Source of the DNA: Candidatus Falkowbacteria bacterium
GTDB lineage: Bacteria > Patescibacteriota > Patescibacteriia > UBA11705 > JABHMO01
DNA length: 64,000 nt
Assembly (NCBI GenBank): GCA_018674305.1
Contig: JABHAL010000001.1
Coordinates: 68,635-132,634 of the forward strand
Reading direction: 5' to 3'
The notes under the pieces were generated by a model that saw only the letters and a list, made by a program, of their open reading frames with translations, was not told where the DNA came from and did not search any database. Below are positions 1 through 64,000 of the stretch, piece by piece. A program made the translations under genes and the position numbers. Numbering within the stretch: the first letter of the stretch is position 1; each line of letters begins with the position of its first letter.

Positions 1-263
1 TACGCTTTTTCCAGCCAATCCTGTGACTCCTTTAACGAACCGAAACTATATCGGTAATATTTTATTTTATCTTTCTTCGTATATCTACCAAACCCTTCTG
101 CAATATTTGCTGACATTGAATCAATTGCTCTTGCCCACTGAAGGCCAACCGTGTTTTTAGCAAAGTATTCCCATTCAAATATAATTTTCCAAACATAGTT
201 TGATATTTCAAGCGCACTACCATAGGCACTGATATCATTCAAGTCTAAATATTTTTTCTCCAT
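1..263 (-). CDS. four-helix-bundle protein (23S rRNA intervening-sequence-type family); start codon at 263..261, 3' part runs off the window
   Basis: Hand translation of minus strand from ATG at 263: MEKKYLDLNDISAYGSALEISNYVWKIIFEWEYFAKNTVGLQWARAIDSMSANIAEGFGRYTKKDKIKYYRYSFGSLKESQDWLEKA, which matches the conserved EGxGR...FL.IA.GS..E core of that family. Confidence 0.55.
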   Translation of the reverse strand, partial: MEKKYLDLNDISAYGSALEISNYVWKIIFEWEYFAKNTVGLQWARAIDSMSANIAEGFGRYTKKDKIKYYRYSFGSLKESQDWLEKA

Positions 264-305
264 GTTTTCTAAACAATTTAACAGTTTGACAATTTATCAA
301 TTTAG

Positions 306-1409
306 TTATTCAATATCGCGCATAGCTAATCCAAGCGCAGTTGCTAAACGTGGACCAACCTCTTCTAAAACTGGTTTCAATTCCTCAGGATAAATTACTC
401 TGGCCCAAGGATTACCAATAAAAGTCCTTACACCAACCTTGTCAGTGAAATACTGTGGTAAATTAAATAAATTTGCTGTACCACCTGACAATACGATTCT
501 TTCTATTTTTTTATCCTTATTATCTGGCTGTTCTAAATAAAAATTTATTGTATACTCAATTTCATCTACAATTGCCTGGACCGGTCGCTGAATTAGTTCT
601 GGTAAAGTTTCACCTTCACCCAAAACTTCAGTATTACCTGCTAAATCCCTTTTGAACTGTTCGCCTTGTTCAATACTAACGTTTAAGGTTTCTGTTATTC
701 TTTTTGTAATTCCTAAACCACCAACACTCACACTCCGATTGAGCAATGGGATCGAATTTTCAATAACTGAAATATCAGTATTAACAGCTCCAATATCAAC
801 TAAAATCACAGTTGATTTGTCCTTGCCGACCAAAGAACGGGCCAAAGCAAAAGCTTCAGTCTCCAAACTGATTAGGTCCAATCCAGCTTTTTTAAAAATT
901 TCAATATACTTTTGTACCACTTCTTTCGCTGCTCCAGTTAACAAAACTTGTAGATTTTTTATAGTTTCTCCTTTATTTTCTTTTAGAGCCTTGTCGTCAC
1001 CAATCACCTTCCAATCCAAAATCATTTCTTCCAATGGTAAAGGTAAAACTTTTTTTGCCTCCCACTCCACAGCAGCCGTAACTTTCTTAGGTGAACTTAA
1101 ATCCTTTTTGCTAATCTCACTAAGAGAAATAATTGAACTAAAAACTGCTGGAGCAGGCAAAGCCGTAACTGCCCGTTTTGTCAAAACTTTACTTTTCTTC
1201 AAAACCTGTTTAATTAACTCAGCTGTTTTGTCTGTGTCATCAATCAACTTAGCACTGCCTCCCTTGAGTGAGCGCTCCAAAAAGCCATAAGTCACTAACT
1301 GTGCTCGTCCATTGTTATTGGTTAATTCAACCATCTTTATGCTACTGCCTCCAATGTCTACGCCTAAATAATTAGTGTCCATTGGTGACTCTTTGGAAAA
1401 TAAGCCCAT
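306..1409 (-). CDS. pilM: type IV pilus assembly ATPase-like protein PilM
   Basis: N-terminal YLGVDIGGSSIKMVEL actin-like fold motif and overall PilM-like length/organisation. Confidence 0.8.
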   Translation of the reverse strand: MGLFSKESPMDTNYLGVDIGGSSIKMVELTNNNGRAQLVTYGFLERSLKGGSAKLIDDTDKTAELIKQVLKKSKVLTKRAVTALPAPAVFSSIISLSEISKKDLSSPKKVTAAVEWEAKKVLPLPLEEMILDWKVIGDDKALKENKGETIKNLQVLLTGAAKEVVQKYIEIFKKAGLDLISLETEAFALARSLVGKDKSTVILVDIGAVNTDISVIENSIPLLNRSVSVGGLGITKRITETLNVSIEQGEQFKRDLAGNTEVLGEGETLPELIQRPVQAIVDEIEYTINFYLEQPDNKDKKIERIVLSGGTANLFNLPQYFTDKVGVRTFIGNPWARVIYPEELKPVLEEVGPRLATALGLAMRDIE

Positions 1410-1557
1410 ATAATTCTAAATTCGAATCTCCGAATTCGAAACCAGCAACTTCAAAATGGTTTCGAATTGTGACATTCGGTATTCATATTTATTTTTCTTG
1501 TACTAATTATAACATTTTTTAACATTTTAATAAAATCTTTATCCACTTTTCAATCGG

Positions 1558-3102
1558 CTATTTTACCCAAAACGGTAAAGCCTTAGCAATCTGTGTGAAT
1601 CCCGGTGGCGGATTACTAATGACCCTGCCCTGATAAATAACTTTTTCAGCTGGAGCTTGCGACTGCAAATTGCTGTGTCGCCGTTCAAAATTAAATTTTT
1701 TAGCCACCATCAAGCCCTGAACTTTAAGAGGCCAATCCTGCGCGGACTCCCCTTTGCTCCCAGTATAAATTTCACCTTCAGTAAAATAATTACCAACCAT
1801 CTTTTTCACATTAGAGTCAATGTAAATATTTCCGCCAGTCCCATCCGCTTTTTTCAGTACAATATAACCCACTGAAGCTAAATTTTTTAGTTCAGCCATG
1901 GCTGACGATTGATAATACTGATTGCTCTTAATATGTAAATCCCCACGCACAACAATAGTTCCCGCTCCGCTCTTATCTCCTATTCCATTTTTATAATATT
2001 TATAATACAAAACTAAATCGTCTTTTGCATAATAGACTTTACCTCCCAACAAATAAGGCACCTGTGAACTATTACTAATATTCATTACCTCTCCATATTG
2101 TCCAGCCAACAAACCTTTGATATCCAATGGTCCCAATTCGCTTTGATAATTACTTTCCTGATCTGGCAAATTCAAAGCTCCAATCCGATCACTAACCCAC
2201 CCTGAATCACTACAAACATCTGAATCTTCACATAAAGAAGAAAAATGCACGATACTACCATCACTTTGCAACATATAAGTTGCATTAAATTTGTCCTCTG
2301 GTGTAATGCCTTGTTGCAAACTACCCAAGCCTTCCTGCGCATAAATATCACCACCAACAGTTTCCACATACGGTGGGTGAACACTTACGGCTGCTTGATG
2401 AGGTTGAAAACTAAGCCACCCAAAGCCAGTATTATTACCATTTTCACCCCAAGCCCAGCCAACTAAAGAATTATCAGAATAATCAATCCCCGTTCCATAG
2501 TCGTAACAACTTTCGCAATTCTCACATTTTTGACTACTACAATTTTGACAATTTTGACAAATAGCGCCCAGTCCCTGCCCCTCATCATCTTTATCAGCAA
2601 AACAAATTTCACAAGTTTCGCGACTTTCGTCTTTAAATACAGCGCAATTTTGGCAAGCGTGTTTTTGGCCTGGCAAATCATCAATTTGCTCACCTTGTAA
2701 GTTAAACCAACCCTGATCCTGCAAATTAATCCAATTCCCCCAGCCAGATATCAATCCATGCTCTGATATTCGAGCAAATGGCTCTCCCCCTACTGGAGTT
2801 TCATTTAAACTTGAATCTAAGCAACTCTTGCCAAAACAAACCCAACCATCATTTTCTGACCAGGCCCAGCCGAACAGTTCACCAGTTTGTTTATCAAAAT
2901 CTAAACCATAATCTGATTGCAAGCATTTATTATTGATCCCCTCGTTAAAACAATTCAAAGACAACCAGCCAATATTCTCTGACCAGGCATAACCACTAAT
3001 TTTGTGATTTCTATTTGCAACTACATCCGAATTATTCACAGCCAAAAAAGCAAGAAAACAACAAAACAATAAAACAAAACTAATTGTTATTTTTTTTCTC
3101 AT
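1558..3102 (-). CDS. secreted Trp/Cys-rich repeat protein, function unknown
   Basis: Signal-peptide-like N-terminus; four copies of a GWxW(S/G)ENxGW(L/V) motif; CxxC cluster CQNCQNCSSQKCENCESC. Confidence 0.5.
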   Translation of the reverse strand: MRKKITISFVLLFCCFLAFLAVNNSDVVANRNHKISGYAWSENIGWLSLNCFNEGINNKCLQSDYGLDFDKQTGELFGWAWSENDGWVCFGKSCLDSSLNETPVGGEPFARISEHGLISGWGNWINLQDQGWFNLQGEQIDDLPGQKHACQNCAVFKDESRETCEICFADKDDEGQGLGAICQNCQNCSSQKCENCESCYDYGTGIDYSDNSLVGWAWGENGNNTGFGWLSFQPHQAAVSVHPPYVETVGGDIYAQEGLGSLQQGITPEDKFNATYMLQSDGSIVHFSSLCEDSDVCSDSGWVSDRIGALNLPDQESNYQSELGPLDIKGLLAGQYGEVMNISNSSQVPYLLGGKVYYAKDDLVLYYKYYKNGIGDKSGAGTIVVRGDLHIKSNQYYQSSAMAELKNLASVGYIVLKKADGTGGNIYIDSNVKKMVGNYFTEGEIYTGSKGESAQDWPLKVQGLMVAKKFNFERRHSNLQSQAPAEKVIYQGRVISNPPPGFTQIAKALPFWVK

Positions 3103-3172
3103 AACTAAATTAATTATACCACAAAAATTGTATTTCTAATAAAAAATCAGACTAATAGTAGCCTGATATGTT

Positions 3173-3385
3173 TTAATCAAAGATTTCTTTTTCTTCATGA
3201 CAATGTAGAGCAACAATTCCACAGGTCATTAACAACAGCCCTCCAACAATCATTGGAAAAACTTCTGACACTCCAGCCAAAAATGGTAAAACACTGACAA
3301 CCTCCTTCCAAAACACTGAACTGATCAGCAAAGATAGCCCCAATATTGTAAACAAAATTACAAAAATCTTTTCTTTGCGTTTCAT
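3173..3385 (-). CDS. small membrane protein (start taken at internal MKRKEK)
   Basis: Hydrophobic segments; ATG at 3385..3383 overlaps the stop of the upstream ORF (ATGA coupling). Confidence 0.4.
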   Translation of the reverse strand: MKRKEKIFVILFTILGLSLLISSVFWKEVVSVLPFLAGVSEVFPMIVGGLLLMTCGIVALHCHEEKEIFD

Positions 3386-3597
3386 TGATAATCTTTTGGA
3401 ACTTCTGGCCAATCCCACACCCCAAGCATTGCGCCAAGGACAATAGAACTACAAAGGATCAAAGCCCCACTAAAAAAAACCTCCTGCTCTCCTAAATGAC
3501 CGAATAAGGGGAGTACTACCATAATAGCTCCAGTAAGAGCTCCTATAATAGCCAATGCCTGAAAAACGACCAAGGCTGCCATTTTTAACTTTTCCAT
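3382..3597 (-). CDS. small membrane protein
   Basis: 71-aa ORF with two predicted TM helices. Confidence 0.4.
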   Translation of the reverse strand: MEKLKMAALVVFQALAIIGALTGAIMVVLPLFGHLGEQEVFFSGALILCSSIVLGAMLGVWDWPEVPKDYQ

Positions 3598-3606
3598 CTC
3601 CCACCT

Positions 3607-3876
3607 CTAAGTATAATCACGCGGATCAAAATGTGACTCATCCTCACCTTTCTTAAGTTCAGGAAAAACATTAATAATCACCAAAGTTCCCGCAGAAGCA
3701 ACAAAGAAAGAGAGAATTAACGTTCCACCATAAGCAAACTCAGACAAACCAAGAACCGTACTAAAAGGCTTTTCCCAAAGCCCCCAACTTCCCAAGATCA
3801 TGAATATAGCGATTGCCATCCAAAACCAAGCCGCGACCCAGACAATTCCCAAGCCAACGAACAATAGCTTTTTCAT
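3607..3876 (-). CDS. small membrane protein
   Basis: 89-aa ORF with two TM helices (Trp-rich). Confidence 0.45.
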   Translation of the reverse strand: MKKLLFVGLGIVWVAAWFWMAIAIFMILGSWGLWEKPFSTVLGLSEFAYGGTLILSFFVASAGTLVIINVFPELKKGEDESHFDPRDYT

Positions 3877-4003
3877 TTTTCCCTCCTGTTATTCAAAGAA
3901 CGAATTATATAATATTAACTTAAAATTTATTATTAATCAAGGTTTGTTTAATAATAAAAACCTTTTAGCTTTCGGATCAAGCCCGGAAAGACAAAATGTT
4001 TTT

Positions 4004-4402
4004 TTATTTTTTATCAAGAGCTTGATTTACTAAAGCATCAGCTTCCTTATTTTGTTCACGATAAACATGTCTATATGTAACTTTTTGAAAGTGACCTTGC
4101 ATGTTATAAATTTTCAAAAACTGCTGTGCAAGTTCTTGGTTTTTTACCTTATATTCACCTTTCAATTGTTTAACAACTAATTCGCTATCCAAATTAAATT
4201 CTAACTCCGTACCACCAAGCTCTTTAGCTTTCTCCATGGCAAAAACCACAGCCTTGTATTCAGCTTGATTATTAGTGGCCTCACCAATACACTTTCCCTC
4301 ACTAAACACAATCTCACCTTTTTCATTTTTGATAACATAACCAGTCGCTGAAGGCCCAGGATTACCACGAGCGCCACCGTCACAGTTAATTTTTAAAAAC
4401 AT
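4004..4402 (-). CDS. rnhA: ribonuclease HI
   Basis: INCDGGARGNPGP...GYV and EYKA catalytic-region motifs of RNase H type 1. Confidence 0.8.
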   Translation of the reverse strand: MFLKINCDGGARGNPGPSATGYVIKNEKGEIVFSEGKCIGEATNNQAEYKAVVFAMEKAKELGGTELEFNLDSELVVKQLKGEYKVKNQELAQQFLKIYNMQGHFQKVTYRHVYREQNKEADALVNQALDKK

Positions 4403-4451
4403 ATGAGAGTTAATTGATTAATTAGTTAATTATAAAACTAAATCAGATTTA

Positions 4452-6179
4452 CTATTTATCACTTATTTTTAAATCTTGAACTTTGAATTCAAATTCGCGA
4501 CGACCATTCCACTCATTAATTCCCAATTCGCAAACCACATCTATTGTAGCACCTACCTTCAACTTCTCAAACCATTCTTTAGCCTTGCCAAACCAGAGCA
4601 TTTTGTAAATTATTGGGGTGTGTTGCTTTACTGACATACGTAAATGAGTCTTTAGTTTTCCGATTCGATCTGCGCTGACAATTTGCAAATTATTAATTTT
4701 AAATAATGGGCGATCATTCCCTTCCCCAAATGGAGACAGTTCCACGATCTGTTTTAATAACTCAAAGCTAATTTCTGATATTTCAATTTCTCTATCAATC
4801 CACAAGCTCGGGCTCAGATCAATTTCTGAAAGTTTCTTTTCCACTATGCTATAGTACGTCTTTTGAAATTTCTCACGGATCGGGATTTCAGCAAGCGTAA
4901 ACCCACAAGCCCCGGCATGACCTCCATAGCGAGCAAAAAAAGATTCCACACTCCTCAAACTCTGAATCATATCAAAGCCGTCTATACTTCGTCCTGAGCC
5001 GATTATTTTGTTACCAGAAACCGTCATTGCCAAAACTGGGCGGTAAAATTCATCACTCAGACGACCGGCAATTAAACCGATAATACCAGGCAACCAATCT
5101 TCACTAAAAGCAAATATAACTTTTTGGTCCTCAATAGCCGTGACTTGCCCTTTAGCTTCGGCTAAAGATTTTTCTATTATACGTTGACGGTTTACATTAT
5201 TTTCCTGAAGTTCACTGGCAATTTTATCAGCGTCTGCCTGATCTTCAGTCACTAGTAACTCATAAGCCAATTTAGCATGGTTCAATCTTCCCGCGGCATT
5301 GAGTCTTGGTGCAATTTGAAATCCAATAGTAAATGAATCTATGTTTTTGGGTTTAATTAAATCTAACAGACTTTTCAATCCTGGCCATTTAGTTTGAGCT
5401 AATACAATCAATCCCCACTTCACTAAGATACGATTTTCATTAACCAGAGGAGCCACATCTGCTACTGTCCCAATTGCCACAATATCTAATATCCACTTTT
5501 GGTATCCCTCAACACCGCCATATTTTTGAAACTCTGAAGCCGGTATTTTTGATTCATCGCTCAAAATTGCTTGAACTACTTTATACGCCACTCCAGCTCC
5601 AGCCAACTCCCTAAACGGATAACCACTATCTGCAACTTTAGGATCCAAAATTGCATAGGCGTCCGGTATAATTTCTGGTGGTTCATGATGATCTGTAATT
5701 ATCACATCTACCCCTTTTTCATTTAGAAGTGCCACTTCATCAACATTTGTTATACCACAATCAACTGTGATAAATAATTGCACACCCTGAACAATAAAGT
5801 TGTTCACATTGTTAACATTTATACCGTAACCATCCTTTTCTCTATGAGGAATAAAGGTTTCTACGTCCGCACCCAACAACTTAAAAGTTCTATATAGAAT
5901 GGCAGAGCTCGTTACTCCATCCGCATCATAATCACCGTGAATAAGGATTTTTTCTTTCTTTTCAATAGCCTGCAAGATTCGCTCAACTGCCTTCTCCATG
6001 TCCTTGAACTTAAAGGGATCATGCATGCTCCCGTAAGCAGGTTCAAAAAATAAGTCAACATCTGATTGACTTTGTATTCCCCTGTTATATAATAGTTGTA
6101 TGATTACTGGATGAAGGTCAGCAAATTTCAATTTAAATTCAGAACTTGCCTCTTTTCTCAGTTTCCATTTTTTACTCAT
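4452..6179 (-). CDS. recJ: single-stranded-DNA-specific exonuclease RecJ
   Basis: DHH family motifs HGDYDADGVTS and ITDHH; DHHA1-like C-terminal part; length 575 aa. Confidence 0.85.
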   Translation of the reverse strand: MSKKWKLRKEASSEFKLKFADLHPVIIQLLYNRGIQSQSDVDLFFEPAYGSMHDPFKFKDMEKAVERILQAIEKKEKILIHGDYDADGVTSSAILYRTFKLLGADVETFIPHREKDGYGINVNNVNNFIVQGVQLFITVDCGITNVDEVALLNEKGVDVIITDHHEPPEIIPDAYAILDPKVADSGYPFRELAGAGVAYKVVQAILSDESKIPASEFQKYGGVEGYQKWILDIVAIGTVADVAPLVNENRILVKWGLIVLAQTKWPGLKSLLDLIKPKNIDSFTIGFQIAPRLNAAGRLNHAKLAYELLVTEDQADADKIASELQENNVNRQRIIEKSLAEAKGQVTAIEDQKVIFAFSEDWLPGIIGLIAGRLSDEFYRPVLAMTVSGNKIIGSGRSIDGFDMIQSLRSVESFFARYGGHAGACGFTLAEIPIREKFQKTYYSIVEKKLSEIDLSPSLWIDREIEISEISFELLKQIVELSPFGEGNDRPLFKINNLQIVSADRIGKLKTHLRMSVKQHTPIIYKMLWFGKAKEWFEKLKVGATIDVVCELGINEWNGRREFEFKVQDLKISDK

Positions 6180-6310
6180 AACTACATTTTACAATGAATA
6201 AACAAAAAATACAAAAAACCGTTTGGACAATTGTTGTTGTAATCATGATTTTTTCTATGGTCATGTGGACAATGGGCTTTATTTTTTATTAATATATTTA
6301 AAATAATAAA

Positions 6311-6345
6311 GAGCCGTGTTTTACGAAACACGGCTCTTTTGATTA
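6311..6345. terminator. bidirectional stem-loop (agagccgtgttt..aaacacggctct) with flanking T runs
   Basis: Perfect 12-bp inverted repeat immediately 3' of the metallophosphoesterase ORF. Confidence 0.5.
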
Positions 6346-7098
6346 AATACCTAAACCCAACCTGCGAGACAAAAGCCCCTGCATTCCCATTTGGTTCAGT
6401 CCCTTGATAGTCGATTCAATATCATAGGATACACGATGGTAACGCACAACGATCTTTCGTTGATAAAAATCAATTGTCACATAACAGGCGCGAGGATCCC
6501 TATCCCGTGGCTGACCAACTGAACCCACATTAATAATGTGCTTTTGCACGGCTGACAGTTTATACGGCTCATGAGGATAACTCAACCGCACTGGAGAGTT
6601 TGAACCTGTCCAAATTGTAGGCTGATGTGTATGCCCTACACATGCAAATCGTGTTTGCATAAACTGCATCTGGCCACGAGCTTCTTGTGGATAGCGAATA
6701 TAATCCCAGCCTTCAGGCTCGTGAATACAGCCATGGCTGATGATTAAATTGATCGTCTCAAAAAACATTTGATACGGCAACTGACCGAGGTATGCCAAAT
6801 CATCCTTACTTAACTTTTCCAAATTTTTCATCATGGCCAAGACAGCGATATGATTGTGGTCTACCACCTCTTGTCCTGCAGCTACTTTTACAACACCATC
6901 ATCATGATTTCCTCTCACCACGATATTGGCATTAGCCTGAATCCACTGCACACACTCCTGCGGATCTGGTCCATAACCCACAATGTCACCAAGGCAATAA
7001 ATAGCATCTGGGCTTTGATTTGGAAGATGCTTGCCTACAGCCTGAAGAGCTGGCCAATTACTATGAACATCGCTCAAAATAGCAATTCGAATTCCCAT
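6343..7098 (-). CDS. metallophosphoesterase (calcineurin-like phosphoesterase)
   Basis: Motifs ILSDVHSN, GDIVGYGP, RGNHD. Confidence 0.7.
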   Translation of the reverse strand: MGIRIAILSDVHSNWPALQAVGKHLPNQSPDAIYCLGDIVGYGPDPQECVQWIQANANIVVRGNHDDGVVKVAAGQEVVDHNHIAVLAMMKNLEKLSKDDLAYLGQLPYQMFFETINLIISHGCIHEPEGWDYIRYPQEARGQMQFMQTRFACVGHTHQPTIWTGSNSPVRLSYPHEPYKLSAVQKHIINVGSVGQPRDRDPRACYVTIDFYQRKIVVRYHRVSYDIESTIKGLNQMGMQGLLSRRLGLGI

Positions 7099-7136
7099 GA
7101 CTTTACCTCTGTTTTATATGAACTACAATTCGTAAC

Positions 7137-7165
7137 AATATAGCAAATTTACACAAATCTGTCAA
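7137..7165 (-). promoter_or_regulatory. sigma70-type promoter for the metallophosphoesterase gene
   Basis: Minus-strand reading TTGACA-17nt-TATATT about 30 nt upstream of the ATG at 7098. Confidence 0.5.
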
Positions 7166-7172
7166 TACCATA

Positions 7173-7201
7173 TTGACATAATAACCAAAATTAGCTACAA
7201 T
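7173..7201 (+). promoter_or_regulatory. near-consensus sigma70 promoter (TTGACA-17nt-TACAAT) divergent from the previous one
   Basis: ttgacataataaccaaaattagctacaat; no protein ORF downstream on this strand. Confidence 0.55.
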
Positions 7202-7207
7202 GCAGTG

Positions 7208-7420
7208 TCTGGTACTTGAAGATTACTTTCAAGTGGCGCGGCCAAAAGTCTTAGGACGATCAACCAGAGATGGAGGATCTTAGCGTCTAGAGTCCTTCCG
7301 GATTATGTGACCACAGCGGCACTTGTCCTAATCAAGATAAAGGCTAATAAACAAGCCCCCGCTAGGGTATAGCCAGCAACCAAAAAGACCGAAGTTAAAA
7401 CTTAACTTCGGTCTTTTATA
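7208..7420 (+). ncRNA. candidate ~210-nt small RNA of unknown class, bounded by consensus promoter and intrinsic terminator
   Basis: Promoter at 7173-7201; terminator hairpin gaccgaagtt-aaaac-ttaacttcggtc + TTTT at 7387-7418; internal hairpins (cttgaagattactttcaag; cttaggac..gtcctaa); no ORF. Confidence 0.35.
7387..7418. terminator. bidirectional intrinsic terminator shared by the candidate sRNA (+) and lepA (-)
   Basis: 10-bp GC-containing stem, T-tracts on both strands. Confidence 0.6.
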
Positions 7421-7429
7421 TAGAAAATA

Positions 7430-9259
7430 TTAACGTTTCATCACCGACAAAAAGGCCTCCGGCGGAATATTAACTTTACCTTTACCAAACTCCATCATTC
7501 TCTTTTTGCCTTTTTTCTGTTTGGTTAAAAGTTTCTGTCTTCTCGAATAATCACCACCATATAAATTCGCAGTTACATCTTTACGTAGCGCTGAAATTCG
7601 TTCTGCTGCAATTATTTTCCCACCCAGAGCTGCTTGTAGTTTAACTACAAACTGGTGGCGAGGAATTGATTCCCGTAAACTTTTAACGATTTTCTTTCCA
7701 GTTTGGAAAGCTGCATCTTTATAAACAATTGTACCAAAAGCGTCAACTATTTCTTCAGCAACCAAAACATCCATTTTTACCAACTCAGCAGATTTATATT
7801 TATCAATTTCATAATTCATTGACCCATAACCAGAACTAACAGTTTTTAATTTATCATAAAAATCTACAATCAACATTGCCAGAGGGATTCTATAATGAAG
7901 AATAACTCGCGTTTCATCTATAAATTCTGTAGTTAAGTATTCACCACGCGAGTCTTGAACTAAGGTCATTACATTTCCCATATAATCTTTCGGACAAATA
8001 ATATCAACTTTCATAATCGGTTCTTGCATATGATCAATTACTGTTGGATCAGGAAATTCATTTGGGTTTTTTATTAAATATTCTGTCTCAGATAATATTT
8101 GTTCACGTTTAATCATCTTTGGAAACTTGGATCCTGGCTTTAAAATAACTTTGTAAGCTACGCTAGGAACAGTCACAACTAAATCTAAATCAAATTCGCG
8201 CCTCAACCTTTCTTGAAAAATTTCTAAATGAAGCATTCCCAAAAATCCACACCGGAAACCGAAACCAAGGACTGGCGAACTTTCTGGCTCATAAACCAAG
8301 GCTGCGTCATTTAATTTCAATTTACCTATTGCTTCTCGAAGTTCATTATACTCGTTACCTTCAGAACAAAAAATACCCGCGTAAACCATGGGTTTTACTT
8401 CCTTGTAACCAGCAAGAATTTCAAACTTACCTCGGTCTTCAGATCTAGAAATAGTATCACCAACTCGACATTTTTCAATTTCTTTCAAGCCAGTAACTAT
8501 ATAACCAATTTCACCGGTATTTAATTTATCTTTGGGAACTAAACCTGGCTTCAATATGCCACAATCCAAAACTTCACCCAGAGCATCAGTTCCAACCATG
8601 AAAATTTTGTCACCTTTTTTTACTTCTCCATCAAAAACTCTAACATAAGCTACTACACCTTTATATTCATCATAAAAAGAGTCAAAGGTTAAAGCTCTCA
8701 AAGGTTTATCTGCCTCACCTTTTGGGGCTGGGACTTTTTCAATCACTAACTCCAAAATTTTTTCAACGCCTTCTCCAGTTTTCGCACTACAAGTCAAAAC
8801 TTCATCTGCTCGACAACCAACAAGATTAACTATTTCCTGGGTAACACGTTTTACGTCAGCTGCAGGTAAATCAATCTTATTTAAAACTGGAATAATTTCT
8901 AAATCTTGTTCAATTGCTAGATATAAATTTGCTAAAGTTTGAGCCTGAACACCTTGCGCAGCATCAACCAAAAGAATTGCTCCTTCCACAGCAGCTAAAG
9001 ACCTAGAAACTTCATAGTTGAAATCCACATGTCCAGGAGTATCAATTAAATTCAAAACATGACCCTGATACTCCATTTGAGCAGGCTGAAGTTTAATAGT
9101 GATTCCTCTTTCTTGCTCAAGTTCCATAGTGTCCAAAATCTGGTCCTTCATGTTTCGTTTATCGACCGTTCCAGTCACTTCCAAAAAGCGGTCAGCCAGA
9201 GTAGACTTACCATGATCAATGTGGGCAATTATACAAAAATTTCGGGTTTTTTCTAACAT
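7430..9259 (-). CDS. lepA: elongation factor 4 (LepA); start taken at MLEKTRNF
   Basis: IIAHIDHGKSTLADR G-domain and LepA-specific C-terminal region. Confidence 0.9.
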   Translation of the reverse strand: MLEKTRNFCIIAHIDHGKSTLADRFLEVTGTVDKRNMKDQILDTMELEQERGITIKLQPAQMEYQGHVLNLIDTPGHVDFNYEVSRSLAAVEGAILLVDAAQGVQAQTLANLYLAIEQDLEIIPVLNKIDLPAADVKRVTQEIVNLVGCRADEVLTCSAKTGEGVEKILELVIEKVPAPKGEADKPLRALTFDSFYDEYKGVVAYVRVFDGEVKKGDKIFMVGTDALGEVLDCGILKPGLVPKDKLNTGEIGYIVTGLKEIEKCRVGDTISRSEDRGKFEILAGYKEVKPMVYAGIFCSEGNEYNELREAIGKLKLNDAALVYEPESSPVLGFGFRCGFLGMLHLEIFQERLRREFDLDLVVTVPSVAYKVILKPGSKFPKMIKREQILSETEYLIKNPNEFPDPTVIDHMQEPIMKVDIICPKDYMGNVMTLVQDSRGEYLTTEFIDETRVILHYRIPLAMLIVDFYDKLKTVSSGYGSMNYEIDKYKSAELVKMDVLVAEEIVDAFGTIVYKDAAFQTGKKIVKSLRESIPRHQFVVKLQAALGGKIIAAERISALRKDVTANLYGGDYSRRQKLLTKQKKGKKRMMEFGKGKVNIPPEAFLSVMKR

Positions 9260-9317
9260 AGTAATGGTATAATAGATCATTTTCAATAAAAAATCAAGAT
9301 GAATGTTTCACAAAAAA

Positions 9318-9345
9318 AACAGGCGTAAATGGATACGCCTGTTGA
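9318..9345 (-). terminator. intrinsic terminator (aacaggcgta..tacgcctgtt followed by T8 on minus strand)
   Basis: Located 3' of ORF 9357-10508. Confidence 0.55.
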
Positions 9346-9356
9346 TAATTCAATGT

Positions 9357-10508
9357 CTAATCTTGAGAATCAATATCTTCCATCACAACAACAGAAGAAT
9401 AAATCTCATTAAACTCTTCTCTACTTAACTTCCGACCCAATTCCAACTGTTTTTTTCTCACTGACAATTTAAATGCTTTATACTTTTTTACTCCGAAAGC
9501 TTGTCGTAAATAATCATCAGCAGTTTGACCACCCAGCATCAGGAATGTATCAAGCACATCGTCTTTTTCCACTATGTCAGAAACAGGACCACCAACGGAA
9601 ATAATTCCGCCATCTTCTTTTTTTGCCATTTTTTCAAGCCACTCAGGATCTTGATTCATCTGAAGACCATCTGACTTAGCTTCTTCTGGAAAACATTCAG
9701 CCATGGCGCATGGGTAATTCATGCCTGATTCATCTTCTTTTATAATCGATGCCCAATCCTCCTCGGTGAGTGGCTCTGGGCGTACCCAATCCTCAGGTGG
9801 CACAATCTGAGCAATCGGTTTATCATACCGACTAATCACGTATCTTGCGCCATTTTCAATCACATTCCTAATGATCTCAAACAAATGTTTGTGGGCATAA
9901 GTAGCTGTGACGGTTCTGAGCTCCGGCAGTGAGACTTCAGCTGAATCATGACGAGTGACAAACTCATCCAGCTCCGCTTGAAGCAAAGATTTCTTGAATT
10001 TTTCCATAAACTCAGGGTTTTCATCAACATTTCTGAGAAATGACTCTACCTCAGCGGGATTACTCGAGCCCACCCCCTCCTCATAAACAAAATCCAGATC
10101 ATCAACTCGCAGTGAATACAAATCCGGAGAGCAATTTCTGAAGAGTGAGTAGAGGCGAACATAATCAAAAAAAATCCTGGCCCCCACATAAACATACAAT
10201 GGAGCTCCATCATTATCATTGATAATGAATGCGGAACAGTCTGCACCAATATTAAAGAAAACCTCAAATCCGTCAGTTGTCCAATCAAGAGCTCCAAGTG
10301 GAGAACCAAGTAACCGCCTACGACTGAACGCATCAAGGGCGGAGATATACTTCGGATTTACAACAAAGCCAAGACGACGCTCGCCATCAATAACATCAAC
10401 GAAAAGCCCTTGGCCAAGATCTTCAATAATTTTAGCCTTAATTTGAACTCGAGTCTCATGAATATTAACTTCACTCAACTGCAACGTTACGAACTTTTGT
10501 TCTGGCAT
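9357..10508 (-). CDS. hypothetical protein with an internal Phd/YefM-antitoxin-like segment; G+C-rich relative to neighbours
   Basis: Segment EVSLPELRTVTATYAHKHLFEIIRNVIENGARYVISRYDKPIAQIVPPEDW resembles the Phd/YefM antitoxin fold signature; N- and C-terminal ~190 and ~130 aa are unrecognised. Confidence 0.55.
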   Translation of the reverse strand: MPEQKFVTLQLSEVNIHETRVQIKAKIIEDLGQGLFVDVIDGERRLGFVVNPKYISALDAFSRRRLLGSPLGALDWTTDGFEVFFNIGADCSAFIINDNDGAPLYVYVGARIFFDYVRLYSLFRNCSPDLYSLRVDDLDFVYEEGVGSSNPAEVESFLRNVDENPEFMEKFKKSLLQAELDEFVTRHDSAEVSLPELRTVTATYAHKHLFEIIRNVIENGARYVISRYDKPIAQIVPPEDWVRPEPLTEEDWASIIKEDESGMNYPCAMAECFPEEAKSDGLQMNQDPEWLEKMAKKEDGGIISVGGPVSDIVEKDDVLDTFLMLGGQTADDYLRQAFGVKKYKAFKLSVRKKQLELGRKLSREEFNEIYSSVVVMEDIDSQD

Positions 10509-10681
10509 GAAGTCCTCCGTAAAAGATGAACACTTTAATTGTTCACTTGGGATATAGAAAGCAATTTAAACACGAATTTAATTTAATGAACATCAATATA
10601 ATTTATCATCTCAGATAGTATTTGTCAATATATAAAAAAAAAGCAATTACTGCTAATTTTAGAATAAAAATAATTAATCCC

Positions 10682-10822
10682 TTCTTTCTCAATTTTAACT
10701 GTCTTAAACAGGTTCTTTCTAAAACCTGCCATAAAATTCACCTTAACTCAAATCTCCAATCCCCTCTTTTTCAATTTTAACTGTTTTGAACAGTTTCTTT
10801 TTCAAACCTGCCATAAAATTCA
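10682..10822. repeat. tandem duplication (~60 bp units, ~85% identical) of the 3' coding end of murJ
   Basis: tcaattttaactgtcttaaacaggttctttctaaaacctgccataaaattca (intergenic) vs tcaattttaactgttttgaacagtttctttttcaaacctgccataaaattca (last murJ codons). Confidence 0.5.
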
Positions 10823-12374
10823 TTAACTCTTCAGACTTAACAAGATAACCAACAATAACAAAAACCAACAAACCAACCAAACCAGCGATTAAGCCCTGAG
10901 AAAATACTCCCCAAAATCTTTGCATATCCACGAGCGAACCTACCCAGGTTTTCATGGATTGAGCAGCTACGCCCATTAAAAGCGAAGCAAAAGAAATTTT
11001 AGCTAATGACTTGATTATACCATCATGAAATATGTCTTTAATTTTATGACCAGCAAAAGCAGTTAAAATCACCAAATTCACGATTGAACTGATTGAGAAA
11101 CCAAGGGCCAAGCCAAGTACTCCCATTTCTTGCATTAACCACCAACTCAACCCAACATTCACCACCAAACTGACAAAAGCTGCCCAAAAGGGTAAAACTG
11201 TGTTGTGACGGGCATAAAACACTCTAGCTAATAGTGGCAACAATGCTTGCGCAAATAAGCTTAGACTGAATAAACCCAAAGAGTTGGCCGTTAAAATTGT
11301 ATCTTGCCAATCAAATTTTCCTGAACCCAAAACAACACGCACAATTTGCACTCGAAGAATTATTAATAATATAGAAAATGGGACTACAAAAAATAAAATT
11401 TGTTTAAATGTTGATTGAAAAGTTTCATTGAACTCTTTTTTGTTATTAGAACTAAAAGATTTGGACAAAACGGGAAAGGCGGCAATGGCAAAAGAAACTC
11501 CAAACAAACCTATTGGCAAACTTTGTAAATTGCTAGCTAAATTAAAAACAGTTAAACTCCCGGCAGCTAAAGTAGATGCAAAAATTGTAAATACAATTAA
11601 GTTCACCTGGGTACTAGCTAAACCTAAAATACGTGGACCCATCATTCTAATTATTTTTAAAAAATTTGAATCTTTGAACCTTATAATCGGTCGATAAACA
11701 AACCCTAGACGAAAAACGGTTGGAATTTGAATTAACAAATGCAAAACGGCCCCAATGATTACACCGATCGCCAATCCATAAATACCAAAATCCTCCACTA
11801 AAAACAAGGCTCCAAAAATTATTCCTAAATTATACATTACTGGGGCTAAAGAAAAAACAATAAAACGTTTGAACGATTGCAAAACACCACCAAACACGCC
11901 ACTTAATCCTAATAAAATTGGGCTAAAAAACATTAGTCGTGTTAGCCCAATGGTTAATTGTAATTTCTCACCACTAAAACCTGGGGTTATGATTGGAACC
12001 AACCAAGGACTGAACACAGCCAGAATCAAACAAGCCCCAAACAAGAATAGAGCCAGAATATTTAGAATATTATTTACCAAATCCCAAGCAACTTGATTTA
12101 CTTTATAGCTGACTTTTTCTTCATCTTTAATTAAACCAATAAAAATCGGAATAAATCCTGCAGATAAAGCGCCCAAAACAATTAAATTATAAACTAAATC
12201 TGGAACTCGAAAAGCTGCATAATACACGTCCAATTCATTACCTGCACCAAACTGACCTGCCAAAATACGATCTCTAACTAAACCTAAAATTCTAGATAAC
12301 AAACCAGCCGCGGCGATCACTACAGCGGCTGAGGCGATTGAACTGAATTTAGTTGATAAGAGTTTTCGTAACAT
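10743..12374 (-). CDS. murJ: lipid II flippase MurJ (MviN)
   Basis: N-terminal ILGLVRDRILAGQFGAG..LDVYYAAFRVPDLVYNL MurJ signature and 14-TM architecture. Confidence 0.85.
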   Translation of the reverse strand: MLRKLLSTKFSSIASAAVVIAAAGLLSRILGLVRDRILAGQFGAGNELDVYYAAFRVPDLVYNLIVLGALSAGFIPIFIGLIKDEEKVSYKVNQVAWDLVNNILNILALFLFGACLILAVFSPWLVPIITPGFSGEKLQLTIGLTRLMFFSPILLGLSGVFGGVLQSFKRFIVFSLAPVMYNLGIIFGALFLVEDFGIYGLAIGVIIGAVLHLLIQIPTVFRLGFVYRPIIRFKDSNFLKIIRMMGPRILGLASTQVNLIVFTIFASTLAAGSLTVFNLASNLQSLPIGLFGVSFAIAAFPVLSKSFSSNNKKEFNETFQSTFKQILFFVVPFSILLIILRVQIVRVVLGSGKFDWQDTILTANSLGLFSLSLFAQALLPLLARVFYARHNTVLPFWAAFVSLVVNVGLSWWLMQEMGVLGLALGFSISSIVNLVILTAFAGHKIKDIFHDGIIKSLAKISFASLLMGVAAQSMKTWVGSLVDMQRFWGVFSQGLIAGLVGLLVFVIVGYLVKSEELMNFMAGLKKKLFKTVKIEKEGIGDLS

Positions 12375-12422
12375 GAAAATATTAATACGTGATGTACTGA
12401 TTTATACTGATATACATGACTG

Positions 12423-12824
12423 TTACTTTATGTTAATAACACGACGAACTTTAACGCCCTTGCTTGAAAAAAGAATAATTAATCCTAACTGCATCTTGGA
12501 CATCTTAAGGTATTCATTAATTTGTAGAAAATCACTTCGACCGATATGTGGTCCAACTTTTAATTCAACAACTACTTTTTCCTCAACTATAAAATCAAAT
12601 CTTCTCTTTATATCTACAATATTCTCATATTTTAATGTAACTGTAACTTGTTCTCTATACGTTCTTCCCCTTCTGAAAAGTTCTGCGCCTAAGGCTTTTT
12701 GATATGTTTTTTCCGGATGCCCAACACCAATTTTATTTTGTACATCATATGCTGCACCAATAATATCATGGCTCAATTCTGAATACACATATTTTTCATC
12801 AACATTTACATTATTTATGGCCAT
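12423..12824 (-). CDS. GxxExxY family protein (PD-(D/E)xK-like)
   Basis: GVGHPEKTYQKALGAEL matches the G-x-x-E-x-x-Y motif and family size. Confidence 0.65.
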   Translation of the reverse strand: MAINNVNVDEKYVYSELSHDIIGAAYDVQNKIGVGHPEKTYQKALGAELFRRGRTYREQVTVTLKYENIVDIKRRFDFIVEEKVVVELKVGPHIGRSDFLQINEYLKMSKMQLGLIILFSSKGVKVRRVINIK

Positions 12825-12879
12825 AAATTTATATCAGGATATCATGTAAAAATCACGTAAATCATGTATTAACCAATGT

Positions 12880-14955
12880 TTATACTAATATTCTAACATC
12901 TACTACGTTTAATCCTTTTTCACCAACAAAAGCTGGATTAATATCCATTTCCTGAATTTCCGAAAAATCAATCGCTAACTGCGAAATTTTAAGGATTGTA
13001 TTTTCAATTGAATCAATATTACAAGCCTTCTCACCTCGAACACCCGTTAAAAGTTTGTAGGATTTAATTTCCTGTACCATTTTTTTAGCCTGTTGCTTAC
13101 TTAATGGCGCTAACCGAAAAGCAACATCCTTCAAGACTTCTACATAAACCCCACCCAAACCAAACATTATTAATGGACCAAACTGTGGATCTCTTTTTAA
13201 GCCAAATATAATTTCCTTACCACCTTTTACCATCGGTTGAAGTAACACTCCATCAATCTTAGCATTCTTCTTATATTTTTTGCAGTTCTTAAGTATTTCA
13301 TTATAAGCTGTCATTACTTGCTTTTTATCTTGAAGTTTAATCTTCACACCGCCCGCATCCGACTTGTGAATGATATCTTTTGAAATCACCTTCATGGCAA
13401 TCGGGTAGCCAAACTTTTCTGCGAATTTACCCGCCTCAACTGAACTTGTAGCCAAACCAGAATTAATAACCGGAATATCATAAGCTTTTAATATCTTTTC
13501 ACATTCCTGAAAATCAACTGAACCGTCTGCTTTGTTTAAAATTTTCTTAATTTGGTTTTTCTTATTTTCACTGACTTGTATTTTCACAAAGCTTTGCTTG
13601 GTTTGATTATTTTTATTATACAAATAAAATTTTTCTAATGATCTTACCGCTGTCTCAGGATATAAATAATGAGGAACATTATTTTGTTCTAAAAGTTTTA
13701 TACCAGAATCTACTTTTTGACCACCAATAAAGCTAGTCACAATCGGCTTTTTTGTTTTCTTGGAATACTCAATTATAACTTCTGCTGTCTTGTTTATTTC
13801 TGTTACAGTTTGTGGAGTTAAAATTGTAATTAAACCATCGACACCCTTATCATTCAAGACTGATTTTATCGCAACTTCATAACGGTCCGCTCTGGCATCT
13901 CCAATAACATCCACCGGATTATGAATATTTGCAGTGCTAGGAAGTTCTTTTTTTAATTTTGCAGTTGTAGCCTTTTGAAATTTCACTAACTCCAAACAAG
14001 AATTAGCAATAGCATCTGTAGTTAAAACACCAGGTCCACCAGCATTCGCAACTATAGCAACTTTATTTCCAACCATTTGATAATCACCAGAAAAAAGTTT
14101 TATTAAATTAAACAAATCTGCTAGCCCTTCCGCTCTAAGTGTATTAGTTTGAGTGAAGGCAGCATTCACAGCTTCGTTAGCTCCAGCTAAAGAACCTGTA
14201 TGTGAAGCAATGGCTGCCTGTCCTTCTGCGGATTGTCCTGATTTAACAATTATCAAAGGCTTTATTGCTGATAATTTTTTCGCTAATTTCATGAACTTCT
14301 GGCCATCAGCAAAGCCCTCCAGGTAAGCCAATACAACTTTAGTTTTCTTATCTTTTATAAAAAATTCAATTAAGTCATTTTCATTAATGCCACTTTTATT
14401 CCCTAAACTTATAAATCTAGAAAATCCGAAATTTTTTAACCTAGCCCAATCCAACATGGCGGTGCAAATTGCCCCAGACTGGGACATAAAAGCTACATTA
14501 CCCGGAGAAATCATACCTTCGGCAAATGAAGCATTTAAATTAATAGTTGAATCAAGTAATCCTAAACAATTCGGACCTAAAATGTTGATTTTATACTTTT
14601 TCGCTGTGGCAATTAATTGTTCTTCCATTTTTTGGCCTTGCTTACCCACTTCCTTAAAACCTGCAGTTATAATAATAGCATTATGAATCCCCTTTTCCCC
14701 ACATTCAATCAATACTGAATTAACAAACGGAGCTGGAATAACAAAAACAGCCAAATCTACTTTGCCTGGTATTTCTTTTACACTTTTAAAAGCTTTTAAG
14801 CCAAGAATTGCTTTGCTTTTTAAATTTATTGGGTAAATCTTTCCTTTAAACTTATAATCGATTACGTTTTTTAAAATTGTATAGCCCAGTTTTTGTTTTT
14901 CACCTGAGGCTCCAATTATTGCAATTGATTTCGGACTAAAAAAAGAATTCAGCAT
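12880..14955 (-). CDS. acetyl-CoA synthetase (ADP-forming), fused alpha/beta (CoA-binding + ATP-grasp)
   Basis: N-terminal CoA-binding SIAIIGAS..; succinyl-CoA-synthetase-like flavodoxin and ATP-grasp regions; 691 aa. Confidence 0.8.
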   Translation of the reverse strand: MLNSFFSPKSIAIIGASGEKQKLGYTILKNVIDYKFKGKIYPINLKSKAILGLKAFKSVKEIPGKVDLAVFVIPAPFVNSVLIECGEKGIHNAIIITAGFKEVGKQGQKMEEQLIATAKKYKINILGPNCLGLLDSTINLNASFAEGMISPGNVAFMSQSGAICTAMLDWARLKNFGFSRFISLGNKSGINENDLIEFFIKDKKTKVVLAYLEGFADGQKFMKLAKKLSAIKPLIIVKSGQSAEGQAAIASHTGSLAGANEAVNAAFTQTNTLRAEGLADLFNLIKLFSGDYQMVGNKVAIVANAGGPGVLTTDAIANSCLELVKFQKATTAKLKKELPSTANIHNPVDVIGDARADRYEVAIKSVLNDKGVDGLITILTPQTVTEINKTAEVIIEYSKKTKKPIVTSFIGGQKVDSGIKLLEQNNVPHYLYPETAVRSLEKFYLYNKNNQTKQSFVKIQVSENKKNQIKKILNKADGSVDFQECEKILKAYDIPVINSGLATSSVEAGKFAEKFGYPIAMKVISKDIIHKSDAGGVKIKLQDKKQVMTAYNEILKNCKKYKKNAKIDGVLLQPMVKGGKEIIFGLKRDPQFGPLIMFGLGGVYVEVLKDVAFRLAPLSKQQAKKMVQEIKSYKLLTGVRGEKACNIDSIENTILKISQLAIDFSEIQEMDINPAFVGEKGLNVVDVRILV

Positions 14956-14981
14956 ACTTAAACAAAATTTAAATATAATTT

Positions 14982-15548
14982 TTAAATCACTAATTCGCCC
15001 TCTCCCTTTCCCTCAATGCCAGCGGCATTAGCTTCGTCAGTGTCAATTACAAAAACGAAATCATAATCTTCAGCAACTCGGATTTCCACTTCTTCAAAAA
15101 CTAGGGCCCTTGGTCCATCAATCTTGATTTTGACTACCTGACTATTGGTAAGATTAAGTTCTGCGGCTCTGTTAGGATTTACCTTTACATGTCGCTTAGC
15201 AACAATTAAACCTTCTTCTAATTCCAATTCCCCCTTCGGTCCGACTAATTTAATTGGTCCTGAACGGATAATTTTACCTGACAATCGTAATGGTGTTTTT
15301 ATACCTAAATAATGACTGTCAGTTCGAGAAACTTCAATTTGTGTATGCCCACGACATGGTCCAATTACTCTAACGTTTTCTAAGCTTTTTTTAGGTCCAA
15401 CCAAAGTAATTGTATCAATACTGGAATATTCACCTGAAGATAAATCTTTTTCCTTTTTTAATTCATATCCTTCACCAAAAATTGCATCCAAATCAAATTG
15501 AGTTAAATGAGCATGACGAGCTGAAACTTCAACTTTTACATTTATCAT
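14982..15548 (-). CDS. PduL-like phosphate acyltransferase (phosphotransacylase)
   Basis: Two-repeat architecture with SARHAHL-type motif, ~190 aa. Confidence 0.6.
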   Translation of the reverse strand: MINVKVEVSARHAHLTQFDLDAIFGEGYELKKEKDLSSGEYSSIDTITLVGPKKSLENVRVIGPCRGHTQIEVSRTDSHYLGIKTPLRLSGKIIRSGPIKLVGPKGELELEEGLIVAKRHVKVNPNRAAELNLTNSQVVKIKIDGPRALVFEEVEIRVAEDYDFVFVIDTDEANAAGIEGKGEGELVI

Positions 15549-15741
15549 ATTTTTTTCTTTTATTAATTATAATTCCAAAATCCTCCAAATAATCATATTT
15601 GAACACTATAATATTGAATTTCATATATATTATATCATTATATGGTGATTATTTGAAGTTGATAACTTAATGTTGACAAATAAGCTCTTTTCACCTAAAA
15701 TATTATATAAACACAGTTCCTTACAAGTCTGGAGGCTTATC

Positions 15742-16428
15742 ATGAATGCTAATAATTCACCATCTTACGATGAATTTTTTGCTAAAGTTAAAGAGAAAAT
15801 CTCTGATGAACGTTGCCGTAATTTCATTGAAGCTTCCTACAAAATGGCCAAGGAAGCACACCGTCGTCAAGTTCGCGACGATGGTGAACGATACTTTGAA
15901 CACGTCAAAGCTGTCGCATGGATTTGTTTAACAGAAACAACCATTACTGATCAGCTTCGTTTAACTATTATTGTTTGTGGAAGTTTATTTCATGACATGC
16001 TTGAAGACACTTACATGTCAAAAGTCCGTCATTTAAAAATCATGTTTGATCATTTTCATCCGGAAATCACCAAAGTTGCGCATGAATTAACCAAAGTCCC
16101 CAAGAAAAGACAACCTGATATTTTAAAACGCTGGGCGAGAATGTTATCCAGTAATTCAACCCCAACAAAAATAGTCAAACTAGCTGACCGGCTACACAAC
16201 CTGAGAACCTTACTGCACTGCCGTCACGACAAAGCAATACGAAAAATCCATGAAACTAGAGACATTATTCTGCCTTGGGCTCGCGATCATTCTAAACTGG
16301 ACAAAACCACCAACATGCATCCCAATCATCGTACAATGTTCAAAAGAGAAATCAATGGCCTGGCAGACAAAGTTGAGCAAGAGCTTATTGCAGTTGAGAA
16401 AGAACTTTCAGCTCTTCCCGTTCCCTAA
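15742..16428 (+). CDS. HD-domain hydrolase of the SpoT/RelA (p)ppGpp-hydrolase type (small alarmone hydrolase-like); start taken at MNANNSP with GGAGG RBS
   Basis: H..HDMLEDT and KLADRLHNLRTL motifs. Confidence 0.7.
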   Translation: MNANNSPSYDEFFAKVKEKISDERCRNFIEASYKMAKEAHRRQVRDDGERYFEHVKAVAWICLTETTITDQLRLTIIVCGSLFHDMLEDTYMSKVRHLKIMFDHFHPEITKVAHELTKVPKKRQPDILKRWARMLSSNSTPTKIVKLADRLHNLRTLLHCRHDKAIRKIHETRDIILPWARDHSKLDKTTNMHPNHRTMFKREINGLADKVEQELIAVEKELSALPVP

Positions 16429-16436
16429 AAACCAAA

Positions 16437-16468
16437 AACGTCCCCAAGCAACAGCAAGGGACGTTTTT
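16437..16468 (+). terminator. intrinsic terminator (aaacgtcccc..gggacgttt + T8)
   Basis: Directly 3' of the HD-hydrolase gene. Confidence 0.6.
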
Positions 16469-16486
16469 TTTATTATAATATATTTT

Positions 16487-17467
16487 TTATAACTTTATTT
16501 TCAACAAACCATTTTGCGCTCCAACTCTGTAAAGAACAAAAGCGCTATTACGAATTCCCAACTTCAGAGCCTTTTCAAAATTATCCCATTTAACCAAACC
16601 GGCCACTAAACCTGAGGAAAAAGAATCCCCTGAACCAACGGTGTCAACAATTTTACTTTTCACTCCTTGTGATGGCATATAATAATAATTACCAGTATCA
16701 TCTATTGCTGCTACACCTCGAGCGCCTTGTGTGACAACTACTTTATTTGGCCCAAAACTTTTAATAGTTCTTAATAAATACTTAGTATCTTTTAATTTAG
16801 CCTTTGGGGTTCTTGGTTTTTCGCTTTTAACCAACTGAGTAGCTTCATCTTTGTTCAAAACTAGAAGCTCAATCTCGGGCAAGAACATTCTCATTTTGTC
16901 ATGTTCTTCCAGTTGCAGAGAACCTGGATTCCAAGCAATTTTAACATTACGCTTGGTTTGTCGAACAACTTTATCAAACTGCAAAGCCCAATCATGACTG
17001 GTCAGAGATGAAACATAAAACCATTTAGTTCGAAAGTTTCGTAAACCAAATACTTCCAAATGATTGCTTGCACCCTTGTGAGTAAAAATTGTATGTTCTC
17101 TATCCTTAACCGCCGTCATTATAATAGAAAAACCAGTTCTGTCTTCTTTGGTAACTCTAACCAAGTTCGAACTTATTCTTAAACCCTTAAGGTATGAGTA
17201 AATTTCTTTACCAACCTGATCATTACCAAGTGAAGCCATCGGCGCCACATCCAGTCCGAAATTTTTTAAACCAACTGCCACGTTCAGAGCACCACCACCA
17301 TAATTAACAAACACTTTATTGATTGGTAGCTTCGCACCATATTCAACGGTCATTAATTTTTCTCGCAGTGGATCTTTTTTGGGATTTTTTATAATGTCAA
17401 TTTCGTTACTGTAGAACATTATATCTTTAAGTGCGCTACCAACTGTAACTACATCAAATAATTTCAT
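16487..17467 (-). CDS. PfkB-family carbohydrate/nucleoside kinase; start at MKLFDV
   Basis: N-terminal GSALKDI..; NYGGGALNVA; C-terminal DTVGSGDSFSSG anion-hole motif. Confidence 0.75.
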   Translation of the reverse strand: MKLFDVVTVGSALKDIMFYSNEIDIIKNPKKDPLREKLMTVEYGAKLPINKVFVNYGGGALNVAVGLKNFGLDVAPMASLGNDQVGKEIYSYLKGLRISSNLVRVTKEDRTGFSIIMTAVKDREHTIFTHKGASNHLEVFGLRNFRTKWFYVSSLTSHDWALQFDKVVRQTKRNVKIAWNPGSLQLEEHDKMRMFLPEIELLVLNKDEATQLVKSEKPRTPKAKLKDTKYLLRTIKSFGPNKVVVTQGARGVAAIDDTGNYYYMPSQGVKSKIVDTVGSGDSFSSGLVAGLVKWDNFEKALKLGIRNSAFVLYRVGAQNGLLKIKL

Positions 17468-17571
17468 ATTTTGTTTTTTATATGTATTTTTGTGTTTAAT
17501 TTCAAATTTATTATACCATAAAAACAAAAAAAGGAACAATTATATTGCTCCTTTGTCTTCTATTTTCTGAC

Positions 17572-17850
17572 TTAAACATTCCAGTTCTCTTCTTTTGGTT
17601 GAACTACGTCGTTCTGTCCCCAGTCTTCTTCTTCTGGCTGAACCAGCTTATTTTGTCCCCAGTCTTCTTCTTCCAGGCTACAGTTGCAAATATGGCCAGA
17701 GACCTGATTCATGTCATATTCGACACGATGTTGATTCTTTCGTTTTCCGAATATTAGTCTGCCAATCACGAAATAAATCACGATACCAACAAGCACTAGA
17801 AACATTCCAAAACTGAAATGAATCTGTCCACAATGCGCCAATAAATACAT
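17572..17850 (-). CDS. small membrane protein with C-terminal tandem EEEDWGQN(K/D)(L/V)VQP repeats
   Basis: One TM helix then two 13-aa repeats also visible as a nucleotide tandem repeat. Confidence 0.35.
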   Translation of the reverse strand: MYLLAHCGQIHFSFGMFLVLVGIVIYFVIGRLIFGKRKNQHRVEYDMNQVSGHICNCSLEEEDWGQNKLVQPEEEDWGQNDVVQPKEENWNV

Positions 17851-17930
17851 TTTCTACCTCCAGAAAAAGAGCCATTTGAACTGTAAATAATTTAACATAT
17901 TTACAAATTTCATGCAAATTTACCAGACTA

Positions 17931-17959
17931 TTGACAAAGCATGTGCGTTATGCTATAAT
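17931..17959 (+). promoter_or_regulatory. consensus promoter TTGACA-17-TATAAT with extended -10 (TGcTATAAT)
   Basis: ttgacaaagcatgtgcgttatgctataat, 48 nt upstream of the ORF at 18007. Confidence 0.55.
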
Positions 17960-18006
17960 CTTATGTATTATGTAAGATCATTAATAACAATGCCAAGGAG
18001 AAACAA

Positions 18007-18324
18007 ATGCAAACGGATCAAGCCGTTATGACAGAAGAAAATGAGGATCCCTACAAGGATCTATCTACTAGTCGAAAATTTGCAATCCAAACGCTTATAG
18101 TCATTAGTTGTGTAGCCTCAGGACTCGGGATGCTCTGCATGCTCACAATCAGAGAACTATCTTTGGTTCCACTACTGCTCATTGGTTTTGGCAACTTAGC
18201 CCCAATGATCGCCCTTCCTTTGCGCCCCAAAAAAGATATAACAACTGGTTCCTATGCTTCAGCCATAATAAGTTTAATGGTTGCATGCATTTACCTCTAC
18301 TTCGCGCTTATGATAATCAACTAG
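18007..18324 (+). CDS. small membrane protein (3-4 TM)
   Basis: ORF with AGGAG RBS, hydrophobic segments. Confidence 0.5.
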   Translation: MQTDQAVMTEENEDPYKDLSTSRKFAIQTLIVISCVASGLGMLCMLTIRELSLVPLLLIGFGNLAPMIALPLRPKKDITTGSYASAIISLMVACIYLYFALMIIN

Positions 18325-18333
18325 CTACCACAA

Positions 18334-18363
18334 AAGTAGGAGTTCAAACCTGAACTCCTACTT
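18334..18363. terminator. bidirectional terminator (aagtaggagttcaaacctgaactcctactt)
   Basis: Between convergent 18007-18324 (+) and glyQS (-). Confidence 0.6.
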
Positions 18364-18368
18364 TTTAT

Positions 18369-19754
18369 TTAACTAAGTTTTTCTGTAAAATATTGTTCGA
18401 GCTTGTCAATTTCTATCCGCTCCTGCTCCATTGAATCCCGATCGCGGACAGTGACTGTATTATCTTTTTCAAGAGTGTCGAAATCAACTGTTATACAATA
18501 TGGAGTACCGATTTCATCTTGCCGACGGTATCTTTTACCAACATTACCGTTATCATCGAATTCGCAAACCCATTTTGTTTTCAGGATATCAAATATTTCT
18601 TTGGCTTTTTCAACAAGCTTTGGTTTGTTTTTCAAAAGGGGAAAAACCGCAACCTTCACAGGCGCTAACTCTTTTTTCAACTTCAGAACCACCCTTTCTT
18701 CATCACCAACCTTCTCTTCAGTATAAGCGTCAGACAAAACGGTAAACAAAGCACGATCTAAACCAGAAGATGTTTCCACCACCCAGGGTGTATATTTTTC
18801 TTTTGTTCGCTGGTCCGTATAACTCAAATCACAACCAGAGAATTTACTATGTTGAGTCAAATCATAATCAGATCTATTGTGAATACCCTCAATTTCACTA
18901 AATCCAAAAGGAAATTCATATTCAATATCCCAAGCCTCTTTGGCATAAAAAACTAAATTTTCATGCTCATGCCAACGCAATTTTTTTTCATTTATTCCCA
19001 GATCATGAACATAAAAATCCCATCGCGCCTGCTTCCACCTTGCATACTCTGCATTAGCTTCCTCAGGTTGAACAAAATACTGCATTTCCATCTGTTGAAA
19101 CTCTCGTGTACGAAAAATAAATTGGCGGGCTGTGATTTCATTTCGAAAAACTTTTCCTACTTGAGCAATTCCAAAGGGAACCTTGACTCGACTGGAATCT
19201 AAAACATTTTTAAAATTAACGTAAATTCCCTGGCAAGTTTCACCACGCAAATAAGTTGGATCTTCATCCAACCTACCAGTAAAGTTGCCTAAATTTGATT
19301 TTACTAAGAGGTTGAAACTTCTAGCATCTGTAAAATCCTTTGATCCACAGCTAGGGCACTTAATCTTATCCTTATTTTCCTTGAATAATTTATTAATCTC
19401 TTCTTCTGACATTTTTTCATCAGCAAAGACATCTATCGCTTCTAATAAATGATCCACTCGAGAACGAGCATGACATTTTTTACATTCTGCCAACGGATCA
19501 GAAAAACCGTTCACATGACCACTGGCTTCCCACACTTTTGGAGACATAAAAATTGCTGAATCTAAGCCGACAATATTTTCTCGGCTTTGGACCATGTTTT
19601 TCCACCAAGCATTTTGAATATTGTTCTTTAATTCAACTCCATATGGACCATAATCATATACAGCGGCCATACCACCATAAATTTCCGATGATGGATAAAC
19701 GAATCCCCGCCTTTTACTAAAACTTATAATTTTCTCTAATGTTTTTTCACTCAT
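18369..19754 (-). CDS. glyQS: glycyl-tRNA synthetase, dimeric (GlyQS) type; start at MSEKTLEK
   Basis: RRGFVYPSSEIYGGMAAVYDYGPYGVELKNN class-II GlyRS signature. Confidence 0.85.
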   Translation of the reverse strand: MSEKTLEKIISFSKRRGFVYPSSEIYGGMAAVYDYGPYGVELKNNIQNAWWKNMVQSRENIVGLDSAIFMSPKVWEASGHVNGFSDPLAECKKCHARSRVDHLLEAIDVFADEKMSEEEINKLFKENKDKIKCPSCGSKDFTDARSFNLLVKSNLGNFTGRLDEDPTYLRGETCQGIYVNFKNVLDSSRVKVPFGIAQVGKVFRNEITARQFIFRTREFQQMEMQYFVQPEEANAEYARWKQARWDFYVHDLGINEKKLRWHEHENLVFYAKEAWDIEYEFPFGFSEIEGIHNRSDYDLTQHSKFSGCDLSYTDQRTKEKYTPWVVETSSGLDRALFTVLSDAYTEEKVGDEERVVLKLKKELAPVKVAVFPLLKNKPKLVEKAKEIFDILKTKWVCEFDDNGNVGKRYRRQDEIGTPYCITVDFDTLEKDNTVTVRDRDSMEQERIEIDKLEQYFTEKLS

Positions 19755-19844
19755 ATGAAATAAACAAGCTTTCTTAAAGCCCAAGAAGATAGCTCATGCA
19801 TCTCCTTTCAACTTTATAAACTTGATAAACTTTTCATTACTCAA

Positions 19845-20402
19845 TTAAACTGACATTATTTCTTTTTCTTTATCCTCTGCTAACTCTTGTAATTGCTTAT
19901 TTAATGTCTGAACCTTTTCATCCAGCTCTTTGATATAGGCATATTTATCATCTTCTGTGATTTCGTTGCTCTTCTCACCTGAAATGATTGCCTCTTTTAC
20001 CTTTTCCCGAACTGAACGCACAGCCACTTTGGCTGCTTCTAATTTTTCATTCATACCCCTAACCATCTCTTTACGGTTTTCTTCAGTCATTTGTGGAACG
20101 GTAACTCTCACCAAGGTACTTTCTCCAGACACACCAACACCTAAGTCAGCGTAAGTAATAGCTTTTTCAACTTCTTTTAATAAATTTTTATCCCATGGCT
20201 CAACTGTCATAACCCTAGCCTCTGGAACAGAAATACTTGAAAGCTGATTTATAGGAGTTTTCACCCCATACGCATCAACCAAAATATTTTCAAGCATCGC
20301 TGGATTTGCTCGACCTGCTCGAATTGTCGCTAACTCTTTTTCAAAATGCTCATTTCCTTTTTTAAAATCCCCCTCATGCTGTTCAATGTATTGATTTGAC
20401 AT
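19845..20402 (-). CDS. frr: ribosome recycling factor
   Basis: 185 aa with RRF-typical region spanning the whole protein. Confidence 0.9.
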   Translation of the reverse strand: MSNQYIEQHEGDFKKGNEHFEKELATIRAGRANPAMLENILVDAYGVKTPINQLSSISVPEARVMTVEPWDKNLLKEVEKAITYADLGVGVSGESTLVRVTVPQMTEENRKEMVRGMNEKLEAAKVAVRSVREKVKEAIISGEKSNEITEDDKYAYIKELDEKVQTLNKQLQELAEDKEKEIMSV

Positions 20403-20510
20403 ATTTCTTAAGCGAGACCAGCGAGATCAGCGAGACCAGTTTAAATTTTTACTCGTCTTGCTTGTTTAACTTGTCTTGCTTGTTTAACTTGTTTTACTTG
20501 TCCTACTTTC
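20403..20510. repeat. short tandem repeats in intergenic region (agcgaga(c/t)c x3; cttgcttgtttaacttgt x2-3)
   Basis: Direct reading of 20411-20500. Confidence 0.4.
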
Positions 20511-21578
20511 TTACTTTTGTTCAACAAACTTAGCACCAACAAAGATGTTAGCTGTTTCCTTGGGATGAACCATTATTTCTCCAGCAACACGAGTAGTTGG
20601 CATTTGTTTAATTACCCAATTTTCTCCACCATCCAATGTTTTGTATATAGCTGAATTAGTACTGTAGTAAATATAATTTTCATTAGTTGGATCAATCTCC
20701 AAAGAATAAATAACTTCTGCACCTGGCGGAGTTACAAGTTTAACTTCAGCCCAAGTTAAGCCTCCATCTAAACTACGCAAGACACCATATTTATTGGCAT
20801 ATAAAATCAAATTTTCCTTACTCTCGGAAACTTCAAAATCATAATACTTTTTTGCTCCACTAAAATCTTTCATAGCCTTATTTAGACCTGTCCAATCATC
20901 ACTATCAATATCTTTTTTATATAAACCTGTTCCACTCACACCGACATAAAGTCGTCGACTATCAAAAGAATCAACCACAATTTTCTTTACTCTGCTCGGA
21001 AACTTTTCTAGCATTTTCCAACTCTGACCACCATCAGAAGTTTGTAAAAAACTACCATCAGACAAACCTGCATAAATAATAGTTGGATTATACCAATCAA
21101 TCTGCAAGGCAGATACTATTTTCTCAGAACTATCAGTGAAATACATTTGTTTCCAATTACGAGCGCAATCTTCGCTCTTGAAAATGTTATTACTGACGGC
21201 CGCGTAAAGAGTGCATTTATCCTTGGTGTTGATCACAATGTCATAAACCAAACCAGCTGGTAATTTCGAAGACTTCATCCAGCCCAATCCCCGATTGTAG
21301 GAATAAAACAAACCATCTCCCCTAGTGGCTGCATACATAGCCTCCTGATCACTTGGATCAAAACGCATAAGATAAATGTCTGTATCAGAAATTGTACCAG
21401 GAGTTTCACCTGGAGTCATTAAATTGCTACGGTTCTTCCATGTTTCGAACCGATCATCAGTCATAAATACACCACCAAGGTTTGATTTTGTTGTTCCTGA
21501 TTTTTTCAATTTAATACAACCTGTAGTGCCAAAAATTAATACACCGACAACTAAAAGTAAAAAAAATTTCCTCCTCAT
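20511..21578 (-). CDS. BNR/Asp-box repeat lipoprotein; start at MRRKFF
   Basis: Signal peptide + Cys (GTTGC); SxDxGxxW motifs (SDGGQSW, LDGGLTW, LDGGENW). Confidence 0.6.
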   Translation of the reverse strand: MRRKFFLLLVVGVLIFGTTGCIKLKKSGTTKSNLGGVFMTDDRFETWKNRSNLMTPGETPGTISDTDIYLMRFDPSDQEAMYAATRGDGLFYSYNRGLGWMKSSKLPAGLVYDIVINTKDKCTLYAAVSNNIFKSEDCARNWKQMYFTDSSEKIVSALQIDWYNPTIIYAGLSDGSFLQTSDGGQSWKMLEKFPSRVKKIVVDSFDSRRLYVGVSGTGLYKKDIDSDDWTGLNKAMKDFSGAKKYYDFEVSESKENLILYANKYGVLRSLDGGLTWAEVKLVTPPGAEVIYSLEIDPTNENYIYYSTNSAIYKTLDGGENWVIKQMPTTRVAGEIMVHPKETANIFVGAKFVEQK

Positions 21579-21676
21579 ATTTTTGATTTCACGAACCCAC
21601 AAAATCACTAAATCACGAAACCATTACCGTAAATGCATTTTGTGTTTTTGTGTTTTCTGTGTTTTCGTGTTTTATT

Positions 21677-22720
21677 TTATATGTTTAATAATAAATTCTC
21701 TAATAATAATCGCGGATTTACATTTTGTAATAACAACCTTTTTGCTTGTTCAATTTTTCCTAAAAACCCAGACAATCTTTTTACTGAATATTTATCTCTA
21801 AACTGCTTCAACTCCTGAACTAAAAATTGATTAGTCAATAAATCATCACGATAATTAACTGTCAACAGAACGTCTCGAGTTAAAGCAGATAAGTAGTCAA
21901 GTTTTTTAATTATTTCTTCATTATTTGTCTTTTTACCTACCATCTTTTCAATAAATTGAAAGCGATCAATTATACCCGAACCCAATAGTTGTAATAGTTC
22001 TTTATTAATGAATTGATATTCTGTAAGCTTGTCTTCCTTGTTGAACATTTTCATGGCCATGGTCGGTCTCCCCTGAGCCATGCTCGCCAATTCTTTAGCT
22101 AAATTTCTAGACGCACCCCGGCCCAATAAATAATCATAAATAGATTGCCGTGTAACTGGCAAAAATTTAATAAGTTGAACTCGGGATAAAATCGTAGACA
22201 ACAAAAGATCTTTACTTGGACTGATTAAAATTATAATTGTACGCGGGGTTGGCTCCTCTAGAGTTTTGAGTAAACAATTACTAGCTTCCTGGCTAAGCAA
22301 CTGTGCCTCCGGTATAAGTACAATTTTATAAGAATTCATGAATGAGCGTTTCGCCACTTTACCTAGCAACTCCCTAATTTGCCCAACTGCAATCTGACCC
22401 TTTTTTTTACCAGTCTTTTCATTAATCTCACGTTCCACAATATAAAGATCCGGATAAATTTTTTTGTCAAACTGAACACAGGCAGAGCAAATTCCACATG
22501 GCAAAGCTCCCTTGACCTCTCGTGTCTTCTGATAATGATCATAGTTCTCACACAACAATGACTGAGCAAATTTTTTCGCAGCTGAGGTTTTTCCAACTTT
22601 TGCTGGTCCAAAAAACAAATAAGCATGTGAAATTGATTCATTAACCACATTCCTTTGTAAAAACTGTTTTATTCGCTTATGTCCGATGATTTGCCAGTTG
22701 AAATCTATTTCAGTACTCAT
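21677..22720 (-). CDS. holB: DNA polymerase III subunit delta prime
   Basis: AYLFFGPAKVGKTS Walker-like motif; CGICSAC zinc module. Confidence 0.8.
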   Translation of the reverse strand: MSTEIDFNWQIIGHKRIKQFLQRNVVNESISHAYLFFGPAKVGKTSAAKKFAQSLLCENYDHYQKTREVKGALPCGICSACVQFDKKIYPDLYIVEREINEKTGKKKGQIAVGQIRELLGKVAKRSFMNSYKIVLIPEAQLLSQEASNCLLKTLEEPTPRTIIILISPSKDLLLSTILSRVQLIKFLPVTRQSIYDYLLGRGASRNLAKELASMAQGRPTMAMKMFNKEDKLTEYQFINKELLQLLGSGIIDRFQFIEKMVGKKTNNEEIIKKLDYLSALTRDVLLTVNYRDDLLTNQFLVQELKQFRDKYSVKRLSGFLGKIEQAKRLLLQNVNPRLLLENLLLNI

Positions 22721-22744
22721 ATAATTATTTTAGCAAAATTCTTT

Positions 22745-23839
22745 TCAATTGCCAATTAAAAGACTTAAAGTTTGCTTTGCACACTGCTGCCAGGAAAACT
22801 GCTCAGCTTGCCGAAGGCCCTTGACCTGCAAAGACTCCTGAACCTCAGGATTTAATAAAACCTGCTCCAATCGAGCAACTATTTCTTCAGATTTTTCCGG
22901 ATTGAACATCAAGGCTGCGGATCCAGCCGCCTCCGGAAGACTAGTCGTATTGGAACAAATAACCGGACAACCGCAGGCCATAGCCTCTATCACCGGGATG
23001 CCAAACCCCTCAAACAAAGAAGGGAAAACAAAAAGATCAGCCCCATTTAACCAACCTGGCAATTCCTTATCAGCAACCCAACCTGGCATAATCACTTCAT
23101 TTTCCAAGTTGTACTTCTTGATATTTGCCTGCACTCGATCAAAGCCAAAAGCTCCCTTTCCTATTAAAACCAACTTATGCTTATTTTCAGGATATTTAGT
23201 TTTGAATTGACCAAAAGCTTCAACCAACCTTGGTGTATTTTTCTTTTCTTCCAATCGTCCAATGAATAAAATATATGGATCTTTAAGTTTTGGAGTTAAA
23301 TTATCAAGCTGTTTGTAGTTTTCATTATCAAAACCATTTAAAACTACCTTAATTTTATCTAAAGAAATTTTATAAAATTCACTAATATCATGCTTTGAAT
23401 ATCGAGACACAGTAATTATCTTATCTGCGAAACGTTTAATGAAACGAATTGTGAGCCTGTGATAAAGTTTATCTGCCCATTTATATAATTCAGGAAAATG
23501 CTCAAAGCCAATATCATGAACAGTTACAACTACACGTTTCGGATTAAACAAAGGAATAGTATGCGCTGGCACAAACAAGACATCAGGTTTTTTTCCGAAT
23601 AACATCTCCCAGGACAATCGACCCAAAGTCCAAAATCGCGGTAAAGGCCATTTTAAAATTTTCTCTTCGAAATTGTCTGGACACTTGGCCAAATCACCCT
23701 TCAATGGTTTGTCTGTATATAAAAAATAGCGGTTCTCCTTATCAATCTTTTTGAACTGTTCAATCAAATGATAAGAATACCACTCTACGCCTGTCTTTTT
23801 ATCTTTATTTGCTCGTGAAGCATCTATCCCTATTATCAT
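22745..23839 (-). CDS. glycosyltransferase family 4
   Basis: C-terminal GT4 motif PSLFEGFGIPVIEAMACGCPVICS. Confidence 0.75.
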   Translation of the reverse strand: MIIGIDASRANKDKKTGVEWYSYHLIEQFKKIDKENRYFLYTDKPLKGDLAKCPDNFEEKILKWPLPRFWTLGRLSWEMLFGKKPDVLFVPAHTIPLFNPKRVVVTVHDIGFEHFPELYKWADKLYHRLTIRFIKRFADKIITVSRYSKHDISEFYKISLDKIKVVLNGFDNENYKQLDNLTPKLKDPYILFIGRLEEKKNTPRLVEAFGQFKTKYPENKHKLVLIGKGAFGFDRVQANIKKYNLENEVIMPGWVADKELPGWLNGADLFVFPSLFEGFGIPVIEAMACGCPVICSNTTSLPEAAGSAALMFNPEKSEEIVARLEQVLLNPEVQESLQVKGLRQAEQFSWQQCAKQTLSLLIGN

Positions 23840-23841
23840 AC

Positions 23842-23944
23842 CATTATGCGAATGTGCTAATTATATGCTAATCTACAGATTGCGAATAAATAATAATTAG
23901 CAATTCGCGTTATTTGCATATAATTAGCAAATTCGCATCATCTT
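23842..23944. promoter_or_regulatory. upstream region of the GT4 gene with direct repeats AATTAGCAA(A)TTCGC (x2, ~26 bp apart) and inverted TGCGAAT copies
   Basis: Direct reading; candidate operator/promoter region. Confidence 0.3.
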
Positions 23945-24952
23945 TTACTTCGTTGCTAAAATTGAACGTTTATATAATTCCAAATTGTCTAGAGCGATTC
24001 CGGTTCCCTTGGCAACACACAAAAGAGCATCATCAGCCACGTAAACTGGAACACCTACAGCTCGAGAAATTAATTGGTCAATATCACGGAGTAAACTACT
24101 ACCACCGGACATAATAATACCTTTATCAATAATATCAGCTGACAACTCTGGTGGTGTTTGATGCAAAACTTCCTTGACTGCCTCCACAATTCCCTGTAAA
24201 TCTTTTTGCAAAGCTTCCGTCACATCATTTGAACTAATAGTAATCGTCTTGGGTAATCCCGCAATCATATCTCGACCACGAATATCCAAAACTGCTGGGC
24301 CTTCACTATACATAGCTGAACCAATTTCAATTTTAATATCTTCAGAGGTTCTTTCACCAATGGCCAAATTGTATTTACGACGAATAAACTCAGCAATTGA
24401 AGTGTCAAACTTATTTCCACCAATTCGAACTGAAGCTGAGGCCACCACACCACCCAAAGAAATAACTGCAATCTCAGAAGTTCCACCACCAATGTCAATA
24501 ATCATATGCCCAGAAGCACTACCAATTGGAATATTGGCACCAATAGCTGCAGCAATAGGCTCTTTGATAATATAAGCTGCTCGCGCACCTGCCGCGATAG
24601 TAGCATCAATTACTGCCCTTCTTTCGGTTGAAGTTATACCCGCTGGGACAGCTACCATAACTTCCGGTCGAAATAATTTAATTCCACCCACGGCTTTATT
24701 AATAAAATACCGAAGCATTGCTTCAGTTGTCTTGTAATCAGCGATCACACCATCTTTTAATGGACGGCTAGCAATAATAGTGTCCGGTGTTCTACCAATC
24801 ATTTCTTTAGCTTCATCACCAACTGCCAGAATCTTTTTATCTGTCATGGAAATAGCAACAACAGAGGGTTCGTTAATTACGATTCCCCTCTTTGGTAAAT
24901 GCACTAAAGTATAAGTTGTACCGAGGTCAATTCCAATCTTACGGATAAACAT
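23945..24952 (-). CDS. mreB: rod-shape-determining protein MreB
   Basis: IGIDLGTTYTLV... actin-fold motifs; 335 aa. Confidence 0.9.
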   Translation of the reverse strand: MFIRKIGIDLGTTYTLVHLPKRGIVINEPSVVAISMTDKKILAVGDEAKEMIGRTPDTIIASRPLKDGVIADYKTTEAMLRYFINKAVGGIKLFRPEVMVAVPAGITSTERRAVIDATIAAGARAAYIIKEPIAAAIGANIPIGSASGHMIIDIGGGTSEIAVISLGGVVASASVRIGGNKFDTSIAEFIRRKYNLAIGERTSEDIKIEIGSAMYSEGPAVLDIRGRDMIAGLPKTITISSNDVTEALQKDLQGIVEAVKEVLHQTPPELSADIIDKGIIMSGGSSLLRDIDQLISRAVGVPVYVADDALLCVAKGTGIALDNLELYKRSILATK

Positions 24953-25057
24953 AACATTCTTAAACTCTAATCTCCAAATCCTAAACTCTAAACAATATTC
25001 AATTTATAAAATTTAAAATTTAAATTTATCTCGGATTTAGATATTAGGATTTAGGAT

Positions 25058-25588
25058 TTAAATCTTCCCCTCTTCTTTATCTTGTTTATATTCTAATAAT
25101 CTATCAGCTTTAATTTTTGATTCTTGCTCAAGAAAATACTTATTCACACCTGGAATCATTTTTAACCATTCAGTAATCAACCGAACAACCTTGCCAATCT
25201 TTACTTTCGCTGACTCCAAAAGTCGTTCAACTGCTCTGGCCGTTTCCTCACCCTTTTGTCTAAATTCAGCTTTACGATTTTCTGGTAATTCCTTATATAA
25301 ATCATCAAGACCTTCTGAAAGTATTTTTTCAATTTGCTGCAGATCTTCACTTTTAAAAGCCTTAACCTCTGACGGCTCATCTTCATTAGTGGGTTGAGCC
25401 GATTGCACAGTTGAAACAGCTGCTGCTTCTGATTCCTGAACTGGAGCAACAGCTTCTGCAGCCTGCTCAGGAGTGTTTTCACTTTCAGTCGGAGTCTCAA
25501 CTACTTGTTGAACTTGAACATCTTCTTGCGGAACTTCTTGTTCTGGCAAAACGCTTTCCTGTGTTGGGGCATTTGTTTTGGTTGTCAT
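25058..25588 (-). CDS. acidic low-complexity hypothetical protein
   Basis: E/Q/P/T-rich N-terminal half, helical C-terminal half. Confidence 0.4.
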   Translation of the reverse strand: MTTKTNAPTQESVLPEQEVPQEDVQVQQVVETPTESENTPEQAAEAVAPVQESEAAAVSTVQSAQPTNEDEPSEVKAFKSEDLQQIEKILSEGLDDLYKELPENRKAEFRQKGEETARAVERLLESAKVKIGKVVRLITEWLKMIPGVNKYFLEQESKIKADRLLEYKQDKEEGKI

Positions 25589-25742
25589 ATATTGTTTTTA
25601 TTTTACTTGTTATAACAAAAAAATCAATGTCTCATTATACACAATCAATTATACTATACTTCATGGGTAAATGCAATCAACAAATTAACACTTTTTAACA
25701 AGATAATCAACCCTAATTTTAGATAAAAACTAGGTCTACATA

Positions 25743-25771
25743 TTGACTTTTTAAAAAATATATGCTATAAT
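25743..25771 (+). promoter_or_regulatory. promoter TTGACT-17-TATAAT with TGcTATAAT extended -10
   Basis: ttgactttttaaaaaatatatgctataat directly upstream of 25775 ORF. Confidence 0.5.
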
Positions 25772-25774
25772 GAT

Positions 25775-26050
25775 ATGAATTTAACAAAGAGGGCTAAAAT
25801 GACGACTGGAAGCATGAACCTAGACACCCTGATTTGCCTTGTTATTTTCTGCGGAGTGATGTTCTTCTTTTATGAGCTGGGCACAAACGTCTTACTGCCC
25901 AAATCGTGGAAGAAAAAACTGGACAAAGCGCTGAAAAAGTTAGGGGGAAATCTGGTAAATGCAACTGGCCACGGAATGTGGTTCGTCATTACCCTCCCCT
26001 TTCGACTTATCGGAGCTATCATCCAGGCCGCCCGCAACCGATCACCTTAA
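25775..26050 (+). CDS. small membrane protein
   Basis: 91-aa ORF, two hydrophobic helices. Confidence 0.45.
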   Translation: MNLTKRAKMTTGSMNLDTLICLVIFCGVMFFFYELGTNVLLPKSWKKKLDKALKKLGGNLVNATGHGMWFVITLPFRLIGAIIQAARNRSP

Positions 26051-26093
26051 CCTCAACCGCTGCTACTTGAAACCTCAAGTGGCAGCTTTTCTT

Positions 26094-27053
26094 TTAAATG
26101 CTTTTCAAAGCTGCTTTCACCTCTGCCAAGGTTTTAACCTGAACTAGTTTTTGTCTATGTTTAGACGCACCTGGGAAACCTTTAAAATACCAACACAAAT
26201 GTTTACGTAATTCAACCAAACCATGTTCACCTTTGGTTTGATAATTCAACTTGGCGTGCTCCAACGCGATTTTTTTTATTTGTTTTAAATCTGGATGATT
26301 AAATTTACCTTTTTTCAAGTAATCATTAATCTGACTAAAAAGCCACGGTCGACCATAAATACCTCGAGCTAAACCAACACCATCCATGCCAGTCAGCTCC
26401 AACATTTTTTTAGCATCTTCTGGCTCATTAATTCCTCCGTTGCCCAAAACAATTCCTTTGAATTGTTGTTTAGCCAACTTCATCATGTCATAATTAACTT
26501 CACCACTAAAAGCTTTTTCATAAGTTCGGCCATGCAACATTAAAGTGGTCACCGGCAAATCTTTAATCTTATCAATAAAATCTAACACCGTTATTTTTTC
26601 CGAACTGTTTTTTTTATTAATCGAAACTCGAGTTTTTACAGAAACGGGTAACTTGGTTGCTTCACAAACCGCCTGAACTAATTCATAGCACAAGTTTAAA
26701 TCTCGAAGCAAAGTAATACCACCCTCATGTGCAACGACCTTTTTTGCAGGACATCCGAAATTAATATCAACACCATCAAAGCCAGCTTGTTCCACTATTT
26801 CCACTGCCTTAGCAATCAACTCTGGTCGTTTACCAAACAGTTGAACAACCACGGGTGTTTCCTTTTTATTCAAATCCAGCATCTGCATTGTTTTTTTTGA
26901 ATCATAATACAGTGCGTCAATTGAAGTCATTTCAGTATACACAACATCTGCACCATTTTTTCGACAAAGCAAACGACAAGCAGAATCTGTTATTCCCGCT
27001 AAAGGCGCTAAAGCTATAATTGGTTTCTTAAATTTTAGCCAAAAATTACTCAT
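26094..27053 (-). CDS. dus: tRNA-dihydrouridine synthase
   Basis: APLAGITDSACR..; TIM-barrel Dus motifs; C-terminal helical domain. Confidence 0.8.
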   Translation of the reverse strand: MSNFWLKFKKPIIALAPLAGITDSACRLLCRKNGADVVYTEMTSIDALYYDSKKTMQMLDLNKKETPVVVQLFGKRPELIAKAVEIVEQAGFDGVDINFGCPAKKVVAHEGGITLLRDLNLCYELVQAVCEATKLPVSVKTRVSINKKNSSEKITVLDFIDKIKDLPVTTLMLHGRTYEKAFSGEVNYDMMKLAKQQFKGIVLGNGGINEPEDAKKMLELTGMDGVGLARGIYGRPWLFSQINDYLKKGKFNHPDLKQIKKIALEHAKLNYQTKGEHGLVELRKHLCWYFKGFPGASKHRQKLVQVKTLAEVKAALKSI

Positions 27054-27117
27054 AAATGTTGCTATATTGTATAAAATGATTTTTTTGATTAAATGGCGAT
27101 AACAATATTACACAAAA

Positions 27118-27143
27118 AAAGCTGCTTTACATCAAGCAGCTCT
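27118..27143 (-). terminator. intrinsic terminator for cysS (agctgcttgatgtaaagcagct + T7 on minus strand)
   Basis: Direct reading. Confidence 0.5.
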
Positions 27144-27146
27144 TTA

Positions 27147-28523
27147 TTATTTTTTCTTTATTACAGTTGAATCCGCTGCGTCTTCGATCAACCATCCCAG
27201 ATCTTCAATTTCTTTTCTTAAATCGTCAGCCTTGTCCCATTTCTTATCTCGTCTAGCTTGTAAACGTTTATCAATCAAAACTTGAACTTCTGCTGGAATA
27301 TTAACTTCCTCCTTATGTAAATTTTCTAAATTTAAACCGAAGACCTTATCAAAAGCAAGCAAAGTCGCTCGCTTGTCAGCATCTGAACTGTCAGATTTAA
27401 GAACATCCCAAGCAACTGCCAGCGCCTGAGGAATAGATAAATCATTGTCAATATACTCCTTGAACCTATCAAAAACAACCTGATCAACCTGGCCGTCAAC
27501 TTTACCTAAATCCATAAACTTCTTTTTGAATTTATCCCAACCATTTCTAGCATTGGCCAAGGCCTCCCAACTAAAATTTAACTTACTGCGATAATGTGAT
27601 GACAAACAAAAGAATCTATATACTATTGGATCAAAACCTTTATTCTCAATGGTTTGCAGAGTTATAAAATTGCCTTTTGATTTACCCATCCGACCATCAT
27701 TAATTAACAAAAATTCACTATGTAGCCAATAATTAACAAAAGTTTTTCCTGTAGCAGCTTCGCTCTGGGCAATCTCATTAGTATGATGCACAGGAGTAGC
27801 ATCAATCCCACCTGTATGAATATCTAAAGTTTCACCCAAATATTTCATGCTCATAGCGGAACATTCTAAATGCCAACCAGGAAAACCGACACCCCAAGGT
27901 GAATCCCATTCCATCTGGCGCTTTTGTTCCTTTGGCGAAAATTTCCACAACGCAAAATCAGTTGGATTTCTCTTTTCAGAATTAACTTCAACTCGCGCGC
28001 CTTCTTCTTGTCCTTCTAAATTTAACTTGGCCAATTTTCCATATTCCTTGGACTTGCTGGTATCAAAATAAATCCCATCTGATATTTTATAAGTAAATCC
28101 ATTTTTCTCTAACATTTTTACCAGATCTATCATTTCTTGAATATGATCAGTCGCCTTGGCCCAGATTTCCGGTGAAAGAATATTTAATTTAATCAAATCT
28201 TGTTTGAATGCATTTGTATAAAACTCTGCAACCTCACTTGCACTTTTTGATTCTAATCGTGCACTCTTTTCAATTTTATCCTCACCTTCGTCACTATCTC
28301 CGGTCAGATGTCCAACATCTGTAATATTGATAACTTGTTTAACATTAAAATCATTATAAAGTAAAGACCTTTTCAAAATATCAGCAAAAATATAAGACCG
28401 AAGGTTACCAACATGGGCATAATCATAAACAGTTGGTCCACAATTATACATCGTCACCTCTTTTTCGCTAATTGGCTTGAATTCCTCAATTTTACGACTC
28501 ATTGTATTATACAATTTCAACAT
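27147..28523 (-). CDS. cysS: cysteinyl-tRNA synthetase
   Basis: MYNCGPTVYDYAHVGN (HIGH region) and KMGKSKGN (KMSKS). Confidence 0.9.
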   Translation of the reverse strand: MLKLYNTMSRKIEEFKPISEKEVTMYNCGPTVYDYAHVGNLRSYIFADILKRSLLYNDFNVKQVINITDVGHLTGDSDEGEDKIEKSARLESKSASEVAEFYTNAFKQDLIKLNILSPEIWAKATDHIQEMIDLVKMLEKNGFTYKISDGIYFDTSKSKEYGKLAKLNLEGQEEGARVEVNSEKRNPTDFALWKFSPKEQKRQMEWDSPWGVGFPGWHLECSAMSMKYLGETLDIHTGGIDATPVHHTNEIAQSEAATGKTFVNYWLHSEFLLINDGRMGKSKGNFITLQTIENKGFDPIVYRFFCLSSHYRSKLNFSWEALANARNGWDKFKKKFMDLGKVDGQVDQVVFDRFKEYIDNDLSIPQALAVAWDVLKSDSSDADKRATLLAFDKVFGLNLENLHKEEVNIPAEVQVLIDKRLQARRDKKWDKADDLRKEIEDLGWLIEDAADSTVIKKK

Positions 28524-28547
28524 ATAATAAAACTTTATCTTACTTTA

Positions 28548-29711
28548 CTATTTTTCGCAAGTTGACCCACTAAACCAACCCAAGTCCACAAAAATCTTAA
28601 CTTGCCCCTCTCCACGAGCCAAGCCTTGCAAAGCCTTGCCAACTACAGTAGCTGGATCAACTGCTTTCATTCCCACACCTGCTGTACTGGATGCTGTAAC
28701 CCAATCGCCAGGATTAATTGGGCCATTTTCTGTATTAACTTTAACCGGCACAATTCCGGCCAAAGCTACTGGTTGACCATTAACGTATTGTGCGTCATTT
28801 AATGTCATTGAAGGGGAAGTTGAAACTACCCCAATAACTGTTGCACTTCGCTTTGTTGCTTTAATTAATTCTAATTGCTGATTAGTCGCGACAATTTCAC
28901 CCGCGTCTACCCTTTGCGCCATTGTTAAGGCTTCAGCTAAATCACCACAACCGCTGCAACCACTCTGAACAGTTAAACCTCCATTAACATATACATTACC
29001 CTCAAAATGAGCAGCTAATTGTTTTCCATACGCTTTTAACCCAACATCAGTTTTTCCCAATTCAGTATAACTGGTGACCTGTTGATGAGAATTTAGATTT
29101 GCAGCTCTTAAACCTATAGGTTGTCCATTATCAAAATATGTCAGAGAAGTTTCACTGCGCTTTCTATTACTTGAATTGACTAAAATCGAAGTTAAACCTT
29201 TTTCCTTTGCCTGGATACTCAAACCTGTACTATTACTCCCGACAGAAGCTCCCAGGTCCGAACCAAAAATATAAGCGCCGGTAGCGCCACTATATATGAA
29301 AGCGCCGACCCCAGTTGTTGCATAATTCATTGCCCTAACACCTGTTGAATTGGAACTATAAATTTCAGTATTAAATCCTATGCTAGCATCCTTTTTTATA
29401 TTCGAGTAAAATGAAAACTTTGGCATTCCCATAAAAGTCGAAATACTTTGATCGCTATTATTTACTTTAATTCCACCATAAACACTTTGTTTAATTGCCA
29501 AGGAATAACCAGACCCAGGATCTGCACCCATGAGACCTAACGAACCTTGTTTAATCTGCTTGTTAACACTAATGTTTAGTGGTGGCTCAACATTGCCCGC
29601 AGGTGGAGATTTAATCGGTTCTGTCCAAGCAGAAGCTTGATTCAACATTAAGACACAACCAAACGAGGTTGCTAAAAACACAAAAGCTAACATGAAATAT
29701 GTTTTCTTCAT
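28548..29711 (-). CDS. secreted hypothetical protein
   Basis: Signal peptide; Gly/Ser/Thr-rich beta-type composition; no recognised motif. Confidence 0.5.
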   Translation of the reverse strand: MKKTYFMLAFVFLATSFGCVLMLNQASAWTEPIKSPPAGNVEPPLNISVNKQIKQGSLGLMGADPGSGYSLAIKQSVYGGIKVNNSDQSISTFMGMPKFSFYSNIKKDASIGFNTEIYSSNSTGVRAMNYATTGVGAFIYSGATGAYIFGSDLGASVGSNSTGLSIQAKEKGLTSILVNSSNRKRSETSLTYFDNGQPIGLRAANLNSHQQVTSYTELGKTDVGLKAYGKQLAAHFEGNVYVNGGLTVQSGCSGCGDLAEALTMAQRVDAGEIVATNQQLELIKATKRSATVIGVVSTSPSMTLNDAQYVNGQPVALAGIVPVKVNTENGPINPGDWVTASSTAGVGMKAVDPATVVGKALQGLARGEGQVKIFVDLGWFSGSTCEK

Positions 29712-29821
29712 ACTTGACCGTTTTTTAGTTTTACAATTTTCTTCTCATTTAATTATACCATCATTTAACTTAAGTCACAATTTATGTTATAATTTTATGG
29801 CTGATTATTAATTATAATTCT

Positions 29822-30340
29822 ATGAACAATCTTTTAACTTGGACAATTGTTATCATTTTAATCATAATGGTTGGTTTTATCTGTTTACTAGCTGGAATCT
29901 ATGTTGGGAAAAATATTCTAGCAAATGACAAAATTGAACAAGCTCAACAAGTTGCGGTTCAAGAATTTGCAGAGCAAGTCAAACAACTACCAGTTTTTAA
30001 CTTGATGCCCAGTCAACCAGATGATTTAATTCACGCTACAATCAAATCTATTTCCAATCAAACCATAACTGTTGCCTCTGAAATAAGAACTATTGATGAT
30101 ATTATAAAAGACCAGCCACGGGAATTGAAATTCAAAGTTACGCCAAATACTAAAATTTTCTATATTAAAATTAATCAGGATATTGCCTTTTCAGAAGGAC
30201 TAGACTTCAACTCAATTGCCCAGGAAATGCCACTTGCACTGGAGGACCTACAAATCAATGACCAAGCATCTATCAAGATTAATCCACAAGACAAAGACAA
30301 CCCTTTGATTAATGCACTAGAAATTAAAGTAAACCGATAA
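29822..30340 (+). CDS. N-terminally membrane-anchored hypothetical protein
   Basis: 172-aa ORF, single N-terminal TM. Confidence 0.5.
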   Translation: MNNLLTWTIVIILIIMVGFICLLAGIYVGKNILANDKIEQAQQVAVQEFAEQVKQLPVFNLMPSQPDDLIHATIKSISNQTITVASEIRTIDDIIKDQPRELKFKVTPNTKIFYIKINQDIAFSEGLDFNSIAQEMPLALEDLQINDQASIKINPQDKDNPLINALEIKVNR

Positions 30341-30353
30341 ACTACAAAAAAAA

Positions 30354-30410
30354 CTTCCACCTCGTCATTCCGAACTCGATCCGGAATCTAAGGTGGAAGT
30401 TTTTTTATTT
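30354..30410. terminator. bidirectional terminator (cttccacct..aggtggaag with nested hairpin, T8 both sides)
   Basis: Between convergent 29822-30340 (+) and dnaJ (-). Confidence 0.6.
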
Positions 30411-30418
30411 AGATAATT

Positions 30419-31516
30419 TTAATCTTCCTGCTTCAACTCTTGCAATAATCTTTTCTGTCTTCTACTTAATTTTTTAGGAACTTGAACTTCAACCTCAACA
30501 TATAAATCACCACGTCCAGGTGAATTCAAATAAGTAACGCCTTTATCACGCACTCTGAATCTAGTCCCTGGTTGCGTTCCAGCTGGAATCTTGAGACTAA
30601 GTTCACCGTCTAAAGTTTTCACATCAATCTTATCGCCCAGTGAAGCCTGAACAAATGAAATTGATTCTTTTACATGAATGTCATTACCATGTCGTCTATA
30701 CCTACTCTCAGCCTTAACATGAACCCTCACATACAAATCTCCTGGATGACCACCATAAGGGGCAGCATTGCCCTTGCCAGTTAATCTAATTGCGGAACCA
30801 CCTTCGATACCGGCAGGGATTTCCAATTCAAGACTTTGTTTTTTTCTAGCAACTCCCTGGCCACTACACTTAGTACATGGTTTTTCAGCTTTTTTACCCT
30901 CGCCATTACACTCCTGACAAACACTTGCAGTCTGAAATGCACCTAACATAGTTTGCTGTACTTTACTAACCTGTCCTTGTCCCTTACAAGTAGTACAAGT
31001 TTTGATCGGAGTACCAGGTTCAGCCATGTTTCCATTACAATGCTCACACTTTACAGTTTTGAATAGTTCAACTTGCTTTTTTATACCAAAAACTGAATCC
31101 TTGAAACTTATTTGTAAATCAATTTGAATATCTTCACCGTGACTTTGTTGCCTAGAACGAGACCCTCCACCAAAACCAAACATATCACCAAAAATATCTC
31201 CCAAATCCAATCCACCAAAATCAAATTTAACACCCCCGCCACCGCCACTTCTAGCCTGCCGCATAAAATCACCCCAATTCATACCACCGCCAAAGCCACC
31301 TTGTTGGTCAAATGTTGTACCATACTGATCATATTGTTGACGTTTTTCTGGCTTTCCAAGGACTTGATAAGCTTCATTTATTTCCTTAAATTTGGCTTCA
31401 TTGCCGGTTTCCTTATCTGGATGATGCTTATGTGCCAATTTACGAAAAGCGCGCTTAACTTCATCTTGAGTAGCGCTTTTATCAATTCCTAAAATTTTGT
31501 AATAATCTTTTCCCAT
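30419..31516 (-). CDS. dnaJ: chaperone DnaJ
   Basis: J-domain HPD, G/F-rich linker, four CxxCxGxG zinc-finger repeats. Confidence 0.9.
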   Translation of the reverse strand: MGKDYYKILGIDKSATQDEVKRAFRKLAHKHHPDKETGNEAKFKEINEAYQVLGKPEKRQQYDQYGTTFDQQGGFGGGMNWGDFMRQARSGGGGGVKFDFGGLDLGDIFGDMFGFGGGSRSRQQSHGEDIQIDLQISFKDSVFGIKKQVELFKTVKCEHCNGNMAEPGTPIKTCTTCKGQGQVSKVQQTMLGAFQTASVCQECNGEGKKAEKPCTKCSGQGVARKKQSLELEIPAGIEGGSAIRLTGKGNAAPYGGHPGDLYVRVHVKAESRYRRHGNDIHVKESISFVQASLGDKIDVKTLDGELSLKIPAGTQPGTRFRVRDKGVTYLNSPGRGDLYVEVEVQVPKKLSRRQKRLLQELKQED

Positions 31517-31518
31517 AT

Positions 31519-31947
31519 TTAACTTTTCTGAAAATAATTAAATTCTTTTAACTGTTCTTCAACTTCAGTTTCCGTTAAAAAGAAATTCTCACTTTCATCT
31601 TCTTTAATTTGAACCGGATCTGGGTTTTGAAAATTGAACTCATCAGATCGAATAGTTTTAATTTTATTTTTTCGAGCAATGTATTTTAATTCTTTGTCTG
31701 AGGTGACCAAAATGTAATATGACGGATTATCGCATGTCTCAACGATTTCGGCAATAGACTTATCCGCATCACCTGCAAATTCTACCTGAACAAGTTCGGT
31801 GTTCAAGTTTTCATTTGAATAACCATCAAACACTATTTTTGCTCTCTTTTTACGGTAAACACAAAATTTGTTCAGAGATGAAATTAATTCTTCTCGAGTA
31901 TCAAGATCTGTAGAATATAGTAGGTTGTAACCGTCGACTAAGTACAT
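31519..31947 (-). CDS. YacP-like NYN-domain ribonuclease (Rae1-like)
   Basis: MYLVDGYNLL N-terminus and NYN-fold acidic residues; immediately upstream of dnaJ. Confidence 0.65.
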   Translation of the reverse strand: MYLVDGYNLLYSTDLDTREELISSLNKFCVYRKKRAKIVFDGYSNENLNTELVQVEFAGDADKSIAEIVETCDNPSYYILVTSDKELKYIARKNKIKTIRSDEFNFQNPDPVQIKEDESENFFLTETEVEEQLKEFNYFQKS

Positions 31948-31966
31948 AAGTGATTACTGAATTTAC

Positions 31967-31984
31967 CTGCCTGCCGGCAGGCAG
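31967..31984. promoter_or_regulatory. perfect 18-bp GC-rich palindrome ctgcctgccggcaggcag in the leader of the YacP-dnaJ unit
   Basis: Direct reading; ~20 nt 5' of the YacP start codon. Confidence 0.3.
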
Positions 31985-32119
31985 ACTGATATACTGATGA
32001 ACCAAGGAATAATTGCCAAAGTTGGCAGTATGTCAATATTAAGCAGTCTTGACTTTGACTAAATTTAGATAAATTTGAGCATTATTCATACGTCATAATT
32101 CATAATTCATTACTCGCCC

Positions 32120-32148
32120 TTGACTTTTTATTAAAAATATGCTATAAT
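32120..32148 (+). promoter_or_regulatory. promoter TTGACT-17-TATAAT (TGcTATAAT), near-duplicate of the 25743 promoter
   Basis: ttgactttttattaaaaatatgctataat. Confidence 0.55.
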
Positions 32149-32182
32149 GTAATTGAAAATATAATAATGTTCCTTTCACTTT

Positions 32183-32227
32183 GGCAGCTATGCCTGGGCT
32201 AAATCCCCAATAATAGCAGGAAATTTA
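32183..32227 (+). repeat. leader element copy 1 (ggcagctatgccTggg..ccccaataatagcaggaaat) ending at a start codon
   Basis: ~80% identical to copy 2 at 32334-32380. Confidence 0.45.
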
Positions 32228-32323
32228 ATGATAGACGATCCTTCGTCTCCCGTATTCAAGGCATTTCTGTGGTACCTGGCTTTTTCTGCAGTGCTTTTCA
32301 TCATTGGTGGCATTTTCGGTTAA
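32228..32323 (+). CDS. 31-aa hydrophobic micro-protein MIDDPSSPVFKAFLWYLAFSAVLFIIGGIFG (not in ORF track)
   Basis: ATG preceded by the conserved leader element and AGGAA; single predicted TM helix. Confidence 0.3.
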   Translation: MIDDPSSPVFKAFLWYLAFSAVLFIIGGIFG

Positions 32324-32333
32324 CTTATCTTTA

Positions 32334-32380
32334 GGCAGCTATGCCAGGGACGTATGTGCCCATAATAGCAAGGAATAATC
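32334..32380 (+). repeat. leader element copy 2 (ggcagctatgccAggg..cccataatagcaaggaataatc) ending at the ATG of 32381
   Basis: See copy 1. Confidence 0.45.
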
Positions 32381-32929
32381 ATGAAACTTATCAATGCCCT
32401 TCTCATTGCTGTTGTTCTGTTGGTTGGTCTCTCTGGTTGCGATTTCGGTGGAGAGGAAAATTCCACTGAGACTACTGAATTGTCAGAAGAGATGACAACT
32501 GTCGAGACGGTCGAAGTACCCGAGACCGAGATTTACGTCTCGGTGATGGGCTGTTTCCCCGTTCTGAAAAGTGACATAGACATGGGCGTCTACCCGACTT
32601 GGACCGGTACAGTAACGTACAAAACGCCCAGTCCTGGGCAAGCCGGCACCAAGGTAGTTAGTATCACCGGTCTTCCGGTCAACATGCACGGTTGCTTTGT
32701 TGGTCCGTATGTAAAACTGGAAGACTTGGAAATCGGGTTCTGGATTTACACCTCTGATTTCTACGAAGGACTGGATGACTACCGAATTCCGAATTTAGCG
32801 GAACTGCGGATCGCCACGTTCACAGCCGGCGTCGAAGACTATGACCTGGAAACAAAAGAGGTCAACTTCGGCGATTTGGAAGAAAATGGCTTTCCTATCT
32901 GGGACGCCAACACTTACCCGAACAGATAA
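32381..32929 (+). CDS. lipoprotein, function unknown; markedly G+C-rich
   Basis: Lipobox LVGLSGC; acidic linker; codon usage G/C-ending unlike flanks. Confidence 0.55.
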   Translation: MKLINALLIAVVLLVGLSGCDFGGEENSTETTELSEEMTTVETVEVPETEIYVSVMGCFPVLKSDIDMGVYPTWTGTVTYKTPSPGQAGTKVVSITGLPVNMHGCFVGPYVKLEDLEIGFWIYTSDFYEGLDDYRIPNLAELRIATFTAGVEDYDLETKEVNFGDLEENGFPIWDANTYPNR

Positions 32930-32941
32930 AGGAGAAATAAC

Positions 32942-33631
32942 ATGAATTGGAAACTGGCTATAATTATAGGGATCTGTTGTGGGTTCGGCATGGGTGTTGT
33001 TCTAACACTAGCTAGCTATGAGCCTAGTAAAGATTGCGTATGTGGGGAACCCAAGGCTCTCCTTATCGTCAAGTACGATAAGCTCCCCTTCGGTAATCAC
33101 GTCGGTACCCTTCACGGGACCAACTACGACCCGAAAAAGAATAAGGGAATCCCTTTCACTCAACAAGTCGAATCCATGAACAATGAACTGGTTTTTGAGA
33201 ATCTCGAACTCCCTGTCGGAACTCCGATGTGGATTCAGCTCTCGGACAACAAGGGAAAGAAACCCTCCTACGCCACGGTCTACGTAACAGGAGATCAGCC
33301 AGAGATTTACGAACTCGCGCTGAGCAACTACGACCCAGACAAAGGCTGGCAAATGGAACTTGGAATACTTCTCGAACACCCCAGGATCAAGAACAGCGGG
33401 CATGTCCTTTCAGAGGATGACAACCGTGTTCTTGGCTATCTTGGCGAGAACTACTCGATCGAGAGACATGGAGCATTGGCTACGCTTTACCGAAAAGGAC
33501 AAGTCGTTGCCAAAGAATACCATAAGTTCTACATCGACAACGGAATGGTTTTTGGTCAACTCAACGCACCGCATGAGACGATTGAGTTGGTTCTTCGACC
33601 GGAACGAATGCTGACACCACCGAACCTTTAG
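32942..33631 (+). CDS. membrane-anchored hypothetical protein; G+C-rich
   Basis: N-terminal TM; no recognised motif; same compositional island as 32381. Confidence 0.55.
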   Translation: MNWKLAIIIGICCGFGMGVVLTLASYEPSKDCVCGEPKALLIVKYDKLPFGNHVGTLHGTNYDPKKNKGIPFTQQVESMNNELVFENLELPVGTPMWIQLSDNKGKKPSYATVYVTGDQPEIYELALSNYDPDKGWQMELGILLEHPRIKNSGHVLSEDDNRVLGYLGENYSIERHGALATLYRKGQVVAKEYHKFYIDNGMVFGQLNAPHETIELVLRPERMLTPPNL

Positions 33632-33646
33632 AAATTCCTCAACAAG

Positions 33647-33684
33647 GAGCTCAACCTGAATCTAGGTTGGGCTCTTTTCTTTTT
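33647..33684 (+). terminator. intrinsic terminator (gagctcaacct..aggttgggctc + ttttcttttt)
   Basis: 3' of the G+C-rich gene pair. Confidence 0.55.
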
Positions 33685-33739
33685 AAAACAACTCAATAAA
33701 TAATTATCATGTTGAATGTTTTGTAACAACAACCCAAAT

Positions 33740-34157
33740 TGTCATGCTGAGTTTACCGAAGTACGACAATTATCATGGCTTAACTAAGACAGCCCTTCTG
33801 TATACTCAAGGTGACATGGGCTATTATAATTATTCTCATTTGCAATAGCAATCAAATCATCAATTCTACCCTCAATTAAAGCTATTTTTTTTCGTCTTGA
33901 CCAACCTTTAATCTGCTTTTCTAATGAGATAGCTTCATTTACATCATAAAAATCATTAGAATACACCAACTTAACAGGACGTCGACTATATGTATAACTT
34001 TTAGAGTTCAAACCTCTTTGATGACCAGACAATCTGGCATCCAAATCATTTGTAATTCCAGTGTAAAAACTACCATCAGAGCATTTTAAAATGTATGTGA
34101 AGTATGTTTTCATTTATAGTTGAGTAATGTCGTGCTTCGGTAAACTCAGCATGACAT
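33740..34157. mobile_element. candidate compact element: GIY-YIG nuclease gene bracketed by 29-bp inverted repeats (1 mismatch)
   Basis: Left tgtcatgctgagtttaccgaagtacgaca (33740-33768); right tgtcgtgcttcggtaaactcagcatgaca (34129-34157) is its reverse complement. Confidence 0.35.
33784..34113 (-). CDS. GIY-YIG family nuclease (standalone URI-domain protein)
   Basis: YFTYILKCSDGSFYTGITNDLDARLSGHQRG GIY-YIG signature; 109 aa. Confidence 0.75.
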   Translation of the reverse strand: MKTYFTYILKCSDGSFYTGITNDLDARLSGHQRGLNSKSYTYSRRPVKLVYSNDFYDVNEAISLEKQIKGWSRRKKIALIEGRIDDLIAIANENNYNSPCHLEYTEGLS

Positions 34158-34242
34158 TACTTTTTTTATTCACTCTTTTTTTCCTCAAAATCAGCCCCGA
34201 AGTACATGCTAACGCATGACTTCAGGGTAAACATCTTGAATA

Positions 34243-36228
34243 CTATTTTTTCTCTTCAAAATCTGCATCTTGAGTATTAGCGTCAGGCTCTGAGTTTGCT
34301 GAATCAGCACCTGAAGGATTATCAGATTCAGTGTTATTTTCTTTACTGGTTTCACTTGTCTCGCCGGTCTCGCTTGTCTTGCTGGTTTCACTTGTCTCGC
34401 TTGCCCCGTTTGTCTCACCTGCAGCTTGCTGTGCCTGATACATTGATTGACCAACTTTCATAGCGACTTCATTAACTTCTTCCAATTTTTTCTTTATAGC
34501 TTCAATATCTTCACCATCTTTAATTTTTTTCAATTCTTCAACTTTATCAGTTAACTCTTTTTTAACATCTTCTGGAACTTTATCACCTGAATCTTTCAAC
34601 ATTTTTTCTGTGCTATAACAAACAGCGTCAGCCTGATTTTTAATTTCAATCTGTTCTTTCTTTTTCTTGTCTTCCTCAGCGTGAGTTTCTGCATCTTTTT
34701 TCATTTTCTCAACTTCTTCCTTACTTAAACCAGAAGAAGCAGTAATTGTAATATTTTGCTCTTTATTGGATGCTTTATCTTTTGCCTTTACATTTAGAAT
34801 ACCATTAGCATCAATATCAAAACTGACTTCAACCTGAGGAACACCACGCGGTGCTGGCGGAAGACCATCAAGGATAAATCTACCTAAAGTTTTATTATCT
34901 TGAGCCATATCACGCTCGCCCTGCAATACATGAATCTCTACTGTACTTTGACTATCTGCAGCAGTTGAAAAAACCTGAGTTTTGGAAGTTGGAATAGTAG
35001 TATTTCTCTCAATTAATTTTGTCATTACTCCACCAAGAGTTTCTAGCCCAAGTGACAAAGGCGTTACGTCCAGCAAAAGAACATCTTTAACATCACCTTG
35101 AAGTACTCCGGCCTGAACAGCTGCACCTAGTGCTACAACTTCATCAGGATTAACTCCAACGTGTGGTTTTTTACCAAAAAATTCTTCAACCATTTTTTGT
35201 ACCAATGGCATCCTAGTCATACCACCAACCATAAGTATTTCTTCCAAATCTGAAACTTTCAGCCCAGCATCTGCTAAAGCTTTTTTACATGGTTCTAAGG
35301 TTCTTTCTACTAAAGGAGAAACTAATTCTTCTAGCTTCGCCCTGCTAACTTTTTTCACTAAGTGAGTTGGGTTCCCACTAGAATCTTGTGCAATAAAAGG
35401 TTGATTGATTTCAGTTTCCTGGGAAGTTGACAATTCAATCTTGGCTTTTTCAGCAGCTTCTTTAACTCGCTGCAAGGCCATTTGATCCTTACTTAGATCA
35501 ACGCCAGTTTCAGATTTAAACTCCTGAATTATCCAATCAATAATAACTTTATCAAAATCATCACCACCTAGATGAGTATCGCCATTAGTAGACTTTACTT
35601 CAACTGTATCATCTCCAACCTCTAAGATTGATACATCAAAAGTTCCACCACCAAGATCATAAACTGCTATTTGCTCACCTTTTTTCTTATCAAAACCATA
35701 AGCCAAAGCTGCGGCAGTTGGTTCATTAATAATTCTACGAACTTTAAGTCCAGCGATTTCACCAGCATCTTTCGTTGCTTGTCGTTGTGCGTCGTTAAAA
35801 TATGCAGGTACAGTAATTACAGCTTCATCAATTTTTTCACCTATTTTTTCTTCCGCATCAGTTTTTAATTTTTGCAGTAGCATAGCTGAAATTTCTTGTG
35901 GAGTATATTCCTTGTCTGCCATTTTAACCTTTACACCATCACCTGCTTGAACTAAGTCATAAGGGAGAGTTCCCTTATCTTTTTGAACTTCATCATCTGA
36001 AAAACGAAGTCCAATCATGCGTTTGATTGAAAACACTGTATCTTTTGGATTAGTAACTGCTTGCCTTTTGGCAGACAACCCAACTAAACGTTCACCAGTT
36101 TTGCCAATCGCAATAACTGAAGGAGTAGTCCTGTTTCCTTCTTTGTTTTCTAAAATTTTTGGCTTTCCCCCCTCCACAATAGCCATACAACTATTTGTTG
36201 TACCTAAATCGATTCCTAAGATTTTTCC
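34243..36228 (-). CDS. dnaK: chaperone DnaK (Hsp70); start at [14 protein letters not shown]
   Basis: [24 protein letters not shown] Hsp70 signatures; C-terminal ETSETSK low-complexity tail. Confidence 0.9.
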
Positions 36229-36322
36229 CATACTTATTTCAGAAACTAGCAATAGGAAGTTAGAAAATAGGGTTTATAGATCCTGCCTTTACCCGAGTTT
36301 CTAATTTCGAATCTCCAGTTTA

Positions 36323-36469
36323 TTATTTATTTGTATAAATTTCTTTGTTATTATTATCTTCATCAACATTGTTTAATTGACCAAAACTATAAGCTATACC
36401 CTTCAAGGTTCCAGCCAAACAAATATAGATTACAAGAAAACAGCTTCTAATTACCTTCATTAAAGTCAT
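36323..36469 (-). CDS. questionable small ORF between grpE and dnaK
   Basis: ORF only; may be non-coding spacer. Confidence 0.2.
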   Translation of the reverse strand: MTLMKVIRSCFLVIYICLAGTLKGIAYSFGQLNNVDEDNNNKEIYTNK

Positions 36470-36470
36470 A

Positions 36471-36998
36471 TTATTCAGAGTGATTAACAATGACTTTAGC
36501 CACTTGAACAACTTTATTGTTCAATGTATATCCAGAACGAATTTCTTTTATAATTTCACCCTCGTCTGCACTTGTTTCGTTTGGAGTGGCGGACGGATCG
36601 CAATCCGTCCCTACATTGTTTTCAACGGCTTCATGCAGGCTCGGATCAAACTGCTCACCCACTGTTTTGATACATTCAACGCCATTTTGTTGCAGAAAAT
36701 CCTCCAACTGCTTCTTTATGTAACCAAATCCAACTACCCATGGACTATCCTTATCATTTTCCGGAATCTGATTAAATGCAGTTTTAAAATTATCTAGAAT
36801 CGGCAGCAGCTCTACAATTAGATTAGCATTGGCATACTTGACGTATTCCTTGCGTTTTTCTTCAGACTCTTTGATTAGATTCTGATAATCTGCTTGTGCT
36901 CGCTTCCAACCATCAAGATATTCAACACTTTGTTGTTCTAACTTCTCCAATTTACTTAATTGTTTTTTTGCTTTTTTGTTTTCTTTCTTTTTTGTCAT
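36471..36998 (-). CDS. grpE: nucleotide exchange factor GrpE
   Basis: Coiled-coil N-terminus, DYQNLIKE-type motif, beta-sheet C-terminal domain. Confidence 0.8.
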   Translation of the reverse strand: MTKKKENKKAKKQLSKLEKLEQQSVEYLDGWKRAQADYQNLIKESEEKRKEYVKYANANLIVELLPILDNFKTAFNQIPENDKDSPWVVGFGYIKKQLEDFLQQNGVECIKTVGEQFDPSLHEAVENNVGTDCDPSATPNETSADEGEIIKEIRSGYTLNNKVVQVAKVIVNHSE

Positions 36999-37003
36999 AA
37001 TGA

Positions 37004-37696
37004 TTATTTTAATAATTTCACACTTTCTTTAACTAGAGCATAATTCTTTTGATAATCCATACGCATTGGACCAATCAAAGCGATTATTCCTTTATACTTG
37101 CCTAATTGATATTTAAATACAACTAAACTACAGTCACAACCAATTGGATTTTTCGAGCCAATAAATACTTCAGGTTCATCAAAGTCTTTTTCATCAAGTT
37201 CAAAGACTTTTGTATCAAGACGATCAATAACAGATGACAAATTAACCACTAAATCAGAGTTTTGAAATTCCGGCTGTGAAAAAATATTCGATAGTCCTGT
37301 GTAATAATTATCACACTCTGCAAAAGTAACCATCACGCCTTGCTTTGAAAGCGCAGCTATTTTCTTGGCAAAGTTTTTTATTTTAACTCGATCCTCAGTT
37401 TCCTGTTTTTCAATTTCCTCAAGTAACTTTTTTTCTATTGTATTCAATTCTTTTTCTTTATCTAAATAGTTTTCAACATAAAACTGATAAGCTTTTTCAG
37501 TTGGAATTCTACCAGCCGAAGTATGTGGTTGAAAAATATAGCCTTCCTTTTCAAGTGCAACTAATTCATTTCTCACCGTGGCAGGACTGAGTTTTTGTTT
37601 CATTTTGGCTACCAAAAAACTTGAAGCTAAAGGTTTAGCATCTTTAATAAATGCTTCAATAATCCGTTTTAATATTTTTCTTTGACGTTCATTCAT
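37004..37696 (-). CDS. hrcA: heat-inducible transcription repressor HrcA (short form)
   Basis: N-terminal winged-helix RQRKILKRIIEAFI..ATVRNELVALE HrcA pattern. Confidence 0.8.
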   Translation of the reverse strand: MNERQRKILKRIIEAFIKDAKPLASSFLVAKMKQKLSPATVRNELVALEKEGYIFQPHTSAGRIPTEKAYQFYVENYLDKEKELNTIEKKLLEEIEKQETEDRVKIKNFAKKIAALSKQGVMVTFAECDNYYTGLSNIFSQPEFQNSDLVVNLSSVIDRLDTKVFELDEKDFDEPEVFIGSKNPIGCDCSLVVFKYQLGKYKGIIALIGPMRMDYQKNYALVKESVKLLK

Positions 37697-37719
37697 ACTA
37701 ACACCATTCTAACAAAAAA

Positions 37720-37746
37720 TTAGCAGTCCTGTCAAGAGACTGCTAA
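37720..37746. promoter_or_regulatory. CIRCE-like operator TTAGCAGTC-N9-GACTGCTAA upstream of hrcA; -35 TTGACA lies in the N9 spacer on the minus strand
   Basis: Perfect 9-bp arms with 9-nt spacer vs consensus TTAGCACTC-N9-GAGTGCTAA. Confidence 0.65.
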
Positions 37747-37766
37747 TTATCTATCCACAAAAAGAA

Positions 37767-37800
37767 AAGTCGCTTCGATATTGTATCGAAGCGACTTTTA
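37767..37800 (-). terminator. intrinsic terminator for gene 37809-38591 (aagtcgcttcgata..tatcgaagcgactt + T-rich)
   Basis: Direct reading. Confidence 0.55.
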
Positions 37801-37808
37801 GTCATCAC

Positions 37809-46754: not shown

Positions 46755-48794
46755 TTAATTAGTAAATCCCGATAAAGTAAACACATTGGTGGTAGTCGCG
46801 ATTATTTCAGCTTTATTATCACCATCCATGTCTGTGACAACTACTTTCACACCGTCATTTTGTCCCTGATCAAAGGCAAAAAAGCTTGGTCCATCTAGAT
46901 TGCCGTCCTTATCAAACACTTTAACATGTGGCGCACCACCCTTACCAGACCCAGTTACAATTTCGTCCACACCATCGCCATCTACATCACCAGCTGCTAC
47001 ATTAACCCCACCACGAAAACTCGGATCGTATGCAAAAAAACCTGGATTAATACAATGTCCATCTGGAGCAAAAACTCGCACGTGCGGACCACCTCCAAAT
47101 CCTGCACCAGCTACGATTTCGTAATGACCGTCACCTTCCAAATCTGCAATGGTCACATTAACGCCACCACGGAATTCTGGACCATAAGCAAAAAAACCAG
47201 GGTTGATAAGTTTCCCTTCACTATTGAAAATTCGGATATGCGGACCACCACCTTTTTCTGTTCCAGTAACAATTTCCAAAGTACCATTATTATCTAAATC
47301 GCCAACTGAAATATTTATTCCACGATCATAATTTTCTGTGTAAGGATAAAAGCTGGCTTTTAAAGTACCGTCAGATTTATATATTTCAACTTTTTTACTT
47401 CCCGCCACTAAAATTTCATTTTTTCCATCTCCATCCAAATCGTGTTTTATAATTTGACTACTTCCTTTGTAATTTTCATTGTAAGCAAAAAATCCAGTAC
47501 GTGCCACGTGCCCAAACTCGTTGAACACTCTGGCAAATGAACCATTTACATAGGTAGCTTCTAATATTTCTTCAATCGGACGTAACAATACTAAACCGTC
47601 ATTGCCAGCCAAATCAACACCCTCCACAAAAGAACCATCATTAGTCCAAGTGTCCTGCACACCGTTTAATTTTTCATACTCACCACCTAGCTCAATATAT
47701 TTTTCCTGATTACCAGAATTAACCAAAACTAAACCGTTTTTAAAATCTCTACGCCAGACACCAGCGTCAAATTTCTTACTACCCGAAGCTACGTTAAATG
47801 CTTCGCCAGCTGGCTCGCCCAAATAAGCTTCATATTCATCGTACCACCAAATCTCTCGATGAGACTGGTCACCATTATCAAAACTATAATAACCATTATC
47901 CATCAAAGCGCTAGCTAAACCAAAGCGCATTTTTTTATAATCCTTATCATCACCAGTATTGTTAACATTAGAATTCAAAATACTTAAGGTGGGTTGATAA
48001 CCTTCCTGATTCATAAACTTGTATTTTGTTAATGTTTCAGACCAACCCCTATATGGAAAATGTTCGTAAAGCGCACCATTCATTTGCTTATAATAACTCT
48101 CACCACCATTACCAATGATTAAGGCTTCTGGCCCCAAAATTTTTCTTGTGTTATTCAAAAGGATTTCCATTCCCTTTTGCCATTTACTATTAACTTCAAT
48201 CATCGAATCCGCCTCGCCATCCTGATCCAGATCTATCTTTTTATCAGACATAAATGAAATGTTATCCCACACATTATCATAAAAAACTCCATCCCAATAA
48301 CCAGTGTCGATTAACTCTTTTTTTACAAATGAAGGCAAGGTATCATACCAACGTTGATTTTTAACCAGTGGGGACTGAGTTGTTAAATTGACCATAGGAT
48401 TACCAGGCCACCAAGCGACCTTTTCTCCTGAAGTATCTTTCAACCACCAATTTTTATTTATTTTATTATAAAGTTTTTTTCGTAAAGTCCCAGGCAAATT
48501 CCAAGAATCACCTCTAATTTCTTGTGCAGCAATGTAAGCTAATAGCTTGATGTTTGGATTAAATTTTTTTAATAATTTCAGACTTTCAGGAGAATAAGTT
48601 TGTACTTCCATATCAATAATCAGAATATCCCATCTGGCCAAATCCTTCGCTTCATCTGCAGTTATATCCCAACGAAAAAACAAATTAGCCAATTTAGGAT
48701 ATTGGTTGTGATTTAAAGATGCTCCTTCGATAACAAACAAAGGAGCTATAATCATTACGGCTAAAATTGTCGCGTAAATTATTTTATTTCTCAT
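46755..48794 (-). CDS. membrane-anchored protein: N-terminal putative glycoside-hydrolase-like TIM-barrel region + C-terminal FG-GAP/VCBS beta-propeller repeats
   Basis: N-terminal TM; five DxDGDGxxE(I/L)V(A/T)G repeats with FFAY motifs in C-terminal ~300 aa. Confidence 0.6.
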   Translation of the reverse strand: MRNKIIYATILAVMIIAPLFVIEGASLNHNQYPKLANLFFRWDITADEAKDLARWDILIIDMEVQTYSPESLKLLKKFNPNIKLLAYIAAQEIRGDSWNLPGTLRKKLYNKINKNWWLKDTSGEKVAWWPGNPMVNLTTQSPLVKNQRWYDTLPSFVKKELIDTGYWDGVFYDNVWDNISFMSDKKIDLDQDGEADSMIEVNSKWQKGMEILLNNTRKILGPEALIIGNGGESYYKQMNGALYEHFPYRGWSETLTKYKFMNQEGYQPTLSILNSNVNNTGDDKDYKKMRFGLASALMDNGYYSFDNGDQSHREIWWYDEYEAYLGEPAGEAFNVASGSKKFDAGVWRRDFKNGLVLVNSGNQEKYIELGGEYEKLNGVQDTWTNDGSFVEGVDLAGNDGLVLLRPIEEILEATYVNGSFARVFNEFGHVARTGFFAYNENYKGSSQIIKHDLDGDGKNEILVAGSKKVEIYKSDGTLKASFYPYTENYDRGINISVGDLDNNGTLEIVTGTEKGGGPHIRIFNSEGKLINPGFFAYGPEFRGGVNVTIADLEGDGHYEIVAGAGFGGGPHVRVFAPDGHCINPGFFAYDPSFRGGVNVAAGDVDGDGVDEIVTGSGKGGAPHVKVFDKDGNLDGPSFFAFDQGQNDGVKVVVTDMDGDNKAEIIATTTNVFTLSGFTN

Positions 48795-48819
48795 TGTTAA
48801 TTCATTCAGCAGTCATACT

Positions 48820-50055
48820 TTAACCTAGTTTTACCACATTTTCTTTAGACAGAACTTGGTTATAAGCTTGCATTAACAGTTGATAATGTCGTTTTGTACA
48901 ATTTTTGTGTTCAACAGTTTCTCGAGCAAGTGAACCCATGTGTTCAATGGTGTCACTCTCATTATAATGTTGCTTTATTTTACTTCTCAAGTCCTTGATA
49001 CTAAATGGCTCATAAAACCAGCCAGTTTTATTTTCCTCAATCATTTCTTGCAGTCCACCCAGCCTGGATGCCAAAACCGGTTTACCCAGTGCCATAGCTT
49101 CAATAACTAACATCGGATAATTTTCATACCACTCCGAAGGAATGATGAAGAATTTAGAATTCTTAATCAAATCGAAAAGTTCTTTGTCATACTTAGGACC
49201 CAAATATTCAACATTTTTTATTTGTTTTTTTACAATATATTTTTCAACCTCCTTTCGCAATTGACCATCTCCGATTAATTTCAATTTAATATCTGGCAAC
49301 TTACGAATTGCTTTCAATAGCGTCATAACACCCTTTTCTTTACTCAGACGACTTACACAAACAACATAGTCCTGGTTCTGGTAATTAGGTTCAAAATTTT
49401 CAATATTAATGAAATTGTTGATCACATTAATCGGTTGTTTAATTCCCCATTCACGAACTTTATCTTTTAAAAACTGACTTGGTGAAATAAATAAATCTAC
49501 CTTCTCTTTATAAAATCTAAAAATCCATTGAAGAAAAAGTTCCAAACCAGCCAAAGAACTAGACCAAAATGAATTCTGGACACACTTGTTCAATGAGCAT
49601 TGATAATATTTATGTTTTTTACACTTTTCACAAACTTTACCCTTGGTAAACAAACGATAATTGGGACAAATGAGTTGATAATCATGCAAAGTTTGCACAA
49701 CTGGAATCTGGTGTTTTTTTAATGGTTTAAGAATAGATGGAGTTAACTGGTGTGAGATGTTATGTAAATGAGCAATATCAGGCTTTTCCAACTGAATTAG
49801 TTTTTCTAAATTTTTTGCGGCCAATGGATAATAAATGAATCTTAATGCTTTACCAAACCAGCTATTTTTAGATTGGAAATTAGTGTACGGAACAAAGTAC
49901 TTAGAATACGATGATGGCAAATTATTTTTTTCATCTTCCATTGAAAAACAAACTACTTGATGCCCATTTTGCTCAAGTAATTTTTTAGTATGTAAAAATA
50001 CTCTCTCACTACCACCCTTTTGCCAATAGAATTTATTTATCAACAATATCTTCAT
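48820..50055 (-). CDS. glycosyltransferase family 4; start at MKILLINKFY
   Basis: C-terminal EWYENYPMLVIEAMALGKPVLAS GT4 motif. Confidence 0.7.
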   Translation of the reverse strand: MKILLINKFYWQKGGSERVFLHTKKLLEQNGHQVVCFSMEDEKNNLPSSYSKYFVPYTNFQSKNSWFGKALRFIYYPLAAKNLEKLIQLEKPDIAHLHNISHQLTPSILKPLKKHQIPVVQTLHDYQLICPNYRLFTKGKVCEKCKKHKYYQCSLNKCVQNSFWSSSLAGLELFLQWIFRFYKEKVDLFISPSQFLKDKVREWGIKQPINVINNFINIENFEPNYQNQDYVVCVSRLSKEKGVMTLLKAIRKLPDIKLKLIGDGQLRKEVEKYIVKKQIKNVEYLGPKYDKELFDLIKNSKFFIIPSEWYENYPMLVIEAMALGKPVLASRLGGLQEMIEENKTGWFYEPFSIKDLRSKIKQHYNESDTIEHMGSLARETVEHKNCTKRHYQLLMQAYNQVLSKENVVKLG

Positions 50056-51109
50056 AAAGTTTTTGGTATTGCTTAATTGTTTTATTAACATCAAACTGAT
50101 CAACTACAAACTGCTGAAGTGACTTGGCCATTTTACTAACTAAATCTCTATGTTCGTCAACCCAATTCAATCTTTGAACCAACTGTTCAATGTTTTTTGG
50201 TTTGAAAAGTAAACCATTTTGCTTGTGTTTGATAATCTCTGGCACGCCTCCAACTTCAGTAGCCACAACCACGCGCCCTGCTGCTGCCGCCTCCAATATT
50301 ACTAGACTTAACCCCTCACTTACTGAAGGTAATACAAACACATCAAACTTATTCAAATGCGGTCGAACGTCCTCAACTTCTCCAACAAATTGGACCCGGT
50401 CTTCAATTCCTAAAGATTTAGCTAAGGCCGTTAACTCGCGACGCAATGGCCCATCGCCCACTAGAATTAATTTCCAATTTTTATTCTTCAAAAACCTACA
50501 AGCTCTAATCAAATGTTTATGTCCTTTTTCTTTACTCAATCTACCAACTGATCCAATAGTTATGTCTTCAGTTTTAAATAAGCCTGGATTTTCAATATAA
50601 AATTTACTAACATCAATTCCATTATAAATTACTTCAATATTCTGGATATCAATACCTTCTTCCGCGACTAAATAGTCTCTAGTTGCCTTTGAGATAGCAA
50701 CTACCTTGTTAAACTTACGCCGAGCCTTAAGGCCTAAGCGATCTCGCCAAAAACCCTCGCTCAAAATATCATGCTTGGTACTAATTATATGCTTTACTTT
50801 CGCCTGAATAGCAGCTCGTCCACCCCAAAAATCAGCTGCAAAAAGATTAGTATGCACAATGTCAGGCTTACTTTTTTGCAAATAGTCAGCTACTTTTTTG
50901 ATTATCTTCCAGTCAAATTTTTTAACCTTGTTAAAATATTTAATTTGTACACCTGCATGCTCAAATTGTTCAGCTAGAGGATTGTCTGATTGCAAAACTA
51001 AAACCTCGACCTCAAATTTGGTCTTGTCAATTTTACGACAGATATCCAATAATAACCGCTCTGCCCCACCATACGCCAAACGACCGATTATGTAACTAAT
51101 TTTAATCAT
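50033..51109 (-). CDS. glycosyltransferase family 4
   Basis: GDGPLR..; VLPSVSEGLSLVILEAAAAGRVVVATEVGG. Confidence 0.75.
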   Translation of the reverse strand: MIKISYIIGRLAYGGAERLLLDICRKIDKTKFEVEVLVLQSDNPLAEQFEHAGVQIKYFNKVKKFDWKIIKKVADYLQKSKPDIVHTNLFAADFWGGRAAIQAKVKHIISTKHDILSEGFWRDRLGLKARRKFNKVVAISKATRDYLVAEEGIDIQNIEVIYNGIDVSKFYIENPGLFKTEDITIGSVGRLSKEKGHKHLIRACRFLKNKNWKLILVGDGPLRRELTALAKSLGIEDRVQFVGEVEDVRPHLNKFDVFVLPSVSEGLSLVILEAAAAGRVVVATEVGGVPEIIKHKQNGLLFKPKNIEQLVQRLNWVDEHRDLVSKMAKSLQQFVVDQFDVNKTIKQYQKLYEDIVDK

Positions 51110-51204
51110 ACTTTTTTAGGTAAAAGTCTAAAGGTAAAAAGTAAAAGTAATCGCTAAAAACTTATTACTATGTACTAATATTGTAAACTTTTACATTTGA
51201 ACTT

Positions 51205-51909
51205 TTACTTTCTAGACACTGCAAAAATCAACTCGTCAACAATTTTAGGTGGATCAGTAAACTCCAGGAAATAAATTAACTTCCACCAAGCATGAACTAA
51301 TTTCTGCCCTAAAAATCTAATCATCCGAGTTGGACTATTTTTAGGAAATAAATAAGGATTTATTATTATACCTCTAAATTTACAAAATTTCAATACCTGA
51401 CTTAAACTATATTCAGTAAAGCCTGCCTCATGAGTAAAATCATTATATCGAATGCGCAGACCAGCCAAAGAAGCCATATTGCCAGTTTTAATGATGATAC
51501 TACCACCAGGGTTTAATTTCTGGTAAATCCTGTTCATTGTAGGAATAATTTCAGACTTAGGGATATGTTCGATAACATCATTAAGCACAATTAAATCAAA
51601 AAGCGGACAAGCAATTAAATAATCAACAAGGTCCTCAATTAGTCTTACTTTCTCAATACCTTTATCCTGACAATACTTTACGCTTTCTGGTGAAATATCA
51701 ACCCCTAAATAATTATCATAACCTTGACCAGCTAAAAACTGTAAAAACTGTCCCATACCACAACCAATGTCCAAAATCTTAGCCTGCTTATTTTTAGGCA
51801 AATACTTATTGTAATTGTATTTATACAACTTAATGATATGCTGATCCGCCTTGGCGTTAAGCTGTTCAAACCCTACTGATAAAAAATTTTTATATAAACT
51901 TTGGGACAT
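51205..51909 (-). CDS. class I SAM-dependent methyltransferase; start at MSQSLYKNF (the upstream Met at 51975 would overlap the previous gene)
   Basis: Motif I ILDIGCGMGQF; motif II/III present. Confidence 0.65.
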   Translation of the reverse strand: MSQSLYKNFLSVGFEQLNAKADQHIIKLYKYNYNKYLPKNKQAKILDIGCGMGQFLQFLAGQGYDNYLGVDISPESVKYCQDKGIEKVRLIEDLVDYLIACPLFDLIVLNDVIEHIPKSEIIPTMNRIYQKLNPGGSIIIKTGNMASLAGLRIRYNDFTHEAGFTEYSLSQVLKFCKFRGIIINPYLFPKNSPTRMIRFLGQKLVHAWWKLIYFLEFTDPPKIVDELIFAVSRK

Positions 51910-51910
51910 A

Positions 51911-53332
51911 TTATTCGCTATATAATTTAACTCCTGCCAAACCAACACCAATTGGCAACCACATGTTGGCAACAAAATATGAGGTTGAGAACAGTTCGAA
52001 AAGAACTAATCCGACAAAAACCATCATTAAACAAGTTATAATTCTTTTATTAGTTAAAAATTTGGCTTTTGCGTAACCTTTCAAATATTTACTACCCAAG
52101 TAAATTAACAAACCAACAAATGAAAGAAAACCGAGAATGCCCGTTTCTGTCAAAAGTTTTTGTACGAAACCATGAGACTCCAAGGGATCACCAAATTCCA
52201 CTGTGTAAATAAAAGTTCGACCTACCAAAGACTGAAAAGTATTCAGGCCATTACCAATAATTGGATGATCCAAAAAATGAGAAAATGAAAGACTGGTTAA
52301 CAACAATCTATTAGAATTCGAACTTTTAATCCAATCAACCTGGTGCCAAGCGGTAAAGTAAGTCAGTACGGGCACTAAAACTAACAAAAATATTATAGCG
52401 ACAATTACATAGCGATTAAACTTGTATTTATACCTCATTATATACAAAATCAGTAGTTCAACTAACAAAACTAACCAACCAGATCTAGAAAAAGTTAACA
52501 ACAATACTAATGTCATAAATAAAATCGCCAACACATACCAACCCCGTTGCTTAATTTTGGTAGACAATAAATACAAAATCAATGTTAACGGAATGATCAC
52601 AATTAAAATTTCAGCAATGGCATTATGATTTCCTCCGATGGGGTTGAAACCAGCAAAACTAAAAGGTACAGCTCTATAAACAAACCATGATGGCCCTTGC
52701 GATAAAATTACTGATAAAAAACCAGAAATTGCCACAAACAACCCACTTATCAAGAAAAGATGCAAGGCCGTTTTGAATATTTGTTTGGAATTAATTAAAT
52801 TAGAAGGTATCAACACAAACATCAGATAGAAAAATACAATTGGTCGTAGTAAATATTTAAATGCTGGTACCAATTCTTGGTTATTCAATACCGACAAAGC
52901 ACAGACTGCAAAAAAGACCAAAGCCATCAACAATCCTGGAAGCTCATACCTTGTCTTTTTATTATCTTGCTTATCTGAATAAAAAAATCTAATTGCATGA
53001 CGAATTATTAATGCAAGTAAAGTTAATGAGGCCAAGATATCTACATAAGGAACATTAATACTTCCCCTCACCAATTGCCAATTTAGAAAAGGATAAAACA
53101 AAATCATACCATACAAACCCAGGCGAGGATATTCCACCAGAACCACCATTATAATTACCAATAAATCAACCAGCAAAATATACGTTGGTTGAATAAAACT
53201 AATTGCCATTAGACTAAACCCCACCACAAAAACAACTACCCATAAATACAACTTCAGCGTATGATCAACTTCTTTTTTAGTAAAAAAATTTTTTATAAAT
53301 TGGGACATAATTTTATTTTCTCCACCAATCAA
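51911..53332 (-). CDS. O-antigen ligase / Wzy-like polytopic membrane protein
   Basis: >=10 TM helices; periplasmic loop with TFSRSGWL-type motif. Confidence 0.55.
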   Translation of the reverse strand: MIGGENKIMSQFIKNFFTKKEVDHTLKLYLWVVVFVVGFSLMAISFIQPTYILLVDLLVIIMVVLVEYPRLGLYGMILFYPFLNWQLVRGSINVPYVDILASLTLLALIIRHAIRFFYSDKQDNKKTRYELPGLLMALVFFAVCALSVLNNQELVPAFKYLLRPIVFFYLMFVLIPSNLINSKQIFKTALHLFLISGLFVAISGFLSVILSQGPSWFVYRAVPFSFAGFNPIGGNHNAIAEILIVIIPLTLILYLLSTKIKQRGWYVLAILFMTLVLLLTFSRSGWLVLLVELLILYIMRYKYKFNRYVIVAIIFLLVLVPVLTYFTAWHQVDWIKSSNSNRLLLTSLSFSHFLDHPIIGNGLNTFQSLVGRTFIYTVEFGDPLESHGFVQKLLTETGILGFLSFVGLLIYLGSKYLKGYAKAKFLTNKRIITCLMMVFVGLVLFELFSTSYFVANMWLPIGVGLAGVKLYSE

Positions 53333-54323
53333 GTGGTAATTTGTTTTTAAATATCCAATTAGCGACTTTTATCGGATTCCGCTTAATAGCCGCTCGCGCC
53401 GTACAAACCATCCAATAATTACTCTCAAACCCTTGTATATCCACCCTGGCTTTTTTCGCCTGACGGCTAAACCACAGTTTTTCGAATTCCTGACAATCTT
53501 CCAGATTCCCCATTATAATATTATCAATCACTGACGGATAAACATCTCCATTAGGATCTAAATAGAAAAAATCTTCACCTGCAAATGATTCTAGTGGTCG
53601 TCTTTCACCTTTTACTATTTTAAGTAGCCCATCAACAAAATAAGCTCGGGCCCAATCTTTGGGTCGGAACGATTTCAATAACTTCTTGATAACTTTACTA
53701 AACTCTTTTTCTAGAAAACCAACATCAACATCTATAACATTTTCTTTACCAAAGTATATATCTGAGGAATGAGCAACCGCCATCGTGAACTGAACTCTCA
53801 AACGCTTGCTCCAATCATAAGCTTGATACAACTGTTGAAAATTCATATCCGTTAAAGTAAAGGCAAATTTAATATTCTTTATCTCCAACTCATCTCGACA
53901 AAAACGAATAGTCTCCAGAACTTTATTCCAAGCATTTGGGACTCTTCTGATTTTTTCATGCATTTGTCCAATCCCATCGACTGAAATTGAAATAGAAATA
54001 TCAGGATCAATCTTTTTAATTTCCGGTAATACTTTCTTAATAGTGTCTACTAAAAAACCATTGGTGGAAATATTTATTTTCGCCTTTGGACAAGCCCATC
54101 CGATTTTGCGTACGATTTCAGGTAAATCTTTTCTTAAAAATGGTTCACCTCCACTAATATTAACATCTCTCAAGCTGTTTGGTAATTTAAGATAAACATC
54201 AGGAGAAACCTCGGGAAAATCTTTTATTTGCCAAATGTTACACATAACACAGCGTGAATTACAACGATATGTTACAGCAACGACGGCATCGACGGGCATT
54301 TTAATTTTTTTTGTTTTTTTCAT
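53313..54323 (-). CDS. radical SAM protein in glycan cluster
   Basis: CNSRCVMC (CxxxCxxC) motif near the N-terminus; GGEPFL. Confidence 0.7.
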   Translation of the reverse strand: MKKTKKIKMPVDAVVAVTYRCNSRCVMCNIWQIKDFPEVSPDVYLKLPNSLRDVNISGGEPFLRKDLPEIVRKIGWACPKAKINISTNGFLVDTIKKVLPEIKKIDPDISISISVDGIGQMHEKIRRVPNAWNKVLETIRFCRDELEIKNIKFAFTLTDMNFQQLYQAYDWSKRLRVQFTMAVAHSSDIYFGKENVIDVDVGFLEKEFSKVIKKLLKSFRPKDWARAYFVDGLLKIVKGERRPLESFAGEDFFYLDPNGDVYPSVIDNIIMGNLEDCQEFEKLWFSRQAKKARVDIQGFESNYWMVCTARAAIKRNPIKVANWIFKNKLPLDWWRK

Positions 54324-54439
54324 ACTAAAATTACGAAGTTTTATATAGGAACTCCACTATAATTATAGCACAAATCATCTAAAATTAACAAAATAAAAAA
54401 CCCCACTATTCATTGAATAGTGGGGTTGTGTTTGTTAAC

Positions 54440-57400
54440 TTACTGAGGACAAATGTTGTCCAGGAGAATCACCTCTCCTTCAGGATCAGGATCTTCAGGA
54501 TCAACCTGGCCTTCCACAGCTTCGAATGTTACAGGTGTACCGTCCTGATCAACGCACCAAAGTACGCCATCAGTTTCCCAGCCACCCCATTCATTGCCAT
54601 TCTGACAGTTCCAGTCGATCCACCCATCCTCTTCATAACCCTGAACAGGATATTCTCCGCGCAGACAAATCTGCTGGATTGTTCCAGACCAGACACCACA
54701 ATAACCTTCCGCCGACCAAGTGTCCACGGGGATACCTCCCGACCAAACCACAGGATGGCCAAGTCCGTAACCACAACAGATATTACAGTAGATTGTCGGA
54801 CAATCTTCGTCGATGTCACCATCGCAATCGTCATCTACCCCGTTGCAAACTTCGTCTGCCCCAGGATAAACGTCTGCGTCGCCGTCATCGCAATCATCAT
54901 CACATAGCATAAAGCCATCTGCATCTGCATCTGCTTCGTTAGCCGGAACCTCAGTGTCGCAGTCATCATCAAGCCCATTGCACAATTCCTCAATCGGCTC
55001 AACATTGCCTACGCAAGCACCCCAGGTACCGTCATTCTCACAGGTCTGCAGACCTTGCTGGCATACGCCGTCTTCAGTTGTTCCACAGATTGCCAGATCA
55101 TCAGGATCGCAATCGCAATCCTCATCAGCACTACCATCACAATCATTGTCCAAATTATCACCACAGACTTCTGCCACAGACTGATCTGCGCTGCCATCAG
55201 GATTAGTGGAACAAATGGTTAAAGCTTCATCAGCACACTCCCAGGAACCAAGGCCACAAGTGCCCGTTCCTACACAAGGAGCGCCAATAAAGAAACCTTC
55301 ATCCACACTACCATCGCAGTCATCGTCCAGTCCGTTGCAAACTTCGTCTGCACTAGTATTAATAGAAGCTGCATCGTCGTTGCAGTCTCCTGCGCAAACA
55401 CGCTCACCATCACCATCATCGTCTGCCTCGTCAAGCGGGACAGCTCCGTTGCAATTGTCATCCAGACCATTGCACTCTTCAGGCTTAGGTTCAACGTTGC
55501 CCACACAATCACCCCAGAGACCCTGCGCAGAACAAGTCTGCTCACCATAATCACATTCACCTTCATCGGTGGTACCGCACTGCTCAGTGTCATCGGGCGT
55601 GCATTCACAGCCCTCATTAACTGAACTGTCACAGTCATTATCCACCAGGTCATTGCAATCTTCAGGTGAAGACTGATCTTCGCTACCTCCGGGCATAGTA
55701 GAACATTGATAACCAAAGTCGTTGGCACATTCATAAACGCCAGCTCCGCAAGCTCCATACCCGAGGCATGGCACACCCACGTAATAACCTTCGTCTACTG
55801 CACCATCACAGTTATCATCCTGGCCATTGCACAGCTCGTCTGCTCCAGAATTAACTGCCGGATCACCATCCGAACAGTCCCCTTCACAAACCATTTCACC
55901 GTCAGCATCGGAATCTACTTCGTCCTGATCCACTGCGCCATCGCAGTCATCATCAAGTCCGTTGCAGGCTTCTTCAGTTGCAGGTTCCACGTTACCAACG
56001 CAATCGCTCCAACTACCATCATTTTCACAAAAACTTTCCCCGTACTGACACACACCAACATCGGTTGTGCCACAGGACATAGTCGCTCCGGGTTCGCAAT
56101 CACACTCATCGTCAAGTGTGTCTACCATTCCGTCGCAGTCATTGTCCAAGTTGTCTCCACAAACTTCAGGTACTGAAGCATCTTCACTGCCACCAACGGC
56201 AACAGAGCAAATTACTCCCGTTCCATCTTGATTGCACTCGAGAACACCTGAGCCACATTCACCAGCCGCAAGGCATTCGAATCCAACAGGGAAACTCTCA
56301 TCAATCAGGCCGTCACAGTCATTGTCCTCGCCATCACACACTTCGGCAGGAGCATCACCGCACTGGCCACAATCATTCAGAAGCCCTTCGTCGACCTCGC
56401 CATCGCAGTCATTGTCTTCACCATCACACACTTCGGCAGGAACATCACCACACTGGCCACAAGCATTCAGAAGATCTTCATCAACTTCGCCATCGCAGTT
56501 ATTATCGACTCCGTCACAAACCTCGTCACTCGGCGCAACTGCCCCCTGGCAGTCATTCCAAGTTCCATCAGCCTGACAAGTCTGTACACCAAACTGGCAT
56601 ACGCCTTCATCCGAAGTACCACACTGCTTGGTCATATCAGGATCACAAGCACAGACATCATCGAGCGTATCAACCTGCCCGTTACAATCGTTATCAAGAT
56701 TGTCCCCACACACCTCAGGCGCTGAAGCATCTTCACTTCCACCAGGTGCTGAAGAACAAATAACGCTTGCTTCGTCAGCAGTACACTCATATGTACCTGC
56801 TCCACATTCTCCAAGAGCCAGACAGCCAACTCCAAGCGGGAAGTTTTCATCAATCAACCCGTCGCAGTCATTGTCCAACCCGTCACAAAGTTCATCCATT
56901 GAATCGCCAGGCACAACGTTACAAACTGCCAGTCCCTCTGAACAAACAAAGGTCCCTTCAGTTTCACACTCACCCTGACCGACTGAACAAACTTCACCTA
57001 GATTAAGATAATCTTCATCGACCTCGCCGTCGCAGTCATTGTCCTCGCCATCACACACTTCGGCAGGAACATCACCACACTGGCCACAGGCATTCAAAAG
57101 ACCTTCATCAACTTCACCGTCGCAGTTATTGTCAGAGCCGTCACAAACTTCGTCACCAGGTTCAACTGCACCAACGCAATCTCCCCAAGTGCCCTCAGCC
57201 TGACAAGTCTGAACTCCGAATTGACAAACGCCTTCATCCGAAGAACCGCACTGCTTCGTCATACCTGGGTCACAAGTACATACATCATCGAGCGTATCAA
57301 CTTGTCCGTTACAGTCGTTATCCAGATTGTCCCCGCACACCTCAGGCGCTGAAGCATCTTCGCTTCCGCCAGGTGCCGAAGAACAAATAACGTCTACACC

Positions 57401-64000: not shown

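Follow-up and report, generated by a model that had tools for sequence, protein, structure and literature searches.

A spacer of 331 bp (7099-7429) separates the metallophosphoesterase gene mpe from lepA, both on the minus strand, in the 64,000-nucleotide stretch of Candidatus Falkowbacteria DNA that we analysed over its whole length (hereafter the window), and the question raised by this locus is what, if anything, the spacer encodes. A preliminary description had proposed a small RNA (sRNA) gene of ~210 nt, read on the plus strand from its own promoter and possibly novel or specific to the lineage. CPR bacteria are uncultured and have tiny genomes, and their regulatory RNAs are essentially uncharted: we know of no validated sRNA from these bacteria, which to our knowledge mostly lack Hfq and ProQ, and a search of the literature on sRNAs or 6S RNA in CPR or Falkowbacteria returned nothing relevant. 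The present candidate is well delimited, both by clear transcription signals and by selection. We argue that the spacer probably holds an independent small non-coding RNA gene of ~212 nt (~7207 to ~7418, plus strand), a reading to which we assign a probability of roughly 0.62.

Genomic context of the lepA-mpe spacer

The host is a Patescibacteria MAG whose LepA is annotated as Candidatus Falkowbacteria by NCBI, and the GTDB species nearest to it by LepA are Kuenenbacteria, Falkowbacteria and Parcubacteria MAGs (70-84% identity). The 208-kb metagenome contig ERZ4200961 contains the window, and in the index of the protein collection a flanking protein appears in 55 blocks, the organism being present in many public assemblies. 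In this collection of 5.8 billion proteins, a single other species exceeds 84% LepA identity; we refer to it as the sister species (P0123, loci L082-84 and L101), with amino-acid identities of 93% for LepA and 91% for RecJ.

Both neighbours of the spacer carry the identities given in the preliminary description. On the right lies lepA (elongation factor 4; 7430-9259, minus strand, stop codon at 7430-7432), recognized by Pfam GTP_EFTU, EFG_C and LepA_C and convergent with the predicted RNA gene; on the left lies mpe (6343-7098, minus strand; Pfam Metallophos), divergent from it. The mpe product is a generic YfcE/ApaH-like phosphoesterase for which PADLOC returned no defence-system match, and a link of mpe to defence thus found no support. 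This gene diverges very fast, with 51% amino-acid identity between the window and the sister species versus the much higher values of LepA and RecJ, and syntenic mpe orthologs (window, L082, L085, L088 and L103) are 41-64% identical pairwise. The sister species and three lineages at ~82% LepA identity (L085-90 and L103) have retained the local order murJ...lepA-mpe-recJ-RNase H; in most other relatives, lepA is followed by recJ, without an intervening mpe. Elsewhere in the window, the largest true intergenic region is a 433-nt gap between divergent genes (31948-32380), and a 933-nt stretch (50978-51910) considered as an intergenic gap was rejected as such, being coding.

Divergent promoters and a shared terminator

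Two promoters lie back to back in the spacer, exactly where they had been placed initially, and each matches the consensus at 11 of 12 positions. The RNA gene has its promoter on the plus strand (7173-7201), composed of a -35 box TTGACA (7173-7178), a 17-nt spacer and a -10 box TACAAT (7196-7201). On the minus strand, the mpe promoter (7165-7137) combines TTGACA (7165-7160), a 17-nt spacer and a TG-extended -10 box TATATT (7142-7137). Sites of the form TTGACA-N17-TAYAAT occur three times in the 64-kb window versus 0.03 times expected (100 shuffles). The other two, both with TATAAT (17931-17959, plus strand, and 38620-38648, minus strand), are intergenic and gene-facing, preceding ORF starts at 18007 and 38591 by 48 and 29 nt, respectively, which argues that such sites act as real promoters in this organism. 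A further promoter-like sequence, TTGACT-16-TATAAT (11/12), runs antisense within the 5' part of recJ (6066-6093, plus strand).

Read from the sequence, the -35 boxes of the two promoters form a perfect palindrome, TGTCAAT-N5-ATTGACA (7160-7178), whose counterpart in the sister species is TGTCAA-N7-TTGACA. This palindrome could serve as an operator, i.e. a binding site for a dimeric regulator. Because 7 bp separate the -35 boxes, the RNA and mpe promoters probably compete, and they are probably not both occupied simultaneously. Such competition may also influence mpe in cis, although it would leave the conservation of the transcribed sequence described below unexplained.

The transcript predicted from the plus-strand promoter would start at ~7207-7208, 6-7 nt past the -10 box, and end at ~7418, giving ~212 nt in agreement with the first estimate of ~210 nt. 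Its body (7207-7382, plus strand) is followed by a bidirectional intrinsic terminator common to the RNA on the plus strand and to lepA on the minus strand (7383-7419), 12 nt from the lepA stop. The fold shows a 16-bp stem-loop, in which a G+C-containing core stem of 12 bp (7387-7398/7402-7413) is extended by A-U pairs to 7383/7417. T-runs read from the sequence are present on both strands, as UUUUAU in the plus direction and UUUUUGG in the minus direction, so that the strong hairpin and T-tract described as closing the region and also terminating lepA are recovered. Note that our promoter/terminator pattern scanner missed this hairpin, which the fold showed clearly, because the A-U extension of the stem consumes the T-run. 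In the sister species, the stem still pairs after two one-sided changes (A-U to G-U and G-C to G-U), and the U-run of the plus strand is longer. Promoter and terminator are thus demonstrated as sequence features; from them we infer transcription and the two ends of the transcript.

Conservation of the RNA body in the sister species

The sister-species spacer, of 335 bp, has the same layout, with both promoters, the RNA body and the terminator. Between the two species, the RNA body (7207-7382) is identical at 156 of 176 positions (88.6%), with two 1-nt indels, as compared with 86.7% for lepA overall. By contrast, identity is 40% in the mpe 5'UTR (7099-7136) and 69% at the third codon positions of lepA and recJ, versus 93-98% at their first and second positions. 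Tested against the 0.69 third-position baseline, the identity of the RNA body gives a binomial P of 7e-10. The promoter block is 78% identical, only two of five positions are identical at 7202-7206, and the onset of conservation, from 7206, is abrupt and coincides with the predicted transcription start.

The hexamers of both promoters are retained although their spacers differ. The RNA promoter reads TTGACA-17-TATAAT in the sister species, with three changes, all in the 17-nt spacer, and the mpe hexamers are kept as TTGACA and TATACT. Within the window species, strain L102 has one difference, A7259G, a state common to the sister species. The last 66 lepA codons, which adjoin the RNA, show 70% third-position identity, and therefore give no sign of a recent recombination tract behind the conservation. 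Overall, this comparison of sequences shows conservation of the RNA body above the neutral level, indicative of purifying selection as strong as that acting on lepA.

Coding potential of the spacer

The plus-strand promoter had been described as pointing into a region free of ORFs, and indeed ~228 bp are without an ORF of at least 30 aa; none of this size exists on either strand in 7144-7429, where smaller ones of 8-27 aa are found. The only conserved plus-strand ORF encodes 27 aa from an ATG at 7200-7202 (29 aa in the sister species). Its core of 12 aa, VARPKVLGRSTR, is identical in both species, and two substitutions within this core are synonymous. The ATG lies inside the -10 hexamer, so upstream of any transcript from the RNA promoter, and a 1-nt deletion changes the C-terminus in the sister species.

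On the minus strand, an ORF at 7303-7383 encodes 26 hydrophobic aa behind the lepA terminator, without a promoter of its own. In the sister species, a 1-nt deletion splits this ORF; a 10-aa ORF, MIRT(S/I)(A/S)AVVT, is nested at its 3' end. The substitutions at 7306, 7309, 7312 and 7315 follow a 3-nt spacing and are all synonymous in the frame of the 26-aa ORF, a run for which permutation over six frames gives P ~0.05. In a plus-strand frame, two of the stem substitutions discussed below are synonymous as well. None of the candidate small ORFs is preceded by a Shine-Dalgarno sequence, mpe by contrast having AGAGG, and the largest coverage of the conserved RNA body by an ORF is ~80 of 176 nt. 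With no Shine-Dalgarno, an ATG within the -10 box, frame-breaking indels and this limited coverage, the small-ORF readings do not convince, and the region is therefore read as non-coding. A type I toxin-antitoxin system was rejected on the same features of the minus-strand hydrophobic ORF, which lacks a Shine-Dalgarno and a promoter, follows the lepA terminator and is interrupted in the sister species.

Predicted structure of the RNA

Folding of the full transcript yields -72.8 kcal/mol (z = -4.9), mostly from the terminator. Without it, the z-score of the core is -2.2 for the window and -1.0 for the sister species, with similar values for the minus strand. The several internal hairpins noticed at first sight are thus present in the predictions, but the strong fold signal belongs mostly to the terminator.

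In the fold that we infer, with all coordinates on the plus strand, hairpin D1 (7213-7235) is predicted in every case, with an ACUUGAA/UUCAAGU stem, still paired after a single change from U-A to U-G, and a variable loop that takes up five substitutions. In the RNAalifold consensus, a long-range helix, P3, pairs GUCUUAGGACGA (7248-7259) with a 3' strand made of UUGUCCUA, an AUCA bulge and AGAU (7323-7338), and all its 12 pairs are kept across all sequences. Position 7259, which is A or G (G also in strain L102), stands opposite U7323, so A-U alternates with G-U. P3 encloses an 11-bp hairpin, Hc (7272-7298; GGAGGAU-C-UUAG-CGU-CUAG-A-GUCCUUC), in which G7273A in the sister species turns G-U into A-U; the longest perfectly conserved block (7275-7305) overlaps this hairpin. 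The most variable segment of the RNA follows (7306-7322, with six substitutions in 17 nt) and is probably unpaired or change-tolerant. The 3' domain, D3 (7342-7374), is predicted either as a local hairpin, GGCUA...UAGCC, whose apical loop is rich in C (CCCCC at 7356-7360, CUCCC in the sister species), or with its 3' strands pairing long-range with 7206-7213 and 7235-7241. The two models have equal energy (~-41 kcal/mol), and the long-range one holds the sole two-sided change, G7241-C7357 to A-U.

All four stem substitutions keep pairing in the RNAalifold consensus (U-A/U-G, U-G/U-A, A-U/G-U and G-U/A-U), and predicted loops take up the other 15 differences, namely 13 substitutions and the two 1-nt indels. 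This amounts to four changes in 102 paired positions versus 15 differences in ~70 unpaired positions, a contrast with some circularity, since these two sequences also gave the consensus fold. As to the structural covariation suggested as a check, the substitutions keep pairing, but with four distinct rows, from an element carried by two species and one strain variant, covariation has no statistical power and none is significant, controls reaching the observed values in 94-500 of 500 shuffles. The minimum-energy folds differ between the window and the sister species, and neither the local nor the long-range model of D3 is statistically supported. The numerous G-U pairs could form in a plus-strand transcript alone, which, with the promoter, places the predicted RNA on that strand.

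Distribution among relatives

We compared the synteny of 80 lepA loci of GTDB species and of the loci of all closer lepA/mpe relatives among the 5.8 billion proteins, and the RNA was found only in the sister species. In the three mpe-bearing lineages at ~82% LepA identity, the spacers measure 150-205 bp and hold only the mpe promoter and a terminator; neither nhmmer nor R1, a covariance model built from the RNA sequences of the two species, gave a match in them. Across 46 loci of relatives (392 kb) and the window, nhmmer and R1 returned only the window itself and the sister species, and R1 run with filters off on two further lepA loci gave no match. Two pattern scans of viral contigs yielded chance matches or none, and no homologue was detected by blastn in phages, plasmids or E. 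coli genomes. In the JGI metagenome contigs, a three-motif descriptor designed to exclude the window's own allele had 0 matches, and an 18-mer from the most conserved block had two chance matches, both rejected by the covariance model.

As far as public data show, in the syntenic loci and sequence collections covered here, the RNA would be confined to two species of one genus-level Falkowbacteria group, and other genera may have copies at other loci. Comparison of the lepA-downstream spacer, which the preliminary description had put forward as a test, supports the element in the nearest relative, where the hexamers, 88.6% of the body and the terminator are kept against 40-69% for the neutral proxies, but not in more distant relatives, whose same spacer has no such element. 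This absence fits a lineage-specific gene. Related lineages that have an mpe ortholog but not the RNA make an obligate RNA-protein pair unlikely.

Relatives carry other features at this position. In those without mpe, a conserved hydrophobic ORF of ~30 aa (e.g. MKKTQKIIWTIIVILMIFSMLFFTILPLYY) lies between lepA and recJ on the strand opposite to lepA (L031, ~4900-4990; L063, ~4900-5000; L019, ~3480-3580; L105, 5820-5915), in the slot and orientation of the window's RNA gene and with no sequence similarity to the RNA. The lepA-recJ stretch of L105, 821 nt without a called gene, also contains two small Cys-rich ORFs (zinc-ribbon-like, CxxC...CxxC; 5290-5760, opposite to lepA) adjoining the small membrane peptide gene. 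In one Falkowbacteria MAG (L009, ~5030-5290), the region downstream of lepA contains ~12 tandem copies of a 17-nt unit, TCTAAGGGGAGAGAAGA, and in several other CPR MAGs (L002, L006 and L019) the lepA stop is immediately followed by short tandem repeats rich in A and T.

Search for known RNA families

The 4227 covariance models of Rfam 15 gave 0 matches at gathering thresholds over the whole 64-kb window, in which ARAGORN found no tRNA or tmRNA gene; this agrees with the failure to recognize SRP, tmRNA, RNase P or 6S signatures by eye. At E<=10, on both strands of both species, the only hits were alignments to the terminator hairpin (HrrF, SpF39 and others), the best at 27 bits versus a cut-off of 60, and the core alone gave one spurious snoRNA match (E = 2.3). 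Being of no known family in Rfam 15, kept in the sister species and absent from the spacer of distant relatives, the RNA may well be novel and lineage-specific, as had been supposed.

Several identities were considered and rejected. A tRNA or tmRNA was rejected on the ARAGORN result, and SRP RNA and RNase P RNA on the lack of an Rfam match at E<=10 on either strand. On the minus strand, UCCGGAAGGA resembles the SRP tetraloop region, but it is without the flanking loop motifs, and the G-U pairs and the promoter favour the plus strand. The rod fold of 6S RNA was not supported, because the predicted folds are multi-branched and the duplex between the 5' and 3' halves scores z = -1.1 and -1.6 versus shuffles. 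A riboswitch or cis leader was rejected, with no match to a riboswitch family and no anti-terminator complement seen by eye; the arrangement does not apply because no gene follows on the plus strand, lepA being convergent. As predicted from sequence signals, the gene has the generic features of a trans-encoded sRNA, namely its own promoter, its own terminator and no translated ORF.

Alternative explanations

Conservation without any function at the RNA level, through a DNA-level constraint, a low local mutation rate or chance, would have to account for a conserved block that begins at the predicted transcription start, for identities of 40% just upstream (mpe 5'UTR) and 69-70% at lepA synonymous sites just downstream, for promoter hexamers kept while their spacer varies, and for substitutions that avoid the predicted stems (4 in 102 paired versus 15 in ~70 unpaired positions, a count with the circularity noted above). 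We consider this improbable, even with a single informative comparison between two species, a weak folding z-score, no significant covariation and related genera without the element at this locus. An action in cis would be of two kinds: the plus promoter may occlude the mpe promoter or compete with it, or a riboswitch-like leader and the terminator may gate antisense read-through into lepA. The footprints of RNA polymerase would have to overlap, since the -35 boxes form one palindrome (7160-7178), and a structured RNA of ~175 nt followed by a terminator and then by the antisense strand of a gene resembles the riboswitch-controlled antisense RNAs known in Firmicutes. Promoter competition, however, needs no 88.6% conservation over 176 transcribed nt, and for the leader, by eye, neither terminator arm has an alternative anti-terminator pairing, no riboswitch family matches, and the terminator is a perfect 12-bp G+C-containing stem that must also stop lepA. 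Both kinds taken together, a cis role is very unlikely.

Could the RNA instead be the housekeeping RNA of this lineage, too divergent for Rfam models, most plausibly a 6S-like, RNA polymerase-binding one that sits at another locus in other Falkowbacteria? A body of ~175 nt, a strong constitutive-looking promoter, a stand-alone gene and conservation at the level of lepA would all fit, and we know of no described 6S RNA in CPR bacteria, the literature searched having yielded none; the absence from the syntenic spacer is compatible with a copy elsewhere in the genomes of relatives. We nevertheless regard it as highly unlikely, given that neither strand of either species matches 6S, SRP, RNase P or tmRNA at E<=10, that the folds are multi-branched and not a rod with a central bubble, that half-to-half complementarity is like that of shuffles (z = -1.1 and -1.6), and that the 18-mer and the three-motif descriptor have no homologue in JGI metagenomes. 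Equally hard to sustain is a product consisting of a tiny protein or several of them, or of an RNA with a dual function, encoded by the plus-strand 27-aa ORF, the minus-strand 26-aa ORF or the nested 10-aa ORF. The identical 12-aa core of the plus-strand ORF in both species (VARPKVLGRSTR) with its two synonymous substitutions, the four synonymous minus-strand substitutions at 3-nt spacing (7306-7315) and the ~30-aa membrane peptide gene in the equivalent slot and orientation in relatives speak for it. They are set against an ATG (7200) within the -10 hexamer, the lack of a Shine-Dalgarno before any candidate ORF, two 1-nt indels that break the frames (altering the plus-strand C-terminus and splitting the minus-strand 26-aa ORF in the sister species), a coverage by any single ORF of at most ~80 of the 176 conserved nt, a permutation P of only ~0.05 over six frames for the synonymous run, and the position of the minus-strand ORFs behind the lepA terminator, without a promoter of their own.

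Proposed role and relation to known RNAs

Our preferred reading is that of an independent sRNA gene. Transcription would start at the near-consensus sigma-70-type promoter, back to back with that of the phosphoesterase gene, and would stop at the hairpin that also terminates the convergent lepA. Most likely, the product would be a trans-acting regulatory RNA, acting by base pairing via exposed conserved segments (such as the C-rich loop at 7356-7360 or UCAACCAGAG at 7260-7269) or by protein binding, and the conserved, predicted-unpaired CGGAUUA (7299-7305) is a further candidate interaction site. A target scan of the 52 translation-start regions in the window gave duplex energies no better than those of shuffled RNA, with a method that produced unrealistically long duplexes. 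Two more far-reaching variants, taken together, are unlikely: a structured protein-binding or catalytic CPR-specific RNA (e.g. a functional counterpart of 6S or of another global regulator in organisms devoid of the usual RNA chaperones, with copies elsewhere in Patescibacteria too divergent for word-based searches), or an sRNA gene recently born between an existing promoter and terminator in a ~1-Mb genome.

The locus offers a credible genus-restricted orphan sRNA gene, whose sequence family would be new and whose kind would be ordinary; on present evidence, it adds to the orphan sRNA candidates and does not establish a new kind of system. Its expression, if confirmed, would mean that lineage-specific sRNA genes are acquired and maintained even in CPR genomes that are strongly reduced, and the presence of the organism in many public assemblies makes it a convenient first case for metatranscriptome mapping.

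Three known systems invite comparison. The raiA motif RNA, an orphan structured RNA of unknown or recently found function, is ~200 nt long and has its own promoter and terminator. The predicted RNA shares with it a multi-stem architecture, a length of ~200 nt, an independent gene and conservation over the full length rather than in a short seed; it differs by the lack of an Rfam match to raiA or similar motifs, by its occurrence in two species and not in thousands, and by the lack of covariation support. The 6S RNA (RF00013 and related families) is an irregular extended hairpin, its halves pairing around a large central bubble, that binds the RNA polymerase holoenzyme and templates pRNA. Its size, stand-alone gene, strong housekeeping-type promoter and highly conserved whole body recall the present candidate, which in contrast has no covariance-model match at E<=10 and no rod with a central bubble. 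Finally, the RsaE/RoxS class of Firmicutes comprises Hfq-independent RNAs with C-rich loops, among the trans-encoded sRNAs with a sigma-70 promoter and an intrinsic terminator. Unlike this class, the candidate has no Rfam sequence or structure match, a C-run that varies between the two species (CUCCC in the sister species), no predicted target and a CPR host. Like it, the candidate would be an orphan intergenic gene of 100-250 nt with several stem-loops, conserved only among close relatives, and its predicted apical-loop C-run (CCCCC, 7356-7360) could pair with Shine-Dalgarno sequences.

What the first reader, a model, noticed from the sequence alone, without database searches (positions are those of the whole stretch)
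33740..34157. GIY-YIG nuclease gene precisely bracketed by 29-bp inverted repeats
The repeat tgtcatgctgagtttaccgaagtacgaca lies 15 nt past the stop of the 109-aa GIY-YIG ORF. Its reverse complement (one mismatch) lies 15 nt before the start codon. A partial third copy (ccgaagtacatgct..gcatgac) sits at ~34196-34220. This 418-bp unit looks like a minimal mobile or homing-type element. Alternatively the two arms could pair in the mRNA to sequester the whole cistron. The unit sits at the edge of the G+C-rich island 32.4-33.7 kb and just 3' of dnaK.
Basis: seen in the sequence. Interest (0 to 1): 0.55.

Follow-up and report, generated by a model that had tools for sequence, protein, structure and literature searches.

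The report
Ssn-like nuclease gene with cognate hairpins
A small GIY-YIG nuclease gene in a Candidatus Falkowbacteria genome is bracketed by two inverted copies of a tagged DNA hairpin; this is the layout published in 2025 for Ssn single-stranded-DNA nucleases and their target repeats, but here both the protein branch and the hairpin sequence fall outside the published definitions.

Summary
Two 29-nt copies (1 mismatch) lie in inverted orientation 15 nt after the stop and 14 nt before the start of a 109-aa single-domain GIY-YIG ORF. Each arm is itself a hairpin: TGTCA tag, stem with tandem G.A (CTGAG/CGAAG), 5-nt loop.

The pattern is family-wide. In 80 metagenomic loci of homologues the module is about 30-fold enriched within 300 bp of the gene. 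The usual layout is sense copy, gene, antisense copy (23 of 29 flanked genes). Two stem pairs covary through all four Watson-Crick types. Most copies elsewhere (51 of 53 loci) have no nuclease gene nearby, so they resemble REP elements.

This matches the Ssn/SRM system (Chenal et al. 2025) and CGTC/TGTC-tagged REPs (Di Nocera et al. 2013). The protein is a full-length homologue of Neisseria SsnA by profile comparison (99.8%). It lies in a sister clade between SsnA and UPF0213, and it fails the paper's BLAST cut-off and its SRM regex.

I found no sign of recent mobility: the unit is syntenic in a relative whose protein is 83% identical, and it has no target-site duplication. Arm-to-arm pairing is not conserved.

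Verdict: a new variant of a known kind, of moderate interest. Nuclease activity on these hairpins is inferred, not tested.

The parts
33784..34113 (-). Ssn-like single-domain GIY-YIG nuclease gene (109 aa). The catalytic-type residues Y7, Y17, R27, H31 and E65 are conserved.
   Evidence: PF01541 E=6.5e-17. Invariant columns in alignment A2. Profile-profile match to the SsnA group: 99.8%, 90 columns. BLASTP to the NTS-associated L064 protein E=9e-18 and to N. gonorrhoeae SsnA E=6e-11.
34128..34156 (-). Upstream hairpin module in sense orientation, with the TGTCA tag on the coding strand. It ends 14 nt before the ATG.
   Evidence: The nearest upstream module is in sense orientation in 27 of 31 homologous loci.
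33740..33768 (+). Downstream hairpin module in antisense orientation, with the TGTCA tag on the + strand. It lies 15 nt past the stop codon.
   Evidence: The nearest downstream module is antisense in 32 of 38 homologous loci. The orthologous copy in L002 differs by compensatory stem changes.
33787..33816 (-). Degenerate sense module (TGTCACCTTGAGTATACAGAAG...) inside the 3' end of the ORF. It encodes the C-terminal tail ...CHLEYTEGLS.
   Evidence: 2 mismatches to the module pattern. An intact counterpart overlaps the stop codon in L002. The C-terminal tails of homologues are translated modules. The copy no longer folds.
34195..34227 (-). It is terminator-like and built from module-like fragments; it is not a full module.
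   Evidence: RNA fold -22.8 kcal/mol, z=-5.9. Sequence comparison. The terminator scan did not call it.
34173..34195 (-). Duplicate of the last ~22 nt of dnaK (GCTGATTTTGAGGAAAAAAAGAG). Together with the true dnaK end at 34243-34266 it brackets the hairpin above.
   Evidence: Read. The same duplication is present in L002.
33644..33677 (+). Intrinsic terminator of the convergent 229-aa gene. It marks the outer boundary of the unit on that side and is conserved in L002.
   Evidence: alignment.

Best explanation
The locus encodes an Ssn-like, single-domain GIY-YIG endonuclease together with its cognate DNA hairpin repeats. Each module has a conserved, oriented 5' tag (T/C)GTCA, a 7-bp stem closed by tandem G.A pairs (YN-CTGAG / CGAAG-N'R') and a 5-nt YYTRY loop.

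By analogy with the characterised SsnA enzymes, the protein most likely binds the tag strand of the hairpin when the DNA is single-stranded, for example during replication, repair or DNA uptake. It would then cut a few nucleotides 5' of the tag, and would not act on duplex DNA or RNA. With a sense copy upstream and an antisense copy downstream, the tag faces outwards on both strands, so each strand of the unit would carry one cleavable site at its own 5' boundary.

Shown here: the gene-hairpin association, the orientation rule, stem covariation, homology to SsnA, the shared hairpin geometry, and dispersal of orphan copies in other genomes.

Inferred: ssDNA binding and cleavage by this protein, and its biological role. 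That role could be modulating recombination or uptake of hairpin-bearing ssDNA, and/or maintaining the repeats, as RAYT transposases are thought to do for REPINs.
For: 1. Published system. SsnA is a 94-aa GIY-YIG site-specific ssDNA endonuclease. Its gene is flanked by oriented hairpin repeats (NTS/SRM), and it cuts upstream of the repeat on one strand only (PMC11893778).

2. Association. In 80 metagenomic loci of homologues, the strict module occurs within 300 bp in 40 loci and on both sides in 29. Density is 2.32/kb near the gene against 0.079/kb further away. A GTC-tagged version with 4-8-nt loops gives 27-fold enrichment, against 0.04 modules expected in shuffles.

3. Orientation. Upstream copies are sense in 27 of 31 loci, downstream copies antisense in 32 of 38, and the sense/antisense pair occurs in 23 of 29.

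4. Structure. In 137 distinct modules, pairs 6-24 and 7-23 are paired in 134 and 132 copies and use all four Watson-Crick types. No shuffle out of 500 reached the observed covariation. TGTCA is conserved (A5 in 133 of 137, although the pattern left it free) yet mostly unpaired, like the NTS tag.

5. Geometry. The GTCA tag + 7-bp stem + 4-5-nt loop is the same as in gonococcal NTS, the L064 repeats and a Sphingobium SRM. Fully Watson-Crick versions with the same loop exist (CCCTGAA-CTTGT-TTCAGGG).

6. Homology. hhalign of the window's subfamily against the SsnA group gives 99.8% over 90 columns, and catalytic residues are conserved.

7. Same slot, canonical pair. A related Patescibacterium (L064) carries an NTS-type ssn gene, 53% identical to gonococcal SsnA, with 5-6 NTS-like repeats between dnaK and dnaJ.

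8. Dispersal. 51 of 53 genome loci carrying the exact module have no GIY-YIG gene within the up to 8 kb held. Orphan copies in the sister genome lie between convergent genes.
Against: No biochemistry exists for this subfamily.

The protein is only 37% identical to gonococcal SsnA (40.8 bits). At proteome-sized database settings that gives E of about 2-4e-7, which fails the paper's 1e-10 criterion. The protein is about equally similar to UPF0213/YazA proteins, which sit in housekeeping operons without hairpins.

The published SRM regex finds nothing at this locus or at any related locus, although it does find true NTS copies.

The window holds only the three copies at the gene itself, so this genome may have few or no dispersed targets.

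Within the subfamily, loop class does not track protein phylogeny, so I could not show co-evolution of specificity at that level.
Confidence: 0.75

Rival explanations
1. The unit is an active minimal transposon or homing element. The nuclease cuts at or near the inverted arms, or at an empty target site, and the 417-bp unit moves as a whole.
For: The layout is insertion-sequence-like, with the tags facing outwards. The dnaK-dnaJ slot varies among relatives: L060 has no ssn gene and L064 has an ssn gene of a different type. A duplicated dnaK 3' end next to the unit looks like an old insertion footprint. Homologues occur in many phyla.
Against: The whole unit is syntenic in a relative whose protein is 83% identical. 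There is no target-site duplication at the arm ends. All 23 contigs read that carry the identical protein have the same neighbours. The window holds a single gene copy. The protein has no DNA-binding domain like that of I-TevI-type enzymes. The two cleavable tags lie on opposite strands, unlike the same-strand ends of IS200/IS605. The duplicated dnaK end brackets only the small hairpin, not the unit.
Confidence: 0.1
2. The system works like REPIN-RAYT. The nuclease is a domesticated, single-copy, vertically inherited enzyme whose main role is to spread or maintain the dispersed hairpins. This overlaps with the best explanation and differs only in which role is primary.
For: Orphan modules are dispersed and sometimes form clusters of alternating orientation resembling BIMEs (bacterial interspersed mosaic elements), as in L044 and L128. 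The gene is single-copy and syntenic. The gene is flanked by inverted repeats, as RAYT genes are. CGTC-tagged REPs were reported to lack a dedicated transposase (PMC3733652). The Ssn authors draw the same analogy.
Against: No strand-transfer chemistry is known for GIY-YIG enzymes, which are hydrolytic nucleases. No new hairpin insertion was caught between the window and its sister genome. The window itself has no dispersed copies.
Confidence: 0.2
3. The element acts at the RNA level. The two arms pair in the mRNA and sequester the cistron, or each hairpin acts as a terminator or an mRNA-stabilising element, with no direct link to the nuclease.
For: The minimum-free-energy fold of the 441-nt transcript pairs the arms in a long helix (-120.3 kcal/mol, z=-6.7). 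The inverted arrangement is the commonest one. The modules sit at gene ends and between convergent genes. On the + strand the 34128-34156 hairpin is followed by a T-rich stretch.
Against: Each arm folds on its own and would form first during transcription. In L002 the arms are not complementary to each other (4 stem differences plus a 20-nt insertion), yet each hairpin is kept through compensatory changes. An unpaired, oriented TGTCA tag is conserved, which a terminator does not need. The roughly 30-fold enrichment next to one protein family is not expected of generic terminators. The terminator scan did not call either arm. SsnA did not bind RNA.
Confidence: 0.07

Closest known systems
Ssn nucleases with NTS/SRM repeats (Chenal et al., Nat Commun 2025, PMC11893778)
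   Same: A small (~95-110 aa) single-domain GIY-YIG protein. Its gene is flanked on both sides by oriented hairpin repeats carrying a 5' (C/T)GTCA tag, a 7-bp stem and a 4-5-nt loop. Repeats are also dispersed elsewhere in genomes. Homology is full-length at profile level (99.8%).
   Different: The protein lies in a sister clade: 37% identity to gonococcal SsnA, and about as close to UPF0213. The stem consensus is CTGAG/CGAAG with tandem G.A pairs and is missed by the published SRM regex. The host is a Patescibacterium, and neither Patescibacteria nor Bacteroidota is mentioned in the paper's main text. There is no biochemistry, and this window shows a very low copy number.
CGTC/TGTC-tagged REPs (Di Nocera, De Gregorio and Rocco, BMC Genomics 2013, PMC3733652)
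   Same: Short palindromic repeats with an unpaired terminal CGTC or TGTC tag and 4-5-nt loops. They often occur as inverted dimers, lie downstream of genes or between convergent genes, and were reported in Bacteroidetes and Chlorobi among other phyla.
   Different: That paper described 8-9-bp stems beginning with A-T pairs and found no associated enzyme. The string CTGAG does not occur in its main text, and its figures are not held. Here the stem contains G.A pairs and the A5-T25 pair is present in only 46% of copies.
REP/REPIN elements with RAYT transposases
   Same: A single-copy gene is flanked by two inverted copies of the hairpin repeat that is dispersed in the genome. Inheritance is vertical, and recognition is of hairpins in single-stranded DNA.
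   Different: RAYTs are HUH tyrosine transposases and their REPs carry a GTAG tag. Here the enzyme is a GIY-YIG hydrolytic nuclease and the tag is TGTC.
UPF0213 proteins (B. subtilis YazA, E. coli YhbQ; PDB 1zg2, 1ywl)
   Same: Closest solved structures (E=7e-14). Similar size, and a shared N-terminal CxDGSxYxGxT and YT..RRP motif.
   Different: The UPF0213 genes examined sit inside a trmNF-yazA-rsmI operon with no flanking hairpins. They also lack the EKQIKGW motif that the window protein shares with SsnA.
GIY-YIG homing endonucleases (I-TevI type)
   Same: The same catalytic domain, and a free-standing small gene that looks selfish.
   Different: Homing enzymes carry a linker and a DNA-binding domain, cut duplex DNA at an intronless or empty allele, and are not flanked by hairpin repeats. 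None of these features is seen here.

Membership tests
Ssn nuclease family (Chenal et al. 2025) | Single-domain GIY-YIG protein shorter than 150 aa | tested here: met
   109 aa. PF01541 covers residues 4-76 and there is no other domain.
Ssn nuclease family (Chenal et al. 2025) | BLASTP hit to Neisseria SsnA with E<1e-10 against a proteome and at least 75% query coverage | tested here: not met
   Tested against N. gonorrhoeae SsnA recovered from NZ_CP119140.1 (a proxy, because the N. meningitidis sequence is not held): 40.8 bits, 37% identity. E is 1.7e-7 to 3.9e-7 at database sizes of 0.3-0.7 million residues. Coverage is 81%.
Ssn nuclease family (Chenal et al. 2025) | Best CDD hit is cd10448 (GIY-YIG_unchar_3) | not testable with these tools
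   No CDD or rpsblast is available. As a proxy, a neighbour-joining tree and bit scores place the subfamily between the SsnA group (mean 54 bits) and UPF0213 (mean 60 bits).
Ssn nuclease family (Chenal et al. 2025) | Homology to SsnA over the full length | tested here: met
   hhalign of A2 against A4: probability 99.8%, E=1.9e-30, 90 aligned columns.
Ssn nuclease family (Chenal et al. 2025) | Gene flanked 5' and 3' by repeats matching the published SRM pattern HGTCWYN(0-2)YYVSBRHN(0-5)WNVSBRGN(0-2)RNCYNB | tested here: not met
   0 hits in the window and in L001-L006. As a positive control, the same regex finds 9 NTS copies at the gonococcal locus. It also misses the clearly NTS-like repeats of L064, so it is a strict test.
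Ssn nuclease family (Chenal et al. 2025) | Gene flanked by oriented hairpins with a 5' GTCA-type tag abutting the stem | tested here: met
   The geometry is the same as in NTS: tag, 7-bp stem, 4-5-nt loop.
Ssn nuclease family (Chenal et al. 2025) | Strand-specific cleavage of ssDNA next to the repeat, with no activity on dsDNA or RNA | not testable with these tools
   This needs purified protein and labelled oligonucleotides.
CGTC-tagged REP superfamily (Di Nocera et al. 2013) | Unpaired terminal CGTC or TGTC tag at one end of a short palindrome with a 4-5-nt loop | tested here: met
   Position 1 is T in 115 and C in 8 of 137 modules, and A5 is present in 133 of 137. GTC itself was fixed by my search pattern. 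Outer pairs form in only 36-62% of copies. The loop is 5 nt, or 6 nt in variants.
CGTC-tagged REP superfamily (Di Nocera et al. 2013) | Stem of 8-9 bp starting with complementary A-T pairs | tested here: inconclusive
   The A5-T25 pair is present in 63 of 137 copies. The conserved stem is 7 pairs, two of which are G.A.
CGTC-tagged REP superfamily (Di Nocera et al. 2013) | Many dispersed copies per genome | tested here: inconclusive
   The 64-kb window holds only 3 copies, all at the gene. The sister genome has copies on at least 3 contigs, and other genomes have copies on up to 5 contigs. The whole genome of the window is not available.
REP-RAYT / REPIN system | HUH tyrosine transposase (RAYT) and GTAG-tagged REPs | tested here: not met
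   The protein is GIY-YIG and the tag is TGTC. The resemblance is in architecture only.
GIY-YIG homing endonucleases | Additional DNA-binding domain, and location in an intron or a phage genome | tested here: not met
   The protein has a single domain. The context is chromosomal, between dnaK and dnaJ. Phage records hold only distant homologues, at most 47% identical.
UPF0213 (YazA/YhbQ) | Housekeeping operon context (trmNF-yazA-rsmI in Bacillota) and no flanking repeats | tested here: not met
   The window gene is free-standing and flanked by hairpins. The B. subtilis and Listeria loci have neither tagged hairpins nor CTGAG cores.

The most novel reading that the evidence does not exclude
The window's protein subfamily and its G.A-containing TGTC-tagged hairpins may form a second, so far undescribed branch of hairpin-directed ssDNA nucleases. 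It is widespread: Bacteroidota, Patescibacteria, Cyanobacteria, Alphaproteobacteria, Nitrospirota and others. It sits phylogenetically between SsnA and the housekeeping UPF0213/YazA/YhbQ proteins. If so, it would have a new recognition code based on tandem sheared G.A pairs. It would also suggest that the long-uncharacterised UPF0213 proteins derive from, or share, hairpin-specific ssDNA nuclease activity. The gene-hairpin unit might behave as a domesticated system like REPIN-RAYT.
Probability: 0.35. Interest if true: 0.55.

Novelty: new variant of a known kind. Interest (0 to 1): 0.36.

Why it matters
Ssn enzymes are the only described site-specific endonucleases that cut single-stranded DNA exclusively, and each nuclease-hairpin pair is a potential tool with its own specificity. 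This locus points to a large sister group whose hairpin is defined here: TGTCA tag, CTGAG/CGAAG stem with tandem G.A pairs, YYTRY loop. The published search pattern and BLAST cut-off both miss it, so current surveys probably undercount such systems, especially in Bacteroidota and Patescibacteria.

It also gives a likely protein partner to a very common repeat. That repeat is often translated into spurious C-terminal tails such as ...AQDD... and ...LRQAQG..., which is a practical warning for genome annotation. For Patescibacteria, an ssDNA-specific nuclease lying downstream of dnaK on the same strand in three related genomes is a testable lead; a link to DNA uptake or stress is my speculation.

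Tried and rejected
- Rfam (evalue mode, 33000-35000): no family near its gathering score. The only related hit is a weak match to RF02901, whose consensus contains the same core.
- NCBIfam: no model.
- PADLOC: nothing for the nuclease or for the two G+C-rich neighbouring ORFs.
- PHROGs: only a weak generic endonuclease hit.
- Phage records: only distant homologues.
- PDB: only two uncharacterised UPF0213 structures, and no SsnA structure.
- Published SRM regex: 0 hits at this locus and its relatives. The positive control worked.
- Literature search by repeat sequence strings: only chance primer matches. Searches for YhbQ with GIY-YIG, and for GIY-YIG with 'repetitive extragenic palindromic', found nothing. 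The Ssn paper's supplements are not held. A 2026 preprint that mentions Ssn could not be opened.
- Target-site duplication at the arm ends: none. The flanks are ...CCCAAAT and TTACTTT....
- Empty site: one relative (L060) lacks both the gene and the modules between dnaK and NYN-dnaJ, but it carries other genes there, so it is not a precise empty site. L062 and L063 end too close to the slot to judge.
- Hairpin-protein co-variation within the subfamily (loop class against protein identity): not significant, 306 of 2000 permutations.
- The window's own genome was apparently not in the species-representative collection, so I could not count its genome-wide copies.

Full report
**1. The observation**

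The sequence is as described. TGTCATGCTGAGTTTACCGAAGTACGACA lies at 33740-33768, and its reverse complement, with one mismatch, lies at 34128-34156. These are the only two matches in the 64-kb window at up to 3 mismatches, and none was expected in shuffles. They bracket an ORF at 33784-34113 on the minus strand. The ORF is 109 aa and matches Pfam GIY-YIG at E=6.5e-17. The gaps are 15 nt after the stop and 14 nt before the ATG.

Three details change the picture:
- Each arm is a hairpin in its own right, with an asymmetric loop.
- A third, degenerate copy lies inside the last 30 nt of the ORF (33787-33816) and encodes its C-terminal tail.

**2. Host and context**

The identical protein is annotated in a Candidatus Falkowbacteria (Patescibacteria) assembly. 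The gene order is hrcA-grpE-dnaK-[this gene]-[two unknown genes on the other strand, G+C-rich]-NYN/YacP-dnaJ.

A relative (L002) has a protein 83% identical in the same place. Alignment shows that every element is orthologous: the dnaK end, a small insert bracketed by a ~22-nt duplicate of the dnaK 3' end, the sense module, the ORF ending in a module, the antisense module, and the neighbour's terminator. So the unit has been inherited vertically here.

Between the two genomes the downstream module changed T6-A24 to C-G and G7.T23 to C-G, which keeps the hairpin intact. The L002 upstream module also gained a 20-nt palindromic insertion in its loop. Arm-to-arm complementarity is therefore not conserved, while each hairpin is.

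**3. A family-wide association**

Distant homologues (L003, L005; 62-66% identity) are flanked by the same module with different stems.

In 80 metagenomic loci fetched with a profile of the subfamily, the strict core CTGAG-N5-YGAAG lies within 300 bp of the gene in 40 loci and on both sides in 29. Its density is 2.32/kb near the gene against 0.079/kb in the more distant flanks, about 30-fold. A GTC-tagged pattern that allows 4-8-nt loops gives 27-fold enrichment, against 0.04 modules expected in shuffles. Many loci that lack the strict core carry 6-nt-loop variants such as CTGAG-CGCAGT-CGAAG.

The nearest upstream copy is in sense orientation in 27 of 31 loci. The nearest downstream copy is antisense in 32 of 38. 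The sense/antisense combination occurs in 23 of 29. The window's 'precise bracketing by inverted repeats' is therefore the standard layout of this gene family. The ORFs often run into a module, which explains C-terminal tails such as ...FDSAQDD... and ...LRQAQG....

**4. Anatomy of the module**

I collected 137 distinct copies. The consensus is T-GTCA-(C/G/T)-N-CTGAG-YYTRY-CGAAG-N'-R'.
- A5 was left free in the search pattern but is A in 133 of 137 copies.
- Pairs 6-24 and 7-23 are paired in 134 and 132 of 137 copies. They use U-A, C-G, G-C and A-U, and no shuffle out of 500 reached the observed covariation.
- The outer TGTCA is conserved in sequence but paired in only 36-62% of copies, so it behaves as an oriented recognition tag.
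- CTGAG opposite CGAAG can form C-G, T-A, G.A, A.G and G-C, that is, a helix with tandem G.A pairs. This last point is inference from known nucleic-acid structure.

In the window, as in other Patescibacterial copies, the stem extends to include the tag.

**5. Dispersal**

An exact-pattern scan of species-representative genomes found 53 loci, mostly in Bacteroidota and Patescibacteria, with some in Nitrospinaceae, Syntrophaceae and Thermodesulfobacteriota. Of these, 51 have no GIY-YIG homologue within the up to 8 kb held. Several genomes have copies on 2-5 contigs, sometimes as clusters of alternating orientation.

The sister genome of the window has two orphan copies, both between convergent genes. 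The window itself has no copy away from the gene.

**6. What is known**

Chenal et al. 2025 (PMC11893778) showed the following:
- Neisseria SsnA is a 94-aa single-domain GIY-YIG protein and a site-specific endonuclease of single-stranded DNA.
- It binds the oriented hairpin repeat NTS (CGTCATTCCCGCGMAVGCGGGAATCYRG) and cuts just upstream of it, on one strand only. It has no activity on duplex DNA or RNA.
- 42% of homologues are flanked on both sides by such 'Ssn-related motifs' (SRM).
- The NTS-ssnA-NTS layout resembles insertion sequences and REP/RAYT systems.
- In Neisseria it modulates natural transformation.

On the DNA side, Di Nocera et al. 2013 (PMC3733652) had defined CGTC/TGTC-tagged REPs, which include the Neisseria dRS3 repeat, and noted that they lacked a dedicated enzyme.

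**7. Membership tests**

I recovered gonococcal SsnA and its NTS copies from a chromosome that PLSDB files as a plasmid.

A Patescibacterial relative (L064) carries an ssn gene in the same dnaK-dnaJ slot. It is 53% identical to gonococcal SsnA and is preceded by 5-6 repeats that match the NTS consensus at 24 of 28 positions.

The window protein aligns with the L064 protein at E=9e-18. It aligns with gonococcal SsnA at only 40.8 bits, 37% identity over 78 residues. At proteome-sized search spaces that is E of about 2-4e-7 and fails the paper's 1e-10 cut-off.

Profile-profile comparison leaves no doubt about full-length homology (99.8%, 90 columns). All-against-all scores and a neighbour-joining tree place the window's subfamily as its own clade: mean 54 bits to the SsnA group and 60 to UPF0213/YazA, while those two groups score only 20 against each other.

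The UPF0213 genes I examined sit in a trmNF-yazA-rsmI operon and have no hairpins.

The published SRM regex finds no module at this locus or its relatives, although it finds 9 NTS copies at the gonococcal locus.

A generic search for tagged hairpins shows the same geometry everywhere: GTCA tag, 7-bp stem, 4-5-nt loop. It also turns up intermediates with our loop but fully Watson-Crick stems, such as CCCTGAA-CTTGT-TTCAGGG and CCCCGGG-CTTGA-CCCGGGG.

CTGAG-type modules also flank homologues in Planktothrix and Sphingomonas.

I therefore do not file the locus as a member of the Ssn family as formally defined, because two defining tests were not met and CDD assignment could not be tested. I do conclude that it works like one.

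**8. Mechanism**

Most likely (confidence 0.75), the protein recognises the TGTCA tag plus the stem-loop on single-stranded DNA and cuts 5' of the tag.

The sense/antisense layout puts the tag at the outer edge on each strand. Because the two cleavable sites are on opposite strands, excision of a single-strand circle in the manner of IS200/IS605 is unlikely. The closer analogy is a RAYT gene flanked by inverted REPs.

The biological role here is open. Candidates are control of recombination or uptake of hairpin-bearing ssDNA, as in Neisseria, or maintenance of the repeats. In three related genomes the gene lies downstream of dnaK on the same strand, so co-expression with the heat-shock operon is possible. 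That is inference only.

**9. Rival explanations**

- An active mobile or homing element is unlikely here. The unit is syntenic, has no target-site duplication, sits in a single context, and the protein has no DNA-binding domain.
- A long-range mRNA stem is predicted, but it is contradicted by the sister genome and by the conserved unpaired tag.
- Generic terminators do not explain a 30-fold association with one gene family.

**10. Verdict**

The finding is real and well explained. It is an Ssn-like nuclease gene with its cognate TGTC-tagged hairpins, belonging to a sister subfamily with a hairpin class that current published definitions miss. It is a new variant of a known kind and of moderate interest.

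Noticed in passing
window 34173-34266 (minus strand); L002 1336-1431: The last ~22 nt of dnaK (GCAGATTTTGAAGAGAAAAAATAG) are duplicated about 47 nt downstream (GCTGATTTTGAGGAAAAAAAGAG). The two copies bracket the 33-nt hairpin at 34195-34227. The same duplication exists in the sister genome, although the bracketed sequence has diverged. It looks like an old insertion footprint at the dnaK 3' end.
   Followed up: partly
window 32200-33700: A G+C-rich island (45-49% against 31-39% around it) holds two ORFs on the opposite strand: 182 aa with a lipoprotein-like N-terminus and 229 aa with a transmembrane start. Neither has a Pfam or PADLOC hit. The slot between dnaK and NYN-dnaJ differs in every relative examined (L002, L060, L064), so it is a variable region inside the heat-shock gene cluster.
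   Followed up: partly
L002 1458-1512; L064 2223-2307: Hairpin loops receive nested insertions. The L002 upstream module carries a 20-nt insert containing the palindrome CCTGCCGGCAGG. One NTS-like copy in L064 carries an insert of about 57 nt between its two stem halves.
   Followed up: no
L002 1880-1955: Five tandem 20-nt units (TGTCTGTCATRCTGTTCGTG) each carry the tag and the 5' half of the stem only. They lie between the ORF and the next full module and are absent from the window.
   Followed up: no
window 33643-33822 (-), weak Rfam hit to RF02901: The consensus of the Rfam family AaHKsRNA41 (an Aggregatibacter 'sRNA') contains GCUGAGCUUGCCGAAGCA and its inverse. That is an inverted pair of the same CTGAG/CGAAG core, so this Rfam family may be a repeat dimer of this class.
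   Followed up: no
L149 (Planktothrix agardhii plasmid NZ_LR882964.1, 18347-19616): A homologue flanked by TGTCATTCTGAG-TGAAA-CGAAGAATC copies sits between a type IIL MmeI restriction-modification gene and the DISARM gene drmA, which is a defence-island context. PADLOC has no model for the protein.
   Followed up: partly
L145 (NZ_CP119140.1), L148 (CP090106.1) and other PLSDB records: Several records filed as plasmids in PLSDB are whole chromosomes or chromids, for example a 2.17-Mb N. gonorrhoeae record. This was useful here for recovering SsnA, but it is a caveat for plasmid statistics. Separately, several MAG records that carry the module are titled 'Gammaproteobacteria' or 'Bifidobacteriaceae'. 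At least CAYSUN (the L002 genome) shares gene order with the Falkowbacteria window, so that title looks wrong.
   Followed up: no
window 34334-34423: Seven tandem 9-nt units in the 3' part of dnaK encode a low-complexity ETS/KTS-rich C-terminal tail.
   Followed up: no
window 42009-42025, 42731-42747, 46317-46333 (-): Three copies of GGTTTTGCTGAGCTAAAAGCGAAGGCTGAGGC matched a relaxed core pattern. They lack the TGTCA tag. At least two fall inside called genes (236 and 255 aa in L001), so they are probably coding repeats unrelated to the module.
   Followed up: no
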